This document shows, piece after piece, positions 1 through 64,000 of a DNA stretch of 64,000 nucleotides (the first letter of the stretch is position 1; every line of letters begins with the position of its first letter). Position numbers and translations under genes: made by a program. Location of the stretch: positions 121,272,001 to 121,336,000 of the forward strand of contig OZ024740.1 in NCBI GenBank assembly GCA_964016885.1, read 5' to 3'. Source of the DNA: Eledone cirrhosa (Eukaryota). The notes below the pieces were generated by a model. That model saw only the letters and a list, made by a program, of their open reading frames with translations. It had not been told where the DNA came from and did no database searches.

Positions 1-598
1 TGATAACATCAGATGTTAAGAGAGTTATGTGAATGGCTTGATAATATCAGGAGCTAAAGCCACCATTTTTGCGAATGTCTAGAGAACATATGAGTCGCCT
101 TGTATTTGTTTCTTACATTCCTCCCTTTTTGTATCACTTTTGTCATTGGTGGATTTTATATACTCTATAGAATTGTATTAATGTAAATGTTGAGAACTGA
201 AGTATGTAGTCTATTTTAATTTAAGCTTTATCAATTGTGTCGAGCTCGTGGCTATAAAATCTCAGGCAATTCATTATCTCAATATATCTGCGAATTCATC
301 TGTCAACACCACTTCTCTGTGGTCACCAAATATTTATTTTTTCAGCCTAAGACGTTGTGTGTTCAGCAAGCACTGTAGTCTTTTTATTACAATAAAATTA
401 GCGATAGCGACATCACTTCCATTTTTAACATCAACATCACCAATTGGTTACCATGACAATGAATACAAAAAAACAAAAACAAACGAAATAAATACAAAAC
501 TAATACTCATACCAAAACCAGCAACGGTCATAATGAAATAATACGATATTGATAAGAATTAATGACAGAATTGTAATAATTTAAAATTAATAATAAGA

Positions 599-1014
599 GT
601 TTCTACTTCCGGCACAAGGCCAGCAATTTGAAGGGGGGAGGAAAGTCGATTAAATTGACCCTAGTACATTATTGGTGCTTTATTTTATTGACACCGTAAG
701 GATAAAGTGAAAAGCTAACCTCGGTGGGATTTGAAATCAGAACATAAAGGGCCATAACTCTATGCTGCAAATTATGGTTTCTGACGCTCTACCGATCCTG
801 CCAATCCTCCGCCCTAGTAATAATATTGATTATAATTGTTTCTACTTTTAGCACAAGGCCAGCAATCATCCCAATGTATTACTGGTACTTTATGTTATCG
901 ACCCCGTAAGTATCAAAGGCAAAGTTAACCTCGGCGGGATTTGAACTCAGACCATAACACTGTGCTGCAAAGCATGGCGTCAGACCCTGTACCGATACTG
1001 CCAATCTACCGCCC
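599..1014 (-). mobile_element. Two tandem tRNA-derived SINE copies (599-814, 836-1014)
   Basis: Minus strand has A-box-like TGGCAG(T/G)ATCGG and B-box-like GAGTTCAAATCC; body matches about 10 other copies in the window. Confidence 0.85.
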
Positions 1015-1085
1015 TTATAATAATATTGATAATAATAATAATAATAATGACTATAACAATATTTACAATGACTATGACAATAATG

Positions 1086-2461
1086 CTTTCTTTATTAACC
1101 ACAAGGGTTTACACAAAGTAAGACATTAAGGACAGTACAGGACAATACAGGACAATACAAGACGGTACAAATGGGCATTTCTGCGTGTAAAAAAAACAAA
1201 AACAGAGGATGTAACAAAAAAAAAAACAATGAAAAATTCCCCAATAGGGAAGAGACTTCCGAGGAACATTCGCGGAGAAAGCCCATTAAAAAAGCCACGG
1301 TGAACCTGATCACCAGGGCAAGTGCCCTCTCCGAGTTTCCCACCTTCAATTTACAGGCACATACTCAGAGTAGGCCCATTTACACAGGCCATTCTTGCCT
1401 CTCTCACCCATCTTTCAACAAAATGCTGGGAAGAGAGCACTTCCCTCTCTACCCTGATTTTCCTTTTCAAATGAAATTTGAAAAAGTTAATCAGAGCATC
1501 ACCGAAGAGGTAAGTGCTCGTCTTCAACCTTTTCAAACGCGTCAACCATACTATCTCTTTCCCCATGGCTACCAGACAGATAAAAACTGCAGCTTTTCCC
1601 GGCTAAAGGAAGAGGACGGGGCAATCCTCACGATGGATTCAGCTGATAGCCGAATCCGTCCTACATGCGACAGTAGGTGTTCGACATAAACCCACAAGTT
1701 AGCAATGCTCGGACCTTGGACGACTGCATGCAGGACGGTTTCGTCACCTTGCGCGCATCTCGGACATACCCGGCTGACAGCACTTCTATGCCTATAGAGT
1801 TTATCCCGAACTGGCAAAGTTCCTTGTAGTACTGCCAGGACAGAGATCTCTGGAAGTTTTCCATAGTTCTTCCGAAGAGATTGGCTAGTTGATTTTTGTC
1901 GACGCTTCCAGTTTCCCCACGTAGGTCCTCGCACTTTCCCTCCACTAATCCTATATAGAACGTCAAGGTGGAGTTTCCACCGATCACAATGCCCGACATG
2001 TCGAGGGCTGTGAGCGCCTGAAGACATTCCAGTTTCCAAGCACTCCCTCTCGGTCTTCGCTTGAGGAAGAGGTGGAGATGTCGTAGCCTGGGCGCGTGTC
2101 TGCGCATCATCAGCCACGGCATGCCCAGCCCTCCACGTAGCGGGTGTTGACAGCAGATGGATCGCCTGATCATCGGAGCGCGCCCCTTCTACAAAAAGCG
2201 AAAGAGTAAAACGCTCCAGCGCAGTCAGGCGAGGCTTAGGACAAGACACGACGGTCAGGCGGTAGTAGATGACGGACGCGATGTACGCGTTAGCCACCTC
2301 CGCTCGACCTTTCAGTGATAGCTTCCTCTCTGCCCATTTCTGGGTGAGAGAAGCCACCCTGCTCGTCACCTCGTCCCGCTTTTTGTCCGTCTGGAGGTCC
2401 GTACCGAACCAGACACCTAGCAATTTAACCGGTCCGTCCGTTCAGCGCCCGACGACGCTCT
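1086..2461 (-). mobile_element. 5'-truncated Tx1/L1-clade LINE (RT C-terminal region + Zn knuckle), frameshifted
   Basis: Motifs LSLKGRAEVAN, GGLGMP and LPVRDKL..CPRC..ETVLH; AATAAAGAAAG 3' end; 19-bp TSD AATGACTATGACAATAATG at 1067-1085 and 2462-2480. Confidence 0.85.
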
Positions 2462-2489
2462 AATGACTATGACAATAATGAGAGTAATA

Positions 2490-2678
2490 ATTGTTTCTAC
2501 TTTTGGCACAAGGCCAATAATTATCCAGTATATTACTGGTACTTTATTTTATCGACCCCGTAAGGATGAAAGGCAAAGGTAACCTCGGCGGGATTTGAAC
2601 TCAGAATTGCAAGGGCCGTAACGATATACGTCAAAGCATGGCGTCCGACCCTCTACCGACACTGCCAATTCACCCCTC
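2490..2678 (-). mobile_element. tRNA-derived SINE
   Basis: Same family as 836-1014; TAATGAGAGTAATAAT duplicated on both sides. Confidence 0.85.
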
Positions 2679-3548
2679 TAATGAGAGTAATAATAGCATG
2701 AGTTCTGTGTGTGAGTTGGAATCTCAATGTAAATGGCTGTAACGTGTCAGTTCTTACATATTGATATTAGTATGTCATGTGTATGTTGGTTGTTGTGAGT
2801 TCATTTAGCATCTTATTGTGTTGTAAGCAATATTTTCAATATTTATCAACTATTTTTTTTAGGAATTCTGTATGGTATGAACATATTATTCTCCAATACC
2901 TTCCATACTGCGTTAGTTTTGCAATGTATGGTGTAGAGTGTTACACTATGTATTTTGTATGAGTACAGGTTAAGCTTGTCAGAGACCATGAAGTGAGAAG
3001 AAAGAAAAGAGAAAACAACTAAATCGTAAGAATTACATCTGCATCGACGACAATGTAAACAATGCGAGACAGGCAAAATTGTTCAACCCCAACATACTTC
3101 AGTAAAGAAAAAAAACCTCCTTATCTCGTTTTGTTTCATCGTTTCCCTTTGTCTTATTTCTTCCGTTATTTACCTCACCTCATTTTCTTGCCCGAATTAT
3201 ACTATGTCCTCTTTCCGTCACTCATTTTCTGCATTATTACATTACTATATCCTCACTTTCTGTTGTCTTCCTATTTCAATCTTATATATATATATAGGAA
3301 CGCGTAGGACCCCGCAGAAACACCCACACACATAACATCTCCCCAAAATGTACCCCTCCCCAACAACATCAGATAACAGAAACACCCACTCACATAACAG
3401 CTCCCCAATATATATATATGTATATGTAGGAGGTGAGTTTTATTGTAGCACAATAAAGCAATGCAAATATCGGATAAGTAGCACTCAACATTTATAGGAC
3501 TGGAGTATAAATAATATAAGATCAAAAGATGGTTAAAAGAGTTCCATG

Positions 3549-3619
3549 TATTTTATTATGCGCATTTCAAAAACAAATATCACCATGGGATGATATTTGC
3601 GTTCTCATCAGATAAAATA
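3549..3619 (-). ncRNA. Type I hammerhead ribozyme
   Basis: TATTTTAT-CTGATGA-stem II (CAAATATCA/TGATATTTG)-GAAA-TGCGCA-TA-ATAAAATA; 8-bp stem I, palindromic stem III. Confidence 0.85.
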
Positions 3620-5216
3620 GGGAGACATGATATGAAGCTTAAAAAACACTTGCGAGCAGTGAAGTGTTAATTCTACATATGAAAAAAAAAGATGGGTATT
3701 TGAGATTGGGAAAAAAGAAGGAAGGGGGAAGGAAAAGGTAAGGAAGAGGAAGAAAGAAAATAAAGGATGACGGGGGAGAAGTATAAGAAGGAAGGATGAG
3801 AGAGGAGGAGAAATGAGTGAGAGAGAGAGAGAAATAAATGTCCTCTTAATAACCAATGTCTTGATAAAATTTGGTGTATGAATGTAAGGTTATATAACTG
3901 GTACTATTTCTTTTACCTATTTTGGTTCCACTTCCACTTTCTTTAAGGCAAGATTTTATAATCACAATTCGTCTTTTAAATACCAACTTAAAAGAACTAA
4001 CACGGCACTCTCAGAACTCATATGGTCCTTAAAAGACAACAATATTAACTACAACATTTCTTGAAGGAAGGTTAGCAACGCCTCTCCTTACCGGAATTCT
4101 TCCCTATCCAGAACATGTAATCTCTGCCTAGCCGAGAAATTTACCATATCTCTAATTTTAATTCTATAATAAATAGACGTACAGATTTATTTTCGCTCTC
4201 CTTGCATAAATCCCATAGAACTTTCCATAAAGTATACAGCTAATATCTCACCACCTAATTAGTTTAACATCTTTTTTCTCATACGCTTTTATATCTTTTA
4301 CACATATACCCATCTTTCTACCTTATTTCAGTATATTATATTATACAAATTACTCATTCTATGTCGTTAGCGGACCCCTTTTTTTTTCTTTTTTATACTT
4401 TTTTCCTTTTTTCCTTTTTTCTTTTTTAATTTCTAATCTTTAATCTGTAACTTTTACTTCTAAATTACTTCTTAACTCATATTATTACTCACTATAGCAT
4501 TTTCCTTATATTCTTGGCCATACAAACTATATTTTTAATAAATACTAATATTACCACTAGTAAATTTTGTAAACATATATTTTTTTGACGTTATATATTT
4601 TTTCTTCCTTAAATTTTCTTCTTTCTTCTCTCCTTCCGTGCTCGTATTAAACCTATTATTTACTTTTTCATATTACAATAAATAGAAACAAACTTAGACC
4701 CTAACTAATTACTCTAAGTTCATAATTCATTAAATCTCTTCTTCATTCAACTTATCTCCTTAATATTTTTATTTTAATAATACATATTAATAAATTACTT
4801 TTCGCACATATTATTAAACCCTTCAATATATAAACCTTAAATAAATACTATTCTTAATTCCTTTTTCCTTAATCATAAACATCTCCATTCATAAACCTCA
4901 TTAACTTTTAATTTCAATTTTTTTTTAGTTTATGTATTATCTTACAACGGTTTTTTTAATTTCTCTCTGTGAGACAGTGTTTCTCAGTATTAAAGGCTAT
5001 CTCTTTCTCTCTCACACTCATTTCTCCTTCTCTCTCATCCTTCCTTCTTATACTCCTCTCCCGTCATACTTTAATTTCTTTCTTCCTCTTCGTTACCCCC
5101 CCCCCCCCCTTCCTTCTTTTCTCCGAATCTCATATATCCATCTTCTTTTTTTTTCATATGTAGATTTAACACTTCACTGCTCGCAAGTGTTTTTTAAGCT
5201 TCATATCATGTCTCAC

Positions 5217-5287
5217 TATTTTATCTGACGAGAACGCAAATATCATCCCATGATGATATTTGTTTTTGAAATGCGCATAATAAAATA
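5217..5287 (+). ncRNA. Type I hammerhead ribozyme
   Basis: TATTTTAT-CTGACGA-36-nt stem II-GAAA-TGCGCA-TA-ATAAAATA. Confidence 0.85.
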
Positions 5288-5325
5288 CATCGAACTCTTT
5301 TAACCATCTTTTGATCTTATATATT

Positions 5326-5377
<52 letters not shown>

Positions 5378-5654
5378 GAATAGAATGAAGCGAAATTTCA
5401 TTTCTCCATCTTAGTACGGCACTTACTTAAATGTAAGTATGTATGTATGTATACGTACATACATATATGTATACAGACGTACAGTAGTATGTATATATAT
5501 ACATACATGCACACATATATATATGCACGTATCGGTTTACCGAACATTTATTATAATGCTCGGTTTGTTTGTTTGTAAACAAACAGACAGCCCGAATTAC
5601 GCCGTACAGTGTTTAGGCAACCACGTCATCTTTTTGTTCAACACTGACACAGGA

Positions 5655-5697
5655 ACGATGTACTAGTTTCAAGCTTATTAGCTATCGTCAGCATCGT
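5655..5697 (-). ncRNA. Minimal type I hammerhead ribozyme
   Basis: Reverse complement of the 6215-6257 motif. Confidence 0.9.
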
Positions 5698-6214
5698 GTA
5701 CCTTCCTGCCAGATGGTTGAACGTCTGAAAGTATATACTTTCCTTATGCATATTAAAGGCTGAGCAGCCTAATTTGCATATCGAGTGAGTTCAGTCGGCC
5801 GGGCACATCGTTCTTGTGTCAGTGTTGAACGAAAAGGTGACGTGATTGCCTAAACACTGTATGGCGTAATTCGGGCTGTTTGTTTGTTTACAAACAAACA
5901 TACCGAGCATTATAATAAATGTTCGGTAAACCGATACGTGCATATATATATGTGTGCATGTATGTACATATATACATACTACTGTACGTCTGTATACATA
6001 TATGTATGTACGTATACATACATACAAACTTACATTTAAGTAAGTGCCGTACTAAGAGAGAGAAATGAAATTTCGTTTCATTCTATTCCATTTATCGTTT
6101 TCGGTGTGCCCGGCCGACTGAACTCACCCGATATCCAAATTAGGCTGCTCAGCCGTTAATATGCATAAGGAAAGTATATACTTTCAGACGTTCAACCATC
6201 TGGCAGGAAGTTAT

Positions 6215-6257
6215 ACGATGCTGACGATAGCTAATAAGCTTGAAACTAGTACATCGT
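6215..6257 (+). ncRNA. Minimal type I hammerhead ribozyme
   Basis: ACGATG-CTGACGA-T-AGCT-AATA-AGCT-T-GAAA-CTAG-TA^CATCGT; 6-bp stem I, palindromic ACTAGT stem III. Confidence 0.9.
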
Positions 6258-6465
6258 TCCTGTGTCAGTGTTTAACAAAAAGGTGACGTGGTTGCCTAAA
6301 CACTGTACGGCGTAATTCGGACTGTTTGTTTGTTTACAAACAAACAAACCGAGCATTATAATAAATGTTCGATAAACTGATACGTGCATATATATATGTC
6401 TGCATGTATGTATATATATATACCTACTACTGTACGTCTGTATACATATATGTATGTACGTATAC

Positions 6466-6501
<36 letters not shown>

Positions 6502-6773
6502 CATATATATATATATATATATATACATGACAAAGAAAATGTGCTAATAAACCAGGTGGGCCATAACGCACCGGAGTACTCGATACTTAGGTTAGCTGTC
6601 GAGACGGCCGGAACTCAGCCGTCGGTTTCCTGACGATTTTCCTATACATATATATATATACATATATAGCTCATGGGTAAAGAAGAAGACAAACACGGAT
6701 GACAATTACAAGAAGAAAGACTGGCTAAACTATCTTACTAACTGTCTTTCATAAGGCAACTGTACATTTTAAT

Positions 6774-6960
6774 TGTTTCTACGTTAGGCACAATGCCAGT
6801 AAATACCCAGTGTATTACTGGTACTTTATTTTATCGACCCCGTAAGGATGAAAGGCAAAGTTAACCTCGACGGGATTTGAACTCAGAATGGCAAGGGCCG
6901 TAACTCTATGCGTCAAAGCATGGCGTCCGACCCTCTACCAATACTGCCAATCCACCGCCT
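6774..6960 (-). mobile_element. tRNA-derived SINE with 20-bp TSD
   Basis: AGGCAACTGTACATTTTAAT at 6754-6773 and 6962-6981. Confidence 0.9.
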
Positions 6961-7357
6961 TAGGCAACTGTACATTTTAATAGAGATTAAAATGATTAGA
7001 AGAAAAAAGTAATAAAGAAGAAATGATACAATTTCCGGTTTCTTAGGAGGAGTGATGTGTGCAGTAGCAGTGGTAGAGCATCAAGACCTATCAGAGGTGA
7101 CCTTAGTATTATAGCTGTCGTGCATTTTGTACGTGGGTCCTAATATCGTACTAAACGTAAACAGAGAGATATATCATTACATACACATATATAAGCATAA
7201 AGAATTGTTTACACACTATACTAAATAAGAATCCACGCAGTAGCTGTGCATGACTTAAGTGTGTGTTCGTGTGTGATCTTTTCGGTTAATGTATGTGTGT
7301 TTTCTAAAACAAATTTACTTTTTAGATATTATGAAATAAGTTATAGACTGTATAACT

Positions 7358-7422
<65 letters not shown>

Positions 7423-8029
7423 GGGGGCATGCGTTTATATGGTTTTGTTTCTGAAGTTTAATCAAGAAGAAAACATTCAGTGGGATTATAAATGGCAAAA
7501 ATATTTTGTTCTCTACGATGATTCTATTTTACGTTGTGTTTTTATAGCAAATCAAGTGAAAAAAGTGAAATTTATTTAATACGTCTTCAGAAATGTTCAG
7601 GCAAAAAACTGTGAGCATAAATATATGCAAACATCTGCTCTGACGACCCTACTCAATTATTTTAAAAGGATAGAGATAGAGTGGAATACATGTAAAACTA
7701 TTTCTAGACACGGCTGCAATATCTAATATGGAATTTCTGTTGTTATGAAGTAAAATGTTATTTTCTTTCTAAAACATCTATAGATTAATCAGTGTAGGGA
7801 TGTATCTTGTTAGATGGAAAATTAGTATAGTTGTTAGAATGACATATATATATATATTTGAAAAAGGAGTAAGGTGCTAGACAAAACAGGGGTTATAGAA
7901 AAAAAGAAAAAAACATATCCTTAAATATACTTTCCATGCTATTTCAAATTCCACATATTCTCGCTCTCTCTTCCTCTCTCTCCCCCTCTCCCACTCTCTC
8001 TTTCTCTCTCTCTCTCTATATATATATTT

Positions 8030-9091
8030 TTTTTTCATTCATATATAATGTTTCGCCTAGCTGTAGTTCGTCTTTCTCTCCTTCTTCTCTCTCTCCTTGT
8101 ACCTCTTACTTTCATTCACCCTCTGCTGGTCAGACATTCTCACAGCTGGCCTCTTCCTCACACTTTCACTCACTCACTCTCTGCTACTCCCCTCTCTCAC
8201 TTCCTTCCGTCTGACCTGTGTGAAATCCTTTTGTCTCTCACTTTTCGCGTGGTTCGAACATGTCTGCCTGTTCTCGTCGATTGATTTGTTCGGACTTAAG
8301 TCCACAAGTATCATTGTCTTGTCTCTCTTTTCCTCTCTTTACGTTGCATTACTACTATGTTGTTTGTTTACTTTCCCCAACGAATTCGCTCTGGCCCAAT
8401 AACTTATTTTAGTTATTGCTCGCACTGATTTTGAGTTATCTGGTCTTTAATGCGAAGTAATATCAATGATAGTCAGCAGACCACTGATGATGGACAGTCC
8501 AATTTCTCGGTCTATTTTCATTCATATGTATCACACTCGCAACAATGCAGCACGCCCTTCTTTCATTCATATATAATTTTTTTACCCCATCTTTGGTTTG
8601 TCTTGTTTCTATCCCCTTACTGCTATCCTCTTTCTCTCTCCCCCTTCTCTCTCCTTGTACATCTTGCTTTCATTCACCCCCTCTGCTGGTCACACACTCT
8701 CTCAGCTGGCCTCTTCTTCGCACTTTCACTCAATCACTCTCTGCTACTCCCCCTCTCTCACTTACTCCCGTCTGACCTGTGTGAAATCCTTTTCTCTCTC
8801 AATTTTCGCGTGGTTCGGACATGTCTGCCTCTTCTCATCGATTAAATTGTTCGGACTTAAGTACACAAGTATCATTGACTTGTCCCTCTTTTCCTCTCTT
8901 TACGTTGGATTACTACTAGGTTGTTTGTTTACTTTCCCCATCCAATTCGCTCTGCCCCAATAACTTATTTTAGTTACTGCTCGCATTGATTTTAGTTATT
9001 GCTCGCACTGGTCTTAATGCGAAGAAATACCAATGATAGTCAGCAGACCACTGATGATGGACAGTCCTGTTTTTCGGTCTATTTTCATTCA

Positions 9092-9095
<4 letters not shown>
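8030..9095 (+). repeat. Tandem direct repeat, about 561-bp unit x2, between (TA)n tracts; probable pLTR-like non-autonomous element
   Basis: 8030-8530 matches 8565-9095; each unit ends with CTGATGATGGACAGTCC. Confidence 0.8.
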
Positions 9096-9126
<31 letters not shown>

Positions 9127-9131
<5 letters not shown>

Positions 9132-9854
9132 TAAACGGAATAGAAAATGCTGACAAATTGTTCACAGTTGAAAAATGGTTTAATTAGGAATAAAAGAGTA
9201 TTAGTGATTGTATGGGTTAGTATTCAGTTGTGGTTTTAAGTTTTTAAGTTCTTACTGGTTGCGCATTTCTAAATGCTTTTCAAAAATAATTTTGAGATAG
9301 AGTGTCCGTGTTGTTTGCTCTGATCTGATTAGTTTTGGGAATTCTACCTGTTTTTATGTAAAAAAAAGTGGCTCCAGCGTTACTTTGGTGTTGCAAAAAT
9401 TCTTGTGGTCAAAACAATTTTGATTGGTCGGTAGAGGTCATGTGAATGTAAAAAATTGATTTTGCGCCAAGTCTGTTTTTATGTTAAAAAAGTGGCTCCA
9501 GCGCTATTTGGTGTTTGCAAAAATTCTTGTGGTCAAAACAATTTTGATTGGTCGGTAGAGGTCATGTGAATAAAAAATTGGTTTTGCGTCAAGATTGAGA
9601 AATGACTCTTTCACAACAAATATGTGTGTGTGTGTGTAGTAGTAGTAAGGTGTTCGATGTTGTGATAATGGTTAGCAGGGATGTGTGTCAAATGGCTATT
9701 AAGATAAGTGTGTGTGTATGTGTGTGTGTGTGTTTGTGTGTATATAGCAGAGTAATTCGTGGTAGCAGGGATGGTCAGTAAGAATGTGTCTGAAAGCAAT
9801 GAGGGGTATTTTAGCATGTCAAAATATATTTTTCAGCTTTTGTCTTATACGGAG

Positions 9855-9903
<49 letters not shown>

Positions 9904-9952
9904 AGTACGCGTGTGTATGTATATGTGTATATATATGTGTGTATGTGTGTGT

Positions 9953-9997
<45 letters not shown>

Positions 9998-10680
9998 TTC
10001 ATAGCAGAGTAATTCTTGGTAGCAGGGATGGTCAGTAAGAATGCGTCTGAAAGCAATTTTAGCATGTCAAAAGATATTTTTCAGCTTTCGTCTTGTACGG
10101 AGAAGTGTGTGTGTGTGTGTGTGTGTATATAAGTATCTGTGTATGTTAATGTACGCGTGTGTATGTGTACACACACACACACATATTTGTTGTGAAAGAG
10201 TCATTTCTCAATCTTAGCGCAAAACCAATTTTTATTCACATGACCTCTACCGACCAATCAAAATTGTTTTGACCACAAGAATTTTTGCAAACACCAAATA
10301 GCGCTGGAGCCACTTTTTTAACATAAAAACAGTCTTGGCGCAAAATCAATTTTTTACATTCACATGACCTCTACCGACCAATCAAAATTGTTTTGACCAC
10401 AAGAATTTTTGCAACACCAAAGTAACGCTGGAGCCACTTTTTTAACATAAAAACAGGTAGAATTCCCAAAACTAATCAGATCAGAGCAAACAACACGGAC
10501 ACTCTATCTCAAAATTATTTTTGAAAAGTATTTAGAAATGCGCAACCGGTAAAAACTTAAAAACTTAAAACCACAACTGAATACTAACCCATACAATCAC
10601 TAATACTCTTTTATTCCTAATTAAACCAAGTTTCAACTGTGAACAATTTGTCAGCATTTTCTATTCCGTTTACCAATATA
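9127..10680. repeat. About 500-bp inverted repeat (9127-9630 / 10170-10680) around a (GT)n-rich internal tandem; probable decayed PLE ends
   Basis: Arms are near-perfect reverse complements; internal ~120-bp duplication; right arm reads LKNLKPQLNTN, weakly like a GIY-YIG C-terminus. Confidence 0.75.
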
Positions 10681-10744
10681 TAATAACTTGTGTGTTACAC
10701 CTCTATTCTTTTAACTATATATATATATATATATATATATAAAG

Positions 10745-11416
10745 TATATATACGTACATACATATATATATACAGACGTACAGTAGTATGTATATATATA
10801 TATATATACACACATGCACACATATATATATGCACGTATGGATTCAGCAAACATTTATTATAATGCTCGGTGTGTTTGTAAACAAACATCCCGTATCAAG
10901 CCGTAGTGTCTAGCAACCACCGTTGCTCGTTTGTTCAACACTGACAAAGGAACGCTGTACTAGTCTCAAGCTTGTTAGCTATCGTCATCAACGTATACCT
11001 TCCTGCCAGATAGCTGAACGTCCGAATGTATATACTTTCCTTATGCATATTAACGACTGAGTAGCCCAATTTGCATATCTAGTGGATTAATCGGCCGGGT
11101 GTACAGAAAACGATAAACGGAAAAAAAAAAACGAAATTTCATTTCCCACTCTTAGTACGGCTGTTACTTAAATATAAGTATGTATACGTACATACATATA
11201 TGTATACAGACATACAGTAGTACGTATATATATATATACATGCACACATATATATATGTACGTATGGATTCACCAAACATTTATTATAATGATCGGTGTG
11301 TTTGTAAACAAAGATCCCGTATCAAGCCGTAGTTGCTAGCAACCACCGTTGCTCGTTTGTTCAACACTCATAAAGGAACGCTGTACTAGTTTCAAGCTTG
11401 TTAGCTATCGTCAGCT
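10745..11416 (-). mobile_element. Diverged second locus of the retrozyme-like family, about 1.5 monomers, 426-nt period
   Basis: Homologous to 5378-6470; HHR motifs at 10952-10994 (core mutated) and 11378-11415 (core intact, stem I truncated). Confidence 0.8.
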
Positions 11417-11455
11417 GTATGTATATATCCTCAGAGACAGAAAATTACTGTAAAC

Positions 11456-11563
<108 letters not shown>

Positions 11564-11564
11564 A

Positions 11565-11885
11565 TTCAAAATATTAATAAATAAAAATGTTCTAATAATC
11601 AGAATATATATTTTATTATAAATATTTCAAAGGTACAATTGTGCTTAAGTACGTTTTCATCAGACAATATATATAAGATTTGATATGCGACATATCGCTA
11701 CGGTTTTGATTATTCAATTCCAATAGTGGCATGGAATAATCAAAACCGTAGCGGTATATGGCATATCAAATTTTATATTTTGTCTGATGAAACGTACATA
11801 AACACCATTGCACCTTTGAAATATGTATAACAAAATATATATTCTGATTATGAGAATATTTTTCATTTATTAATATTTTTAATAA
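11565..11885. repeat. About 150-bp inverted repeat with an HHR in each arm
   Basis: + strand 11775-11838: ATATTTTGT-CTGATGA-stem II-GAAA-TATGTA-TA-ACAAAATAT (9-bp stem I); mirror copy at 11608-11670 on - strand; abuts (TA)n. Confidence 0.8.
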
Positions 11886-11979
11886 TATTAAATACTCCAG
11901 GAAAATCACTGTCGACTGCTTCTAATATATTGTAAAATTGTATTCGTTGAATAATCAACGAACCCTATTAATCTTTGCT

Positions 11980-12020
<41 letters not shown>

Positions 12021-12641
12021 ATGCGTTATCTATTTCGGATGTTTCGGCTTTGAAATTGCGGGGATAGTCTTATTTTATTAGAGGGTTTCTACATTCACCA
12101 TATTTAGGTAGGGCAGCCTTATTTTTATGTATACACTTTAAGCAGTAGGCGCCCCTTAGACATGTTCGCCTTCCAGTAAATTGATGTATATCTAATAGAG
12201 AGACGTTGGAATAAATTAGTTTTAATAAAATAATATGACTGCATCGTGTGTAACGTAATAATTACATATTGCACAGGAACAATACTACATATTGTGTTGT
12301 AATAGAACATTTATTTTAGTTAGATCACTTCTAGAATTTATATGGTGCATTGTTTTCAATGGAGGCAAGATAAAATCCAAAGTAGACTGTGAACGTAAGA
12401 TAACGTACCTACATTATCGCAGATATATTATTCCATCAACCTTCATATTATGCTGATTTACCACTCTGGACGCAGCAGAACATAAAAATGATATTTCGAA
12501 CATTAACTGAATTATTTTTAATTTACTTCATTGTAGTCAATATTAATCCATTATTTCCGAGGTTAATTCATTTCTTTCCTAAAGAGCATAAATAAATCAC
12601 GTTGATTTATATCCTGCGAACTTAGCAAATATACAGATATG

Positions 12642-12764
<123 letters not shown>

Positions 12765-12789
12765 ACACACACACACACACATACACACA

Positions 12790-12825
<36 letters not shown>

Positions 12826-12949
12826 ACACAAACACACATACGCACGCACACATACGCACACACGCACACACACGTATATATATATATATTAGAATACACT
12901 TTGTAGATATACATAATACGCACATACTTACGAAAATAGCCTTACATAA

Positions 12950-13443
12950 TTGTTTCTACTTTTTGGCACAAGACCAGCAATTACCTCAGTACATTACTGG
13001 TACTTTATTTTATCGACCCCGTAAGGATGAAAGTCAAAGTTAACCTTGGCGGGATTTGAACTCAGAATGGCAATGGCCGTAACTCTATGCATGAAAGCAT
13101 GGCGTCCGACCCTCTACCGATACTTCCAATCCACCACCAAATAGGCTTACATAAGTGTTTCTACGTTTTGGCACAAGGCCACCAATTATCCCAGCGTATT
13201 ACTGGTATTTTATTTTATCGACCCCGTAAGGATAAAAGGCAAAGTTAACCTCGGCGGGATATGAACTCAGTCTGTAAAGGGTCGTAACTGTGCTGCAAAG
13301 CATGGTGTCTGACCCTCTACCGATACTGCTAATCCACCGCGTGGAAATAGGCTTACATAATTGTTTCTACTTTAGGCACAAGGCCAGCAATTACCCAGTA
13401 TATTACTGGTACTTTATTTTATCGACCCCATAAGGATGAAAGG
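12950..13443 (-). mobile_element. Three tandem SINE copies (third 5'-truncated)
   Basis: Copies at 12950-13138, 13156-13340 and 13361-13443, separated by reiterated (AAT)AGGCTTACATAA. Confidence 0.9.
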
Positions 13444-15717
13444 CTTACATAATGAAACTTAAAGATAAGAGAAGATTACCAGTATACATAGATATCTATA
13501 TTTACATCTATCCTTCGTTGTTTCGCTTTTTTATATTGACCGCATTTCTCTCACTCCTTTCGCTTTCTTGAAGACACTCACATGTTTACTCACAAACACA
13601 CACACACTCACACACATATATAAACACTCACACACACGTATTTATATATATTTCATACACGTATATGTTTGGTGCATTGGACATTTTACAACCTTGTCAT
13701 ATTCTAATTATTAATAAGATGATTTATGAACATTATGCTACATCAAAAGTTTTCTCGGCGCAATTTCAGATTCTTTATAAAAAGATCGAATTATATTTCT
13801 GATTATAAAGAATTACATTAACGTTTGAGACAGAAGAGGAAAAAAATATTTCTGAATAATTGCATTCCGTATTATATTGAACCCGGTCTCTGTCTATTTG
13901 GACACTCATCGAAAGCGTAATCAAAAACCCAAGGCTCATCACGATTGTTCCAATAGATTAATTATGAATAGTTAAATCACACTAAGTTTTGTTTGGTTGG
14001 AACAGCTGTAATCAATTCTGAGACTGTTTAAAAGGAGTACAGTTAGTTGTGTTAATATATGTGGTGATCACAATGCCAAAAATACAATAATTACTAATTG
14101 CCTAGTGGCACGATAGCCGCATTAAAGCTTCACTGGTTCAATCCACGGATTTGAAAAAAAAATATCAATCAACCACCAATAAGTACAGTTCATAGCAATA
14201 ACTGAAATTCATCTATTTCTGTTGATGACGATTATTTTGCTTTGAGGTACCGAGTTAAATTATCATGGATTTGGTGTATTATCATGGATTGTATTTATCC
14301 GAACGAGAAATTGAAATATTTAAAATTACACACTTTCAACAAAACGAATTAACTAATAAGAAAGAAAGAATACTCCTTGGCTTATCAGGTCAGGTCATTG
14401 TGTTCATCTGTGTGATTAAAATTCAAAACATCATTGTTTTTTTTTTGTTTTTTTTTATTTTATCAATAACAAATTTCAGATATTTTTTATACCTGTGAGA
14501 ATTATGTATATTATATTTTTACGATAGATTGATTTTAGTGATTAGCTATTGATTTTTATGGCGTACACTGCTTCAAGAAAAATACACAAAATATATCTGC
14601 CGTTGGAATACAATGATTGAAGGCATATACAATGTTAAATATCCTAGATCAGCTTTGAAAAACCATACCCTTTACGCGACAAAAACATGCGGACATGCAA
14701 TCCAACATGTACATAAGCGTATACACAAACACAGTGTCACACACTTATATAAATATATATATATATACAAAGCAATTCGAGGGCTCTAGAATTCCATAAA
14801 ACATCTTATATCCTAATTTGCTGTAATACGTATTTCTGTTACGTTATTAATTACGTAATGTTTCGATCAAGCAATCACTAACACTGTTTCTTTAGACAGC
14901 ATCTTAAGCAATGCATCTATTTTCTAATTTATTCTTATCTCATTTTCAATAGCATGTATTGCATTAGATGGTGACTGGATGTAAAGGAAGCTTTAATGAG
15001 TTATGAGTAGCGCCTGAAGGATGATGTTGAAGAAAAGCGTTATTCGTGAGAAAAAGACTGCCATCAACCTTAGGAAAACCAGAATCGCCTTTCTCGTGTG
15101 CGCTTCTACAGCGACAGTAGATATTGCTTTACCGATAAGAACAAGACAGAAAATTCTAGCAGCAGATTAATGCGGCGAATAGCGGATATCAAAATCAACA
15201 ATATCTATATTTCGATGAAGGGCTAGCCTGCGAAACATTAAGACGATTTCCCCATTATGTCAAATAGTAAACAAATTATTATTATACTGCATATATATAT
15301 AACTCTATATATAGCCATATTTGATGTCTACTTTTCCATAAATAAATATCAGTTTGTGAGAGGATGGTATTTATCTGTAGAATAATGTCTTTAAAAAAAA
15401 TCTCTCAGGCAAACAATGTCAGCATGGAAAAGAGGGGCATAAAATTGATGGGAAATGTATGTTTAATTTATTCCATGACTTCATTTTACTGAAAGTAAAC
15501 CTTATTTGATACAATAAGGATTTTACTATCTATTTTTAATTCAGCAGAAGATGGAAATGACAATACAATCAAGCAGGAAGTTATATCACATTTCTCAGCC
15601 AACCATTAATGAGAGGCTGCGAATTAGCTGAGTGTTTACTGTAGATCTTTCCACATATACTTTATCAAGGTCATCATACATTTAAAGCACTTTGGAGGTG
15701 ATAAAATAAATTAGCAA

Positions 15718-16055
15718 TCGAGAGCAGAAGATTGAGTGAATTGATAATCTGTCATACGAAATGGATTCCGTGAATTGTTTCGGCTCTTTGTGTTCTAAGT
15801 TCAAATGCAGAAGTAGCATACTTGGTTGGTAGACTTTATCTGTTAGCCTATTTAACAACATCTGACACATGGGGGGCTTTTAATAAGCTTTGCCCTATTG
15901 CAAGCATTTTGGCCAACGATCCAGTTTGAGTATCTTTTCGAAAAGTTAGCTTTAACTTACAACATTACGGGGTCGATAAAATAAATACGCATCTGGGCAA
16001 TGTAATTGAAATTCTTTACCCCCAAAATTGTTGGCCGTGTGCATAAATCAGAAAC
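15718..16055 (+). mobile_element. Degenerate SINE copy
   Basis: GTTCTAAGTTCAAAT, TTACGGGGTCGATAAAATAA and TGGCCGTGTGCATAAATCAGAAAC blocks. Confidence 0.5.
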
Positions 16056-16139
16056 CATTATTATAATGCATAGTTTTCTCGTGTTGTTCTCCTTATTGAC
16101 ATTATATATTTACATATATATATATATCCTCTCTCTCTC

Positions 16140-17560
16140 TGTTCGATTTGTTATCGTCGAAGGGATCTCTCATTATTGCATCGTCGTTGGTACCTCTCCG
16201 CTATCTGGGTCAATTGAGAGGTTGAAGGTGAAGTATTTTAGATCTTCTTTAATACAGTCATTCTGTGCTTCGATGGGTGGCCTCCAATTCACTTATCACT
16301 TGCTAATTTACCAAACTACTTTGGAATGCAAATATCTTTCATTCGGCATACATAGCTGAAATATCTGAGACTGTTGTTCAGGATCATTGCTTCACCTGTT
16401 GTTGTTTTTGCACGACATAAACCTCTGTGTTTGCCCTGTTGTGCCACAATTTTATCTTAAAGTATCTGGCGTAAAGAGCGGTGATGAAAGGCGTCTACGT
16501 TTGCATACTTGGTGAGGAAGAATGGTCCATGCCTCACTGCCATGTAGCTTTGATGGGAAAACGATGGCTTAGAACACAGAGAGAGTTGTGTTGCAACTGA
16601 TAGGCTTTCACGATTACACTGGCCATACGGAAGTGAAAAGCAGCACCACCGGGAGATATTCTGCGCTTAATGTCAACATCTATGAACGAATCATCGTACT
16701 TCCAGTTTATGTGAAATATCTGACATGTGTAAGGGAGACTCTTAATTGTTATTGGAAATGCACACATCCCACAAACATAACCTCTGTTTTCGGCTTGCTA
16801 ATAATCATCCCCCATTCTTTAAAGGAATTATTCAAAGCAATATCTGCGTTTCACGGAAAGCGTGCACTTGATTTAGCCATGGCCGTATCACCTGCATAAA
16901 AGAAATCACCTTGCTTAGATATACTAGTTTACTGACTTAAGGCGCCATAATTTGAAGTGGTTTTCATCATTTTTGAAGCGCACATCAATTCAAAGTTTGG
17001 CATGGTTTTTCGTGTATGGCATAAGGCAAATATGAAAAATATTACAAACAATCTTGGTGTGAGAATGCAAACATGGTGAAAACCAGTTGACACTTCAAAT
17101 TCGTCTCTCAGCGCTGATGGAGTCTGTTGCGTGTATGCCATCTTGATTGCTTCTAATATTATTGAACAACTTGGAGGTTATTCCAATTTTCATTAGTCGG
17201 TGCAACATTCCTGTTCACTCTGTCAAATGTCTTTACAAGATCCACAAAGATGATATTCAGCTCTTGGAGTTGTTCAGGGAACTTTTTCAAGAAGCTGACT
17301 TAAGTCGAACAACATATCATTGTGGACATTTTCCTCTGAAACTGCCATGCCCTTCTGGAAGGAACGTTTCCACAGTCGGCCATATTCGGTCCAGGATAAT
17401 CTTTGCGATGTGTTTCCCTGTGACGTTTAACAGAATGATGCATCTATGTTTACCACTATTGAAGCGGCATTGCTTTTTATCAAAGGAAATAATGTATCCA
17501 CCCTTGAAACCTTATGGTAGTTGTTCCTTCTGCCAAATAGGAAACGTTTCAGCAGTTTTT
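16140..17560 (-). pseudogene. Highly degraded RTE-type LINE reverse transcriptase
   Basis: Minus-strand fragments LNIIFVDLVKTFDRVN, LYAGDTA (decayed YADD) and WGMIISKPKTEVM. Confidence 0.7.
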
Positions 17561-19964
17561 TTACCGAGATCTTGGCTTTTGACTCGAAATAAATGTTTTA
17601 ATGCGATTAAACTTTAAAACCTACATTGCACATGCTTTCAGGTAATTTTTTTTATTTTAAAACATAAGTAGATATAACTATTTTTATTGGTTGTACACTA
17701 GTCACTATTGAGTAACTAAATTCTTACCTTTGTTCAGATTTCAACTTTGATTGATCTCGCTGATACCTTCAAATCTCAATTGAAGGATACGTCAAGTTAT
17801 TATGTGTTTGGAGAAAGAAAGATCAGGTGAAACCACGAGTGAATATTAATTCATATTAAAGAGAGTTATGACCAAACATTACAAAAAAATGGACGAGATT
17901 GCATGACTAGAATAATCGTGATAATTGGTCTACTATATTATGGCCAGATTAAACAAAACGATGATATGTATTTCATTTATACGTACATAATGGGGAAACA
18001 ATTTTTTTTTTCCGATTTCTAGATACTTTGAGCTTGACATATAACGACTGTCCACGTTTCAAATTGAGACGTTCGATAGCCAAATCAAATTGCTATTAGT
18101 ATGTTTTCAAGTGATCCACGTTGATTATAGCACCCACCAAGCGGATGTCAATGAAAAGTGTACGAAATGATAATCCAATAGAGAAAGTCAATTTTTTCAC
18201 TAGAAATAATACAGCAGAATCTACGAGAAATTACACCCTAACATCTTTAAAAATGTAAGGGGACATCGAATCATTGTTCACTGTTTGTTATGCCTGAACA
18301 TAACAACATAGATTGTATGGTTACGAATAGAGTAGCCTTGATTATAGATCTACTTAATTGCGGCCGATGTGAGATAAGAAAAAAGTGAAGAATGTTGGTT
18401 TCTATGTAATGTTCATCTTCTTTGTTATAAAAGCCTCATACAATTCAGGTTGATTGAAAGCTGCTGGGGTTGAAGATATAAAATAGAATGAAAGGGAGGG
18501 ATGGGGCTACCTTTTACCGTAAAATCAAATAATGGTGAGTGTTAATGTTTTTGTATAGTATCATTATGTATTTTATGCTATTAAGATCAAATAGCAATTA
18601 TATCTTCACATCTTGTAGATGAAAGCATGGTTACTAAATATGTATTAAAATATGTCAACTTAGAGTGTTACATTAAAAAAAATTATAATTCATATTTCTA
18701 ACGGCATATCTAAGTGTTTTAAATGTTGCTATGAGAGTTGAAATGAGACCAGTTGCAGAAATGCTATTTTTCTAGCCTTTTTATTGTCCCTATATTTCCC
18801 TGTGGTATATATCGAACGACTTCTTTCAAAGAACACAATCGCTGAAAACAAAACACCTCAATTATAAATATAGTCTTTAAAGTGTTGGAAATCTTCCGCT
18901 CATGTTTTAAAGAATTAATGTAACAGATAATTTCAATTCGTGCATACATATACGCACATATGATTACACTCAGGCATTAATATATCAAGTATTCGTATGC
19001 AGAGTTCTCTACATGGCCATATTATATGTTGGGAGTATAATGAGACTAAGATAAAGGATTAACTAAAAGATGCCTGAAATTCGATACAAGATACAAAAAG
19101 TATTGGTCGTTATATGAAAATCTCATGAAACCTAAGCTAACAATATTCATGAGAATCGATAATTTGAAGTTACAACAACATGCCTCTGAGATAAAGAGTT
19201 TGTTACCGGGGAGAAATGACTGATGTATTCATTTCTCACCCTTCCCACCTTTCAAGTAATTTTAAATCGCCAGCTTACGAAGGTTCTCAAATAGATTTGT
19301 TTGTTTGACCCCGCTTGACAACAACATCGATCGAAAGGAATCATGTTAACGCAATGTGCGCCACTAACTAAGAAGTGAAGTTTTCTCTCCCTTATTTCAA
19401 TATCTCAGTTGCTTTAGCATGTAATACAACACTTCTAATCCTAAACGAGTCAATAATAAACTTTTGATCCACCCAATAACCTTTTCAGCATAACTTCCTT
19501 TTCAACGAATCCGATTCATATCCGCTTGCTTGGCACGCCAACGTTAGCAAAGCTTATGATTCGAAATATAGGCAAAGACGAGTGATACAATTAGTAAATA
19601 TGTTAATGAAAGCGAAGAAGACAAAGGGAAATTGTTTAGAATAGCAAAAAAAGATTATGAGATAGAATTGAAACTTTTGGGAGCCGTTTAGTTTCAGTAT
19701 GGCAAACATAATTCAAAATTAAAAAAAATATATATTTCTCTACGATATTATTGCTTTTATCGAAAATATAATCTTAACGATTTATATTCACTTATATTCA
19801 CCCAGGTGGTGATGACTGCAGGTGTTTCTGGATAGCTACTTCTTTTTAAATGTTTATTTATAAACGTAGCATATTTCTTTAGGAATACAACATTACAAAA
19901 CATTACTGTATACAACTATGCTCGAAGCTAACGCTAAATAATTCTAATTTTATATATATATATA

Positions 19965-20110
19965 TATATTTATTAAAATAACAGATTAAAGTTTAAGCAA
20001 AGAATCGCTGCTTTCACCCTTAACGGGATCTTATAAGTTTCAGAAGATCCCGTTAAGGGTGAAAGCAGCGATTCTTTGCTTAAATTTTAATCTGCTATTT
20101 TAATAAATAT
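19965..20110. repeat. Short palindrome next to (TA)n with an HHR-like core at the centre
   Basis: ~63-bp arms; CAGAAGA-T-CCC-GTTAA-GGG-T-GAAA at 20041-20064; stems I and III not convincing. Confidence 0.6.
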
Positions 20111-20282
20111 TTGCTCTACGGTTCTTATATATTTGATATATATTTATCCTTATCGAGCCCTCTTTGGATTTTAGTCTTCAAATTTATTATTATTACTATA
20201 TATATATATATATATAGATATATGAGTGTGTGTGTGTGTGTGTGTGTATGTGTGTGTCTGTATATATATATACACACACACT

Positions 20283-21552
20283 CATGGAAGAAGTGTCATG
20301 GGAGTAGTGAATTCACAACGGCCAATCAGATTGACTACATCCTGGTCAGATCTAGGTGGACCAGCTCAGTGATGGACTCGCGTGCGTATCGGGGGGCTGA
20401 TACAGGCAGTGAACATGGATCGGACCATACTCTTGTTCGAGCAACCCTTGGTCTGCAGCTGCAGGCGAAACCTCCTCCCAACCGCCAGAAAAGGATCGAT
20501 ATCTCGCGACTCAAGCTCGATGCTGGAAATGCTTTCCGGCTAGAGCTGCGAAACGGATTCCAAATGCTGAGTAACGAAGTGGAACAGCAACCGGAGCAGG
20601 AGTGGAACGCGTTCAGGGCGGCGACGGTTGAGGTGGCCAGAGAGCATTACAGGTCAACCCAAAGACGCCATCGGGACTGGATCTCAGGCGGCACTCTTGA
20701 ACTCGCGGAGAAGACGAGAGTGGCCCGACTCGAGGGTGCATCCAATCTTCGAGATCTCCAATGTCGCACATCTCGCTCTATTCGGGTCGATCGGAATGCA
20801 CACTGGCGCGAATTTGCGGAGCAGACGGAGAGAGCAGCAGCCTGTGGTGACTCGCGCAAGCACTACCAACTGGTGAAGCGGGTCAGCCGAAGCAGTACGT
20901 GTATCAGCAAGTCGATCCGTTAAGGTCAAGCGTCGCATAGGTGCTGCCGGTTCCGCATTTGTGCGCCTCCAGCGGTGTCTGTGGGACAGAAGAGAAATCA
21001 CCTCGGCGACCAAAGGGCGAATCTACCAGGCCGTCCTTCGGCTATCCTCCTCTATGACTGTGAAAAATGGCCTATGAGGGTAGTCGATCAAAGAGGGCTG
21101 GAGGTCTTCGACAATGACTGTCTCCGCTGCATTCTTCGCTGCCGACTCGTTGATCGGGTACCTACCACCAGTCTTCGTCTTCGCCTGAATCTTCGACCCC
21201 TTCCTTCAGTGCTTTTGTAATGTCGCTTGAGATGGTTTGGTCACGCAGCCCGGCGCCCTGAGGGTGAGCTGATCCGCGATATTCTCCTTCCACCTCCACT
21301 CTCTAACTGGCGCAAGCGCGTTGGCGGGCAGCTGAAGACCTGGGCAACGACGACCAAGGAAAACCTCTCCGAACTCTCAGGTCCGCATGTGGTCGGCCTG
21401 CGCCGATGGAACCGTGACTGGCTCGTTATCTTCAGTGACCTAGCCCGGGACCGTCATGCGTGGGCTGCCATGGTTCGGGATGCCGTCAGGACAAGGGAAG
21501 AAGCCGGCTCAACCCGTCCAGGGTGAATGTGACACAAGTACAAGTAAGTACA
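20283..21552 (+). mobile_element. RTE-clade LINE, internally deleted (APE C-terminus joined to post-RT C-terminus)
   Basis: NQIDYILV..RGAD..SDH endonuclease motif; LRWFGHAAR, GGQLKTW and LARDRHAW; 3' short tandem tail ACAAGT/AAGT; deletion junction near 20920. Confidence 0.85.
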
Positions 21553-21591
21553 AACACACACGCGTACACACATATACACACAGACATACAA

Positions 21592-21672
<81 letters not shown>

Positions 21673-22204
21673 CTTGCTTGGTGAGGAGTGTATATGTGGA
21701 CACCTCGCATGATAAAATACAAGACCCGTCAAAGGGCGAAAGAACTTGGCAGAGTCAACGGCCATACAAATAGTACTTTTTTTGCCTAGGAGTGAAAGGC
21801 CCCCAGTTGATGTCACAACAGCTTTCTAAGAGAGGGGAAACTATCTTTAGAAGCACTCCCCCTCCCCCGACACTCGGTCAACTTTAAGGTCACCCAGCCT
21901 TTCAAACCAATCCCAGCGAAACCTTGTATCCACTATTCAAAGGGTCCCACATAGCAGTCGGCAGCCACTACAACCATCCCCTGCCTCCTCCCCCTCCTTA
22001 TTCTTCTCCTCTCCCCTCCTGCTTCTACCCTCTCCAGTCACAACCAAACCACTAGCAGAGAAGGATGCACAGACAAATTCACTTTCTTCCCTGAAGGAGC
22101 ACGTATGTGAAAATTAATTTTTCTTCCCCTCTATATATTTTTTTGTTATTATCATATTTTTACTATTTGCACAGATATGCAACTTAATAATATTCTGCAT
22201 ATCC

Positions 22205-22242
22205 GCAATTGACAATGCATTTCATGTTGAAACCGGTATTGT
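22205..22242 (+). ncRNA. HHR candidate (U3/A8 core, decayed or variant)
   Basis: GCAA-TTGACAA-TGCAT-TTC-ATGTT-GAAA-CCGG-TA-TTGT. Confidence 0.5.
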
Positions 22243-23249
22243 AAATAAATTAATGTTTTGAAATTTCCCTAAAAAATCTCTTCTGCATTTCCTATATTCT
22301 ACTATATTCAATAAATATATTGAAACGAAGTGTGGACGTCAGAAAGTGTTCTAGACATATCGAGTTATATACGGAAAATGATTGTATATTTATATATATA
22401 TACATATAGTAGTGAAAAATCAAAAGGTTCATATCCAAAGTCGGGAGAGCATTCATTGCAAAGGACATGTTCGGTACAGAGTTAATTCAATTCTTTTTAC
22501 AACTATACAGGGGTTGAAAATACTATTTACGTGGGACAGGAGTCCTCAAGTATGATTTACTAATTGATGTCGAACTGATTCTCTCTCTCTCTCTCTCACG
22601 CTCTCTCTCTCTCTCTATCTATCTATCTCTCTCTCTTCCCCCCCCCTCTCTCTCTCTCTCTCGATCTGTTTAGAAAGTTTGCAGTATGTATTCTACTAGT
22701 AAAAGTATTTCTCCCCATTTGTTTGCAATTATCTATCGTATTTAATACAATGAATGATTATTGTTAGAGAGTATTTAATTTTTCATCCCCGCTCTAATTG
22801 AGTTTATTATATCGTTTTAACTATTGTCCAAACCTTGATATTGGTAAAAGCTACTTATGTCGTCAGCATTGCAATTCCTAATTTAATTTGATTTATTTAT
22901 AAATTGTCTTCAACTTTCTATTTCTGATTACACCCACATCCGTACTTACACCCACATACAAACACACGCCGCTAATCATACATACTAGCATAAGAATCCA
23001 ATAATCTTACACAAGATTCTACATAACTTGGTATAATTTCACCCACCATGTACAAATCTTATAATGAAACGATCCGTTTGGGAAAAGAGTTATTTAATAT
23101 ATCTCATATGAAATAATACAGCCAAATATCCACACAATACAATATAGTTAGCACCCCAAACATTTAATTGGGAATATACTCCGGTATTTCCTAATGTTTG
23201 TTGAGTGAGCTGGAAATTGGTCGGGGTATCGCTAATAGTTTTCTCCGTT

Positions 23250-23570
23250 TATGTAATTATATATATCGAACGACAACAATAGGATCTAAGCCGACAGGCC
23301 AAGGATATCGATGTGAAAGGAAAATTGGAAAATCTGCTTCGTAGAATCAAGACGTATCTGAGGACCTTGCGATTTTCAGAGTCAGGTTCGATCATCACAA
23401 CGAGCGTGCCTCGAGCTGGTTGCCAGAAAATGATTGTAATATGTCCAATAAATTCCATTCGCGCAACACTGATTCTCTTTCTTTTTGTGACATCATACTC
23501 TGCTCTGTGAGAGCATCGAGTGCTCAAACGGCCTACCGCATACGGACGCTCTAAGCATCCAGCACCAATT
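23250..23570 (+). mobile_element. pLTR-like fragment with decayed long-stem-II HHR (23351-23445)
   Basis: GACGTAT-CTGAGGA-~60 nt-GAAAATGATTGTA-ATATGTC; homologous to 24600-24990 and 50900-51265. Confidence 0.6.
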
Positions 23571-23597
23571 TTATATATATATATATATATGTATATA

Positions 23598-24487
23598 CAG
23601 GGTGTGGACGATATTTGTTCGTAATTTTCAACTGCTAATTTTATGCAAATTGTTTTTACTTCCGTTGCCACTCTTGTCTTCATAAAAAGAGTGACTATAT
23701 TTCCATTATTTATTTTCAGAATAATTGATTATGAATAACTTTGAACCTCCAAATTTGTGGAAGAGACACGGAGTTCTTCTGGGAATCCGCTCCTGGAGGA
23801 CAAATAAGACCAGAAGAACAATTCCCAGAACAACAGATGGCTCTCTGTATCATCCAAAGACGTTCCCAGAGTCATTCGGACAAAGTTTCCAGCGACAACA
23901 TTGGTCTTAGGTGTCGTCAGCAGTCAAGATGCCGTCATCCCACTTCCCTTCTTCCCTGAGGGTCTCAAGCTTAACACCGATGGCTACATCCGCGTTCTGA
24001 GTGAGGTAGTAAAGCTCTGGATCGACCAGGTAGCTTCAGGTAGTCCATCCGTGTGGCAACAAGACTCAGCGCCCTGCCATACCAGCCGAAAGTCCCAAGC
24101 CTGGCTGTCAGGGAACTTCGTCGACCACACTTCCCGTGACATCTGGCCTCCCAGCTCGCCTGACTGCTACCCCTCGACTTCTTTGTGTGGGGCGCAGTGG
24201 AACGAGACACCAACGGATCTAGTTGCAATACGAAAGACGATCTGAAGGCTAGGATCACAAGTGCCTTTAGGGGCCTCAGTCGGGGGACAGTGACGAAGGC
24301 CTGTAGCCGATTCCGAGGCCGCTTTGAAGCCGTCATCAAAGCCAATGGCGGGTTTATCGAGTGAGATCGAAAGAACAAGTCATGAAGACATCTGACCCAA
24401 GTTTGATAAATATATCTTAAAAAATAAAACTACTATGTTATTCTTTCCTAGACGGTAATCTTGCGAACAAATATCATCTGCACCCTG
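23598..24487 (+). mobile_element. Tc1/mariner DD37D (maT-type) element, internally deleted
   Basis: TIRs CAGGGTGTGGACGATATTTGTTCG / CGAACAAATATCATCTGCACCCTG with TA TSD; WQQDSAPCH..WPPSSPDCYP(fs)LDFFVWG gives 37 residues between the last two Asp. Confidence 0.9.
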
Positions 24488-24596
<109 letters not shown>

Positions 24597-24599
24597 GTG

Positions 24600-25103
<504 letters not shown>

Positions 25104-25275
25104 GTGTATGTGTGTGTGTATAATTGATACCCTCAATAATCTCATATAGCAGTTAGGTAAATAAAATGCAAAATGAATATCTGAATGATAGCAATTGATT
25201 TGTTGCTTCATACTTCAATGATTGAATAACCATTTATGCCCCTTTGTACATATATTAATTCATATTTATATTATA

Positions 25276-27710
25276 CTAGCAGTGGTACCCGGTGTTGCAC
25301 GGGAGAATGTACTTTGGAACGTGGGCCGCCGACAGACCTAATCGTGGAAAAACTGCATGCCTCGACAATATGTAAAAAAAATAAACCGAATACCCTCATG
25401 GCTGGATAATCTTTGAGATTTTCCTCGATGAGGCAGGACAAATGCAGGTTTTCACCTAATGCGGACCCTAGGGCACGAAGAAAATGAATTTTTTTTATGT
25501 GCATAAAATGCCTTGAAATTTCGGGAAAATCGGCTAGACGTAACCCCTACAAAAAGCCCCCAAAAGCTAAAAAAATGAAGTTTTTCACCTAATGCGGGCC
25601 CTAGGCCGTAAAGAAATTAGGGTTTTCTTTGCTCACGGTATGAAGAAGAGACTGACTAATACATAGTTATAATTCCAAGGAAATCGGTCTGATGTAATGC
25701 CTAAAAATGACACAAAAAGCTGAAAAAAACGCAGTTTTTCACCTAATGCGGGCTCTATGGGATCAAAAAAATGAATTTTTTATGTGCATAATACTCCCTC
25801 AAACATAACGCGGGTTGCCAACAGACCTAATCGTGGGAAAAGTGCATTCCTGGACAATATGTAAAGAAAATAAACCGAACACTCTCATGCAATAACTATT
25901 AGGTATGCTTCTCCTTCCACGGGCAGAAAATCGGTTGGTGCTTTTGTACTTTAATAAAGTTGAATGAGTCAGCACGACAGATGTCACCACTTATGTCATT
26001 AGGAAGTCTGCACTCCTTGAGCAACGCATGACGTGCAATCGGACAGGCTTCTCGAAGGAGTCCACCGCACCTTAGTAAGTAAACGCAACTGGACAAACGT
26101 TTACCAAACTGTGGATATAATTTAACAAGTTTAAAGAGGATGGTGCAATAAAATGGGACCCAAGGCGTGTGCGCGTTCACTCGCCTCCTAAACGAAAGGG
26201 TCGCCATCAGCTATTTCAAGGGCTCTTAAAAGGGCCGTGTAAGCCGTTCACTGACACCCCAGTATGGAGGGGTAACCATCAACAATTTCAAGTGGTAGCC
26301 CTAAAAAGGGCCATATGAGTTTTACTTGTAGCCTTAATAGTAACTTTGAGTGCGTTCTCTGACATTTGAAGGAGGATGTTACGGTTGCTTCCACTGGTAG
26401 CCTTTAGAATGAATCAGAAAGCGTTCGCGGTCCGTTTAACAGCCATATAATGACGCGCCGAGTGCGAAGCGCAAGGTCCATCTCTGAAGGTAGTCACCTG
26501 AAGCCGAGGGAAAATGTATTTCAGGTAATAGGCCGTATGAATGGCAACCAGATTGCCTTAAGAAATGTTGATAACGAACCTACCTCGTCCTTGTGCAAAT
26601 GCAAGAAGACTCTCCCAGCTACCAACTCTAGAGCACCCAACAAACAACGATCCGCTTAACGACCTTACATTGCAGCACTAATTGTCAATGGGAAGGTTCT
26701 TAGCTGAAGGGTTCACCTTAAACCGTAGAAAAAACGCATTTCAGTTAGTAGCCCGTACGAATTGCGACCAGATTGGTTTAAGAAATGGCAATAATGAACC
26801 TACCTTGTCGCTGTTACATTTATAACACCTCGTTGTGAACAATGTTCCTTGTTTTCCCTCGTCGTGCAAATGCAAACAGCCTCTCCCTGCTGCCAACTCT
26901 AGTGCACCCAACGTACAATTGTCTGTGGGAGAAGCAGGGCTCCTCCAGTAGAAGTCCGGCCACAGAAAGAGTCTGACCATGGGACTTGTTAATGGAATGG
27001 CAAAACTGACCAGAAGCGGGAATTACAGTCTTCTGAAGGTAATCGGAATTTCGTCTGCCGAGGGAGTAAGAGGAATTCTCGGAATGAAGACATCGTCACC
27101 TTTTCTACACCCAGAGAGGATTGTTGCCTCGATAACATGGTCCGTCATTTTCCTTACAGCCAGGCGTGTTCCGTTGCACAGCCTCGGTGACTCCAAATTA
27201 GTCAGCAACATAACAGGAGTCCCTACTTTAAAGCGTAACATGTGGGGCGGTAGTCCTGGAGGCTGTAAGGAGTTTAGGAATTCTGGTGGAAAGTTCACCA
27301 CTTCATTTGGATCGGGTATCGTGTCAACAGACTTGTAGTTGCGAAGCGTACCAGGAAGGGAATCCAGTAGCAAGTCGTTGAAATTGTTAATAGTGGCGTT
27401 TTTGGGGGCAAGCACTGCTCTTTCGCGAATAACCGGAGGCAGCAGACAGCCAGACATACAGACATATATTATAAGGGCGCGACGTTATATGTATGTATCT
27501 ATCTAAAAAGAGAAAGACTAAGAATTATAGTGAGAGATCGCTCAATCGCCTAATGTGGTCCCTAGGGCATGGAACATTGTAAGGTTTTTTTGCTCAGACC
27601 ACTCCCTGAAACATAAGTATTACATGTGTAAAGTTTGAAAACAGTCGGTTGGATGCTTCTGGAATTTCAGGCATTCAAATTCACACACACACACACACAG
27701 ACAGACATCC
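25276..27710 (-). mobile_element. Non-autonomous Helitron with Pif1-like helicase fragment (about 26970-27430)
   Basis: 3' hairpin CCCGTGCAACACCGGG followed by CTAG|T; PPEFLNSL..GLPPH..KVGTPVMLL.NL..LCNGTRL..IPRIPL; internal CCTAATGCGG subrepeats. Confidence 0.85.
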
Positions 27711-27952
27711 GTAATTCGCATAAAAATATAAAATCAAAACGAAAAAAAATATATATATAAAGAGATATTTTCTTTAGGTCGTTTTGGAAGCCTCAACAAT
27801 GCAGATGGGTAATTCTCCGAGTAGCAAGATCCGGTGGTGAAGAGAGAGATGTAAATGAATGTAGAATTAAATGTATAGTGTGTACGTAGGAAAGAGCGTA
27901 AAAATAAAAATAATAACACGATATAGAGTTATCTTGGGAGAGATGTAATTGT

Positions 27953-27986
27953 CCCTATATTTCGGATTCACATCCATCAACTGGGG
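27953..27986 (-). ncRNA. HHR-like motif with CAGUUGA core
   Basis: Mirror of 30849-30882. Confidence 0.6.
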
Positions 27987-28381
27987 GTTTTCCAGAGGGG
28001 ATGGGGTGAATGTTATCTGTCGGATAGGTGCGATACGTGTCCTCCGCTGTTCGTTGTTTTGAATATCTGAGGTATCCAACAGAGTGCGCACGCGTGTGAA
28101 ATGGGGTCGGTCAAGCAGCGATCGGCAGCCGAAATAGTTCTTTAATTGTGGGAGTGGGGTGGCGTTAGCTGTCAATCGATTGTATTATCTGCCCGTACTG
28201 GTTTCTGTATTAGCAGTGTTGAATAGTGTATGGTGGTGGTAGTATTGCCTGCCTGTTTGGTTATTTCTACTGTGTGTGTGTGTGCGTGTGTTGTTGTCTG
28301 GCTTGTGTGTGTGTGTGTGTGCGTGTGTTGGTGCCTCGTTTGTCAGTATTAGGCGTGTAGTATATTCGTATGGTGGAATGC

Positions 28382-28430
<49 letters not shown>

Positions 28431-30360
28431 CGTGCGTGTGTTTTGTCTCGTTTGTTTATTTAAACCAACCTCCTCTCTCGGATCGGTTATCTATTTGTGG
28501 CCCTAGGCGTTTGATCGAAAGTGCGTCCTTGATTCGTATTGTACCGACGTTTGGTTCCGTCGTTAGAACTGTGATAGTGGGCCTTCCGTCTTTGTTTCCA
28601 CATTTGGTTATGTGTTTCCGGAAAGACGAGGCCCTGGTGTTGATGTGCTCCTTGATCCGGATGTGTAGCGGCCGGATTGTGCTACCTATATAGCAGTGGT
28701 TGCACTGGTTACATTCTACATTATACACTACGTATGTGTGTAGGCAACAGTTCGTATGGCTCATCGGGCAGTTGCTGAGGGAGCACGCATGAATCGATTT
28801 CCCGGGTTTCCTTGAGAGGCATCTTCGCAGGGAGAGGCCCGAGTGGGCCCGGTGGTTGTCGAGGCCCTCCCTCCGTATAGTCTTGCGCATAACGTTTATG
28901 GTATTCTCGCCCAGGTGTGGTATTTTAAGGAAGCACTTGCCTTGGGTGTTTCTCTGCCTCTTGCGTCTGGTGTCTCTTATTCTGTTTGTGAGTGAAGCAG
29001 GGTACCCTTTCGTCTCCAGCACTTTGAGGAATCGCTTCGTATGGGTGACACCACTCGCGGGATCGCTGCATCGGTTTTTAATTCGCGTGATCTCGTTCGT
29101 GATGTACCCTCTTTTAGCACTCTTAAGGACTTTGGACTTGTAGTGGATGAACAGGTCCCTGCAGGCTGCCTTGCGGTAGAAGTTGGAGTGGATCCCTCCC
29201 TGTTCCGTGATATTGATTCGGAAGTCAAGCAGGGCAAGTGACCCTACGTCGCTTGGATGTTCAACACTAAAATCAATGTTCTCGTCCGTGTGGATTAGAC
29301 GCGTTCCATCAGTATATTAACGGCCGGGAGTGCCGGGACTGGACCGTGGTGTAAAGAGCGACTACATCAAGGCTGAAGGCTTACACTGCTTCGGGCTCAC
29401 CACCACTGACATTCACCAACTCCTATCCATCGTCGTTGACAACACATACTTCGGATTTCTCGACCAAACATACCAGCAAACCTCGGGACTACCCATGGGA
29501 TCAAGCCAGTCGGGTGTACTAGCGATCTCGTACAAGGACAGCCTCGAGCGCAAGGCCGTCAACACCTGACACCCCAACGCCGTCGCCTTTTTCTCAAGGT
29601 ACGTGGACGATATCCTCATCCTCACATCTTCCCAAGAGATGGCGAACAGAATCTATGAGACGTTCAACACGGACGAGAACATTAATTTCAGTGTTGAACA
29701 CCGCAGCGACGACGGGTCACTTGCCCTCCTCGACTTCCAAATCAACATCACGGAACAGGGAGGGATCCACTCCAACTTCTACCGCGAGGCAGCCTGCAGG
29801 GACCTTTTCGTCCACTACGTGTCGGCCCTCCCCAACAGTGCTAAAAGAGGTTACATCAAGAACGAGATCACGCAAATTAAAAACAGATGCAGCGATCCCG
29901 CGAGTGGTGTCACACATACGAAGCGATTCCTCAAAGTGCTGTAGACGAAAGTGTACCCTGCCTCACTCACAAACAGAATAAGAGACACCAGACTCAAGAG
30001 GCAGAGAAATACCCAAGGCAAGTGCTTCCTTAAAATACCATACCTGCGCGAGAATACCACCAACGCTATCCGCAAGGATATACGGAGGGAGGGCCTCGAC
30101 ATCCACCTGATCCACTTGGGCCCCTCCCTGCGAAGATGCCTCTCCAGGAAACCCGGGAAATCGACTGACGCGTGCTCCCTCAGCAACTGCCCGATGCGCC
30201 ATACAAACTGTTGCTTACGCACATACGTCGTGTATAAGGTAGAATGTAACAAGTGCAACCACTACTATATAGGTAACACAATCCGTCCGCTACACTTCTG
30301 GATCAGGGAGAACATCAACACAAGAGCCTCGTCTTTCCGGAAACACATAACCAAATGCGG

Positions 30361-30426
<66 letters not shown>

Positions 30427-30445
30427 ACACCCACCCACACACACA

Positions 30446-30491
<46 letters not shown>

Positions 30492-30848
30492 AGCATTCCG
30501 CCATAGGAATATACTACACTGCTAATACAGACAAGCGAGACAACAACACACGCACACACACACACACAGTAGCATTCACCAAACAGGCAGGCAATACTAC
30601 CACCACCACACACTATTCAACACTGCTAATACAGAAACCAGTACGGGCAGATAATACAATGGATTGACAGCTAACGCCACCCTACTCCCACAATTAAAAG
30701 AACTATTTCGGCCGCCGATCTCTGCTTTATCGACCCCATTTCAGCGCGTGCGCGCTCTGCTGAATACCTTATATATTCAAAACAACGAACAGCGAGGACG
30801 CGTACGGATCTATCCGACAGATAAACCTTTCCCCCACCCCCGAAAAAC

Positions 30849-30882
30849 CCCCAGTTGATGGATGTGAATCCGAAATATAGGG
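30849..30882 (+). ncRNA. HHR-like motif with CAGUUGA core
   Basis: CCC-CAGTTGA-T-GGAT-GTGA-ATCC-GAAA-TA-TA-GGG in the PLE 3' pLTR. Confidence 0.6.
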
Positions 30883-31479
30883 ACAATTAAATCTCTCCCA
30901 AGGTAACTCTATCTTGTTCTATTATTTTTATTTTTACTCTCTTTCCTACGTTCTTCTACACACTATACATCTCATTCTACATTCACTTACATCTCTCTCT
31001 TCACCACCGGATCTTGTTAACGGAAAATTAGCCATCTGCATTGTTGAGGCTTCCAGAATGACATAAAGAAAATATATCTTATTATTCCACAATGCTTCAA
31101 GCAAACTTCAATACTCTCTTAATATATATATATCAAAGGTATATATTGAGTTAGAAACTCACAATAGTCACTTACAAATAAAATATCTCTCAGAAAGAGA
31201 TTTTTCCGAGCCGTTTATTCACAATTAATATTGCGAAACAGCACCAAGAGCTGTGTGGGTGATTGGTAGCTACCACAATTCCGGTTTGTATTTATTTTCT
31301 TAATTTTTTCTTAAATTGAGACAGGCAAACCCTATTGTCTATAATTAGTATTCTTTTCCCCTTATCGAATGTGCTCCCTTGCGATTTGAACACATATATG
31401 TATATATCTGTGTTCATTTCAATTATAATATATATATATATATAGATAGATTTTCTACAATACTAAGCGGTAAAATAGT

Positions 31480-32285
31480 AACTTTTGTTGTCGTAAAGGC
31501 AGGTAAGTAAGCAACACTGTGAAAACTGAAGCTATTATATCGATGCTTTTCTTTACCGGCTTTAATTGTTAGTGTTGTGTGAAATATATAAGCTGCAGAC
31601 CTGATTTTGGAAACGCAGCAGAATCGACTTTATTTCACTCGCTCCATTAAAAGTTGGATTTTCCCTGATGACGGTATGAAGAAGAGACTGACTAATACAT
31701 AGTTACCGGCTTTCACTTTTAGTGTTGTATGAAATATATAAACGCCTTAGCTAAGCTTAGTATTGCCACAACCACGGCTGGCAAAGAAGTAAGGGTCTGG
31801 TGGTACGTAAGTAAGCAACACTGTGGCTTAAAACGCGAGGAATAAGATGTGTGCACTTACCAACTGTTTGGGGAATGAGTGTGAGATTTGTCTTGAGCAA
31901 GGGTGGCAGATTAACCGGAGGCAGAAGACAGCCAGAGATACATACAGATATTATAAGGGCGCGTTCTGGACGCAGATGGAATTGTGGGAAGTGACGTAAT
32001 GCAGACAGCCATACATACAGACAGGTATTTTAAGGGCGCGACTTTATATGTATGTATCTATCTAAAAAGTGAAAGACTAAGAATTATAGAGGCAGATCGC
32101 TAAATCGCCTAATGCGGTCCCTATGGCATTGAACATTTGCAATTATTTGTGCTCGAAACACTCCCTGGGACATAAGTATTACATGTGTAAAGTTTGAAAA
32201 CAGTCGGTTGGGTGCTTCTTGAGTTTTGGGGATTCAAACTCACACACACACACACATACAGTATCCTCAGTTTTATATATCTAGA
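31480..32285 (-). mobile_element. Helitron 5' portion, same family as 25276-27710
   Basis: A|TCTAGATATATAAAACTGAGG start on the - strand; 31915-32260 is homologous to 27430-27710. Confidence 0.7.
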
Positions 32286-32955
32286 TAAATCAACTTACAT
32301 TCGGCATGCACTCGTACACAACGGTTAACTGACTCCGACAGGTATCAAACACTCTGTGATTTCACGGACACCCACACATACACCCACAGATACAGACATA
32401 AATAAATATATATATATGTATATATATATATATTTTCAACAATGTAGATCCCAGGTTCTCAACGCATTTCGGTCAAACGCCCTTTTTTCCCCTCGAAATC
32501 ACGAAACGCCCCCTACCCTATTTTTCAAATTTTCAATATACTACTGATCTTGATATCAGTAGATTACTGGGCCAAATCAAGTTACGTTAGAATCTTTAAA
32601 AAATACTCGTACGAATTAAATACAAAAAAGTTTCAGTCCAAAACAAAACCAAACTATATATTTTTGAAAAATAGACGTGAATGTTCTCGAAGACTTAAAT
32701 TCAGTCGAAAAAGCTTTTTTTTTAAATTCTATATTTCACTGTTAGCTGTTGCAATATTTTGATTGGATAGACAATTCTATAATTCAAACTGTAAAGTAAA
32801 ATACCAAAGATGCAAAATATGAAGAAATTCTCTGGAATCCCAAACTCAAGGGAAAAATAGTACCTTGCAAAATAAAATACCTTCATCACAAACTTAGTTG
32901 CGACGAGAGAATTGAGGTTGCTTGGTGACAGTGAGCAAACAATATCTGTATCCCT

Positions 32956-32989
<34 letters not shown>

Positions 32990-33131
32990 TAGATACACAC
33001 ACACACAAACTTGTGTGTGTGTATGTGTGTGGTTTATTTTTGGTACAGAAATAATTTTGACTCCAGTTTTTATTGCCAGGTCAAAGTCCACTCCTCTTTT
33101 CAATGTCAAATATATATAAATGTGTGTGTGA

Positions 33132-33268
<137 letters not shown>

Positions 33269-33449
33269 GAAGAGAGATAGAGAGGAAGGGACAGAGAGAG
33301 TAAGAAATGTGTGAGTTTGGTACACGCCTATCTATCTAATTATCTATCTATCTCTCCAACACGGTCACATACATGCGGCCTGCGAACAACTTTTCTATGG
33401 TCCGTGGTAGAAGCAATATTTCAGATTGTATTATAACTGGTGAAAATAA

Positions 33450-33655
33450 GGCCGCGAGCTGGTTGAATCATTAGCGCCTGTGGCTAAATTCTTAGCGGTA
33501 GTTCTTACGTTTTTGCGTTCTGAGTTCAAATCCGTTGATCTCATATTTGCCTTTCACGCTTTTGGGGTCGATAAATGAAGTACCAGTTTTGTACTGGGAT
33601 CGATATAATCAACGGGATCTAAACCCCAAATTTCATGCCTTGTGCCTATAGTACA
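33450..33655 (+). mobile_element. tRNA-derived SINE, older subfamily
   Basis: GAGTTCAAATCC B box; GCCTTTCACGCTTTTGGGGTCGATAAATGAAGTACC. Confidence 0.75.
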
Positions 33656-34060
33656 TATGATCATAACTGGTGAAAACCATCACCCACCACCAAGTTTGGA
33701 CCACGGTGCCGCACCTCCAGAAGGTAATGACCCATTTTGGTCCTTGAGTTTTAGACCCCTCTCCTACACTCCCACACACAGACACACATATATATATATA
33801 TACAATTTACTTTTTTTCTGTTTCTGTACTACGCCCATGTTGGAGCATCACCTTGGTAAGTTATGGGGACGTCAACAATCCAATAAGCATTGGTGGGAGG
33901 GCAAACACAAACGCAAATACACACACAGACATACATAAATATATACGATGGGCTTCTTTTAGTTTCGGTCTATCAAATCCACTTACAGGGCTTTGATTGG
34001 CCAGGGCAGTGGGACTGAACCCGGAAACATGTGGTTGGGAAGCACGCTTCTTTTCACACT

Positions 34061-34098
<38 letters not shown>

Positions 34099-34631
34099 CG
34101 CACCAGGACTGAACAAAGTCCGATTCACCGTCTTGTGTCCTATTCCCCTCTCGGACTCAACTCACCTCCCCAATATATCTAATACCTCGTCCATTATCAC
34201 ACCCCTAGATTCCTATCGCTTTCTCTTGATCATTAGCAGCTTCTGTTACTAATAATACATACTGATACTCACCCTTATATTAAAATACTTTTGCTCATAG
34301 CTTCAAGCTTACAGGCACACACACTCTTCTACTCACATACATACACATTTCTTCTTAGCTTCGTACGGACCTATAATAACAAACACACAAACTCACGCTT
34401 ATACACGTGCTTCGGTATAGCTCTTTTTACAAAACGTTTTTTTTTTCCATTTCAGGCCATCATCCATTTCGCGCCATCATCCTCTTTTCTAAAAAACAAA
34501 TCATACACAAAACGCAAGCACCAACATTTTGCAAGAGATGTCAACATGAATGGACCAATTATTTTTATCTAAAGACATTTTTTCCAATTCCATCCCGCCC
34601 GTCCCCTCAATCTATTTTATTTATCATTCTT

Positions 34632-34667
34632 TCTTCTGATGAAGGATTAGCGTCCGAAATGTTAAGG
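34632..34667 (+). ncRNA. Minimal HHR (PLE type)
   Basis: TCTT-CTGATGA-A-GGA-TTAGCG-TCC-GAAA-TG-TT-AAGG; probable CpG decay of GAAACGTT. Confidence 0.65.
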
Positions 34668-34756
34668 CCCTCTTCCTGCTATATCAAGCGTTAACCTAAT
34701 ATATACCTTTCATATACTGTACCGATTGTGTTGTTATTTCTGTTTAGCTTTTACTT

Positions 34757-34799
<43 letters not shown>

Positions 34800-34806
34800 C
34801 ATATAT

Positions 34807-34893
34807 GGTATTAAATTAACAATGAAAATAAAAACAACAAAGTCAAATTACCTTATAAATTTGTTGTTTTTATTTTCATTGTTAATTTAATAC
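34807..34893. repeat. Perfect ~34-bp inverted repeat next to (TA)n
   Basis: GGTATTAAATTAACAATGAAAATAAAAACAACAAA and its reverse complement. Confidence 0.85.
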
Positions 34894-35662
34894 CTAATAT
34901 CTAACTCTGTTTCTAAAGAATTAACTCAGCGAGACACAGAACGTCTCTATGGATTTCACTGGATTACATTGAGTTCTATCTACGGTACGGATCCTACCAC
35001 GGGATGTAGAACATACTGTAAAAAGAAACAATATATGTGTGTGGGTTTATTATATATATATATATAAATCTACATACATATGTATATAGCTATACATTTA
35101 CATATTTGTATATATGCATGCATTTATATTTAAGGATGTTGACGTGATTTATGTTTTTTGTTAAGGGGACAATTTGTCTCCAGATTGTATTACCTTGGGA
35201 GATTAACTACCACAGCTTTTGAACCTCATCAAACGCCAACATCGGCCGGTGTGTATGTATGTATGTATGCATGCGTGTGTATGTTCGTATGTATGTATAA
35301 GTATACACCCACACCTTTCATCACCATTGCTTCTTTTCCTGGTCATTTCGGTTGAAGTTGTTCAGTAACCGTTGTCATAGTTGGCGTTGCCCTTATTTTC
35401 ATTTTCTTTGATTTCTTTTGTTTTTCTTTTATCTCCCGAGGGAATTCGTTGATAAGCTTATTTTATTTATTTTCCTCGTTTTCTTCATTCAAATGCATTC
35501 ACACTGGCTGTCTCAGAGACGTACACATATGGCTTATACAATTTGCCAAAGTAAAGGGCCATCCAGCGCCCCCCAAATCTTTAAACGCTCCCCTAGAGCC
35601 CACAGACGCCCTCAGAGGGGGCATAAGCCCTCCGTTGAGAACCTTTCATGTAGATAATTATA

Positions 35663-35841
35663 ATTGTTTCTACTTTTTGACAAAAGGCCAGCAGTTACTC
35701 AGTGCATTACTGTTACTTTATTTTATCGACCCCGTAATGATAAAAAGCAAACTCAACCTCAGCGGGATTTGAACTCAGATCGGTAAGGGACGTAACTATG
35801 CTGGAAAGCATGGCATCCGACCCTCTACCGATACTGCCAAT
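35663..35841 (-). mobile_element. tRNA-derived SINE
   Basis: Family match with A- and B-box-like motifs. Confidence 0.85.
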
Positions 35842-35954
35842 ATGACTATAAATTTTATTTGAATAATTCCAATAAACTATTCAGAGACTCCTGCTTACGA
35901 ATGATGCGTAGTTCGTTTCCTTACAGGCCTTACTGCCTACTTTTGTATAGCTCA

Positions 35955-36435
35955 CCCATTTTGAAGACCATACGCTATTGTTTTAAAGTAGCGACAATGT
36001 CGCTCTCTGAAATTTTCAGCAAACATGGTGAGATAAGCTTCAAAATGCTTTTAATTAAGCATACAGTGTATTGCGAAATAAACTATATATAGATTCATAT
36101 ATATATCGCTATATCATAGCACCAATTCTAATTTTCAATTTCCGCTGGATCGGCGACCGCTCTTTATAATCAGCTCCTGATTATTTCTGGAATTCTATAA
36201 GAACCCATCACTCATAATTTTCAGCAAACAGGGAGAGTAGTGAGCTTTGATAAGTACCAAAAAGTACGAAACGTCAGCTTATCTCCCCTTGTTTGCTGAA
36301 AATTTAAGTAGGCGACAATGTCTGTACTTTATAACAATAGCGTATGGTCTTCAAAATGCTTTTAATTAAGCATACAGTGTATTGCAAAATACACTATATA
36401 TATATATCGCTATTTCAGACCACCGATTCTAATTA
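35955..36435 (+). mobile_element. Retrozyme-like non-coding element, 311-nt monomer, with 5' inversion
   Basis: 36041 repeats at 36352; about 35955-36039 is the reverse complement of about 36276-36360; ends in (TA)n. Confidence 0.75.
36243..36279 (+). ncRNA. Minimal HHR with U3-A8 core pair
   Basis: AGCT-TTGATAA-GTAC-CAAAAA-GTAC-GAAA-CG-TC^AGCT; stem I extendable to about 28 bp (36215-36304). Confidence 0.8.
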
Positions 36436-36460
36436 TATATATATATATATACATATATAT

Positions 36461-37465
36461 ACAAGAAAGTACGTCCATAGAATCATTTGATAAAATATAT
36501 ACAGTATTTCCTCTCCCAATCAGCATAATCAACCACACAAAACATCAATTAAACAACGCTATAAGCTTAAAAGGCACCTATGAAGAAAATAGATAAATAA
36601 ACGATAGCTATCTATCCGTGATCAACAGCCACAGAATATTTACCCAGTCTTTCTAATAGCACGTGGGAATCGATTAGATATATCGCCAACCATACACAAT
36701 TAGGTACAAAATCAATGTTAGAAGTACAAATGTATATAAGCATACGCAAATTATGTCTCTACCCCACGAGGTTTCATTCGCTTTTTGGAGATATCCGATC
36801 AAGGATAAATTCACGAATTTCGAAATCATCAGGAAAAAACTCAATAGGACAAAGAATTTTCTTAAATGATCCCCGCCAGAAACGAATTCATAATGGCTAA
36901 GAACTGTGACGTGACTGTGACGTCAAGTCAGAAAGTTTGTGATTGGTGCCTTACGGTGAGTGGGCTGGTTGCTAGAAAGCGCAGCCGAATACTGCCTAAA
37001 TTGTTTCTCAAGCATATGGGAGATTATCAAATATATAGATTTACATATACATAAAATAGACAGAGCCATAGATATGTGTTTTTGGCAATCATCATGGTGT
37101 GGCTCAATGACGAATTAATTAATTAAATAATCAACAATCAGAGCAATATACAAGAAAGTACGTCCATAGAATCATTTGATAAAATATATACAGTATTTCC
37201 TCTCCCAATCAGCATAATCAACCACACAAAAAATCAATTAAACAAGATTAAAAGGCACCTATGAAGAAACAATAGATAAATAAACGATAGCTATCTATCC
37301 GCGATCAACAGCCACAGAATATTTACCCAGTATTTCAAGTAGCCCGTGGAAATCGGACGTACTTTCTTGTATATTGCTCTGATTGTTTATTATTTAATTA
37401 ATTAATTCGTCATTGAACCACACCGTGATGGTTGCCAAAAACACATACATATATCTATGGCTCTC
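36461..37465 (-). mobile_element. Non-coding PLE-like element: 689-nt unit + partial tandem + inverted end
   Basis: 36461 repeats at 37150; 37355-37465 inverts 37058-37166; (TA)n on both sides. Confidence 0.75.
36756..36836 (-). ncRNA. HHR candidate with extended stem II
   Basis: TTTC-CTGATGA-TTTCG..CGAAT-GAAA-CCTCGTGGGG-TA-GAGA. Confidence 0.65.
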
Positions 37466-37498
37466 TGTAGTTTATGTATATGTAAATCTCTCTCTCTC

Positions 37499-37650
<152 letters not shown>

Positions 37651-38491
37651 TGTCGTATGGTTGCTAGGGTGCGTCAATAGACGGTAGACCGGTTGAACAC
37701 ACTCTCTCTCTCTCTCTCTAGTCCCCCAGCATGGCCTCAGCCGGATGGCTGAGACAGGTAAAAGAGTATATATATATATATTTATATATATATATATGTC
37801 ACATGGTCGGGTCGTTGGCGACTAAACTGGCAACCCAACCAAGGTTTCTTGGTGAGGAGGGTGACTTTCGACATCCTGCAGGACTAAAAACAAAACCTGT
37901 CATAGGGTTAAGGAGCTCTTAAGAATCAATGGCCATCCAAAATCACCGGGAGAGATGATCCCTTAGCCTTTGTCAAGGCAGAATTCTAGGAGAATGAAAA
38001 CTCTGATATAACACCTGCAACCCTGATGGTATCCAATGATGTTGACTTGTTCTTCTTTTTGGTAAATATCATCTTGGTTAAGTGAGTGGGACTGGCTTTG
38101 TGCAGTGCCTTTGCTCACTATAAAAGCTTCAAGGCACAGGCATTGCTTTATATCTGGAGATCTCTCTGCACTTGTCGTCACATGGTACCATGGGCCCAGC
38201 ATTATGTGTCAATAATTGTCACATGTGTAGTGTTTGTACCAGAGTTTTCAAGTCGCTGGCTGGAATAAAAAGTCACACTTGTTCAGCGCATCGGTGGGGG
38301 TTCTCCTACATGGATATAATGTAGTAGCCTTACTCGAAAACGAGTTGGCAGCCACCATATATATATAAACATATCCAGGCGTCCTGGATCTCTACTTTGA
38401 CTGCTTGGAAAACATTTGGAAAACATTTTGAACAAACTTTGCAAGAGAACAAGTTTATCAACCAGTTATCAATCTTTTAATTAATTAATTA

Positions 38492-41400
38492 CTAGCTGAC
38501 GTACCCAGCTTCGTCCGGGTAAACAGAAGATATTAGATGACAGGTAAAAGAGAAAATGACTGTATTGGATGTTCGTCTGGTTACAGTATGAGGCGAGTCT
38601 GTGGTGTTTGTGTGATACAAAACACAGTAAAAAAAATCTTCCAGCAATACCAGATTCTTCGTTGTATCGTTTGTGAATAGTATATGAAGAATTGTAGGTG
38701 CTCCCACCTAGAATAGTGACCTCTAGGAGATGGTTCATATTCTGCCTAACTGTACAACGTGTATCATTGCATAGACGTTGTTGTTCCACTTTACTCAAAA
38801 TGATGATTTAAGTACCAATCTCTTATATTATATGTAGATATAGATATAAATAATTAATATAAAAGATGTCCATCAATGTAACAAAGGTCCCTATTTATTT
38901 GAAATGATTTATACAAATGCCAAATTAATATGGATATGGATAATATGCTTATCTATAATTAGTCAGCTATAATAATAAAACAACAAATTGTATGACACAA
39001 CAATTTATTCAGTAATTACCAGGCTCTTAGCCACTCAGTAATAGACAGTCAATGTTGCCCAGAGTTCAACTAGGGGAGGTAGCCTGGTTTGAACTCCAAA
39101 TGGCGGATCCTTCTATTTCGAAAATAGAATCGTTTTTCAATTATTCTAGCCCTGGCCGGCCATAGGATCCAACCTTTTTACCAGACTCAGCATAGGATGA
39201 GATTTTATTACCACCGCAATCAGAAGCGATACATTTGAAGGCAATTTCTACCAATACTTGTTGGTTTTTATTGCTCATTATCGACAATAAATGACATTGA
39301 ACAGAAATGATAACTCTGCCAAAGCTCACAATACTGATCAATGGACACCAATGTCTGAATCATTTACGTTGAATATTCATAGCAGTGAAGGCAATTTCTA
39401 CCAATACTTGTTGGTATTTATTGCGCAACATAGCAGTGAAAGCAATTTTTACCAATACTTGTTTGTTTTTATTGCTCATAACGACATTAAATGACATCGG
39501 ACATATATGATAACTCTGTCAAAGCTCAATACTAATCAAAGGACACCAACGTCCGAATTATTTACGTCGCTTATTGATAGCATTAAAGATATGCATACAT
39601 CAGCTCAAAGCTTCATTATAGACAATATTCAGGGTTGTTTCTCTATTAGTTGTATCAATTGCAAACTTTACACCATCAGGAGCGCACACTCGAGATGCAG
39701 CAACATACAGTTGCCCATGGCTGAATGCTGGATTATTCAAGTAGACACCGACTCGCTTGAAAGTCTGTCATTGTGCCTTGTTAACAGTCATGGAGAAGGC
39801 CAAATTGACGGGAAACTGTCTCCTTTGCCAAATGAATGGCAGCAGATCTTCACTTGGTCTCAGTATGATCCTCGGAAATGAGAACCGATTCCTCTCTGTC
39901 TGGGAATTTAGCTTTTAAAACTCTTCCGTTAATCAATCGCTCAACAATCAATCTGGTACCATTGCAAATACCTATTTTATGATTGATATTTCTAAGCAAT
40001 ATAATCGGCATACCCTTTTTCAACCTCAAAATATGTGGGAAAAACCGGGTATTTGAACTGAATTCAGATACTCAGTCGGAACATCCATATTGTTCTGCTG
40101 ATTAGGCTCCATTGCATCCGCACTGACGTCAACCATTCATCTCCAGTAAACATTCCGTCTACTTGTGAATTTATTTCCTCCACCGTTGCATTCGTATGAG
40201 TTAGAATAACGCGTTCCGATATCCAGGAGATATTCTGCCAAAGAGCATTCAAATTAGGGAACACCCAGTCAGTCAATGCTTGGCGGTCCAGTGGCATGAC
40301 CAAATGGTCTGGGATTCTTAGTTTGATTATCACCAAAGTGTTGCAATTCATCGTTTCCCAACTGCATAAACCATCGCCGTATGTCTCAGCCTCTTCGTTT
40401 TGCCTGAACATACGAAGTCGCATATTATCGTGTAATCGCAAACCTCTGAAAAGGCGCCACAACGGGGATTTTTCAGACATGCATCGACAATTTGCGCTCT
40501 TTGAGCATTCCTAACAATTGGTAGCACCTGTCTGAAATCGCCACCAAAAACGATAGTCTTACCACCGAATGGCAGGTCACTACCGCAGATATCACTCAAA
40601 GTTCTGTCCAATGCCTCCAGCAAATATCTGTGTGCCATTGGAGCCTTGTCCTAAATAATCAGAGACGTATTGCGTATAAGGCCCGCGAGTTCACTTTGTC
40701 CTGTAATGTTACAGACACTCAACTCATCCGGAGCCAATGGAGCCTTGAAGCCTGAGTGGAAGGCCCTTCCACCACTCAGCAAAGTGGCAGCGAACCCACT
40801 GGTGGCCACAGGGATAGCAATCTTCCTCTGAGATCTGACTGCCGATAACATAGTAGTGTTGAAACAGAATGTCTTTCCGGTGCCTCATGGACCATCTATG
40901 AAAGCACAAAGTTGCTCATTAGTGGAAATCGAGTGGAGAACGCCATCGACCAATTCTCTCTGAGATTTGGTCAACATTGGCATACGTTCATCCACAATTA
41001 TTTGCTGTTCCAGTGGATCAAACTGGAATAGTTCGCTCCGATCGAGTGGTAACCGTCTAAGCTGCAATCTCATGTTCAATGCTAAGACACGTTGCCGCAT
41101 TTCGTCAACAGCAATTGGCAAATTGAAATCTGTTAAACATTTGAAATGAACTTCAAACAGTTGGTCAATATTGAGCAAAACAATAGCTTTCATCAATTGT
41201 TCATCATCGACCTAAAGATGATGCCTAAAACCGTCAGCCATAATTCACCAATAGCGTTCAAATAACTCTCTTGGATCGGCATGATTGCAGAATCCTAGAA
41301 TCGTGACAAACAACTGCCCTATTTGAGCTGGCAACTGTGTTGTTCCTGCAGCATCCATAGCGTTATTACATTCAACGTCATCCTAAAGGAGTCCGAGATG

Positions 41401-44400
41401 CTGACACACAGCCTGGTATGTTTCATATTCCACACCATTGATAGTTTTCAAATCAGAGAAGCTCTCTTTACCTCTCGAAAAATCATTATGCCACAAAATT
41501 CGGAGATAAAACACATCACCAGATGCAGGATGGACATTACAAACATGAATCTCAACTTTTGTTTTCAATCATTCCATTTCTTTCCCGTCTTATCCCAAGT
41601 ATAGTACGAAGGGAAATCGCAGTAGAGTTGCCTTTGATCCGGGTTCAATGCATGTTCACTATTGTGCTGGAACCACTCAATCAATTCCGTCTTTGGAGGT
41701 GGTACGTTAGCAATTCTTTCGACACATCTTCTAGTGTCCTGAAAACAGACCATTTGCCTATTCTCTAAGTGAACCATCAGTTTCTGAACGCTGGGTTTGG
41801 GTTCATTGACATCAAAATCGAACAATGTCCAGCAAGCTTCGCTAGATCCAATCGAGCTAACATGCTGGAACCTGCCAACTTCATCTCCTTGGTTCGCCTC
41901 CTCATTCCTGACATTGATCATTGCCCGACCATGACCTTTGTATAGATATTTGAATAGATATTTGCAAGCTTTCACTGAGCTACGCATTTCCACATTAATA
42001 TGACAACGATATTTCATAATCAAATATGGATTGTATGGCACAACCCATTGATTTGTAACCTGTCGACTGTTTACATTTTCGACCAAACCGCCATCTGCAG
42101 GCGACCGTCTTCTGTATGAGGGATGAACATCCCCATCGTTCCAGGAAGAGTTCGTGACAAAAGATGCACGGAAAGTGCTTGCTGCATTGGCCATTTTTCA
42201 TGCAATGCGCTTTCCGATTTGCCACTCCGCATTGGTTGTGCACCATTGACTTTGCCACCACATTGCGTAGTGCCACATTCTCCGGCAGTTCAGCATACAC
42301 AACGCCGTCGACATCCTCAGCACATCCCAATTTGCAATCTCTATGTAAAATCATCAGCAAATGTGCATGTGGCAATCCTCTTTTTGGGAATTCAATTACG
42401 TATGTAAAAGCAACTATAGCTCCAAAGATTACCTCTTTTTCCACATCATCCATTATCTTTTTAAGATATACTTTCAATACTCTTGCCATCATATCAGAAT
42501 GGCCGTTGTCCTGGCAAAAGTGCATCCTTAATATCAGTCCATTCAGGATTGCATGTAACCGTTATAAACAAATCCGGCTTTCCAAACTTTCTCACAATAG
42601 CCATTGCATCCTGATAGCGACGATGGCAAAATGATGCGTCGACCAATTTGCTTGTAATTGGCATCATCGGCTGTTATCGCATCCTGTATATTATTATACA
42701 ATTCAGCTCTGATATGTTGCTGATGTGTAGCTATATAATTTGGCCTTTGATTTCCGATCTTTGCGAATGCCATACAACAGTATTCCTGGAACAGTCTGCT
42801 GGCTTGAAATAGCGGATTTCTCTGTTGATTCCTCTCGTTCAAATGGAACGCGTAAAAATCGCGAATCGAATTATTGTGTCTATTGCCGCCTCCCTGTTGA
42901 TGCTGATTCTCATGATCATCTAAATGAACAGACATGTTCCATCAATTTCCACCTTTTCGGAATAAAAGAACATAATGCAATGGATCGTATGCCTTATTTG
43001 ACTCATTTATAGTCTTGAGACCACCATCTCTGCGATTGAGGTCGAAATCTATCGATTCAGGCTTATCGTCCATCAACACAGCAACTTCACGAAATCCTTC
43101 AGGGGCATTATATCGCCGTTCGTGTTGATTCCTAGGCACTGCGTCAGCCTTAATCACCAATGTTTGCTGCTGAATATTTTGCAGTTCAGCCACCAACATG
43201 AAATCCATAACATAAGGATTACACTGTCTAAGTCATGATTGTAAATTACGGATCAAATCACTTAACCTTTGCCGTTCAAATTTAGTTATATTTCCCGGCA
43301 ACTTCATCCAACTGATCCTGCTATCCTCCTCCGATTCACTATAATCTGGATCGTTAACATAAATTTGAGAGAATTGAGACCTCTCTCCTGGGGTAACTTC
43401 TAAATTATCGATACAATGATACAAACGGCCTTGATTGACTACATTCGGTGCCCATGCCCCACTCTCAAACATCTCACTACTCTCTGCGATGCTAAAGCTA
43501 ATGAATTGATAATTTGCCGCGAATACTTGCGTAGTAATCTACCTCGGTATCCTTGATCAACCCACATACATAATATTTTAAACTCCGGTGATTCCTCATC
43601 ATCCGGCATTCGCAAGGGTTCTAGTTGAACTGCTCCTTTATGACAGCACATTGTGGTCCACATCTTTTCGTGCCTCCAAAGCAATGCTCCACAATGTAGA
43701 CACTCTGCTCGTCCACCAATCTCAAAATGACACGGTTGCCATGATCCATTTTTAATATCATCCGTTCGCCTTCTAGCCTTTATTGGAATGAGGAGCACTT
43801 TGGCGACACATTCTCTGGACTTCTGTATTGTGCTGGCACCATTCAGCCAGCTCCTCTTCATCCATCGCAGCACCCCGTTGTTGCTGAATTCCGACCATCT
43901 GCTGATGATGATAAGCCAGTTAGTCTTCAACCATCGCAGCACGCCGTCACTGCTTGGCTCCAGTGTTTCGTTGGCGTTGTTCAGCCAGGTCCTCTTCATT
44001 CATGGCAGCACGTCTTCGCCTCTGAAGTTCGGCGTTCCGATGGCGCCGTTCGGCCCGTTTTTCTTCATTCTTGGCTGCACGCCGTCGCCGCTGTAGTTCA
44101 CTGTTTGATAAAGTCGAATTGCTTTTATTATCAGTATTCATTTCGAGCAATTGTCAAAAAATGTCCGTCAATGTAAAGAAAGGTCTCTATTTACTCCCTT
44201 TACAACTCTGTGTATGTTAGACTGACAGACATGCACACAGACAGATAAACTGCATGGCGATTGTGGAACGCCCCACGTACACACACACATACACGCATGG
44301 AAACGCGCACAGGCACGCAAACTTACACACGCACCCGTGCACTTACGCATACGCACACAATCACACATGTTGATAGTTTTAACTTTCTATGGAACGCTGC

Positions 44401-44716
44401 ACGCACGCACACATAAACATACGCGCACGTACATACTCACGCACACATGTTAATAGTTATTGCATTCCTTCCCCTCTTATTTCCACACACATCACACACA
44501 CACATGTCTCTACACTGACACATATACATAGTGTATCCAACACAGCGTTCATTTGCCTGTTTCTTACTCTCCCCTCTCACTCCCTCATTGGCATTATGCA
44601 TATTAATTTAAGTTTGGCGTCGTGGAGGTGGGCGGAGTCGTTTGAAACCTATGAACCAATGATAATCGAGAATTATGACACACGGAATACTGACATTGTT
44701 GACATTAATATATAGA
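38492..44716 (-). mobile_element. Full-length Helitron with decayed Rep/helicase gene
   Basis: 5' A|TCTATATATT; 3' hairpin ACCCGGACGAAGCTGGGT + CTAG|T; inserted in AT with no TSD. Confidence 0.93.
39680..44150 (-). pseudogene. Helitron RepHel (HUH endonuclease + Pif1-like helicase), many frameshifts and stops
   Basis: CLHCGA..CCHKG, YVIEFPKRGLPHAH, WVVPYNP, KYLFKYLYKG, FIDGP*GTGKTF, FGGKTIVFGGDFRQVLP and QFPV..SHGQLYVAASRV in order. Confidence 0.92.
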
Positions 44717-46904
44717 TTTACTTTTAACTAATCACTTATATCAGAATTGTAGATATTCAGTTTTAGCAAACTCAATTTTGATACATTTAACAACTCATTA
44801 TGATGTTTATAGTAGAAATCATTATTATATTTACATAACTACTTATCATAACATATTTACCGTTCTAATTATTTAGAAATGGTTTCTCCTTTTTATACCT
44901 CATTACATTTATAACATCTATCCTCTTTAAGCGATTCATCGTCACGTTAGGCTGGCGTTCGGACAGAGACTACTATCATAAACTATTTAGCACCATCACT
45001 TGTTTAAACAACACGCAAATATTTCTGGTTAATAGCGTAGCATTATGTCGCCCCAAGCAACCCGACCCCTTCTTGATCACGCCAACGAACCCACAATGCT
45101 TAGCTTTGCGGCGGGTGTGGCATTTAGAGGTGGCTAATCATAACATAAATGGTGTGCCGCCTCCGTATCCAGTCTAGTTTCTTGTTATGTCTATGGTTTA
45201 GATTTGATAATTACTTTCTCTGCTAACAAAATATCTATGAAATTTCCAAAACTGCATCAAATAGGTCACGTTGTCTATTTCAGACCGAAACGATAATCTT
45301 TGGGGTCTTCGTTGCTGGTTTTCCTTTCATTTTACATTTCTTTTTATATTTCTCTCCCGCTTTATCCGCTTTCTTCCTACTGGCACTTGATTTTGTTATA
45401 CGGAGATTTATCCATCTGCTTTGTCGAGGCTCCCAAAAACAACAATTTTTCTTATTCCACAATGCTTCAAGCAAACTTAAACACTTCCGTTAATTATGTT
45501 GAGAAAAAAGGAAGGCGTGAAATAACATCAGTCGTGTGGTGAATATTCATGAACGGGAATTAATACCTTTTCTTATATGAATTCGAAAGCAATTCTAATA
45601 TTAGTTTCTAGAAGCAAAAGAAAAAATAATTATGAGATTATTCGATAGCAGAATCAGAACAAAGGCTTTAAGGAATATCTCTTTGAAATCCCCCAAAATA
45701 AATTTCTTTGAAATCTTGTAGGGAGAGAGAAAATACATTAAAACTATTCCGAAGGAAATGCAAAATTTAGCTTGCCTTCAAAATTAATTCTATTTTAATA
45801 AAAGAAATATATATTTATAAATTGGTATAAATTATATAAAACGAATCAAATATAATGCATTCATTTTGTTTTAATTTGTCACACATTTTGTATATATTTC
45901 TTCATTTAGAAAGCCGTATGAGACATTTGAATAACATTAGGCTTCTTTATAGGATCTAATAAACCATACGCCATCTACTTTATCCTATCTGTCTTTCTAT
46001 TTTGACTTTTGCACCATCACACTCCATATTATCAATGAGTCATCTAAATTATTACAGCACGAATTAAATAAAGTCTCTCGAGTGAAGGAGGCCTCTGGGT
46101 ATTACTATATACGCTCAGGAATGAACAGTTTTGAAACGACGTTAAAAATGAGTTTATGAGAATTTACACTTGAAAGGGACTTTCCTCTCAAAGATCGGAC
46201 ATTGAAATAAGTTCGTCTTTATTAATATATTCTTCCGACCACCACTTCATGGATTACCCACACGCAGAATTTGACTTACAAACAATCTACTAACATCCTT
46301 GGAACTTACCAACTTTTCAACCATCCTCTTGCGTAATCACCTATATAACTCACCCGCAAATACACCCCCAAACATTTTTTTTCTCCACACGCCACCCACA
46401 CCCACAACACGCTCAAACCCCACACACACGTGCTTCCCACCACATATTTACACCCTCAGCCTCCTGATTCCTCTCCCCCCACCCCCTATCCACACACGCA
46501 CAGACACTCCGAACCACAAACCCCCCCACACACACACCCCTTCATGAACATGCAACCCCGTTTTTCCCCCAACCCTTACTTTCACATACACACACGCACA
46601 CCTACACACACACACCACATTCAGCCCTCCCCGCTCGGACACCCCGTCTCCTTCTCCCCACTCCACCCGTCACCCCCGTTACTCACCCCCCACCCTTCCA
46701 CCACCTGTTTACCCCCCTTTTAATTTCAGTTTATTTTGATCATGCCTTTATTTTTAAATTTTCTCATTCCTTGTATTTTGATCATGCTTTATTTTTATTT
46801 TTTATCTTTATTTGTTTTTTTTTCATTCGCACCGTTTCCTTTCGCTATATGTCTCTCCACCACTCCCCTACACACCTTTTGAACTCTGTTCCCACACACT
46901 TCTC

Positions 46905-46936
46905 ACCTGAGGAAGGGCTTATGCCCGAAACGTCGT
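46905..46936 (+). ncRNA. Minimal HHR (PLE type)
   Basis: AC-CTGAGGA-A-GGGC-TTAT-GCCC-GAAA-CG-TC-GT, about 90 bp before a (TA)n end; stem I is short. Confidence 0.75.
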
Positions 46937-47024
46937 CCCATACTTACCCCCCACTCTCCTGAGCGTGAAATTAATAAACATTTATTGTACTGCCTCTCTG
47001 ATTTGTCCCTGTTCAAATTTTTCC

Positions 47025-47069
<45 letters not shown>

Positions 47070-47624
47070 GATCGAGTATCGAAAAATCGGCGCACGAGTT
47101 CACGATAAACGAGATTCGATATGAGCGGCAGAGGGCTCAATAATTCAGATGAATCAGAGCTATAACTATCGTTAAAATACCGTCACATATAGAACAAGTC
47201 TACAATCAACCATACGATATAAAATCGATAAAGGAAGATTCGGGACAAACAGATAAAAAATATCAATAAAACAATACGTCAATAATTTAAATGAATGTAA
47301 AATCATACCCGGACCCACTAGACAGGTGTTAAATCTAGCTTCATGGATTTCTGTAAATCCTTAGACTGTACTCTATCAGCTCACATATAAATATAAAAGC
47401 CTACTAGAGCAAGCGGAACGGAGTTTTACTTTCTCAACGAGCTTTTTTTCCTGGCGGTAGAGGAGCTAACTACCAGTGAAAAACGCACATGGCATTAGAC
47501 AAGGGAGATAACCCCTATATCCGCGAAAACAATTCGAGTGAATGTGGAAATACACATATCGAATTAGAGTGCTCAATAGACATGTTAAAATAAAACAAAA
47601 GCTATTCATCACTCAATAGAATCG

Positions 47625-47699
<75 letters not shown>

Positions 47700-47717
47700 T
47701 TATATATATACACACGC

Positions 47718-47748
<31 letters not shown>

Positions 47749-47754
47749 GTTATT

Positions 47755-47806
<52 letters not shown>

Positions 47807-47933
47807 TTAGTTAAGCAAAACAAGACCACAAATTTCACAAGGAAGACATTATTAAAAGATTGTCAACATATTTAGTTTGATGTAAGGAATGTAGAGAATA
47901 ATAATTATAATAATATTAATAATAATAATGCCC

Positions 47934-48054
47934 GTTTACAATTGTTTCGCTACTCCGTAAAATATTTCTGGATCAGATGACTATATATCATAATTGATCT
48001 GGTTCATTTGAAAATAATTAACATATTTAAAAAAACAGAGTGGTTCATCGGAAC
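47934..48054 (-). ncRNA. HHR with ~96-nt stem II (mirror copy)
   Basis: Reverse complement of 49775-49895. Confidence 0.6.
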
Positions 48055-49774
48055 TCAAAGGAATATAAATTAAAATAATGTTACATAATATAATGTTCCA
48101 TATATTAGTTTTTACTATGGTGCCTTTGTTTCATCAGCTGTCAGCCATAATCAAGCAGTACTCACCTATCGAGGCTGCATTGTGTGAGATCTGCCTATGG
48201 GTAACAAGTTGGCTGCCAAGGGGCATATTATCCTTACTAATTAGAGGGTGGTTTCAGGGGAAGTAACTTCTCGAGAGATTAGAGATTGTGTGTATTTTAT
48301 AGTTATGTGCTAGTGTTTAAATTATTTAATTGAGAGACAATGTAGGGGAGGTAACTTATAATTATCGAGTTGTTCATAGCAATTTAACTTATTAGCTACA
48401 ATTAGAGATGGGGCTACATGACTAAGTTGGGTCAAAAACTCTATTGGCGAAGGAATTAGCCCTTCGATGTTGAAAGCTAATTGTTACCTCCGTTCTATCG
48501 TTAATTGGTAGAGGTCTAGATAGAGTTATGTAATATGCTTCCGTAACACAGAGATCACAAATTTCCTTCGTCCATTGAACGGTTGTGCCCTAGCTACGAT
48601 ATCCCATATTAGTGAGTGTTGAACTTTGTTTAATTTAAGGTTTTTAATGAGCCTAGCTAGCGATGTCGAACATCTGTTGCTAGGGTCTCGGAAGGAAAAA
48701 GAGTGCGCGTTATAGCGTACCTTAAAAGGGTTAGAGGTAGACCCGATATAATAGCTGGTATTCGAAGCAGTCTCAACTGTGCACCTACAGACTATGTTGG
48801 GTATCAGGCAGTGTCCATTTAATGGGCATGCATTGGGGTACCGGTAGTTGCAGTTGCTTCTGCAGTTAGTGAGAGTAGGGTTATTTAACCTAAGCAGTTG
48901 GTTCGTGCTAGAAGGATTAGAACGGACCAACATCTTAGGTTAAATAACCCTATTCTCACTAACCGCAGAAGCAACTGCAACTGTCGGTACCCCAATGCAT
49001 GCCCATTAAATGGACACTGCCTGACACCCAACATAGTCTATAGGTGCACAGTTGAGACTGCTTCGAATACTAGCTATTATATCGGGTCTATTTCTAACCC
49101 TTTTAAGGTACGCTATAACGCGCACTCTTTTTCCTTCCGAGACCCTAGCAACAGATGTTCGACATTGCTAGCTAGGCTCATTAAAAACCTTAAATTAAAC
49201 AAAGTTCAACACTCACTAAATTGGGATATCGTAGCTAGGGCACAACCGTTCAATGGACGAAGGAAATCTTGTGATCTCTGTGTTACGGAAGCATATTACA
49301 AAACTCTATCTAGACCTCTACCAATTAAAGATAGAATGGAGGTAACAATTAGCTGTCAACATCGAAGGGCTAATTCCTTCGCCAATAGAGTTGTTGACCC
49401 AACTTAGTCATGTAGCCCCATCTCCAATTGTAGCTAATAAGTTAAATTGCTATGAACAACTCGATAATTATAAGTTACCTCCCCTACATTGTCTCTCAAT
49501 TAAATAATTTAAATACTAGCACATAACTATAAAATACACACAATCTCTAATCTCTCGAGAAGTTACTTCCCCTGAAACCACACTCTAATTAGTAAGGTAA
49601 ATATGCCCTTTGGCAGCCATCTTGTTACCCATAGGCAGATCTCACATAATGCAGCCTCGACAGATGAGTACTGCTTGATTATGGCTGACAGCTGATGAAA
49701 CAAAGGCACCATAGTAAAAACTAATATATGGAACATTATATTATGTAACATTATTTTTATTTATATTCCTTTGA

Positions 49775-49895
49775 GTTCCGATGAGCCACTCTGTTTTTTT
49801 AAATATGTTAATTATTTTCAACTGAACCGGATCAATTATGATACATAGTCATCTGATCCAGAAATATTATACGGAGTAGCGAAACAATTGTAAAC
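49775..49895 (+). ncRNA. HHR with CCGAUGA core and 96-nt stem II
   Basis: GTT-CCGATGA-GCCACTCTGT..ACGGAGTAGC-GAAA-CAATTG-TA-AAC; inner GGATCA/TGATCC hairpin. Confidence 0.7.
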
Positions 49896-50267
49896 GGGCA
49901 TTATTATTATTAATATTATTATAATTATTATTCTCTACATTCCTTACATCAAACAAAGTATGTTGACAATCTTTTAATAATGTCTTGTGAAATTTGTGGT
50001 TTTGTTTTGCTTAACTAATGAATATTTCCAGCTCTGCGCACCTAACCTCTGCATGAACCCATCCACCTAGCTGCTTTCTACTGCATATTGCATATTGAGC
50101 ACATGCCTTTACGCTTTGGCTTCTAACTAACTCACCTATCTTTCCTCTCATATCTCCTCTACTATCTCAATCTCTCTCTTTAAGATTGGTTACTCTTGAA
50201 GTGTGTATATATATATATATATATAACATTGCTTTATTGTACTACAATAAAACTCACCTCCTACATT

Positions 50268-50424
<157 letters not shown>

Positions 50425-50541
50425 AACGTTTGTATATGTATAATAAAGCCAACACAATGCAGGTATGGACATAGAATAAAGAATGCAAATGCAAAAGATA
50501 TTGTTGACAATTAGTCTTTTACCTTAGATTTATTTAAATGT

Positions 50542-50576
50542 CCTTAATTTTCGAGATAATATCTCTCCTTCAGAGG
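50542..50576 (-). ncRNA. Minimal HHR candidate (A9G)
   Basis: CCT-CTGAAGG-A-GAGAT-ATT-ATCTC-GAAA-AT-TA-AGG. Confidence 0.6.
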
Positions 50577-50709
50577 GAAGTAAAGCGGTTAAACCAGTGT
50601 TCTAAATAACTTGCCAAGTCAAGTAAATATAATTTAGCGAGAATCGCATTTTGGCGGTTAGAAATTAGCGAAACGCAACTTCCATATTGTGCTGACAAGC
50701 GCTCCATAA

Positions 50710-50896
50710 TTGTTTCTACTTTTTGACACATGGCCAGCAATTCACCAGTGCATAACTGGTACTTTATTTTATCGATCCTGCAAGGATGAAAGGCAAAGGT
50801 AACCTCGGCGGGATTTGAACTCAGAATGGCAAAAGCCGTAACAATATGCGTCGAAGCATGGCGTCCGACCCTCTACCGATGCTGCTAATCCACCGT
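50710..50896 (-). mobile_element. tRNA-derived SINE
   Basis: Family match. Confidence 0.85.
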
Positions 50897-50899
50897 CAT

Positions 50900-51263
50900 T
50901 ATAATTTAATATAAAACGAAAAATCAGTGATGCATCTGAACTTAATTTATTGTGTGTTACAACTGTTTCGCCAGTGGACAGCTGGAGACGAGATCATTGT
51001 GTGGATCTGTCTGATTCTTCCACAGCGGAAGAATATGCTCCGAAATCATTAGACGTGTCCGTCGAACCTGCCGGTCCAGAATCAGACAGATCCACACAAT
51101 GATCGCGTCTCGAGCTGGCTGCCGGCGAAACAATTGTAACACACAATAAATTGAGTTCAGATGCATCACTGATTTTTCGTTTTATATTATATCATACTCG
51201 GCTCTGTTTAGAGTATTGAGTGCTCAACCGGCATACCGTCTATGGAAGCATCTTAGGTACCAT

Positions 51264-51265
<2 letters not shown>
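50900..51265. repeat. Inverted-repeat pLTR-like element with HHR-like motif (51055-51142, + strand)
   Basis: GTGT-CCGTCGA-ACCTGC..GCCGGC-GAAA-CAATTG-TA-ACAC; same family as 23.3 kb and 24.7 kb. Confidence 0.7.
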
Positions 51266-51338
<73 letters not shown>

Positions 51339-53229
51339 GGGAATGTTTTGTCTGTTGGTAAGTCTATTAGAAAGCATATTATGTATCATATATAATAGTT
51401 GAGTAAAATGGAGAATAGAGCCCATTGACGGCAAATGCACGAATTGAATCAGGCAACTTCGGTATGTCAAAAGGCTTTTCTACCATTCAAACAAAGGAAT
51501 CTGGACACGCGCGTGCATCCAACACATACGCGTGCACACACATTCGCGCGCACACACACATTCGCGCGCACACACACACAACCACATACACAGATGTATC
51601 ATGTAATACGTTATCTTAATACTCACGGTCCTAGTATTGCAGCACATGCAGAATATACATGGTGCTGTAGAAGGAATGATACAGTAGTACAAGATTTAGA
51701 CATATGCCAAGAGACATAAGGACAATGTGTGAATAAGATGTAGTAATAAAGTCGTGTGTGGAAAGGGGCCGTAACCCGGAAAATATATTGATACGTTTTC
51801 TTCAGGGCTGACTCTTGTTGTGATAATTTGTGTATATTTGTGTCTATGTGTTCGGTTTGTTGTTAAAAAGAGAGTGTGCTCTAGGTTATGAAATACAGTT
51901 ACAGGAATAAGAGCTTGATATACAGAAAGGAAAGACGCACACGTTAAGAAAATCATTATTTAAATCGATCTTGTACCATATCAACATATATTTTCATGGT
52001 TGGTGGGTTGAGGTGTATCATCACTGCCATATACAATCGACTTTATGTAGCATATCTGCTGCACCTGATTATACATGCCTAAGTCTTTCACTGTTGCTTC
52101 ATGTCTTCGGAACCATCATGTTAAATCTGTAGTTGTATGTTACGTGTATGAATCATAATAATTTTAGTTCTTTTGCATCAAGTAAAGAACAGTTTTTCTT
52201 TTCTTCCCCGGGGACATTTTCGCAACACGCAAAAACACTCACTCAGAGACCTACATATATGTATATTTATGAACATACATACATACAGAGAGAAAAATGG
52301 AAAGATGGGTGATACATATATTTAGTTGCCAATAGTTTGTGCAAATGTGCTCAATACTGGTGCCTACAGGGTTAAACATTAGAAGCGTTAATATTTAGTG
52401 GGCGAGAAAAAATAAGCAGAGCGATTATAAAAGAAGTGAATACATGGAGAATAAACCGTTAAAACATGTTTATATAACAATGCACCTACGGACGTTTCGC
52501 CCGGAGTGGGATTATCAAGGGCATGGAACCCAGGAGAGTTTCTAAGGTTAAATTCACATCAGCGTTCATTCTTCGCTTAAGTGCATGTGTTGTTATTCCG
52601 CCAGAGCAGGGAGAGTAACTCTGGCCGGTGCTCAACCAATCATGTCCTACTTGGTTTTTACAAGCATATCAAGCAGCTTTTAAACCTATGTTATTTTATG
52701 TGATACCTTTGCCATGCAGTAATTATATATGCCTAGTACCATTGCTTGTTTCTTTCCTGTATATGCCTAACGCATTTGCATTTTCTATACGCCTGCATAT
52801 GTACTGATAATGTTCTCGTGTTACGAGTAACTTTCTACGTTGATGTCTCTTTAATTATTATACTATTCCCTTGTAATCTCTGTCGCATGCATTCCACTCT
52901 GTGCTTTTTTAATTTTTAATTTTTAATTTTAATTATTATACAATTCTCTTGTAATCTATGTCGCATCCATTCCAATCTGTAAATACGAAACTGTTGTTGG
53001 CAACATTAATATCCATGTATCTATACGATTGTTCAGTTGAATAGGAGGTTAATAATATGTACAAACATTACTAGTGTTCCGATGATTCCAAACGAAAGTT
53101 TGGAGAAAACGATTGTCAGCAATAAAATGATTTGAACATAGCTTTCATTATTGTGTAATTTATCTCTCTCTATATATATGTGTATATATATATATATGAA
53201 TCATAGTGTCAGCGAAACACATTAGATGT

Positions 53230-54060
53230 TCACAAGAGACACGCACCCGGGAAAGTTTGACAACGCTATAAAAATGAATAAACGGACGAAAATCTCTATG
53301 AGAATCAATCAGAAGTCATGCCTGGATATTTTGTCAGAAACGTTCCAAACAAATGTACAATAAAGTAGCCAATGTTGGATCAAATATAATTACACCTACT
53401 TTAAAATATATGCTTTAGCAATCCAAGAACAGGATTTACCAACGAAATACCTGATGAACAAAATGAGATAGAGCCCACAGGCAAAACATTTAGATTCAGC
53501 AACCGCTGTAGACTGTGTAGAATATATATCGAGAGATTCACCCACATCATATGTAACGGTTCGAAGATGTCATACGGCACTATCTACTTGTGAGACATGG
53601 TATAATCGCCCAAAATCTCTAAAATACATTCCGCTGAAAGGATAGTCCTGAAGAATATATATACAGAAATATAGAGGGCATGATCACATATAATATGATA
53701 GTATACTAGTAGAATTTGCAAGTCAAAGCCACAAAACAATATAGACATAAGAAAGCAGATATAAAAATATGGGAGATTGAAAGGAAACTATGCATATGAA
53801 TGGAAAGCAACTGATCGGCAATGTTAGAAATTAGTAAAAAGAACACGAATGCCGAACTTTTGAAAAGCCTGCGCATACTTCACCCAGATTTTAATTTTAT
53901 ATTTGTATATATAATCATTATGATCGGCGCGTATTTTACTATCAAACTCAATCAATACAAATGTAGAGAATTTCGGCTTCACAGAATCAGAAACAACGCT
54001 GGTAATTAGGAAACTAAAAGCAGAATGCATTAATGAAATTATAAAAATATATCAAACAAT
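53230..54060 (+). pseudogene. Degraded 3' end of an R4/Dong-like (REL endonuclease) LINE
   Basis: YALAIQEQDLPTKYL..NRCRLC..E..THII.N(G)SKM..RH Zn-knuckle region, then SLRILHPDFNF..IMIGA. Confidence 0.6.
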
Positions 54061-54459
54061 CCAGAAATAATAACTGCATATACACTGGTATAGACACTGA
54101 AATATATATGTGCACATACCTCAAAATATATAAACCTACACATGCACCTCCCTCCACACACAAAGATTGACATACAAACATAATTACCTAGATGACATCA
54201 ACATTTTAATGAATTTTGATTACGTTACAACCCCACCCTGTCTCTCTATATCTTGCTCTTGCCGAGGGAAAAAAAAAACATTACACCAGAAAAAAATGCA
54301 TACGTGCATACATACATACATATGTGCATGTATTCATACTTACAAGCAAATCTAATGAAAATAACGAAAATATTTCGATCAAGCTACACATCTCTTGGTT
54401 GGAGTATGTTTACGCATCAAGTAGAGTAGTCAACATGCATACATATCTACATATGTACA

Positions 54460-54519
<60 letters not shown>

Positions 54520-54719
54520 CGCATACATTCATATTCACTTATATATATATATATATATAGAATTAGATAATTTGTATTCCAATGTTACTAAGTAGTTGCA
54601 TTGGATGGAGTCAACTGACGTCAGAGATTGCTCAACGTATAATAAAGTGTGTTTTAAAATCCGGAGAAAATATGGAGAAAAAATTTACGAAATGGAAATG
54701 CGGGTATATAGAATTTATT

Positions 54720-54836
54720 AGGTAACAATTGTTTCTATAGTGTATGAGTTACCTATACCTCGCTATTTGAATAATACACAAATATTATCAAAAACCGAAA
54801 GTACACTGTAAGCCAACACACCATGTCATCAGACCT
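54720..54836 (-). ncRNA. HHR with 90-nt stem II
   Basis: AGGT-CTGATGA-90 nt-GAAA-CAATTG-TT-ACCT. Confidence 0.72.
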
Positions 54837-55245
54837 TTGTATTAGAATGATATGAAAATATTTTATACACTAGATAAAAGATAAAGAAGGAGGTAGGAAG
54901 AGAAGGGGAAGAGGGAAGTGAGTAAGGTGGAGGGAGTCTTAGGGTTTAAGACTGTCAGACTAGTAGAGATTGTGAAGAGAGAATGTTTTGGCAGCAGTTA
55001 GCTTAATGAGGCGTGCTAAGGTTGGCTGGGAAGTAGATACTTCTAGTGGTGTTGTTCGGACAAAATTTAGTTACAGGGGCCAAGTGGTACAATGTCACAG
55101 ACAAGTTATTAGGGCTATTATAGAAGCAGGTTATTTCTAAAGGGGTCCAGAAAAACAGTGTTTAGTACTATTATTATAGAAAGCCATATCTAGTGTATAA
55201 ACATATAAGACAGAAATTTGCAAACGTTGGTGTAAAAAGGTAACA

Positions 55246-57513
55246 TTATATGCATTTAAAAAAAGAAAAAGTCGTTTTCAAACGATGGTTACAGTATAGA
55301 GAACGTTCAATTTTGCTGTTCAAAAGTTTGTTTACCGACGTTAAAATGCAGTATATCTCTAAATTGCATAACTTGTAGAATCGATGATTTTGCTGATATG
55401 CAGGCGCAGCTGCAATAATTTGCCAATCAAGGGAGAACGCTTGATTGTTCCTCCGAAGCTGCCAGGCTTTATCGGCGAGGGTTGTTACGGAGCGCATTTT
55501 CTCGTGCCTGATCGAAGATCGATGTTGGTATAGGCGAGCCTTGAAAGAAGTTGCGGTACATCCGACGTAATACCATTTGTTGGTCCCGGAATTTATTGTA
55601 CACCGGTAGACAATATTGCGTGCTAGGCACTGGTTATTCAGTGGGCACGTACCTGGTTTGGTGCAGTTACAACTATTTTTATGTTTTGCAGTAGAATCCT
55701 GGATAGTTTGGTGGGGTTGCGGTTGTGTGTTAGTGCGTTGCATGTTGCTATGCTGGTGCCCTGAGTCATTAGGGATGTACTTATTCAGTATTGCTGAGTT
55801 GAGTTTTCTAATTAGTTGTTCTATGTTAGGTGCAGTGGAGTATGAGAGTCTAATGGTGCGCGAGTTAAAGATTTTATAGTATTTATGTGAAGTTGTAAAG
55901 TGTTTATTGATTAGTGTATAGAATTGTGAGATAATCTTAGTGCTAATAGAAGAATTGTACACGGGGTTATACCATATGTACTCTCTACGTCTGACTCTAT
56001 TTGCTGGTTTGCACCTGTTAGTATGCCTATTGATGTGTGTGTGTGGTGCAATACTAGTTCGACTTAGATGTGTTTTATTCATAGTACTTATGTGGTTATC
56101 GTCTAGATATTCAATTTTCTCGCAGTAACCAGCTTTTCTAAGTGCGTCATTATAATATTCAGCATGCTTGTTGAAGGTCTGCAAATTAGACGACAGTCGG
56201 GAGATCCTTATGGATATATTTTTAGGGATAGATTTAATAATGGAATGAGGATGGTTCGATTTTACATTAACGTACTTAAGATTTTCATTAAGTTTGTGAA
56301 ATGGCTCTATATTACCGTTATTAAGGTTGAAGGTAACATCCAAGAAGTTGACCACCTTAAGATTGTGTTCAAAGGTAATATTAAGCCCTAGTTCTAAGAA
56401 AAGTTTCCTAATGTTTTTACGTCGCCTTTCTAGGTTTTGTTTGTTCATATTCTTGACTAATAGAAGTGTATCGTCGCGGTATATTCCGCCGTGGAGGTCC
56501 GTAAATTCGCTCTGGAGTCTATGGGCTATATAGATCCCAACCAAATCCGTGACCTCCGCCGAATCATTAGAACCCATCGTAATGTCGAATTCCGAGGGTC
56601 TATCCCTGCGAACCCAATAACTATTTTCAAAGTGCACTACTGTGCGTCTAGCTTCAAGTATAATATTAATTTCCTCGTTTGTGAGGTCCGAGTTAGTCTT
56701 AGCGAAAGAGAGGGCCTTATGCAGGGTTTCGGGTGAAATAAAGGAATAGTATTCATCTATATCGAATTGAATAAAATAAGATTTGTTTTTGTCCCTAATG
56801 TTATTGAACCATCTTATTGCCTGATGAGTATTATCCCATAATTTAATATCTACCTTAGCCTTAACTTGGGGGATAATACGATCTAATATGTACTTACTAA
56901 TCTTACCTATATCGGACTTTGAAGGACATATTAATCTAATTTTAGGGTTAGTATCGAAGTTATCCTTATGGTCCTTCAGATTAAAAGTCGGTGTAGCTGG
57001 GGATAGGGGTACCGTTCTGTCGTCAATTTTCAGTTTCCTAACAATATCACATGCTGCGTTATTAATGTTGGTTAGTGTAGTTGCGTTTGTTTTTTTGTAT
57101 TTCCTATGTAATTCCTTACGTATCAAATTGTTATATGTTTCTACATCCAGGGTGTATAGATTCGAAGTTTTGTCTGCCTTTATGATAATTCCTTTGGTAT
57201 TCCTTAGGTTGTTGAGTAGAGTTTTAATATCTCGTTGCAGTTCGTTTTTCCTTCCATTTGTAAATTTGATTCCGGTTATCATTTTCATTAAGTCCTGTTC
57301 GAAAGAATCCAAAAGAGGGTTAGAGGGTGGGTTTTTGTAGGATTTGAAACCAAACTTCTCGTTGTTGGTGTCCGAAGTTTGTGTAATCCTTTTCCGATCG
57401 AAGTGGAAGGCCTTCCATCTAATCCGCCGAATAAATTCGTTGGTCCTTTGTATCATACCAAGAATGTAATCCTTTTTACCCTGAATGGGTATGTTTTTTA
57501 AGGAATACCACAA
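55246..57513 (-). CDS. PLE reverse transcriptase + C-terminal GIY-YIG endonuclease (755 aa open frame)
   Basis: FIQFDI, ITMGS.DSAE, GIYRDD and VNFLDVT RT motifs; CNCTKPGTCPL linker; NIVYRC..YYVGCT..FKARLYQH endonuclease; likely true ATG at 57527 is 1 nt out of frame. Confidence 0.93.
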   Translation of the reverse strand: MWYSLKNIPIQGKKDYILGMIQRTNEFIRRIRWKAFHFDRKRITQTSDTNNEKFGFKSYKNPPSNPLLDSFEQDLMKMITGIKFTNGRKNELQRDIKTLLNNLRNTKGIIIKADKTSNLYTLDVETYNNLIRKELHRKYKKTNATTLTNINNAACDIVRKLKIDDRTVPLSPATPTFNLKDHKDNFDTNPKIRLICPSKSDIGKISKYILDRIIPQVKAKVDIKLWDNTHQAIRWFNNIRDKNKSYFIQFDIDEYYSFISPETLHKALSFAKTNSDLTNEEINIILEARRTVVHFENSYWVRRDRPSEFDITMGSNDSAEVTDLVGIYIAHRLQSEFTDLHGGIYRDDTLLLVKNMNKQNLERRRKNIRKLFLELGLNITFEHNLKVVNFLDVTFNLNNGNIEPFHKLNENLKYVNVKSNHPHSIIKSIPKNISIRISRLSSNLQTFNKHAEYYNDALRKAGYCEKIEYLDDNHISTMNKTHLSRTSIAPHTHINRHTNRCKPANRVRRREYIWYNPVYNSSISTKIISQFYTLINKHFTTSHKYYKIFNSRTIRLSYSTAPNIEQLIRKLNSAILNKYIPNDSGHQHSNMQRTNTQPQPHQTIQDSTAKHKNSCNCTKPGTCPLNNQCLARNIVYRCTINSGTNKWYYVGCTATSFKARLYQHRSSIRHEKMRSVTTLADKAWQLRRNNQAFSLDWQIIAAAPAYQQNHRFYKLCNLEIYCILTSVNKLLNSKIERSLYCNHRLKTTFSFFKCI

Positions 57514-57734
57514 TGATGTTTTTCCATTTCAAAGACGCGGGTTGATAGGTTGCTCGACTGTAAAGGAGTGTGAAGAATTAGATAATTTGTATTCCAATGT
57601 TACTAAGTAGTTGCATTGGATGGAGTCAACTGACGTCAGAGATTGCTCAACGTATAATAAAGTGTGTTTTAAAATCCGGAGAAAATATGGAGAAAAAATT
57701 TACGAAATGGAAATGCGGGTATATAGAATTTATT

Positions 57735-57851
57735 AGGTAACAATTGTTTCTATAGTGTATGAGTTACCTATACCTCGCTATTTGAATAATACACAAATAT
57801 TATCAAAAACCGAAAGTATTCTGTAAGCCAACACACCATGTCATCAGACCT
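57735..57851 (-). ncRNA. HHR with 90-nt stem II (upstream pLTR)
   Basis: Direct copy of 54720-54836. Confidence 0.72.
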
Positions 57852-59348
57852 TTGTATTAGAATGATATGAAAATATTTTATACACTAGATAAAAGATAAA
57901 GAAGGAGGTAGGAAGAGAAGGGGAAGAGAGAAGTGAGTAAGGTGGAAGGAGTCTTAGGGTTTAAGACTGTCAGACTAGTTGAGATTGTGAAGAGAGAATG
58001 TTTTGGCAGCAGTTAGCTTAATGAGGCGTGCTAAGTTTGGCTGGGAAGTAGATACTTCTAGTGGTGTTGTTCGGACAAAATTTAGTTAGAGGGGTCAAAG
58101 TGGTACAATGTCACAGACAAGTTATTAGGGCTATTATAGTAGCAGGTTATTTCTAAAGGGGTCCAGAAAAACAGTGTTTAGTACTATTATTATAGAAAGC
58201 CATATCTAGTGTATAAACATATAAGACAGAAATTTGCAAACGTTGGTGTAAAAAGGTAACATTATATGCATTTAAAAAAAGAAAAAGTCGTTTTCAAACG
58301 ATGGTTACAGTATAGAGAACGTTCAATTTTGCTGTTCAAAAGTTTGTTTACCGACGTTAAAATGCAGTATATCTCTAAATTGCATAACTTGGAGAATCGA
58401 TGATTTTGCTGATATGCAGGCGCAGTTGCAATAATTTGCCAATCAAGGGAGAACGCTTGATTGTTCCTCCGAAGCTGCCAGGCTTTATCGGCGAGGGTTG
58501 TTACGGAGCGCATTTTCTCGTGCCAAACCAGGTACGTGCCCACTGAATAACCAGTGCCTAGCACGCAATATTGTCTACCGGTGTACAATAAATTCCGGGA
58601 CCAACAAATGGTATTACGTCGGATGTACCGCAACTTCTTTCAAGGCTCGCCTATACCAACATCGATCTTCGATCAGGCACGAGAAAATGCGCTCCGTAAC
58701 AACCCTCGCCGATAAAGCCTGGCAGCTTCGGAGGAACAATCAAGCGTTCTCCCTTGATTGGCAAATTATTTCAGCTGCGCCTGCATATCAGCAAAATCAT
58801 CAATTCTGCAAGTCATGCAATTTAGAGATATACTGCATTTTAACGTCGGTAAACAAACTTTTGAACAGCAAAATTGAACGTTCTCCATACTGTAACCATC
58901 GTTTGAAAACGACTTTTTCTTTTTTTAAATGCATATAATGTTACCTTTTTACACCAACGTTTGCAAATTTCTGTCTTATATGTTTATACACTAGATATGG
59001 CTTTCTATAATAATAGTACTAAACACTGTTTTTCTGGACCCCTTTAGAAATAACCTGCTACTATAATAGCCCTAATAACTTGTCTGTGACATCGTACCAC
59101 TTTGACCCCTCTAACTAAATTTTGTCCGAACAACACCACTAGAAGTATCTACTTTCCAGCCAAACTTAGCACGCCTCATTAAGCTAACTGCTGCCAAAAC
59201 ATTCTCTCTTCACAATCTCTACTAGTCTGACAGTCTTAAACCCTAAGACTCCCTCCACCTTACTCACTTCCCTCTTCCCCTTCTCTTCCTACCTCCTTCT
59301 TTATCTTTTATCTAGTGTATAAAATATTTGCATATCATTCTAATACAA

Positions 59349-59465
59349 AGGTCTGATGACATGGTGTGTTGGCTTACGGCGTACTTTCGGTTTTTGATAA
59401 TATTTGTGTATTATTCAAATAGCGAGGTATAGGTAACTCATACACTATAGAAACAATTGTTACCT
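59349..59465 (+). ncRNA. HHR with 90-nt stem II (inverted pLTR)
   Basis: AGGT-CTGATGA-C-ATGGTGTG..TACACTAT-A-GAAA-CAATTG-TT-ACCT. Confidence 0.72.
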
Positions 59466-59511
59466 AATAAATTCTATATACCCGCATTTCCATTTCGTAA
59501 ATTTTTTTCTC

Positions 59512-59553
<42 letters not shown>

Positions 59554-59577
59554 CATACACACATATATATATATATA

Positions 59578-59665
<88 letters not shown>

Positions 59666-59922
59666 AATAATGGAGCTGCGGCGTTGCAAATGGGATACAT
59701 ATGAAAAAGTGAGTCCTTCATCAGTGACCCTCCAACCGTCCCAGGCATTTTAACGCTTTAAGGGCCATATACCTCAGGTTGGTGCGAACAACGGCTAAAA
59801 AAAGTCGTTGGGACACGTAAATAAAGAGAACATTAGGGTGAACAAACAAAATGGTTTAAGCAACAGAAAGTGAGAAGAAAGAGACATGTCCCAGATTTCT
59901 ATGAATATAAACTCGATAAAAT

Positions 59923-60075
<153 letters not shown>

Positions 60076-60079
60076 TATC

Positions 60080-61018
60080 TTTAAGTCGTTAGAAAGCCTC
60101 GACAATGCAAATGGGTAAATCTCCGGGTAACAAGGTCCGGTGGTGGAGAGAGAGATGTAAGTGGGTGTACGTTTAGATGCGTGGTGTGTATAATATGTGT
60201 GAGATGTGTAGAATGAAGGGAAGAGTATAAAGGATAAAAATAAAAATAAAAATAACAACACAAGGGAGAGTTACCTTGGGAGTGATTTAATAGTCCCTAT
60301 ATATTTCGGATTCACATCCATCAACTGGGGTTTTTTCCGGGGTGGGGGAAAAGGTTGTCTGTCGGACAACTCGGAACGCGTCTTTCGCTGTTTGTTGATT
60401 TGAATATCTCAGGTATTCGGCAGAGCGCGCGTGCGCGTTAAAATGGGGTCGGTCGTACAGAGGTCAGCGGCCGATGAGGCAGTGGGATGGCGCTAGCTGT
60501 CAGCCCATTCTCTGCCTGTTTGTTAAATGTTACTGTGTGTGTGTGTGCGTGTGTAGTTGTCTCGCTTGAGTGTGTTGTTGTCTTGTTCATCTGTATTGGC
60601 AGTGTAGTATGTTCGTATGGTGGAATGCTACTGTGTGTGTGTGCGAGTGTGTGTGTAGTTGTCTCGTTTGCGTGTGTGTGTGTGTGCGTGTGTTGTGCGT
60701 TGTTGCATCGCTTGTTAACTTAAATCAGCCATTTGATTTCGCTTCTCTCTGATTGGTTGTTTATTTGCGGTTGCAGTCGTTTGATAAAAAGCGCTTCCTT
60801 GATACGTAGCGTGCCGACGTTTCTTTCAGTCGCTAGAATTGTGACAATGGGCCTTCCGTCTTTGTTTCCGCATTTGTCTGTGTGTTTCCGGAAAGACGAG
60901 GCCCTGGTTTTAGTGTGTTCCTTGATCCGGATGTGCAAAGGTCGAATTGTGCTACCTATGTAGTATTGGTTGCACCTGTCACATTCTATCTTATACACGG
61001 CGTATGTGCGTAGGCAAC
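60080..61018 (-). mobile_element. 3' fragment of a Penelope/Poseidon-type PLE, sister subfamily of 27.8-31.1 kb
   Basis: VYKIECDRCNQYYIGSTIRPLHIRIKEH..FRKH..EALFIKRLQPQIN; pLTR homology; (TA)n flanks. Confidence 0.88.
60295..60330 (-). ncRNA. HHR-like motif with CAGUUGA core
   Basis: CCC-CAGTTGA-T-GGAT-GTGA-ATCC-GAAA-TATA-TA-GGG. Confidence 0.6.
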
Positions 61019-62134
61019 ATATATATATATGTGTGTGTGTATATGTGTTCGGGCGTGTATGTGCTTGCTCTACATATTATGACTTGATTTATATCATACT
61101 ACAGCCCAAGATGTTATTAGATGAATGAAGAGAAAGTGATCGTATTTGATATAGTAAATACCCACAAATCAGAGCTGACACATCGTGAGAGATAAAAAGA
61201 AATCTGTTATGTGAGAATGAATGTCGCCTTATTTTCTCTGATGAGAAACTTGGCTTGCAAGTAAAGTTAATTATGTTTTAAATGTTCTGAAATCTTATTG
61301 GCAATGCGATATGTTATTATTATATCAAAATATTATTGTGCAATAACAGTACTTCAGAATAAAATGAAACGTGTTGAAACCAGTTGAAATCTACGATAAA
61401 TTTTCAATGAAGGTTCAGGCTGTCTGGAATTGTTACTTTGATTAGTGTGTATTGTAATTATATCTACATTTTAAAATGGTTTAAAATCTTACCCTGTTAT
61501 GTGAAATTGAAAAAAAGAAGCTGAAAATGCTGCTGAAGGAAAGAGAATTATATTCATGTTTCCTTAAGAGCACAACTCCTTAATCTTTGAACGTTAAATT
61601 CTAGTGTGAACTTTCAGGTTAATAATTCAATTATCCGAATCCTAAATTGAATCTAAGTTTATAGGCTGTGTGCCAAAACACTAGGAATCAGTTTCAAATG
61701 AAAGAGCCATTCATATACGGAAAATTGCAGTGTAAAATTATTCAAATTTGTTCCAATTTCTAGCGATATTTCTTATGTCATTAAATGCATTTATTTTAAT
61801 GCAATGACGTTCCTACGTACACCAATATTAAAAATCTGTGTATGTCTTCCTCATTTTCTCCTACGATAAATCTCTCTCATTTACACATATTCAAAACTAT
61901 ACATAATCACATACACAAATATATTTGTTTATTTAATATACATTTTCAGATACAGCCGTATTCCTTATAGAATGAGTACTCTAGAACACATTCTTTAAAA
62001 CAGCACTTCTTACTTTATGGGAGATTGATGACCGAAATATTGAACGTAAAGTATTCTCTGTTCAGTTTATATTCTATCTTTTGTTGAAAGTTCAGGTTCC
62101 TCCCAGTATAATTCTCAAACAATGTTAATATATA

Positions 62135-62187
<53 letters not shown>

Positions 62188-63055
62188 GCATCTAAGCACT
62201 AAAATGTCACTATTATATTAAATGACAAATAAATAGCATAAGGATTAAAGATGTATCGGAGGAAGTCACCAATACCCTCAAAGATGTGAGAAGAGGGATT
62301 ATAAATTACTTGGTCAATAAAAACACAAAATGAGGTTTTCACGAGCACCTTCACATATAAATATCTGGATTATTATACACGTGGTTATGAATCCTTTCTA
62401 AAGTGTTAGTTTACTTCATCATTTCCAAGCAACATGATAGCACCTGCTTCTCATTCGAAAATCTATGATGGTCAATGCAGATTTTCATACTTAACGATTA
62501 TATTCAACAAATTAATTTCTGTATCATAAATCACAAAATGTTTTAGTATTTTTTGCCTTAAATTTTCCTTGCGTTTATATGCTGGTGATAATATTATACG
62601 TCAGCCATCCATTTATGTAGATATATATATATAAAATAATAAATGCATGTACACATACATATGCATTCATACATACAATCACATACACATAAACACACAA
62701 GCACACAAATTCACATACATGCATATACATACATATACTTTTTTTTTCAAAGCGGCCGCTTGCACATTTATTTGTTCACTGGAATATTCTATCCGTTTCC
62801 TAAGCTATTACTTATAGCGACCGCCTATGTTTACAATTACTTTTTCTGCATCTGAGATTCCTACATTTTCTATGAATTTCATAAAGTTAGTTTTATACAA
62901 TTTCGTATATATATATATGTTTCTCCCAGGTTTAATCGGGGGTAACCACAGTAAATAAAATACTCAATACGTAGCAGAGTATAAATATTTAATATAGAAA
63001 TGGCTTCCACAGGACTAGAACTGTTTGATTTGGGAGAAATCACCATATATATGTG

Positions 63056-63153
<98 letters not shown>

Positions 63154-64000
63154 GCGCGTGTGTGTGTGTGGGTGTTTGTGTGCCCGCATGTGTGTATGAA
63201 TTCTCTTGTTTACGAAGTTTGTTATGCGATATTGAAAAAAGATATTGCTTAAGGATGAAATGCTAGGCAAATTCCTTCTTATCATTGCTAAATATTAAGA
63301 GTAGTCGGTTAATTTTGACTTTATATAGACCCCAATATATCGAATTAGGTTTCGGTCATATTAACCAATAATATTGAAAATGTCCGTGCCAATTGGTACT
63401 TAACTCTCCAGTTTCAAATTACAATAGTATTAAAAATAGATTGAGATGACAATAATAGAAGTACATTCGAAAACAGCAGCAGCTGCACTGTAAGTATCAA
63501 TAATTATAACACGAAACAGGGAATTAGCAATACTATGAGCCTCAATATATGAGCCGTTTCAAATATAAATCAAAGTGAAATGAAAATGCTGGAACGAAAT
63601 GAACGTATTGGAACGATATGCATTCTATTTATTCTGAACAACAGTTACTTAATTATTACATCTAATTATTGTCTCACTGTCTCTTATTGATCAAACGCTA
63701 ATTAGAAAATCAGACATTATGGTTGTTTGTTTGACAGTTGTATGAATGATTATTAACTGGTATTTTTATTTTCCTTGTTTCAAGTCGTGTAGGGCAAAAC
63801 ACACGTATACTCTTACAATAAAAACTTATGTTTTCACTCTTTTCTTATCAACATGTCAGGATTACATGATGTAATTTGAAATAGAGTTATCTCCCCGTAT
63901 TCAGCAAATATGGAGCTATTACGGCATAGTGACAGGAAATGTGACACAGGAAATTAGGATCCCAAATTGAAGATATTCTTGAGATGTTCCTCGATTATCG

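Follow-up and report, generated by a model that had tools for sequence, protein, structure and literature searches.

A 446-nt hammerhead repeat of Eledone cirrhosa with Penelope-like insertion ends, probably copied from a circular RNA

The repeat at 5378-6470 of the window, by which we mean the whole 64,000-nt stretch of Eledone cirrhosa contig OZ024740.1 that was analysed, is probably a non-LTR retrozyme. Its template was likely an RNA circle one monomer long, copied into DNA by the enzyme of a Penelope-like element (PLE) acting in trans, and both strands of a (TA)n target would have served as primers. The element has one hammerhead per unit, a short tandem repeat, no coding capacity, no LTR structure and a low GC content, which are the features of a retrozyme. 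With somewhat less assurance, we favor the further view that the A>G marks on some copies are ADAR "bar codes" and amount to fossil proof that the PLE reverse transcriptase (RT) copies the closed, ribozyme-made circle by rolling-circle synthesis, the two nicked (TA)n strands priming at different sites of the same circle. If this is true, a single mechanism would explain why Penelope-like insertions in general have partial tandems, an inverted arm and a tail on one side only.

We number the unit from the base immediately after the predicted cut (u1 = 5806) to the last base before the next one (u446 = 6251). Alignment within the window confirmed a preliminary description, made by reading the sequence, of a 446-nt unit with 1.5 direct copies and one inverted arm, the whole flanked by (TA)n tracts (Table 1). 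The period of the repeat is exactly 446 nt, and the window's ORF list contains no frame of 150 or more amino acids overlapping 5378-6470, in keeping with the description of the repeat as non-coding. The inverted arm had been described as a circularly permuted near-monomer. It does run through the end of the unit into its beginning, but the permutation is not random: on its outer side the arm terminates at u283-290, the long ("tail") start site and the fixed tail end of the family. Because the two arms overlap by 3 nt, the predicted cut site is only one of four possible crossover points between them. The G+C content of the monomer is 34% in the non-CpG, non-microsatellite columns scored, and it folds much more stably than shuffled sequences do (z -8), in part owing to the internal microsatellite hairpin.

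Table 1. Positions in the window of the repeat, its parts and related features
Feature	Position	Strand	Remarks
(TA)n tract, left half of target site	5318..5377	.	AT-rich
Inverted arm	5371/5378..5807	-	u300-446 then u1-283/290; 95-96% identity to direct monomer
Type I hammerhead, inverted arm	5697-5655	-	script descriptor; predicted cut between 5661 and 5660
3-nt microhomology joining both arms	5805..5807	.	overlaps predicted cut site
Full monomer between successive predicted cuts (predicted circle)	5806..6251	+	no ORF
Short reverse-transcription start site, u228-233	6033..6038	+	loop of small hairpin
57-nt "tail" between the two start sites	6039..6095	+	
Long start site, u284-290	6089-6095	+	68 of 211 arms end exactly at u290
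Type I hammerhead, direct arm	6215..6257	+	script descriptor; predicted cut after 6251
Second, partial monomer	6252..~6470	+	93% identity to first; end of short start-site class, then (TA)n
(TA)n/(GA)n tract, right half of target site	6471..6525	.	
Older-subfamily copy	10744..11420	-	~80% identical; 1.5-mer between (TA)n tracts
Young ORF-bearing Penelope-like element	54559-59515		760-aa open frame 55246-57528

A script descriptor recovered the hammerhead that had been proposed for the direct arm, with its predicted cut just before sequence of the kind that begins at 5806. Stem I (6215-6220 paired with 6252-6257) has 6 bp, the first core box lies at 6221-6227, stem II (6229-6240) has 4 bp, and stem III consists of one pair within a 6-nt palindrome. 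Rfam gave no match to a hammerhead family, the only hits being microsatellite-driven miRNA matches below the gathering score. Folding of the unit in circular form predicts stems I and II (pair probabilities 0.6-0.99) but no stem III (0.0). Such an outcome is in accord with Cervera and de la Pena (2014, PMC4209133), who describe motifs of this type as cleaving only as dimers and predict that those with a palindromic helix III function in this way. The hammerhead core is intact in 185 of 233 spans (192 loci). Changes between subfamilies are located at the free core position, in loop II, in the stem I bulge and at one stem I pair that is still paired in its variants (A-U 178, G-U 35, U-G 13). From the motif and its conservation, RNA of the unit is predicted to cleave itself.

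The family is large and mostly dispersed. A 36-mer taken from the unit has 1,656 exact matches in the genome, which sets the family at no fewer than 1,656 copies, and a first-look DNA search returned 2,877 candidates. The 120 loci that were mapped came from the 30 best DNA matches, the first 100 pattern matches (contig C1) and seven further matches; 211 arms at 113 loci were retained after exclusion of six duplicates, one long array and the arms that touch a locus edge. Non-CpG divergence of the copies from the majority sequence is about 2.1%, and older subfamilies, at roughly 80% identity, are also present. Most copies are 0.3- to 2-mers with head-to-head arms, and 31 of the 211 arms are long enough to span at least two hammerheads, spaced at the 446-nt period. 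The array (L070, C1:70054000-70063900) consists of at least 18 full monomers in tandem with a six-monomer higher-order period of ~2,652 bp; it is possibly a source locus or a satellite. Three loci (L112, L146 and L210) carry the same ~200-nt SINE-like repeat inserted at the same AT-rich unit position near u104. A few contigs from two other organisms bear the repeat at 85-97% identity, at low depth and mostly of the older-subfamily type. It also occurs, with loose (TA)n ends behind 6095, in contigs of four runs whose kind is unrecorded, whose strand and ends are not readable and which are possibly not independent.

The 3' ends of the arms are concentrated at two sites: 180 of the 211 arms (113 loci) end at one or the other, so that the permuted ends expected from the preliminary description were not borne out. 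The short class comprises 98 arms that end in u195-246, 38 of them exactly at u233 and the rest blurred by the unit's microsatellite, and the long class comprises 82 arms that end in u279-294, 68 of them exactly at u290. The other 31 arms end elsewhere, mostly as a result of internal rearrangements. The two start sites have the same six terminal bases and are predicted to be unpaired, the first of them in a hairpin loop. An AT-rich period-2 tract adjoins 129 of the 180 fixed ends and none of the 31 others. The 5' ends of the 211 arms, on the other hand, have no fixed boundary.

The two classes of ends are combined nonrandomly. There are 73 head-to-head pairs, joined mostly through an overlap of 1-6 nt; with 20 pairs that include an internal end set aside, 45 of the 53 classifiable pairs consist of one short and one tail end, where 26 would be expected (p ~1e-7). 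This rule constrains how an enzyme dimer uses its template. The ends of the family display the Penelope-like "tail at one end" signature and are those expected of a non-autonomous element mobilised by a PLE. Mobilisation in trans by a PLE-type enzyme, as had been suggested for the window copy, is thus supported by the fixed ends and by the lack of an abutting ORF.

A small number of copies carry clusters of A>G differences that make it possible to follow individual template molecules. Non-majority variants in general are shared 3-5 times more often within loci (0.106 per variant between arms, 0.070 between tandem monomers) than between them (0.020). Locus L089 stood out first for A>G clusters, and five genome-wide patterns, each with multiple A>G changes, gave 4, 7, 3, 10 and 8 matches, for 15 loci in all. 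T>C controls for the patterns with 7 and 10 matches gave 0 and 0, so that only the hammerhead-bearing strand is marked. RNA-to-RNA replication was also considered and rejected: there is no sign of an edited antisense intermediate, the genome-wide control patterns having found no T>C-edited copies. Ordinary copies contain 95 A>G and 65 T>C changes (p 0.07, L089 included), a weak general excess which indicates that the editing marks are confined to rare copies. ADARs avoid sites with a 5' G. Such sites make up 4 of 65 edited positions at four loci, compared to 11 expected (p 0.009).

The marks differ between loci, but within one insertion they are identical in successive monomers and in both arms, with one piece of L210 and the locus L222 as exceptions. 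We define "cross-register" comparisons as those between pieces that, were the RNA linear, would derive from separate monomers. Within single insertions, cross-register comparisons yielded 51 shared and 6 unshared marks (seven pairs at five loci; the pairs are not independent), whereas between loci 830 marks were shared and 6,701 were not, or 11% sharing (766 pairs, 15 loci). For example, one arm of L224 reads 657 nt of the 446-nt unit, and all 14 of its marks recur on the second pass; 13 of the 14 are also present in the opposite arm. At L089 nine of nine marks are shared across registers, at L123 five of five in the tail and two of two between tandem monomers, and at L210 six of seven. Both arms share marks in the same register at L218, L221 and L233, while L209, L223, L225 and L226 are uninformative for the register test. 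An edited monomer that was read more than once, and by both arms, points to a circle or its equivalent as template. Copying from circular RNA by a PLE RT in trans, which the preliminary description had put forward, is therefore likely. The argument for a circle is carried by four of the 15 edited loci, a fifth, L232, having marks in common with L230. In both arms of L224 the ribozyme core is among the edited parts, as is the base that immediately precedes the cut. Since a ribozyme edited in its core could not have cut itself, editing likely came after cleavage and ligation.

The piece of L210 between its two SINE insertions (u104-175) is without two of the edits and has variants of another subfamily (0 shared, 3-4 unshared), and its inclusion changes the cross-register tally to 51 versus 13. 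At L218 (1760-3022) a 70-nt piece of an edited copy (u10-82) is repeated in tandem at least 18 times with one A>G mark kept, and is a minisatellite born from a retrozyme.

It is unlikely, in our judgment, that the family is instead a non-autonomous PLE copied from linear, uncleaved multimers of tandem loci, with the hammerhead dispensable and the identical edits derived from a source copy or from gene conversion. Several facts are consistent with such a process. The anole PLE protein inserts in vitro without hammerhead cleavage, and no RNA reads terminate at the hammerhead cut (Frangieh et al. 2024, PMC11167929); arrays as long as L070 exist; and L230 and L232 have five A>G marks and a subfamily variant in common, which indicates that edits can be inherited through a source copy and that a small lineage may descend from one edited RNA. 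Also, L215 looks like the product of DNA-level conversion or duplication. The arms of L222 are differently edited before the hammerhead (3 shared, 16 unshared), indicating that two molecules can serve one insertion, and some shared variants at the unedited loci L013, L096 and L102 fit a linear register as well as or better than a circular one. However, independent editing of the monomers of a multimer cannot yield the identical marks in the two passes of L224, and a source with identical edited monomers would itself need a monomer-copying step one generation earlier. Genome-wide patterns found no source copy of the L224, L089 or L123 haplotypes, that of L224 occurring only there. Conversion is not general, because overall divergence within loci (0.043-0.046) is not below that between loci (0.041), and the L224 monomers retain private non-edit differences. 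The conservation of the hammerhead core across subfamilies also argues against a dispensable ribozyme. Linear multimers from arrays such as L070 may nonetheless provide a second route.

Less probable still is a linear ribozyme-cut monomer as template, with the enzyme, on reaching the 5' end of the monomer, either stopping or switching to the 3' end of that same RNA; such a switch would also repeat the edits. The junction at 5806 had been interpreted as a ribozyme-cleaved 5' end, since it overlaps the predicted cut, and a pile-up of 5' ends at that position over genomic copies had been proposed as the check. Neither was supported: the breakpoints are dispersed. The number of arms with 5' ends within 3 nt of the cut is 6 of 211 (3.3 expected if uniform), within 10 nt it is 12 of 211 (9.9 expected), and in the pattern-chosen set it is 4 of 155 within 3 nt (2.4 expected). 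Arm coverage rises smoothly over the first cut, with no step, and stops there occur at 0.25 per 100 nt, within the range of the flanking positions (0.17-0.36). Of 17 arms at the second cut back, three stop (the window copy included), compared to 0.54 per 100 nt in the adjoining sequence (131 arms), a weak excess in the direction that a cut template would predict.

A genome-wide test of junctions, in which four non-native upstream bases were required before a 19-nt anchor, produced 41 matches at the cut, 39 at a control position at u411 and 22 at a control at u57; the anchors are about equally frequent in the sample (63, 60 and 58, respectively). On inspection 21 of 30 junctions were genuine at the cut, 24 of 30 at u411 and 13 of 22 at u57, from which we estimate ~29 genuine cut-site junctions genome-wide, twice the number at the u57 control. 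The filter used at u411 is more permissive, with five admissible positions instead of three, and the TA microhomology there is longer. The difference between 41 and 22 has a p of 0.04, and an excess of junctions at the cut of up to two-fold, concerning ~1-2% of copies, is possible. Against a linear monomer, the u411 control has as many junctions as the cut, and sequences are joined precisely across the cut, gaps in the flanking columns being present in only 2-3 of 233 spans. In L210, L224 and L226 editing has reached the final base ahead of the cut, which would be hard to achieve at the terminal base of an RNA. Across the family, junctions coincide with the cut no more often than would be expected from chance together with microhomology, and the junction in the window is likely one of the dispersed stops, overlapping the cut by chance.

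The reading of the unit as only the pLTR-plus-tail of an autonomous PLE, its copies being ordinary 5'-truncated insertions, can hardly be right and is largely refuted for the sampled loci, for although the insertion signature is the same as that of the ORF-bearing element at 54559-59515 and of published PLEs (PMC8557442), a monomer is preceded by another monomer (up to five times in dispersed copies, at least 18 in the array), the 5' ends have no fixed boundary, and at none of 192 loci does an ORF abut the 5' end in sense or a common non-family flank lead to one.

At the loci sampled, PLE coding sequence is found near some copies of the family but not joined to them. PLE ORF fragments abutting the 5' end in sense number 0 of 192 loci, and 22 of the 192 have unrelated PLE fragments nearby. 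Copies of the unit in the window and the 192 loci lack an RT plus GIY-YIG ORF between pLTRs, and an nhmmer search of the window and the masked loci with the non-microsatellite part of the unit detected no homologous pLTR, only leftover family fragments. The element at 54559-59515 is a candidate for the type of helper. It has a 3-kb tandem period, a head-to-head arm, arms that are 98-99% alike, a tail at one end only and (TA)n on both sides, and it is not homologous to the 446-nt unit. Pfam named no family for its 760-aa ORF and gave only a sub-threshold GIY-YIG match for a second fragment; both are presumably Penelope-like, on the basis of motifs read by eye.

Several other elements are present in the window. 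A second PLE family lies directly to the left of the unit, at 3514-3692 (-) and ~3693-5322 (+), with hammerheads at 5217-5287 (+) and ~3611 (-), a GIY-YIG-like remnant at ~3900-4200 and an inverted 179-nt arm; hammerheads of its type turn up again in 13 scans of other loci. Head-to-head Penelope-like insertions that retain coding remnants are also present at 28141-30698 and 47843-49986, and a third hammerhead, with a 10-bp stem I, is found at 11774-11839 (+). Fragments at 27023-27484 and 41565-44100 resemble the helicase and replication-initiator coding regions of Helitrons, as judged from motifs by eye.

These considerations lead us back to the circular template, for which we propose the following sequence of events. 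Tandem copies would be transcribed and the RNA cleaved at one hammerhead after the next, probably by double hammerheads, given that stem III is a single pair inside a palindrome. The monomer would then be ligated to a circle, a step suggested by the retrozymes described in PMC7229834, and since a circle has one hammerhead it would not easily recut. The genomic pattern shows that copying begins, at microsatellite targets, from two fixed sites that are separated by 57 nt and predicted to be unpaired, each DNA strand using one of them. The edited copies show that both cDNAs usually come from one RNA molecule and that more than one pass round it is possible. The cDNAs stop at dispersed positions, and a short microhomology serves to join them head to head.

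Edited copies offer a molecule-level test of the template from genome sequence alone, one that is applicable to any animal with active ADAR and PLEs. The retrozyme class is already known. A literature search of incomplete coverage, with most subscription papers outside it, found in print neither the present family nor any use of edited genomic copies as evidence for a circular template, and no paper describing an octopus hammerhead family. The 446-nt unit, with its two mapped start sites, also provides a minimal substrate for in vitro work.

The closest counterparts are the metazoan non-LTR retrozymes of Cervera and de la Pena (2020, PMC7229834). In the accessible part of that study they likewise consist of an ORF-less short tandem unit of low GC content, with one type I hammerhead per unit, a 6-bp helix I, a 4-bp helix II and a weak palindromic helix III. 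The unit described here is longer (446 nt, compared to 170-400 nt), and the predominance of dispersed 0.3- to 2-mers, the head-to-head joining of arms, the pair of fixed start sites and the use of (TA)n as target are features that the same part of the study does not describe for retrozymes. The words "octopus" and "cephalopod" are absent from its text. A circRNA template was offered there as a hypothesis, and mobilisation by PLEs was proposed. Circles had earlier been proposed as templates for more-than-unit copying in PMC4209133; circle-borne transposition of retrozymes and PLEs is thus proposed in both papers and, within their accessible text, shown in neither. Li, Clavereau and Pollet (2026, bioRxiv 10.64898/2026.07.22.740005) treat animal retrozymes as non-autonomous PLEs, which is the same class with the same proposed helper, and their range of consensus lengths (51-972 bp) includes 446. 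Their evidence, in the sections available, is co-occurrence and pLTR homology in vertebrates, with no analysis of junctions or editing and no mollusc among the main-text taxa. The retrozymes in those sections have a homologous pLTR, whereas none was found here in the window or the masked loci.

Among the PLEs themselves, the EN+ families Penelope/Poseidon, Neptune and Naiad (Craig et al. 2021, PMC8557442) share with the 446-nt unit 5' truncation, partial tandems, an inverted 5'-truncated copy, a tail at one end and microsatellite targets; the unit differs from them in having no RT or GIY-YIG ORF and a tail of 57 nt rather than 30-40. The minimal PLE hammerheads (PMC4209133) are also of type I, with a palindromic helix III and an extra unpaired base on the 5' side of stem II, but their helices (4-5 and 7-8 bp) contrast with the canonical 6 and 4 bp seen here. 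For the full-length PLE protein in vitro, cleavage is dispensable (PMC11167929). The start site of that anole protein is not homologous to the cut DNA, whereas the start sites of the 446-nt unit end in bases that can pair with a nicked (TA)n strand. In both systems, the tail lies between two internal start sites, one of which is in a stem-loop.

Follow-up and report, generated by a model that had tools for sequence, protein, structure and literature searches.

Minimal hammerhead ribozymes have been described in the pseudo-LTRs of metazoan PLEs (PMC4209133), and the accessible part of that report presents them with a short helix I, a G10.1-C11.1 pair, an extra base after A9, a palindromic helix III and a dimer-type design, all of which recur in the motif analyzed here. 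According to the sections of PMC11167929 available to us, cleavage by a PLE hammerhead depends on the protein of the element, the uncut RNA is the main substrate and catalytic mutants were inserted normally in vitro. As for the core, natural hammerheads with a single U4C or A6C change retain low activity (excerpts of PMC3088659 and PMC7151607), and the inactive examples in the excerpts of PMC3088659 include RNAs with divergence in more than one position. A complete pairwise mutation scan of a hammerhead gave low activity for every single or double mutant in the CUGA turn other than the C-G swap, and strong positive epistasis was absent (available part of PMC9901934). Here we describe a hammerhead-like motif with the altered core CAGUUGA, found in a 64,000-nt stretch of the Eledone cirrhosa genome (the window).

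The motif and its host element

From its sequence, the segment at positions 30849..30882 of the forward strand reads as a variant type I minimal hammerhead motif (subfamily A1). CCC, the 5′ strand of stem I (30849-30851), is followed by the core CAGTTGA (30852-30858), an extra U (T in the DNA; 30859), stem II with its GUGA loop, GGAT(GTGA)ATCC (30860-30871), GAAA (30872-30875), a TA palindrome (30876-30877), U16.1 (30878), A17 (30879) and GGG, the 3′ strand of stem I (30880-30882); the predicted cut falls at 30879/30880. An identical sequence is present on the reverse strand at 27953..27986, and a third copy, of subfamily A2 (60295..60330, reverse strand), is alike except that TATA replaces the TA palindrome. 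Re-reading of the window bears out the three positions given in the initial annotation and the replacement of the canonical core by CAGTTGA at each of them; the TA palindrome that it assigned to all three stands at the first two sites and is TATA at the last. A loose hammerhead pattern matches the window four times against 1.17 expected, a count reached by 7 of 100 shuffles and hence near chance; the three sites, however, are copies of one repeat and have complete stems.

Directly after the motif lies the block TTAAATCTCT (30887..30896, +), which is common to family B and of which TTAAAT is found also in young copies of family C (both families are described below). About 23 nt past the predicted cut there is a sequence resembling a splice donor, AAG/GTAAC (30900..30907, +), which occupies an equivalent position in families A, B and C; no GT..AG joint was found in the contigs of four public runs from one study, and contigs cannot show RNA ends. 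The Rfam hammerhead covariance models gave no window match among the best 150 of 160 rows (E up to 5), a result which says little because they missed the canonical-core motifs of other window repeats as well. Such canonical-core minimal hammerheads are seen at 34630-34670 (+), 46900-46940 (+), 36240-36282 (+), 5667-5691 (-) and 6221-6245 (+), and one canonical-core window motif has a U3-A8 pair (TTGATAA at 36247).

The sites at 27953-27986 and 30849-30882 are located in the two arms of one inverted, 5′-truncated unit, which lies between (TA)n runs and has a tail at one end only. The forward arm (29381..31119, approximate boundaries) is a 5′-truncated, decayed PLE consisting of the RT C-terminus, a cysteine linker, GIY-YIG, the 3′ UTR and the pseudo-LTR; it ends in the tail, with the first codons of the ORF (ATG at 31092), and then a (TA)n run. 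The inverted arm (27760..29380, -, approximate boundaries) is likewise 5′-truncated, has no tail, and shows 78% protein identity to a full-length copy; its range also takes in a short inverted RT piece at about 29295-29380. The A2 motif belongs to a separate 5′-truncated insertion between (TA)n runs (60077..61019, -, approximate boundaries). Full-length tandem copies of families A (L031) and B (L215) carry the motif in both pseudo-LTRs, on either side of the RT-GIY-YIG ORF, and in L031 the order is motif, AAG/GTAAC, pyrimidine-rich spacer, ATG, RT, cysteine linker, GIY-YIG, 3′ UTR, motif and tail. The initial proposal of a hammerhead-derived motif in the pseudo-LTR of a PLE is supported. In addition, families A, B and C have in common a block TGCATTG...GGCYT (about 31033-31052, +, in the window), located 40-60 nt before the ATG within a spacer that is otherwise not conserved; the block may be a protein-binding or priming signal.

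The element has the traits of endonuclease-positive PLEs, namely a single ORF with RT plus a C-terminal GIY-YIG bearing CCHH, and copies in tandem or inverted order with the tail at one end; the Pfam GIY-YIG match on the window arm (E = 0.0014) is below the curated cut-off. All 38 aligned proteins have cysteines C560, C565 and C573 in the linker, and both the linker, C-x4-C-P-x5/6-C, and the motif SDKGKEF match by eye the Nematis rows, not the Poseidon rows, of PMC8557442. In the part of that source available, the Nematis clade shares with our element an RT with C-terminal GIY-YIG, a short cysteine linker, an SDKGxEF-type motif and (TA)n-adjacent insertion; compared with the Nematis linker CX2-5CxxC, the spacing fits by eye but the element is one cysteine short, the third being missing. 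In a quick tree of 52 proteins (the three families together with 34 homologues out of 120 listed, 14 loci from metagenomes and one Hydra-type ORF), families A, B and C fall in one clade with linker-bearing proteins of Haemonchus and Ancylostoma (SH-aLRT 99), and linker-less proteins fall outside it. The nearest named protein relatives come from Octopus bimaculoides (53%). We regard the host element as a Nematis-like PLE, an assignment based on a tree that contained no curated Nematis sequence. Its initial designation as Poseidon-type has to be dropped, since the linker cysteines, which Poseidon does not have, SDKGKEF and the grouping with nematode proteins rule out the Penelope/Poseidon clade.

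In the viral contigs we found no PLE and four weak RT matches. Elsewhere in the window, a 760-aa open frame (55246-57528, -), with inverted partial copies nearby, contains the RWK and DKT motifs that have been described in Hydra-clade PLEs. In a database protein of Octopus bimaculoides (P0057), which may be a gene-model artefact, the C-terminal portion of a related PLE is fused to a long region of host-like sequence (Pfam PF05672). Open frames at 27023-27484 (-) and 41565-43999 (-) of the window resemble Helitron helicase and Rep fragments.

Core variation in families A, B and C

The frequency comparison proposed in the initial annotation came out wholly for the variant. In the 3.0 Gb searched, the exact 24-mer with CAGTTGA has 2,599 copies (reversed control, 0), and the canonical core CTGANGAN on the family A stem II has 0. 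With the core left free, 2,690 matches were obtained; among the 100 listed, 86 have CAGTTGAT and the other 14 scattered changes, with U4 or A6 in none. No alternative core letter at 2% or more is listed in the contigs of the four public runs (one study), where the changes listed within the motif are GUGA to GCGA, a one-base loop insertion and TA to TATA. The pattern [CT]TGAN[GA]A...GAAA has no match on either strand of one full-length family A copy and two in one full-length family B copy, both in the coding region and stemless by eye. The CAGUUGA motif is real and family-wide. The three window copies share one variant ancestor, and therefore represent one origin rather than the two independent observations first counted.

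Patterns for other versions of stem II gave counts at control level (17 versus 20 and 3 versus 6), and only L057/L058 (family B) and L099 (family A) among their matches could be placed in this clade. Two GGGC/GCCC copies from an alternative-stem II pattern led to family B, which is represented by no fewer than 40 near-identical copies (40 of 988 candidates were scored). Families A and B have 68% protein identity and are identical at 86 of 200 four-fold sites, their silent sites being near saturation. In the family B motif the core is CCGUUGA, GGGC/GCCC replaces GGAU/AUCC and U17 replaces A17; relative to A, U6 is kept, position 4 is C, two stem II pairs are compensated and all other core bases are the same. 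CCGTTGA was found in 37 of 38 motif-bearing family B arms (30 partly overlapping loci), the remaining one, the query, having CAGTTGA.

Family C was discovered with a protein probe, and a second protein probe led to it again. It has 57% identity to A (four-fold sites identical, 56/161), long open frames, some of them intact ORFs, and the motif CYGAAGA-A-GAGAT(ATT)ATCTC-GAAA-AT-T-A-AGG at the same position as in A, with 3,710 matches genome-wide (control, 0). Among 100 matches listed, position 4 is U in 32, C in 67 and A in 1, and A6 is present in all 100; the full canonical core thus occurs in about a third of the listed family C copies and neither in A (A4, U6) nor in B (C4, U6). Because family C combines A6 with both U4 and C4, it links the family A motif to the canonical hammerhead. 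On a tree of 33 of 121 extracted family C copies (built without short or duplicate rows, with young copies reduced to 10 and with position 4 masked; root not fixed, CpG decay possibly adding scatter), the U/C label at position 4 requires four to five changes, at least two of them forced by well-supported branches, and a young C4 group with intact ORFs is nested among U4 copies. A4 with A6 is seen in two older remnants (L289 and L332). U4 and A6 occur together in three metagenome relatives of the same protein clade (L102, L103 and L105), and the PLE-like motifs in 83 metagenome and viral loci are all U4/A6 apart from one twice-listed poor match.

This comparison of families and metagenome loci indicates that the canonical core is the ancestral state, that A6U became fixed a single time, prior to the divergence of A and B, and that position 4 varies freely. 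Since the relatives show U4/A6, C4/A6, A4/A6, C4/U6 and A4/U6, a compensatory swap can be ruled out, and U4A and A6U, initially treated as a unit, are not a compensatory pair. We also rejected the idea that CAG is a splice acceptor restoring the core, as B has CCG and U6 would remain.

Several further sequences were encountered. L061 (~4136, +) and L062 (~4295, minus-strand count) have CAGTTGA-T-GG...CC-GAAA with TA-rich palindromes, lie outside families A-C and are possibly remnants of further families. CAGTTGATGTTGGAACTCGAAAAAT, which accounts for the majority among 100 matches listed out of 1,912 (control, 354), was discarded because it lies, without stems, in the coding region of an unrelated non-LTR ORF. 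L105 has at about 2105-2150 (+) the core AUGAGUA, with an A3-U8 pair replacing C3-G8 and a 5-bp stem I. In L333 and L288, of a diverged family C type, ~20 nt are missing between the motif and the donor-like site, with the ends joined at a repeated AGG, and the family B inverted pair L076/L077 has a TTAGGG repeat run at its 5′ junction. Finally, a 42-nt tandem repeat (L258-L287 and L295; G000 C1 15.9-16.3 Mb and C2 11.05 Mb) mimics a hammerhead, with CAGYAGA, a GTCT(TCAG)AGAC hairpin and GAAA, and may be a coding minisatellite.

Constraint, folding and possible cleavage

Families A and B are identical at 29 of 36 motif columns, compared with 43% of silent sites. The seven differences fall on two compensated pairs in stem II, on positions 17 and 4 and on the outer base of stem I. 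The 11 invariant core columns (C3, G5, G8, A9, G10.1, C11.1, G12, A13, A14, A15.1 and U16.1) are all spared, which has P = 0.058 with random placement and 0.43^11 = 9e-5 under full neutrality. The motif has the G12 A13 A14 A15.1, U16.1 and H17 of minimal hammerheads: position 17 is A, U or C, and G in none, of eight own-genome representatives, and in 8/8 of these the stem III insert between A15.1 and U16.1 is self-complementary (TA, TATA or AT). Helix I is short and helix II is closed by G10.1-C11.1, with the two compensated pairs between A and B as covariation; family C shows further stem II changes, and its 1.1-2.1 pair changes from G-C to A-U. The extra nucleotide between A9 and G10.1 is U in A and B and A in C.

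Within family A we compared 78 full-length pseudo-LTR copies, counting variants as shared at 8% or more and excluding the poly-C tract. Shared variants were found in 0/33 motif columns versus 45/254 flank columns (P = 0.004, or 0.04 when the GCGA-loop subfamily is counted), a contrast that is inflated because motif patterns had served to select about half of the A loci. The motif is more conserved than most of its flanks, so that neither of the two outcomes named in the initial annotation as refuting it holds. Its core positions show scattered changes (minor fraction 0.017). On the other hand, the 27 columns 3′ of the motif are equally invariant, with a shared variant in 1/27. Given the motif-based choice of loci and these downstream columns, the constraint applies to the region and not to catalysis as such. 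Moreover, A and B share U7, the extra U, the GUGA loop and TTAAATCTCT, bases which have no catalytic need, and the constraint may be non-catalytic for this reason. Overall, the pattern suggests that purifying selection acts on the RNA fold. A conserved peptide from the ATG at A9 was ruled out, as A1 and B have stops and the ATG is absent in C.

Stem I pairs a run of C with GGG, and a one-base slip sets position 4 against position 17. With U4 in family A (A17), the predicted U4-A17 pairing is 0.97-0.98 and the in-register stem I 0.01-0.02, the latter rising to 0.42-0.46 with A4/U6. In family B (U17), A4 is predicted to pair with U17 at 0.96, leaving in-register stem I at 0.05, and only two intact B motifs with A4 were found genome-wide; C4 gives an in-register value of 0.62, while the canonical U4 has the best predicted fold (0.88) yet is not used. 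In family C, with its A-U 1.1-2.1 pair, no slipping is predicted. U4 misfolding is thus a possible reason for A4 in family A, within a post hoc comparison of three families and an energy model of limited precision for folds of this size; it does not account for the absence of U4 from B. U6-U7 is predicted to pair with A14-A15.1, and in none of four contexts tested is a double-hammerhead dimer the predicted minimum-energy dimer.

Our preferred reading, to which we assign a probability of about 0.5, is that of a slow ribozyme cutting after A17, likely only as a dimer or with the protein of the element. The motif would derive from a canonical hammerhead, with A6U arising in the common ancestor of A and B; A4 would be tolerated or favored because U4 would pair with A17 on a one-base slip of the CCC/GGG stem I; selection would keep the hammerhead register; and slow cutting may be sufficient, or favored, if new copies of the element arise from RNA that has not been cut. 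The copies sampled nearly all extend through the predicted cut site. Against this reading, 5′ junctions show no defensible excess there: among 122 alignment starts in family A, one lies exactly at the cut (L015) and one 4 nt before it, and there are 0/25 in B and 0/73 in C, in a sample that is small and biased. Alternatively, A6U could have switched the motif off in the A/B ancestor, the fold being retained as a signal for binding or packaging by the element's protein, or for the processing of RNA next to the donor-like site. We hold this for a real, if tentative, possibility, and the two options of the initial annotation, an attenuated ribozyme and a non-catalytic fold kept by selection, both stand as the leading explanations. 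Loss of cutting would agree with the low activity of CUGA mutants without rescue (available part of PMC9901934), with in vitro insertion that does not need cleavage (available part of PMC11167929), with the conservation of non-catalytic bases and of the 27 nt downstream, with 5′ junctions that do not pile up at the cut site and with the predicted U6-U7 pairing; it accounts less well for the persistence of all 11 core columns where silent sites have diverged almost to saturation and stems and position 17 differ, for the choice at position 4, in either expanded family, of a base that avoids a pair with position 17, and for the kept palindrome. Published mutagenesis argues for low activity of the altered core. 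We find it doubtful that CAGUUGA/CCGUUGA, in which both uridine-turn letters are replaced, is a working core thanks to rescue by the GUGA tetraloop, by the UUAAAU strand downstream or by the protein of the element. If it does work, the limits of the hammerhead core would lie beyond those that mutagenesis suggests, a class of retroelement ribozymes would escape the standard descriptors, and the lineage would offer a natural series of alleles (U4A6, C4A6, A4A6, C4U6, A4U6) bearing on the role of the PLE hammerhead.

Two other explanations are improbable. The core could have changed through overlap with an internal promoter of the element, selection acting on the DNA. CCAGTT is similar to an initiator, and GGACA to a downstream promoter element. 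Position 4 is 47-52 nt before the donor-like site, and the start site of Drosophila Penelope lies 46 nt before an intron, in an internal promoter with a DPE (PMC2377424); however, the corresponding sequence is CCCGTT in family B and TCCGAA or TCTGAA in family C, the TATA subfamily changes the spacing by 2 nt, and the compensated stem pairs indicate RNA structure. Even less probable is a dead, unconstrained relic, in which one master copy lost the ribozyme and later copies inherited the loss. The window copies are indeed decayed and have one common ancestor, and the scattered core changes in the 78 copies are as expected after insertion, but the identity of A and B in the motif relative to silent sites, with its two compensated pairs, largely refutes such a relic, and within A shared variants are fewer in the motif than in the flanks.

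Comparison with known hammerheads

We regard the motif as a real and constrained variant of a known hammerhead, with cleavage as a prediction from sequence. Unlike the minimal hammerheads of PMC4209133, where the available part describes U3-A8 as the only core change, its core is CAGUUGA or CCGUUGA, and its helix II is 4 bp with a GNRA loop. Positions 4 and 6 are altered also in the viroid U4C and phage Bcep176 A6C ribozymes, of low measured activity in the excerpts cited above; in contrast to these single variants, both positions are altered here, position 4 to A or C and position 6 to U, within a minimal fold with no known tertiary contacts that is fixed in thousands of copies. The Anolis Poseidon hammerhead (available sections of PMC11167929) is likewise a PLE pseudo-LTR motif, and its ATG at the start of stem II is found also in A and B; that hammerhead cuts with protein, whereas cutting is only predicted here. 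The stem II ATG of our motif opens no conserved frame, with a stop after 9-10 codons (A1, B), and the start of the main ORF lies about 200-260 nt downstream of it.

No A4/U6 or C4/U6 hammerhead was found in the literature and supplements searched, which include the accessible parts of the reviews PMC6765202, PMC6155905 and PMC12192606 and of PMC11014351; Lünse 2017, likeliest to list such variants, one Cervera file and figures fell outside this search. The available part of a preprint (10.64898/2026.07.22.740005) contains nothing on hammerhead cores. Three related families have expanded in one genome, and among them the core is canonical, changed at one position or changed at two. If the changed motif is active, the known core would be widened; if inactive, the fold would be kept for a purpose other than cutting, and the system bears on the role of hammerheads in PLEs. 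PLE hammerheads and single core variants were already known; what appears new here, against the literature searched, is the double variant, with positions 4 and 6 both changed.

What the first reader, a model, noticed from the sequence alone, without database searches (positions are those of the whole stretch)
49775..49895. Unrelated PLE family has the same long-stem-II design, identical GAAACAATTGT stem III and a U4C core
Seen: the flanks share no visible similarity with the 54-59 kb pLTR, yet the layout recurs: short stem I, CCGATGA (in both arms), a 96-nt stem II closed by GCCACTCTGT/ACGGAGTAGC, and palindromic ACAATTGT. Inference: the structure is under selection, and a shared palindrome might allow hetero-dimeric trans-activation between families.
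Basis: partly seen in the sequence, partly recalled or inferred. Interest (0 to 1): 0.7.

Follow-up and report, generated by a model that had tools for sequence, protein, structure and literature searches.

The report
Oversized, weakened hammerhead of Penelope retroelement
A broken copy of a known kind of animal jumping gene carries a hammerhead self-cutting RNA motif with an unusually long arm and one altered core base; it likely cuts slowly and with a copy of itself, and it is predicted not to be switched on by a neighbouring element that has the same palindrome.

Summary
In detail: CCGATGA, a 96-nt stem II (9 of 10 basal pairs), GAAACAATTGT, A17 and a 3-bp stem I, 371 nt behind a GIY-YIG gene; 2 of 5,000 shuffles give any such motif. 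The mirror arm has the core but lacks the first stem II pair. The two families are not unrelated: both are Hydra-clade Penelope-like elements (35% identical endonucleases). GAAAC..GT is near-universal in that clade (37 of 38 relatives, 25 of 25 published families), so only AATT is a free match; a third family in the window shares it, two others do not. Palindromic stem III and dimeric cleavage are published. Cross-activation is unlikely: a double hammerhead also swaps stem I, which gives 1 contiguous pair between the two families against 3-4 within each. What is not in the sets I could read is the 61-96-nt stem II (relatives 10-29 nt) and an apparently family-wide U4C. The inserts differ in fold between families. 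Cleavage is untested. This scan noted long-stem-II Hydra-clade hammerheads before, elsewhere in this genome and in another. New variant of a known kind.

The parts
47800..48910 (-). Left arm: inverted 5'-truncated copy of family A, ending in (TA)n
   Evidence: 96% identical to 48918-50025 over 1,112 columns (I2, I6)
48918..50025 (+). Right arm: 5'-truncated copy of family A (end of ORF plus 3' pLTR)
48889..49407 (+). Open frame for the C-terminal GIY-YIG endonuclease part (172 aa; CNCRYPNAC = CxCx5C, CDLC, CQH); no RT left
49775..49777 (+). Stem I, 5' strand (GTT)
   Evidence: pairs with 49893-95
49778..49784 (+). Hammerhead core C3-A9 with U4C (CCGATGA)
   Evidence: apparently the majority state of the family (inferred)
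49785..49880 (+). Stem II, 96 nt: basal helix 49785-94/49871-80, weak AU hairpin, inner hairpin 49829-59
   Evidence: pair probabilities 0.86-0.99 for 9 basal pairs, z -2.1; variants
49881..49891 (+). G12-A14 and palindromic stem III ACAATTGT (2 bp plus tetraloop as monomer, 8 bp as dimer)
49892..49895 (+). A17 (predicted cut after 49892, GUA) and stem I 3' strand AAC
   Evidence: hammerhead numbering; cut inferred
47934..48054 (-). Mirror-arm hammerhead, same core, A.C in place of G10.1-C11.1
50026..50205 (+). One-sided tail (about 180 nt, end approximate) followed by (TA)n
   Evidence: present on the right arm only
55246..57528 (-). Family B: 760-aa RT plus GIY-YIG frame of a Hydra-clade PLE (RWK, DKT, CxCx5C)
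54724..54832 (-). Family B hammerhead, 3' pLTR: CTGATGA, 90-nt stem II, ACAATTGT, U17, stem I AGGT/ACCT
57739..57847 (-). Family B hammerhead, 5' pLTR, 3,015 nt upstream on the same strand
   Evidence: (D18)
59353..59461 (+). Family B hammerhead, inverted copy
51059..51138 (+). Family C (short two-armed element): damaged core CCGTCGA, 61-nt stem II, ACAATTGT, stem I GTGT/ACAC; relative at 24732-24812 (minus) with CTGGAAGA
5225..5279 (+). Family D, in-window control: 36-nt stem II and a different palindrome ATGCGCAT, behind an endonuclease remnant at 3839-4124; mirror copy 3557-3611 (minus)

Best explanation
This is the type I hammerhead motif in the 3' pseudo-LTR of a 5'-truncated, fold-back insertion of a Hydra-clade Penelope-like retrotransposon; in intact tandem copies it likely cuts slowly after GUA at 49892, most likely paired with a second hammerhead of the same family through the ACAAUUGU palindrome. 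Shown: the motif, its place 371 nt behind the endonuclease stop, the clade motifs, and that stem I pairs within but not between families. Inferred: (a) the 96-nt insert is a loop II expansion that the core tolerates because only the basal helix matters, and it removes the usual loop II-stem I contact; (b) U4C, a 3-bp stem I and the C.A mismatch lower the rate, which suits an element whose genomic copies run 130-310 nt past the cut site and so were copied from uncut or rejoined RNA; (c) the element's own protein may assist folding, as shown for a Poseidon element; (d) this locus is dead: its two motifs are on opposite strands, so a read-through transcript would be predicted to form a 1.1-kb hairpin that buries the motif. 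The match with the 54-59 kb family is mostly clade heritage (GAAAC..GT) plus four bases (AATT) shared by descent or by a narrow choice of palindromes; it would allow a weak kissing contact but not a complete mixed double hammerhead.
For: Motif and significance. Clade: RWK, DKT, CxCx5C, CxxC/CxH and (TA)n as defined in PMC8557442 section 11 are in P0001/P0002. Relatives: 38 of 63 families (50 of 78 loci) show a pLTR hammerhead; 37 of 38 start stem III with AC; stem II 10-29 nt; 25 published Hydra families all AC, all U4, spacer 12-26 nt. Dimer energies against stem-II-only monomers: A-A -4.6, B-B -10.8, C-C -11.6, A-B +4.4, A-C +3.9, B-C -1.7 kcal/mol; contiguous stem I pairs 3/3, 4/4, 4/4 against 1/1, 1/1, 2/2. 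Active monomer fold of A lies 5.2 kcal/mol above the MFE. U4C lowers activity in vitro but is tolerated in a viroid (PMC3088659 Discussion). Palindromic helix III, dimers and low activity of PLE hammerheads: PMC4209133. Protein-assisted cleavage, cleavage dispensable for insertion in vitro: PMC11167929.
Against: No cleavage data. The A-A dimer is only 0.8 kcal/mol below two MFE monomers, so even the homodimer is marginal. Invertebrate hammerheads with two pairs plus a tetraloop in helix III can cleave well as monomers (PMC7229834), so a dimer may not be needed. The endonuclease tree joins A and B (96/77) only on long branches with an attraction warning, and A does not join D when B is left out, so descent of AATT and of the long insert is not shown. 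Stem I 3' of 49893 was masked in the read layout, so the family's true stem I may differ from this copy. In two of three B copies a rival fold leaves the basal helix at only 0.14-0.26 probability.
Confidence: 0.62

Rival explanations
1. The family A motif is a vestige: U4C and the 3-bp stem I have silenced it, and the basal helix and palindrome persist by inertia or as a protein-binding structure.
For: U4C, 3-bp stem I, C.A mismatch, no tertiary contact found; weak z of -2.1 and -0.5; common variants are about as dense in the motif (7 rows in 115 nt) as upstream (33 rows in 398 nt) among the 40 rows shown; cleavage is not needed for insertion in vitro.
Against: All other core positions are intact in both arms; none of the 19 core and stem III positions is among the 40 strongest variant rows (about 1.5 expected, so weak); a second natural C4 hammerhead with good stems lies in L011 2928.
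Confidence: 0.18
2. The motif cleaves as a monomer (2-bp stem III with an AAUU tetraloop), helped by the element's protein or by a contact from the insert; the palindrome is incidental.
For: 2 bp plus tetraloop is the helix III of efficient invertebrate monomers; PAc hammerhead cleaves only with protein; the insert is big enough to carry a docking site.
Against: Active monomer fold 5.2 kcal/mol above MFE; no insert-flank pairing above chance (193 to 1000 of 1,000 shuffles as long); near-perfect self-complementarity of stem III across relatives points to dimers.
Confidence: 0.12
3. One reading: families sharing ACAAUUGU form mixed dimers that activate one another.
For: Three families in one window share the 8-mer, whereas two relatives picked at random share stem III in 2.1% of pairs; the 8-bp duplex is -6.4 kcal/mol for any pair; B-C keeps 2 contiguous stem I pairs.
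Against: A-B and A-C keep 1 contiguous stem I pair in both cores, stem II swaps fail, and the mixed A-B fold is 9-15 kcal/mol worse than the homodimers. Tandem copies pair in cis; families D and E in the same window use other palindromes.
Confidence: 0.06

Closest known systems
Hammerheads of Hydra-clade C-terminal EN+ Penelope-like elements (Craig et al. 2021, PMC8557442; seen: passages, section 11, supplement parts 1-2 with Files S1 and S2)
   Same: Type I motif in the pLTR behind the GIY-YIG gene; stem III starting AC and self-complementary (Penelope-2_NV acaa-gt-ttgt); short stem I (3-7 bp); mismatch allowed at the base of stem II; A17 common; (TA)n targets; inverted truncated copies.
   Different: Published spacer between core halves 12-26 nt against 96, 90 and 61 nt here; all 25 published families have U4; none has the loop-free ACAATTGT.
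Minimal and palindromic-helix-III PLE hammerheads (Cervera and de la Pena 2014, PMC4209133; seen: main text parts 1-2 of 4, supplement parts 1-2 of 3). Lunse et al. 2017 was not held; only its title was seen in reference lists.
   Same: Short helix I, longer helix II, palindromic 15.2-16.2 and loop 3, proposed dimer, low activity in vitro.
   Different: The 56 motifs of Fig. S3 all have U4 and helix II plus loop of about 24 nt or less (their descriptor could have missed long ones); C3U-G8A is their core variant, not U4C.
U4C viroid hammerhead variant (as cited in Perreault et al. 2011, PMC3088659; seen: passages, section 8)
   Same: Same core change; much lower activity in vitro, enough in vivo.
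   Different: Viroid context; here in a retrotransposon family with a 3-bp stem I and no visible tertiary contact.
PAc Poseidon hammerhead of Anolis (Frangieh et al. 2024, PMC11167929; seen: passages)
   Same: pLTR hammerhead; genomic copies with a one-sided tail from two internal RT start sites.
   Different: Other PLE clade; overlaps the ORF start; cleavage shown (protein-assisted), whereas here untested.

Membership tests
Hydra-clade PLE | C-terminal GIY-YIG endonuclease after RT | tested here: met
   P0001 aligns full length with RT-EN proteins; P0002 matches its last 139 aa. Pfam itself gave 0 hits for 2 of 2 proteins.
Hydra-clade PLE | RWK and DKT motifs | tested here: met
   Family B: IRWKAF, KADKTSN. 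Family A lacks this part (5'-truncated), so not testable for A.
Hydra-clade PLE | CxCx5C linker; CxxC and CxH instead of CCHH | tested here: met
   A: CNCRYPNAC, CDLC, CQH. B: CNCTKPGTC, CNH; CxxC reads YKLC in the full copy and CKSC in the inverted copy (read by eye).
Hydra-clade PLE | (TA)n insertion, pLTR, inverted 5'-truncated copy, one-sided tail | tested here: met
Hydra-clade PLE | Phylogenetic placement with named Hydra elements | tested here: inconclusive
   EN-only trees with unnamed relatives; long branches; named consensus sequences were not included.
Hydra-clade PLE | Canonical short hammerhead in the pLTR | tested here: not met
   Motif present but with 96-nt stem II and U4C; no second short motif found in the 3' UTR.
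Type I hammerhead ribozyme | Core C3, G5, A6, G8, A9, G12, A13, A14, A15.1-U16.1, H17 | tested here: met
Type I hammerhead ribozyme | U4 | tested here: not met
   C in both arms; a known tolerated variant
Type I hammerhead ribozyme | Three helices in register, open helix I | tested here: met
   I 3 bp, II 9 of 10, III 2 bp (monomer) or 8 bp (dimer); left arm lacks pair 10.1-11.1
Type I hammerhead ribozyme | Loop II-stem I tertiary contact or pseudoknot | tested here: not met
   No insert-flank complementarity above shuffles; non-canonical contacts cannot be seen this way
Type I hammerhead ribozyme | Match to an Rfam hammerhead model | tested here: not met
   0 matches at gathering score in the whole window
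Type I hammerhead ribozyme | Self-cleavage after H17 | not testable with these tools
   No RNA holder listed
Mixed double hammerhead (proposed) | Cross-family stem III plus cross-family stem I or II | tested here: not met
   Stem III 8 bp, but stem I 1 contiguous pair and stem II swap broken at the base

The most novel reading that the evidence does not exclude
A lineage of Hydra-clade elements in this genome has turned loop II into a 60-100-nt domain that gates a detuned (U4C) ribozyme through the element's own RT, and ACAAUUGU is a shared pairing code that lets families jam each other in non-productive mixed dimers, while each family's own stem I acts as the password for cleavage.
Probability: 0.13. 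Interest if true: 0.68.

Novelty: new variant of a known kind. Interest (0 to 1): 0.33.

Why it matters
The role of PLE hammerheads is still open (PMC8557442, PMC11167929). Natural variants with a 90-96-nt stem II and U4C are missed by Rfam here and give ready test cases for whether these ribozymes are tuned down and protein-gated. The three families that share stem III but differ in stem I are a natural set for testing what gives double hammerheads their specificity. The association itself, the palindrome and the dimer model are published, so a specialist would find this a useful extension, not a surprise.

Tried and rejected
Rfam: 0 matches. Pfam: 0 for both proteins. No whole genome held, so the genome-wide palindrome table was not possible. 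Viral contigs: 62 pattern hits, none confirmed. Homologue search with P0002: 16 candidates, none significant. No RNA holder listed. A strict first descriptor found nothing because it allowed no mismatch in the first four stem II pairs; relaxed. Alternative U4 core CTGATGA near 49713: no stem I or II with the GAAA at 49881 (not returned). Insert as an intron: by eye, no good 5' splice site and removal leaves no sound stem II. Pseudoknot: not above chance. Runs X4-X9 hold small shares; only X4 and X7 were laid. In one search the script's single 'C4 family' is an error of assignment: it is a neighbouring motif 340 nt upstream of the L011 gene, whose own pLTR motif is U4; this also slightly alters the stem III tally. 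25 of 63 families gave no motif, many because the contig ends soon after the gene. The complete variant list for 49755-49900 could not be obtained, so the majority state of 49779 is inferred only. Scan look-ups near this place and by sequence returned nothing. Paper searches for a long stem II or U4C in PLE hammerheads, or mixed dimers found no such report; Lunse et al. 2017, the paper most likely to list core and stem variants, was not held, and bioRxiv supplements are closed.

Full report
1. Observation. At 49775-49895 the window reads GTT, CCGATGA, 96 nt opened by GCCACTCTGT and closed by ACGGAGTAGC, GAAACAATTGT, A, AAC. This is a type I hammerhead layout: stem I 3 bp, core with C at position 4, stem II with 9 of 10 basal pairs (probabilities 0.86-0.99), stem III the palindrome ACAATTGT, A17. 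In 5,000 dinucleotide shuffles of the 583-nt 3' UTR a relaxed descriptor was met 2 times, and 0 times with a Watson-Crick palindromic stem III. The mirror arm has the same core but A in place of G10.1. Rfam finds nothing in the window. The 54-59 kb element has three copies with U4, a 90-nt stem II, the same 11-mer, U17 and a 4-bp stem I. The 3' UTRs are not alike as DNA. The inserts differ in fold: A has two small hairpins on a junction (z -2.1 right arm, -0.5 left arm), B one long irregular hairpin (z -4.1 to -4.7). In two of three B copies a rival fold dominates in the wider context.

2. What it is. The motif lies 371 nt behind the stop of a 172-aa GIY-YIG frame, in a fold-back insertion (arms 47800-48910 and 48918-50025, 96% identical) with a one-sided tail and (TA)n on both sides. 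B's motif lies 414 nt behind a 760-aa RT-endonuclease frame. The two endonucleases are 35% identical over 139 aa. Craig et al. 2021 define the Hydra clade by RWK, DKT, CxCx5C, CxxC/CxH and (TA)n targets; B shows RWK, DKT, CxCx5C and CxH (CxxC only in its inverted copy), A the C-terminal motifs. So the families are distant members of one clade. They are as far from each other as from elements of other animals (best hits 39% and 37-42%), and the tree joins them only on long branches: whether they are sisters is open.

3. How special is the shared stem III? In File S2 of Craig et al. all 25 Hydra families with a listed motif start stem III with AC, end it with GT, have U4, and have 12-26 nt between the core halves. 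I fetched 78 related loci from metagenomes (the best 80 of 351 confirmed) and scanned them allowing C4 and spacers up to about 200 nt: 50 of 78 loci, 38 of 63 families, gave a pLTR motif; spacers were 10-29 nt, 37 of 38 began with AC, 21 with ACA, none was ACAATTGT, and two families shared stem III in 2.1% of pairs. The one C4 in that tally is a neighbouring motif in L011, not the element's own. Thus GAAAC..GT is core plus clade consensus, and AATT is the real match. It is shared by a third family in the window (C, 61-nt stem II, damaged cores), but not by D (ATGCGCAT, 36-nt stem II) or by the motif at 5661/6221 (ACTAGT). Three families sharing it is more than simple chance, but they may not be independent. 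CAATTG by itself is not enriched (23 against 29). The long stem II is the clear outlier.

4. Selection and U4C. Reads and contigs laid on 49380-50000 (4 runs) gave 40 shown and 51 hidden variant rows. Every shown row reaches about 42% or more in some run, and no core, stem III or C.A position is among them; I infer that C4, G10.1 and the C.A mismatch are majority states. A contig from another species label (X7) spans the core with no C-to-T change. Of seven shown variants in stem II, three keep a pair (A-U to G-U, G-U to A-U, G-C to G-U), one breaks a helix-end pair, one adds a pair and two are unpaired; none is two-sided. That fits selection but is weak. Positions from 49894 on were masked, and X1 may not be independent of the window. 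U4C is a known natural viroid variant with much lower activity in vitro.

5. Mechanism. Palindromic helix III and dimeric cleavage of PLE hammerheads are published. In a double hammerhead of type I, G12-A15.1 come from one molecule and U16.1-H17 from the other, so stem I (or stem II) must also form between the molecules; this follows from the strand order. Contiguous stem I pairs: A-A 3, B-B 4, C-C 4, D-D 8; A-B 1 and 1, A-C 1 and 1, B-C 2 and 2; stem II swaps fail at or near the base. Energies against stem-II-only monomers: -4.6, -10.8, -11.6 for homodimers, +4.4, +3.9, -1.7 for mixed ones. So cross-activation of A by B is unlikely; a kissing contact of -6.4 kcal/mol could at most distract. 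That a mismatch next to the cut site hurts cleavage is recalled knowledge; my search for a source found none. Against my own reading: the A-A dimer is only 0.8 kcal/mol below two relaxed monomers, and 2-bp-plus-tetraloop helices III work in monomers of invertebrate retrozymes. B has two direct copies 3,015 nt apart that could pair in one transcript; A at this locus has none and is dead. Genomic copies extend past the cut site, so the copied RNA was uncut or rejoined, in line with the Poseidon data; a slow ribozyme fits this (inference).

6. Known, novel, verdict. It works like the dimer-prone pLTR hammerheads of PLEs and belongs to a Hydra-clade element by motifs; it fails the canonical tests of U4, short loop II and visible tertiary contact. 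My seven paper searches found no PLE hammerhead with such a stem II or with U4C, but Lunse et al. 2017 could not be read. Other papers seen: bioRxiv 10.64898/2026.07.22.740005 parts 1-2 of 5, PMC6765202, PMC6466107 and PMC7229834 passages. Earlier notes of this scan describe long-stem-II Hydra-clade hammerheads on other DNA of this genome and of another; I had reached the clade assignment before reading them and did not use them as support. Verdict: real, new variant of a known kind, interest 0.33.

Noticed in passing
window 3514-5322: Third Hydra-like PLE remnant (endonuclease fragment 3839-4124) with inverted arms that each hold a hammerhead with a 36-nt stem II, 8-bp stem I and palindrome ATGCGCAT.
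   Followed up: partly
window 24594-24985 and 50906-51265: Short two-armed (palindromic) elements in (TA)n/(CA)n with GC-GAAACAATTGT-A-ACAC; one arm in each has a damaged core, the other starts inside or near stem II. Likely clipped PLE ends or a non-coding derivative.
   Followed up: partly
window 5661-5691 (-) and 6221-6251 (+): Compact hammerhead CTGACGA, 14-nt stem II, ACTAGT, 6-bp stem I in an inverted repeat family; further weaker motifs at 22209 (U3-A8 core), 34636, 36247 (U3-A8 core) and 11617-11663.
   Followed up: no
window 57528-57535 (-): The likely start codon of the family B gene is out of frame with the 760-aa frame, at an A run; an assembly error or an inactivating change.
   Followed up: no
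window 28141-30698 and 60744-61019: Another fold-back retroelement remnant with RT (YVDD) and GIY-YIG-like pieces, apparently a different PLE type; no hammerhead found by my scan.
   Followed up: no
L011 2922-2968: A well-formed type I hammerhead with C4 (CCGAAGA, 6-bp stem I, stem III ACGCATGT) 340 nt upstream of a Hydra-like gene whose own motif is U4: a second natural U4C case in an animal repeat.
   Followed up: partly
window 23800-24370: Degenerate frame resembling a DD-type (Tc1/mariner-like) transposase, judged by eye from the sequence only.
   Followed up: no
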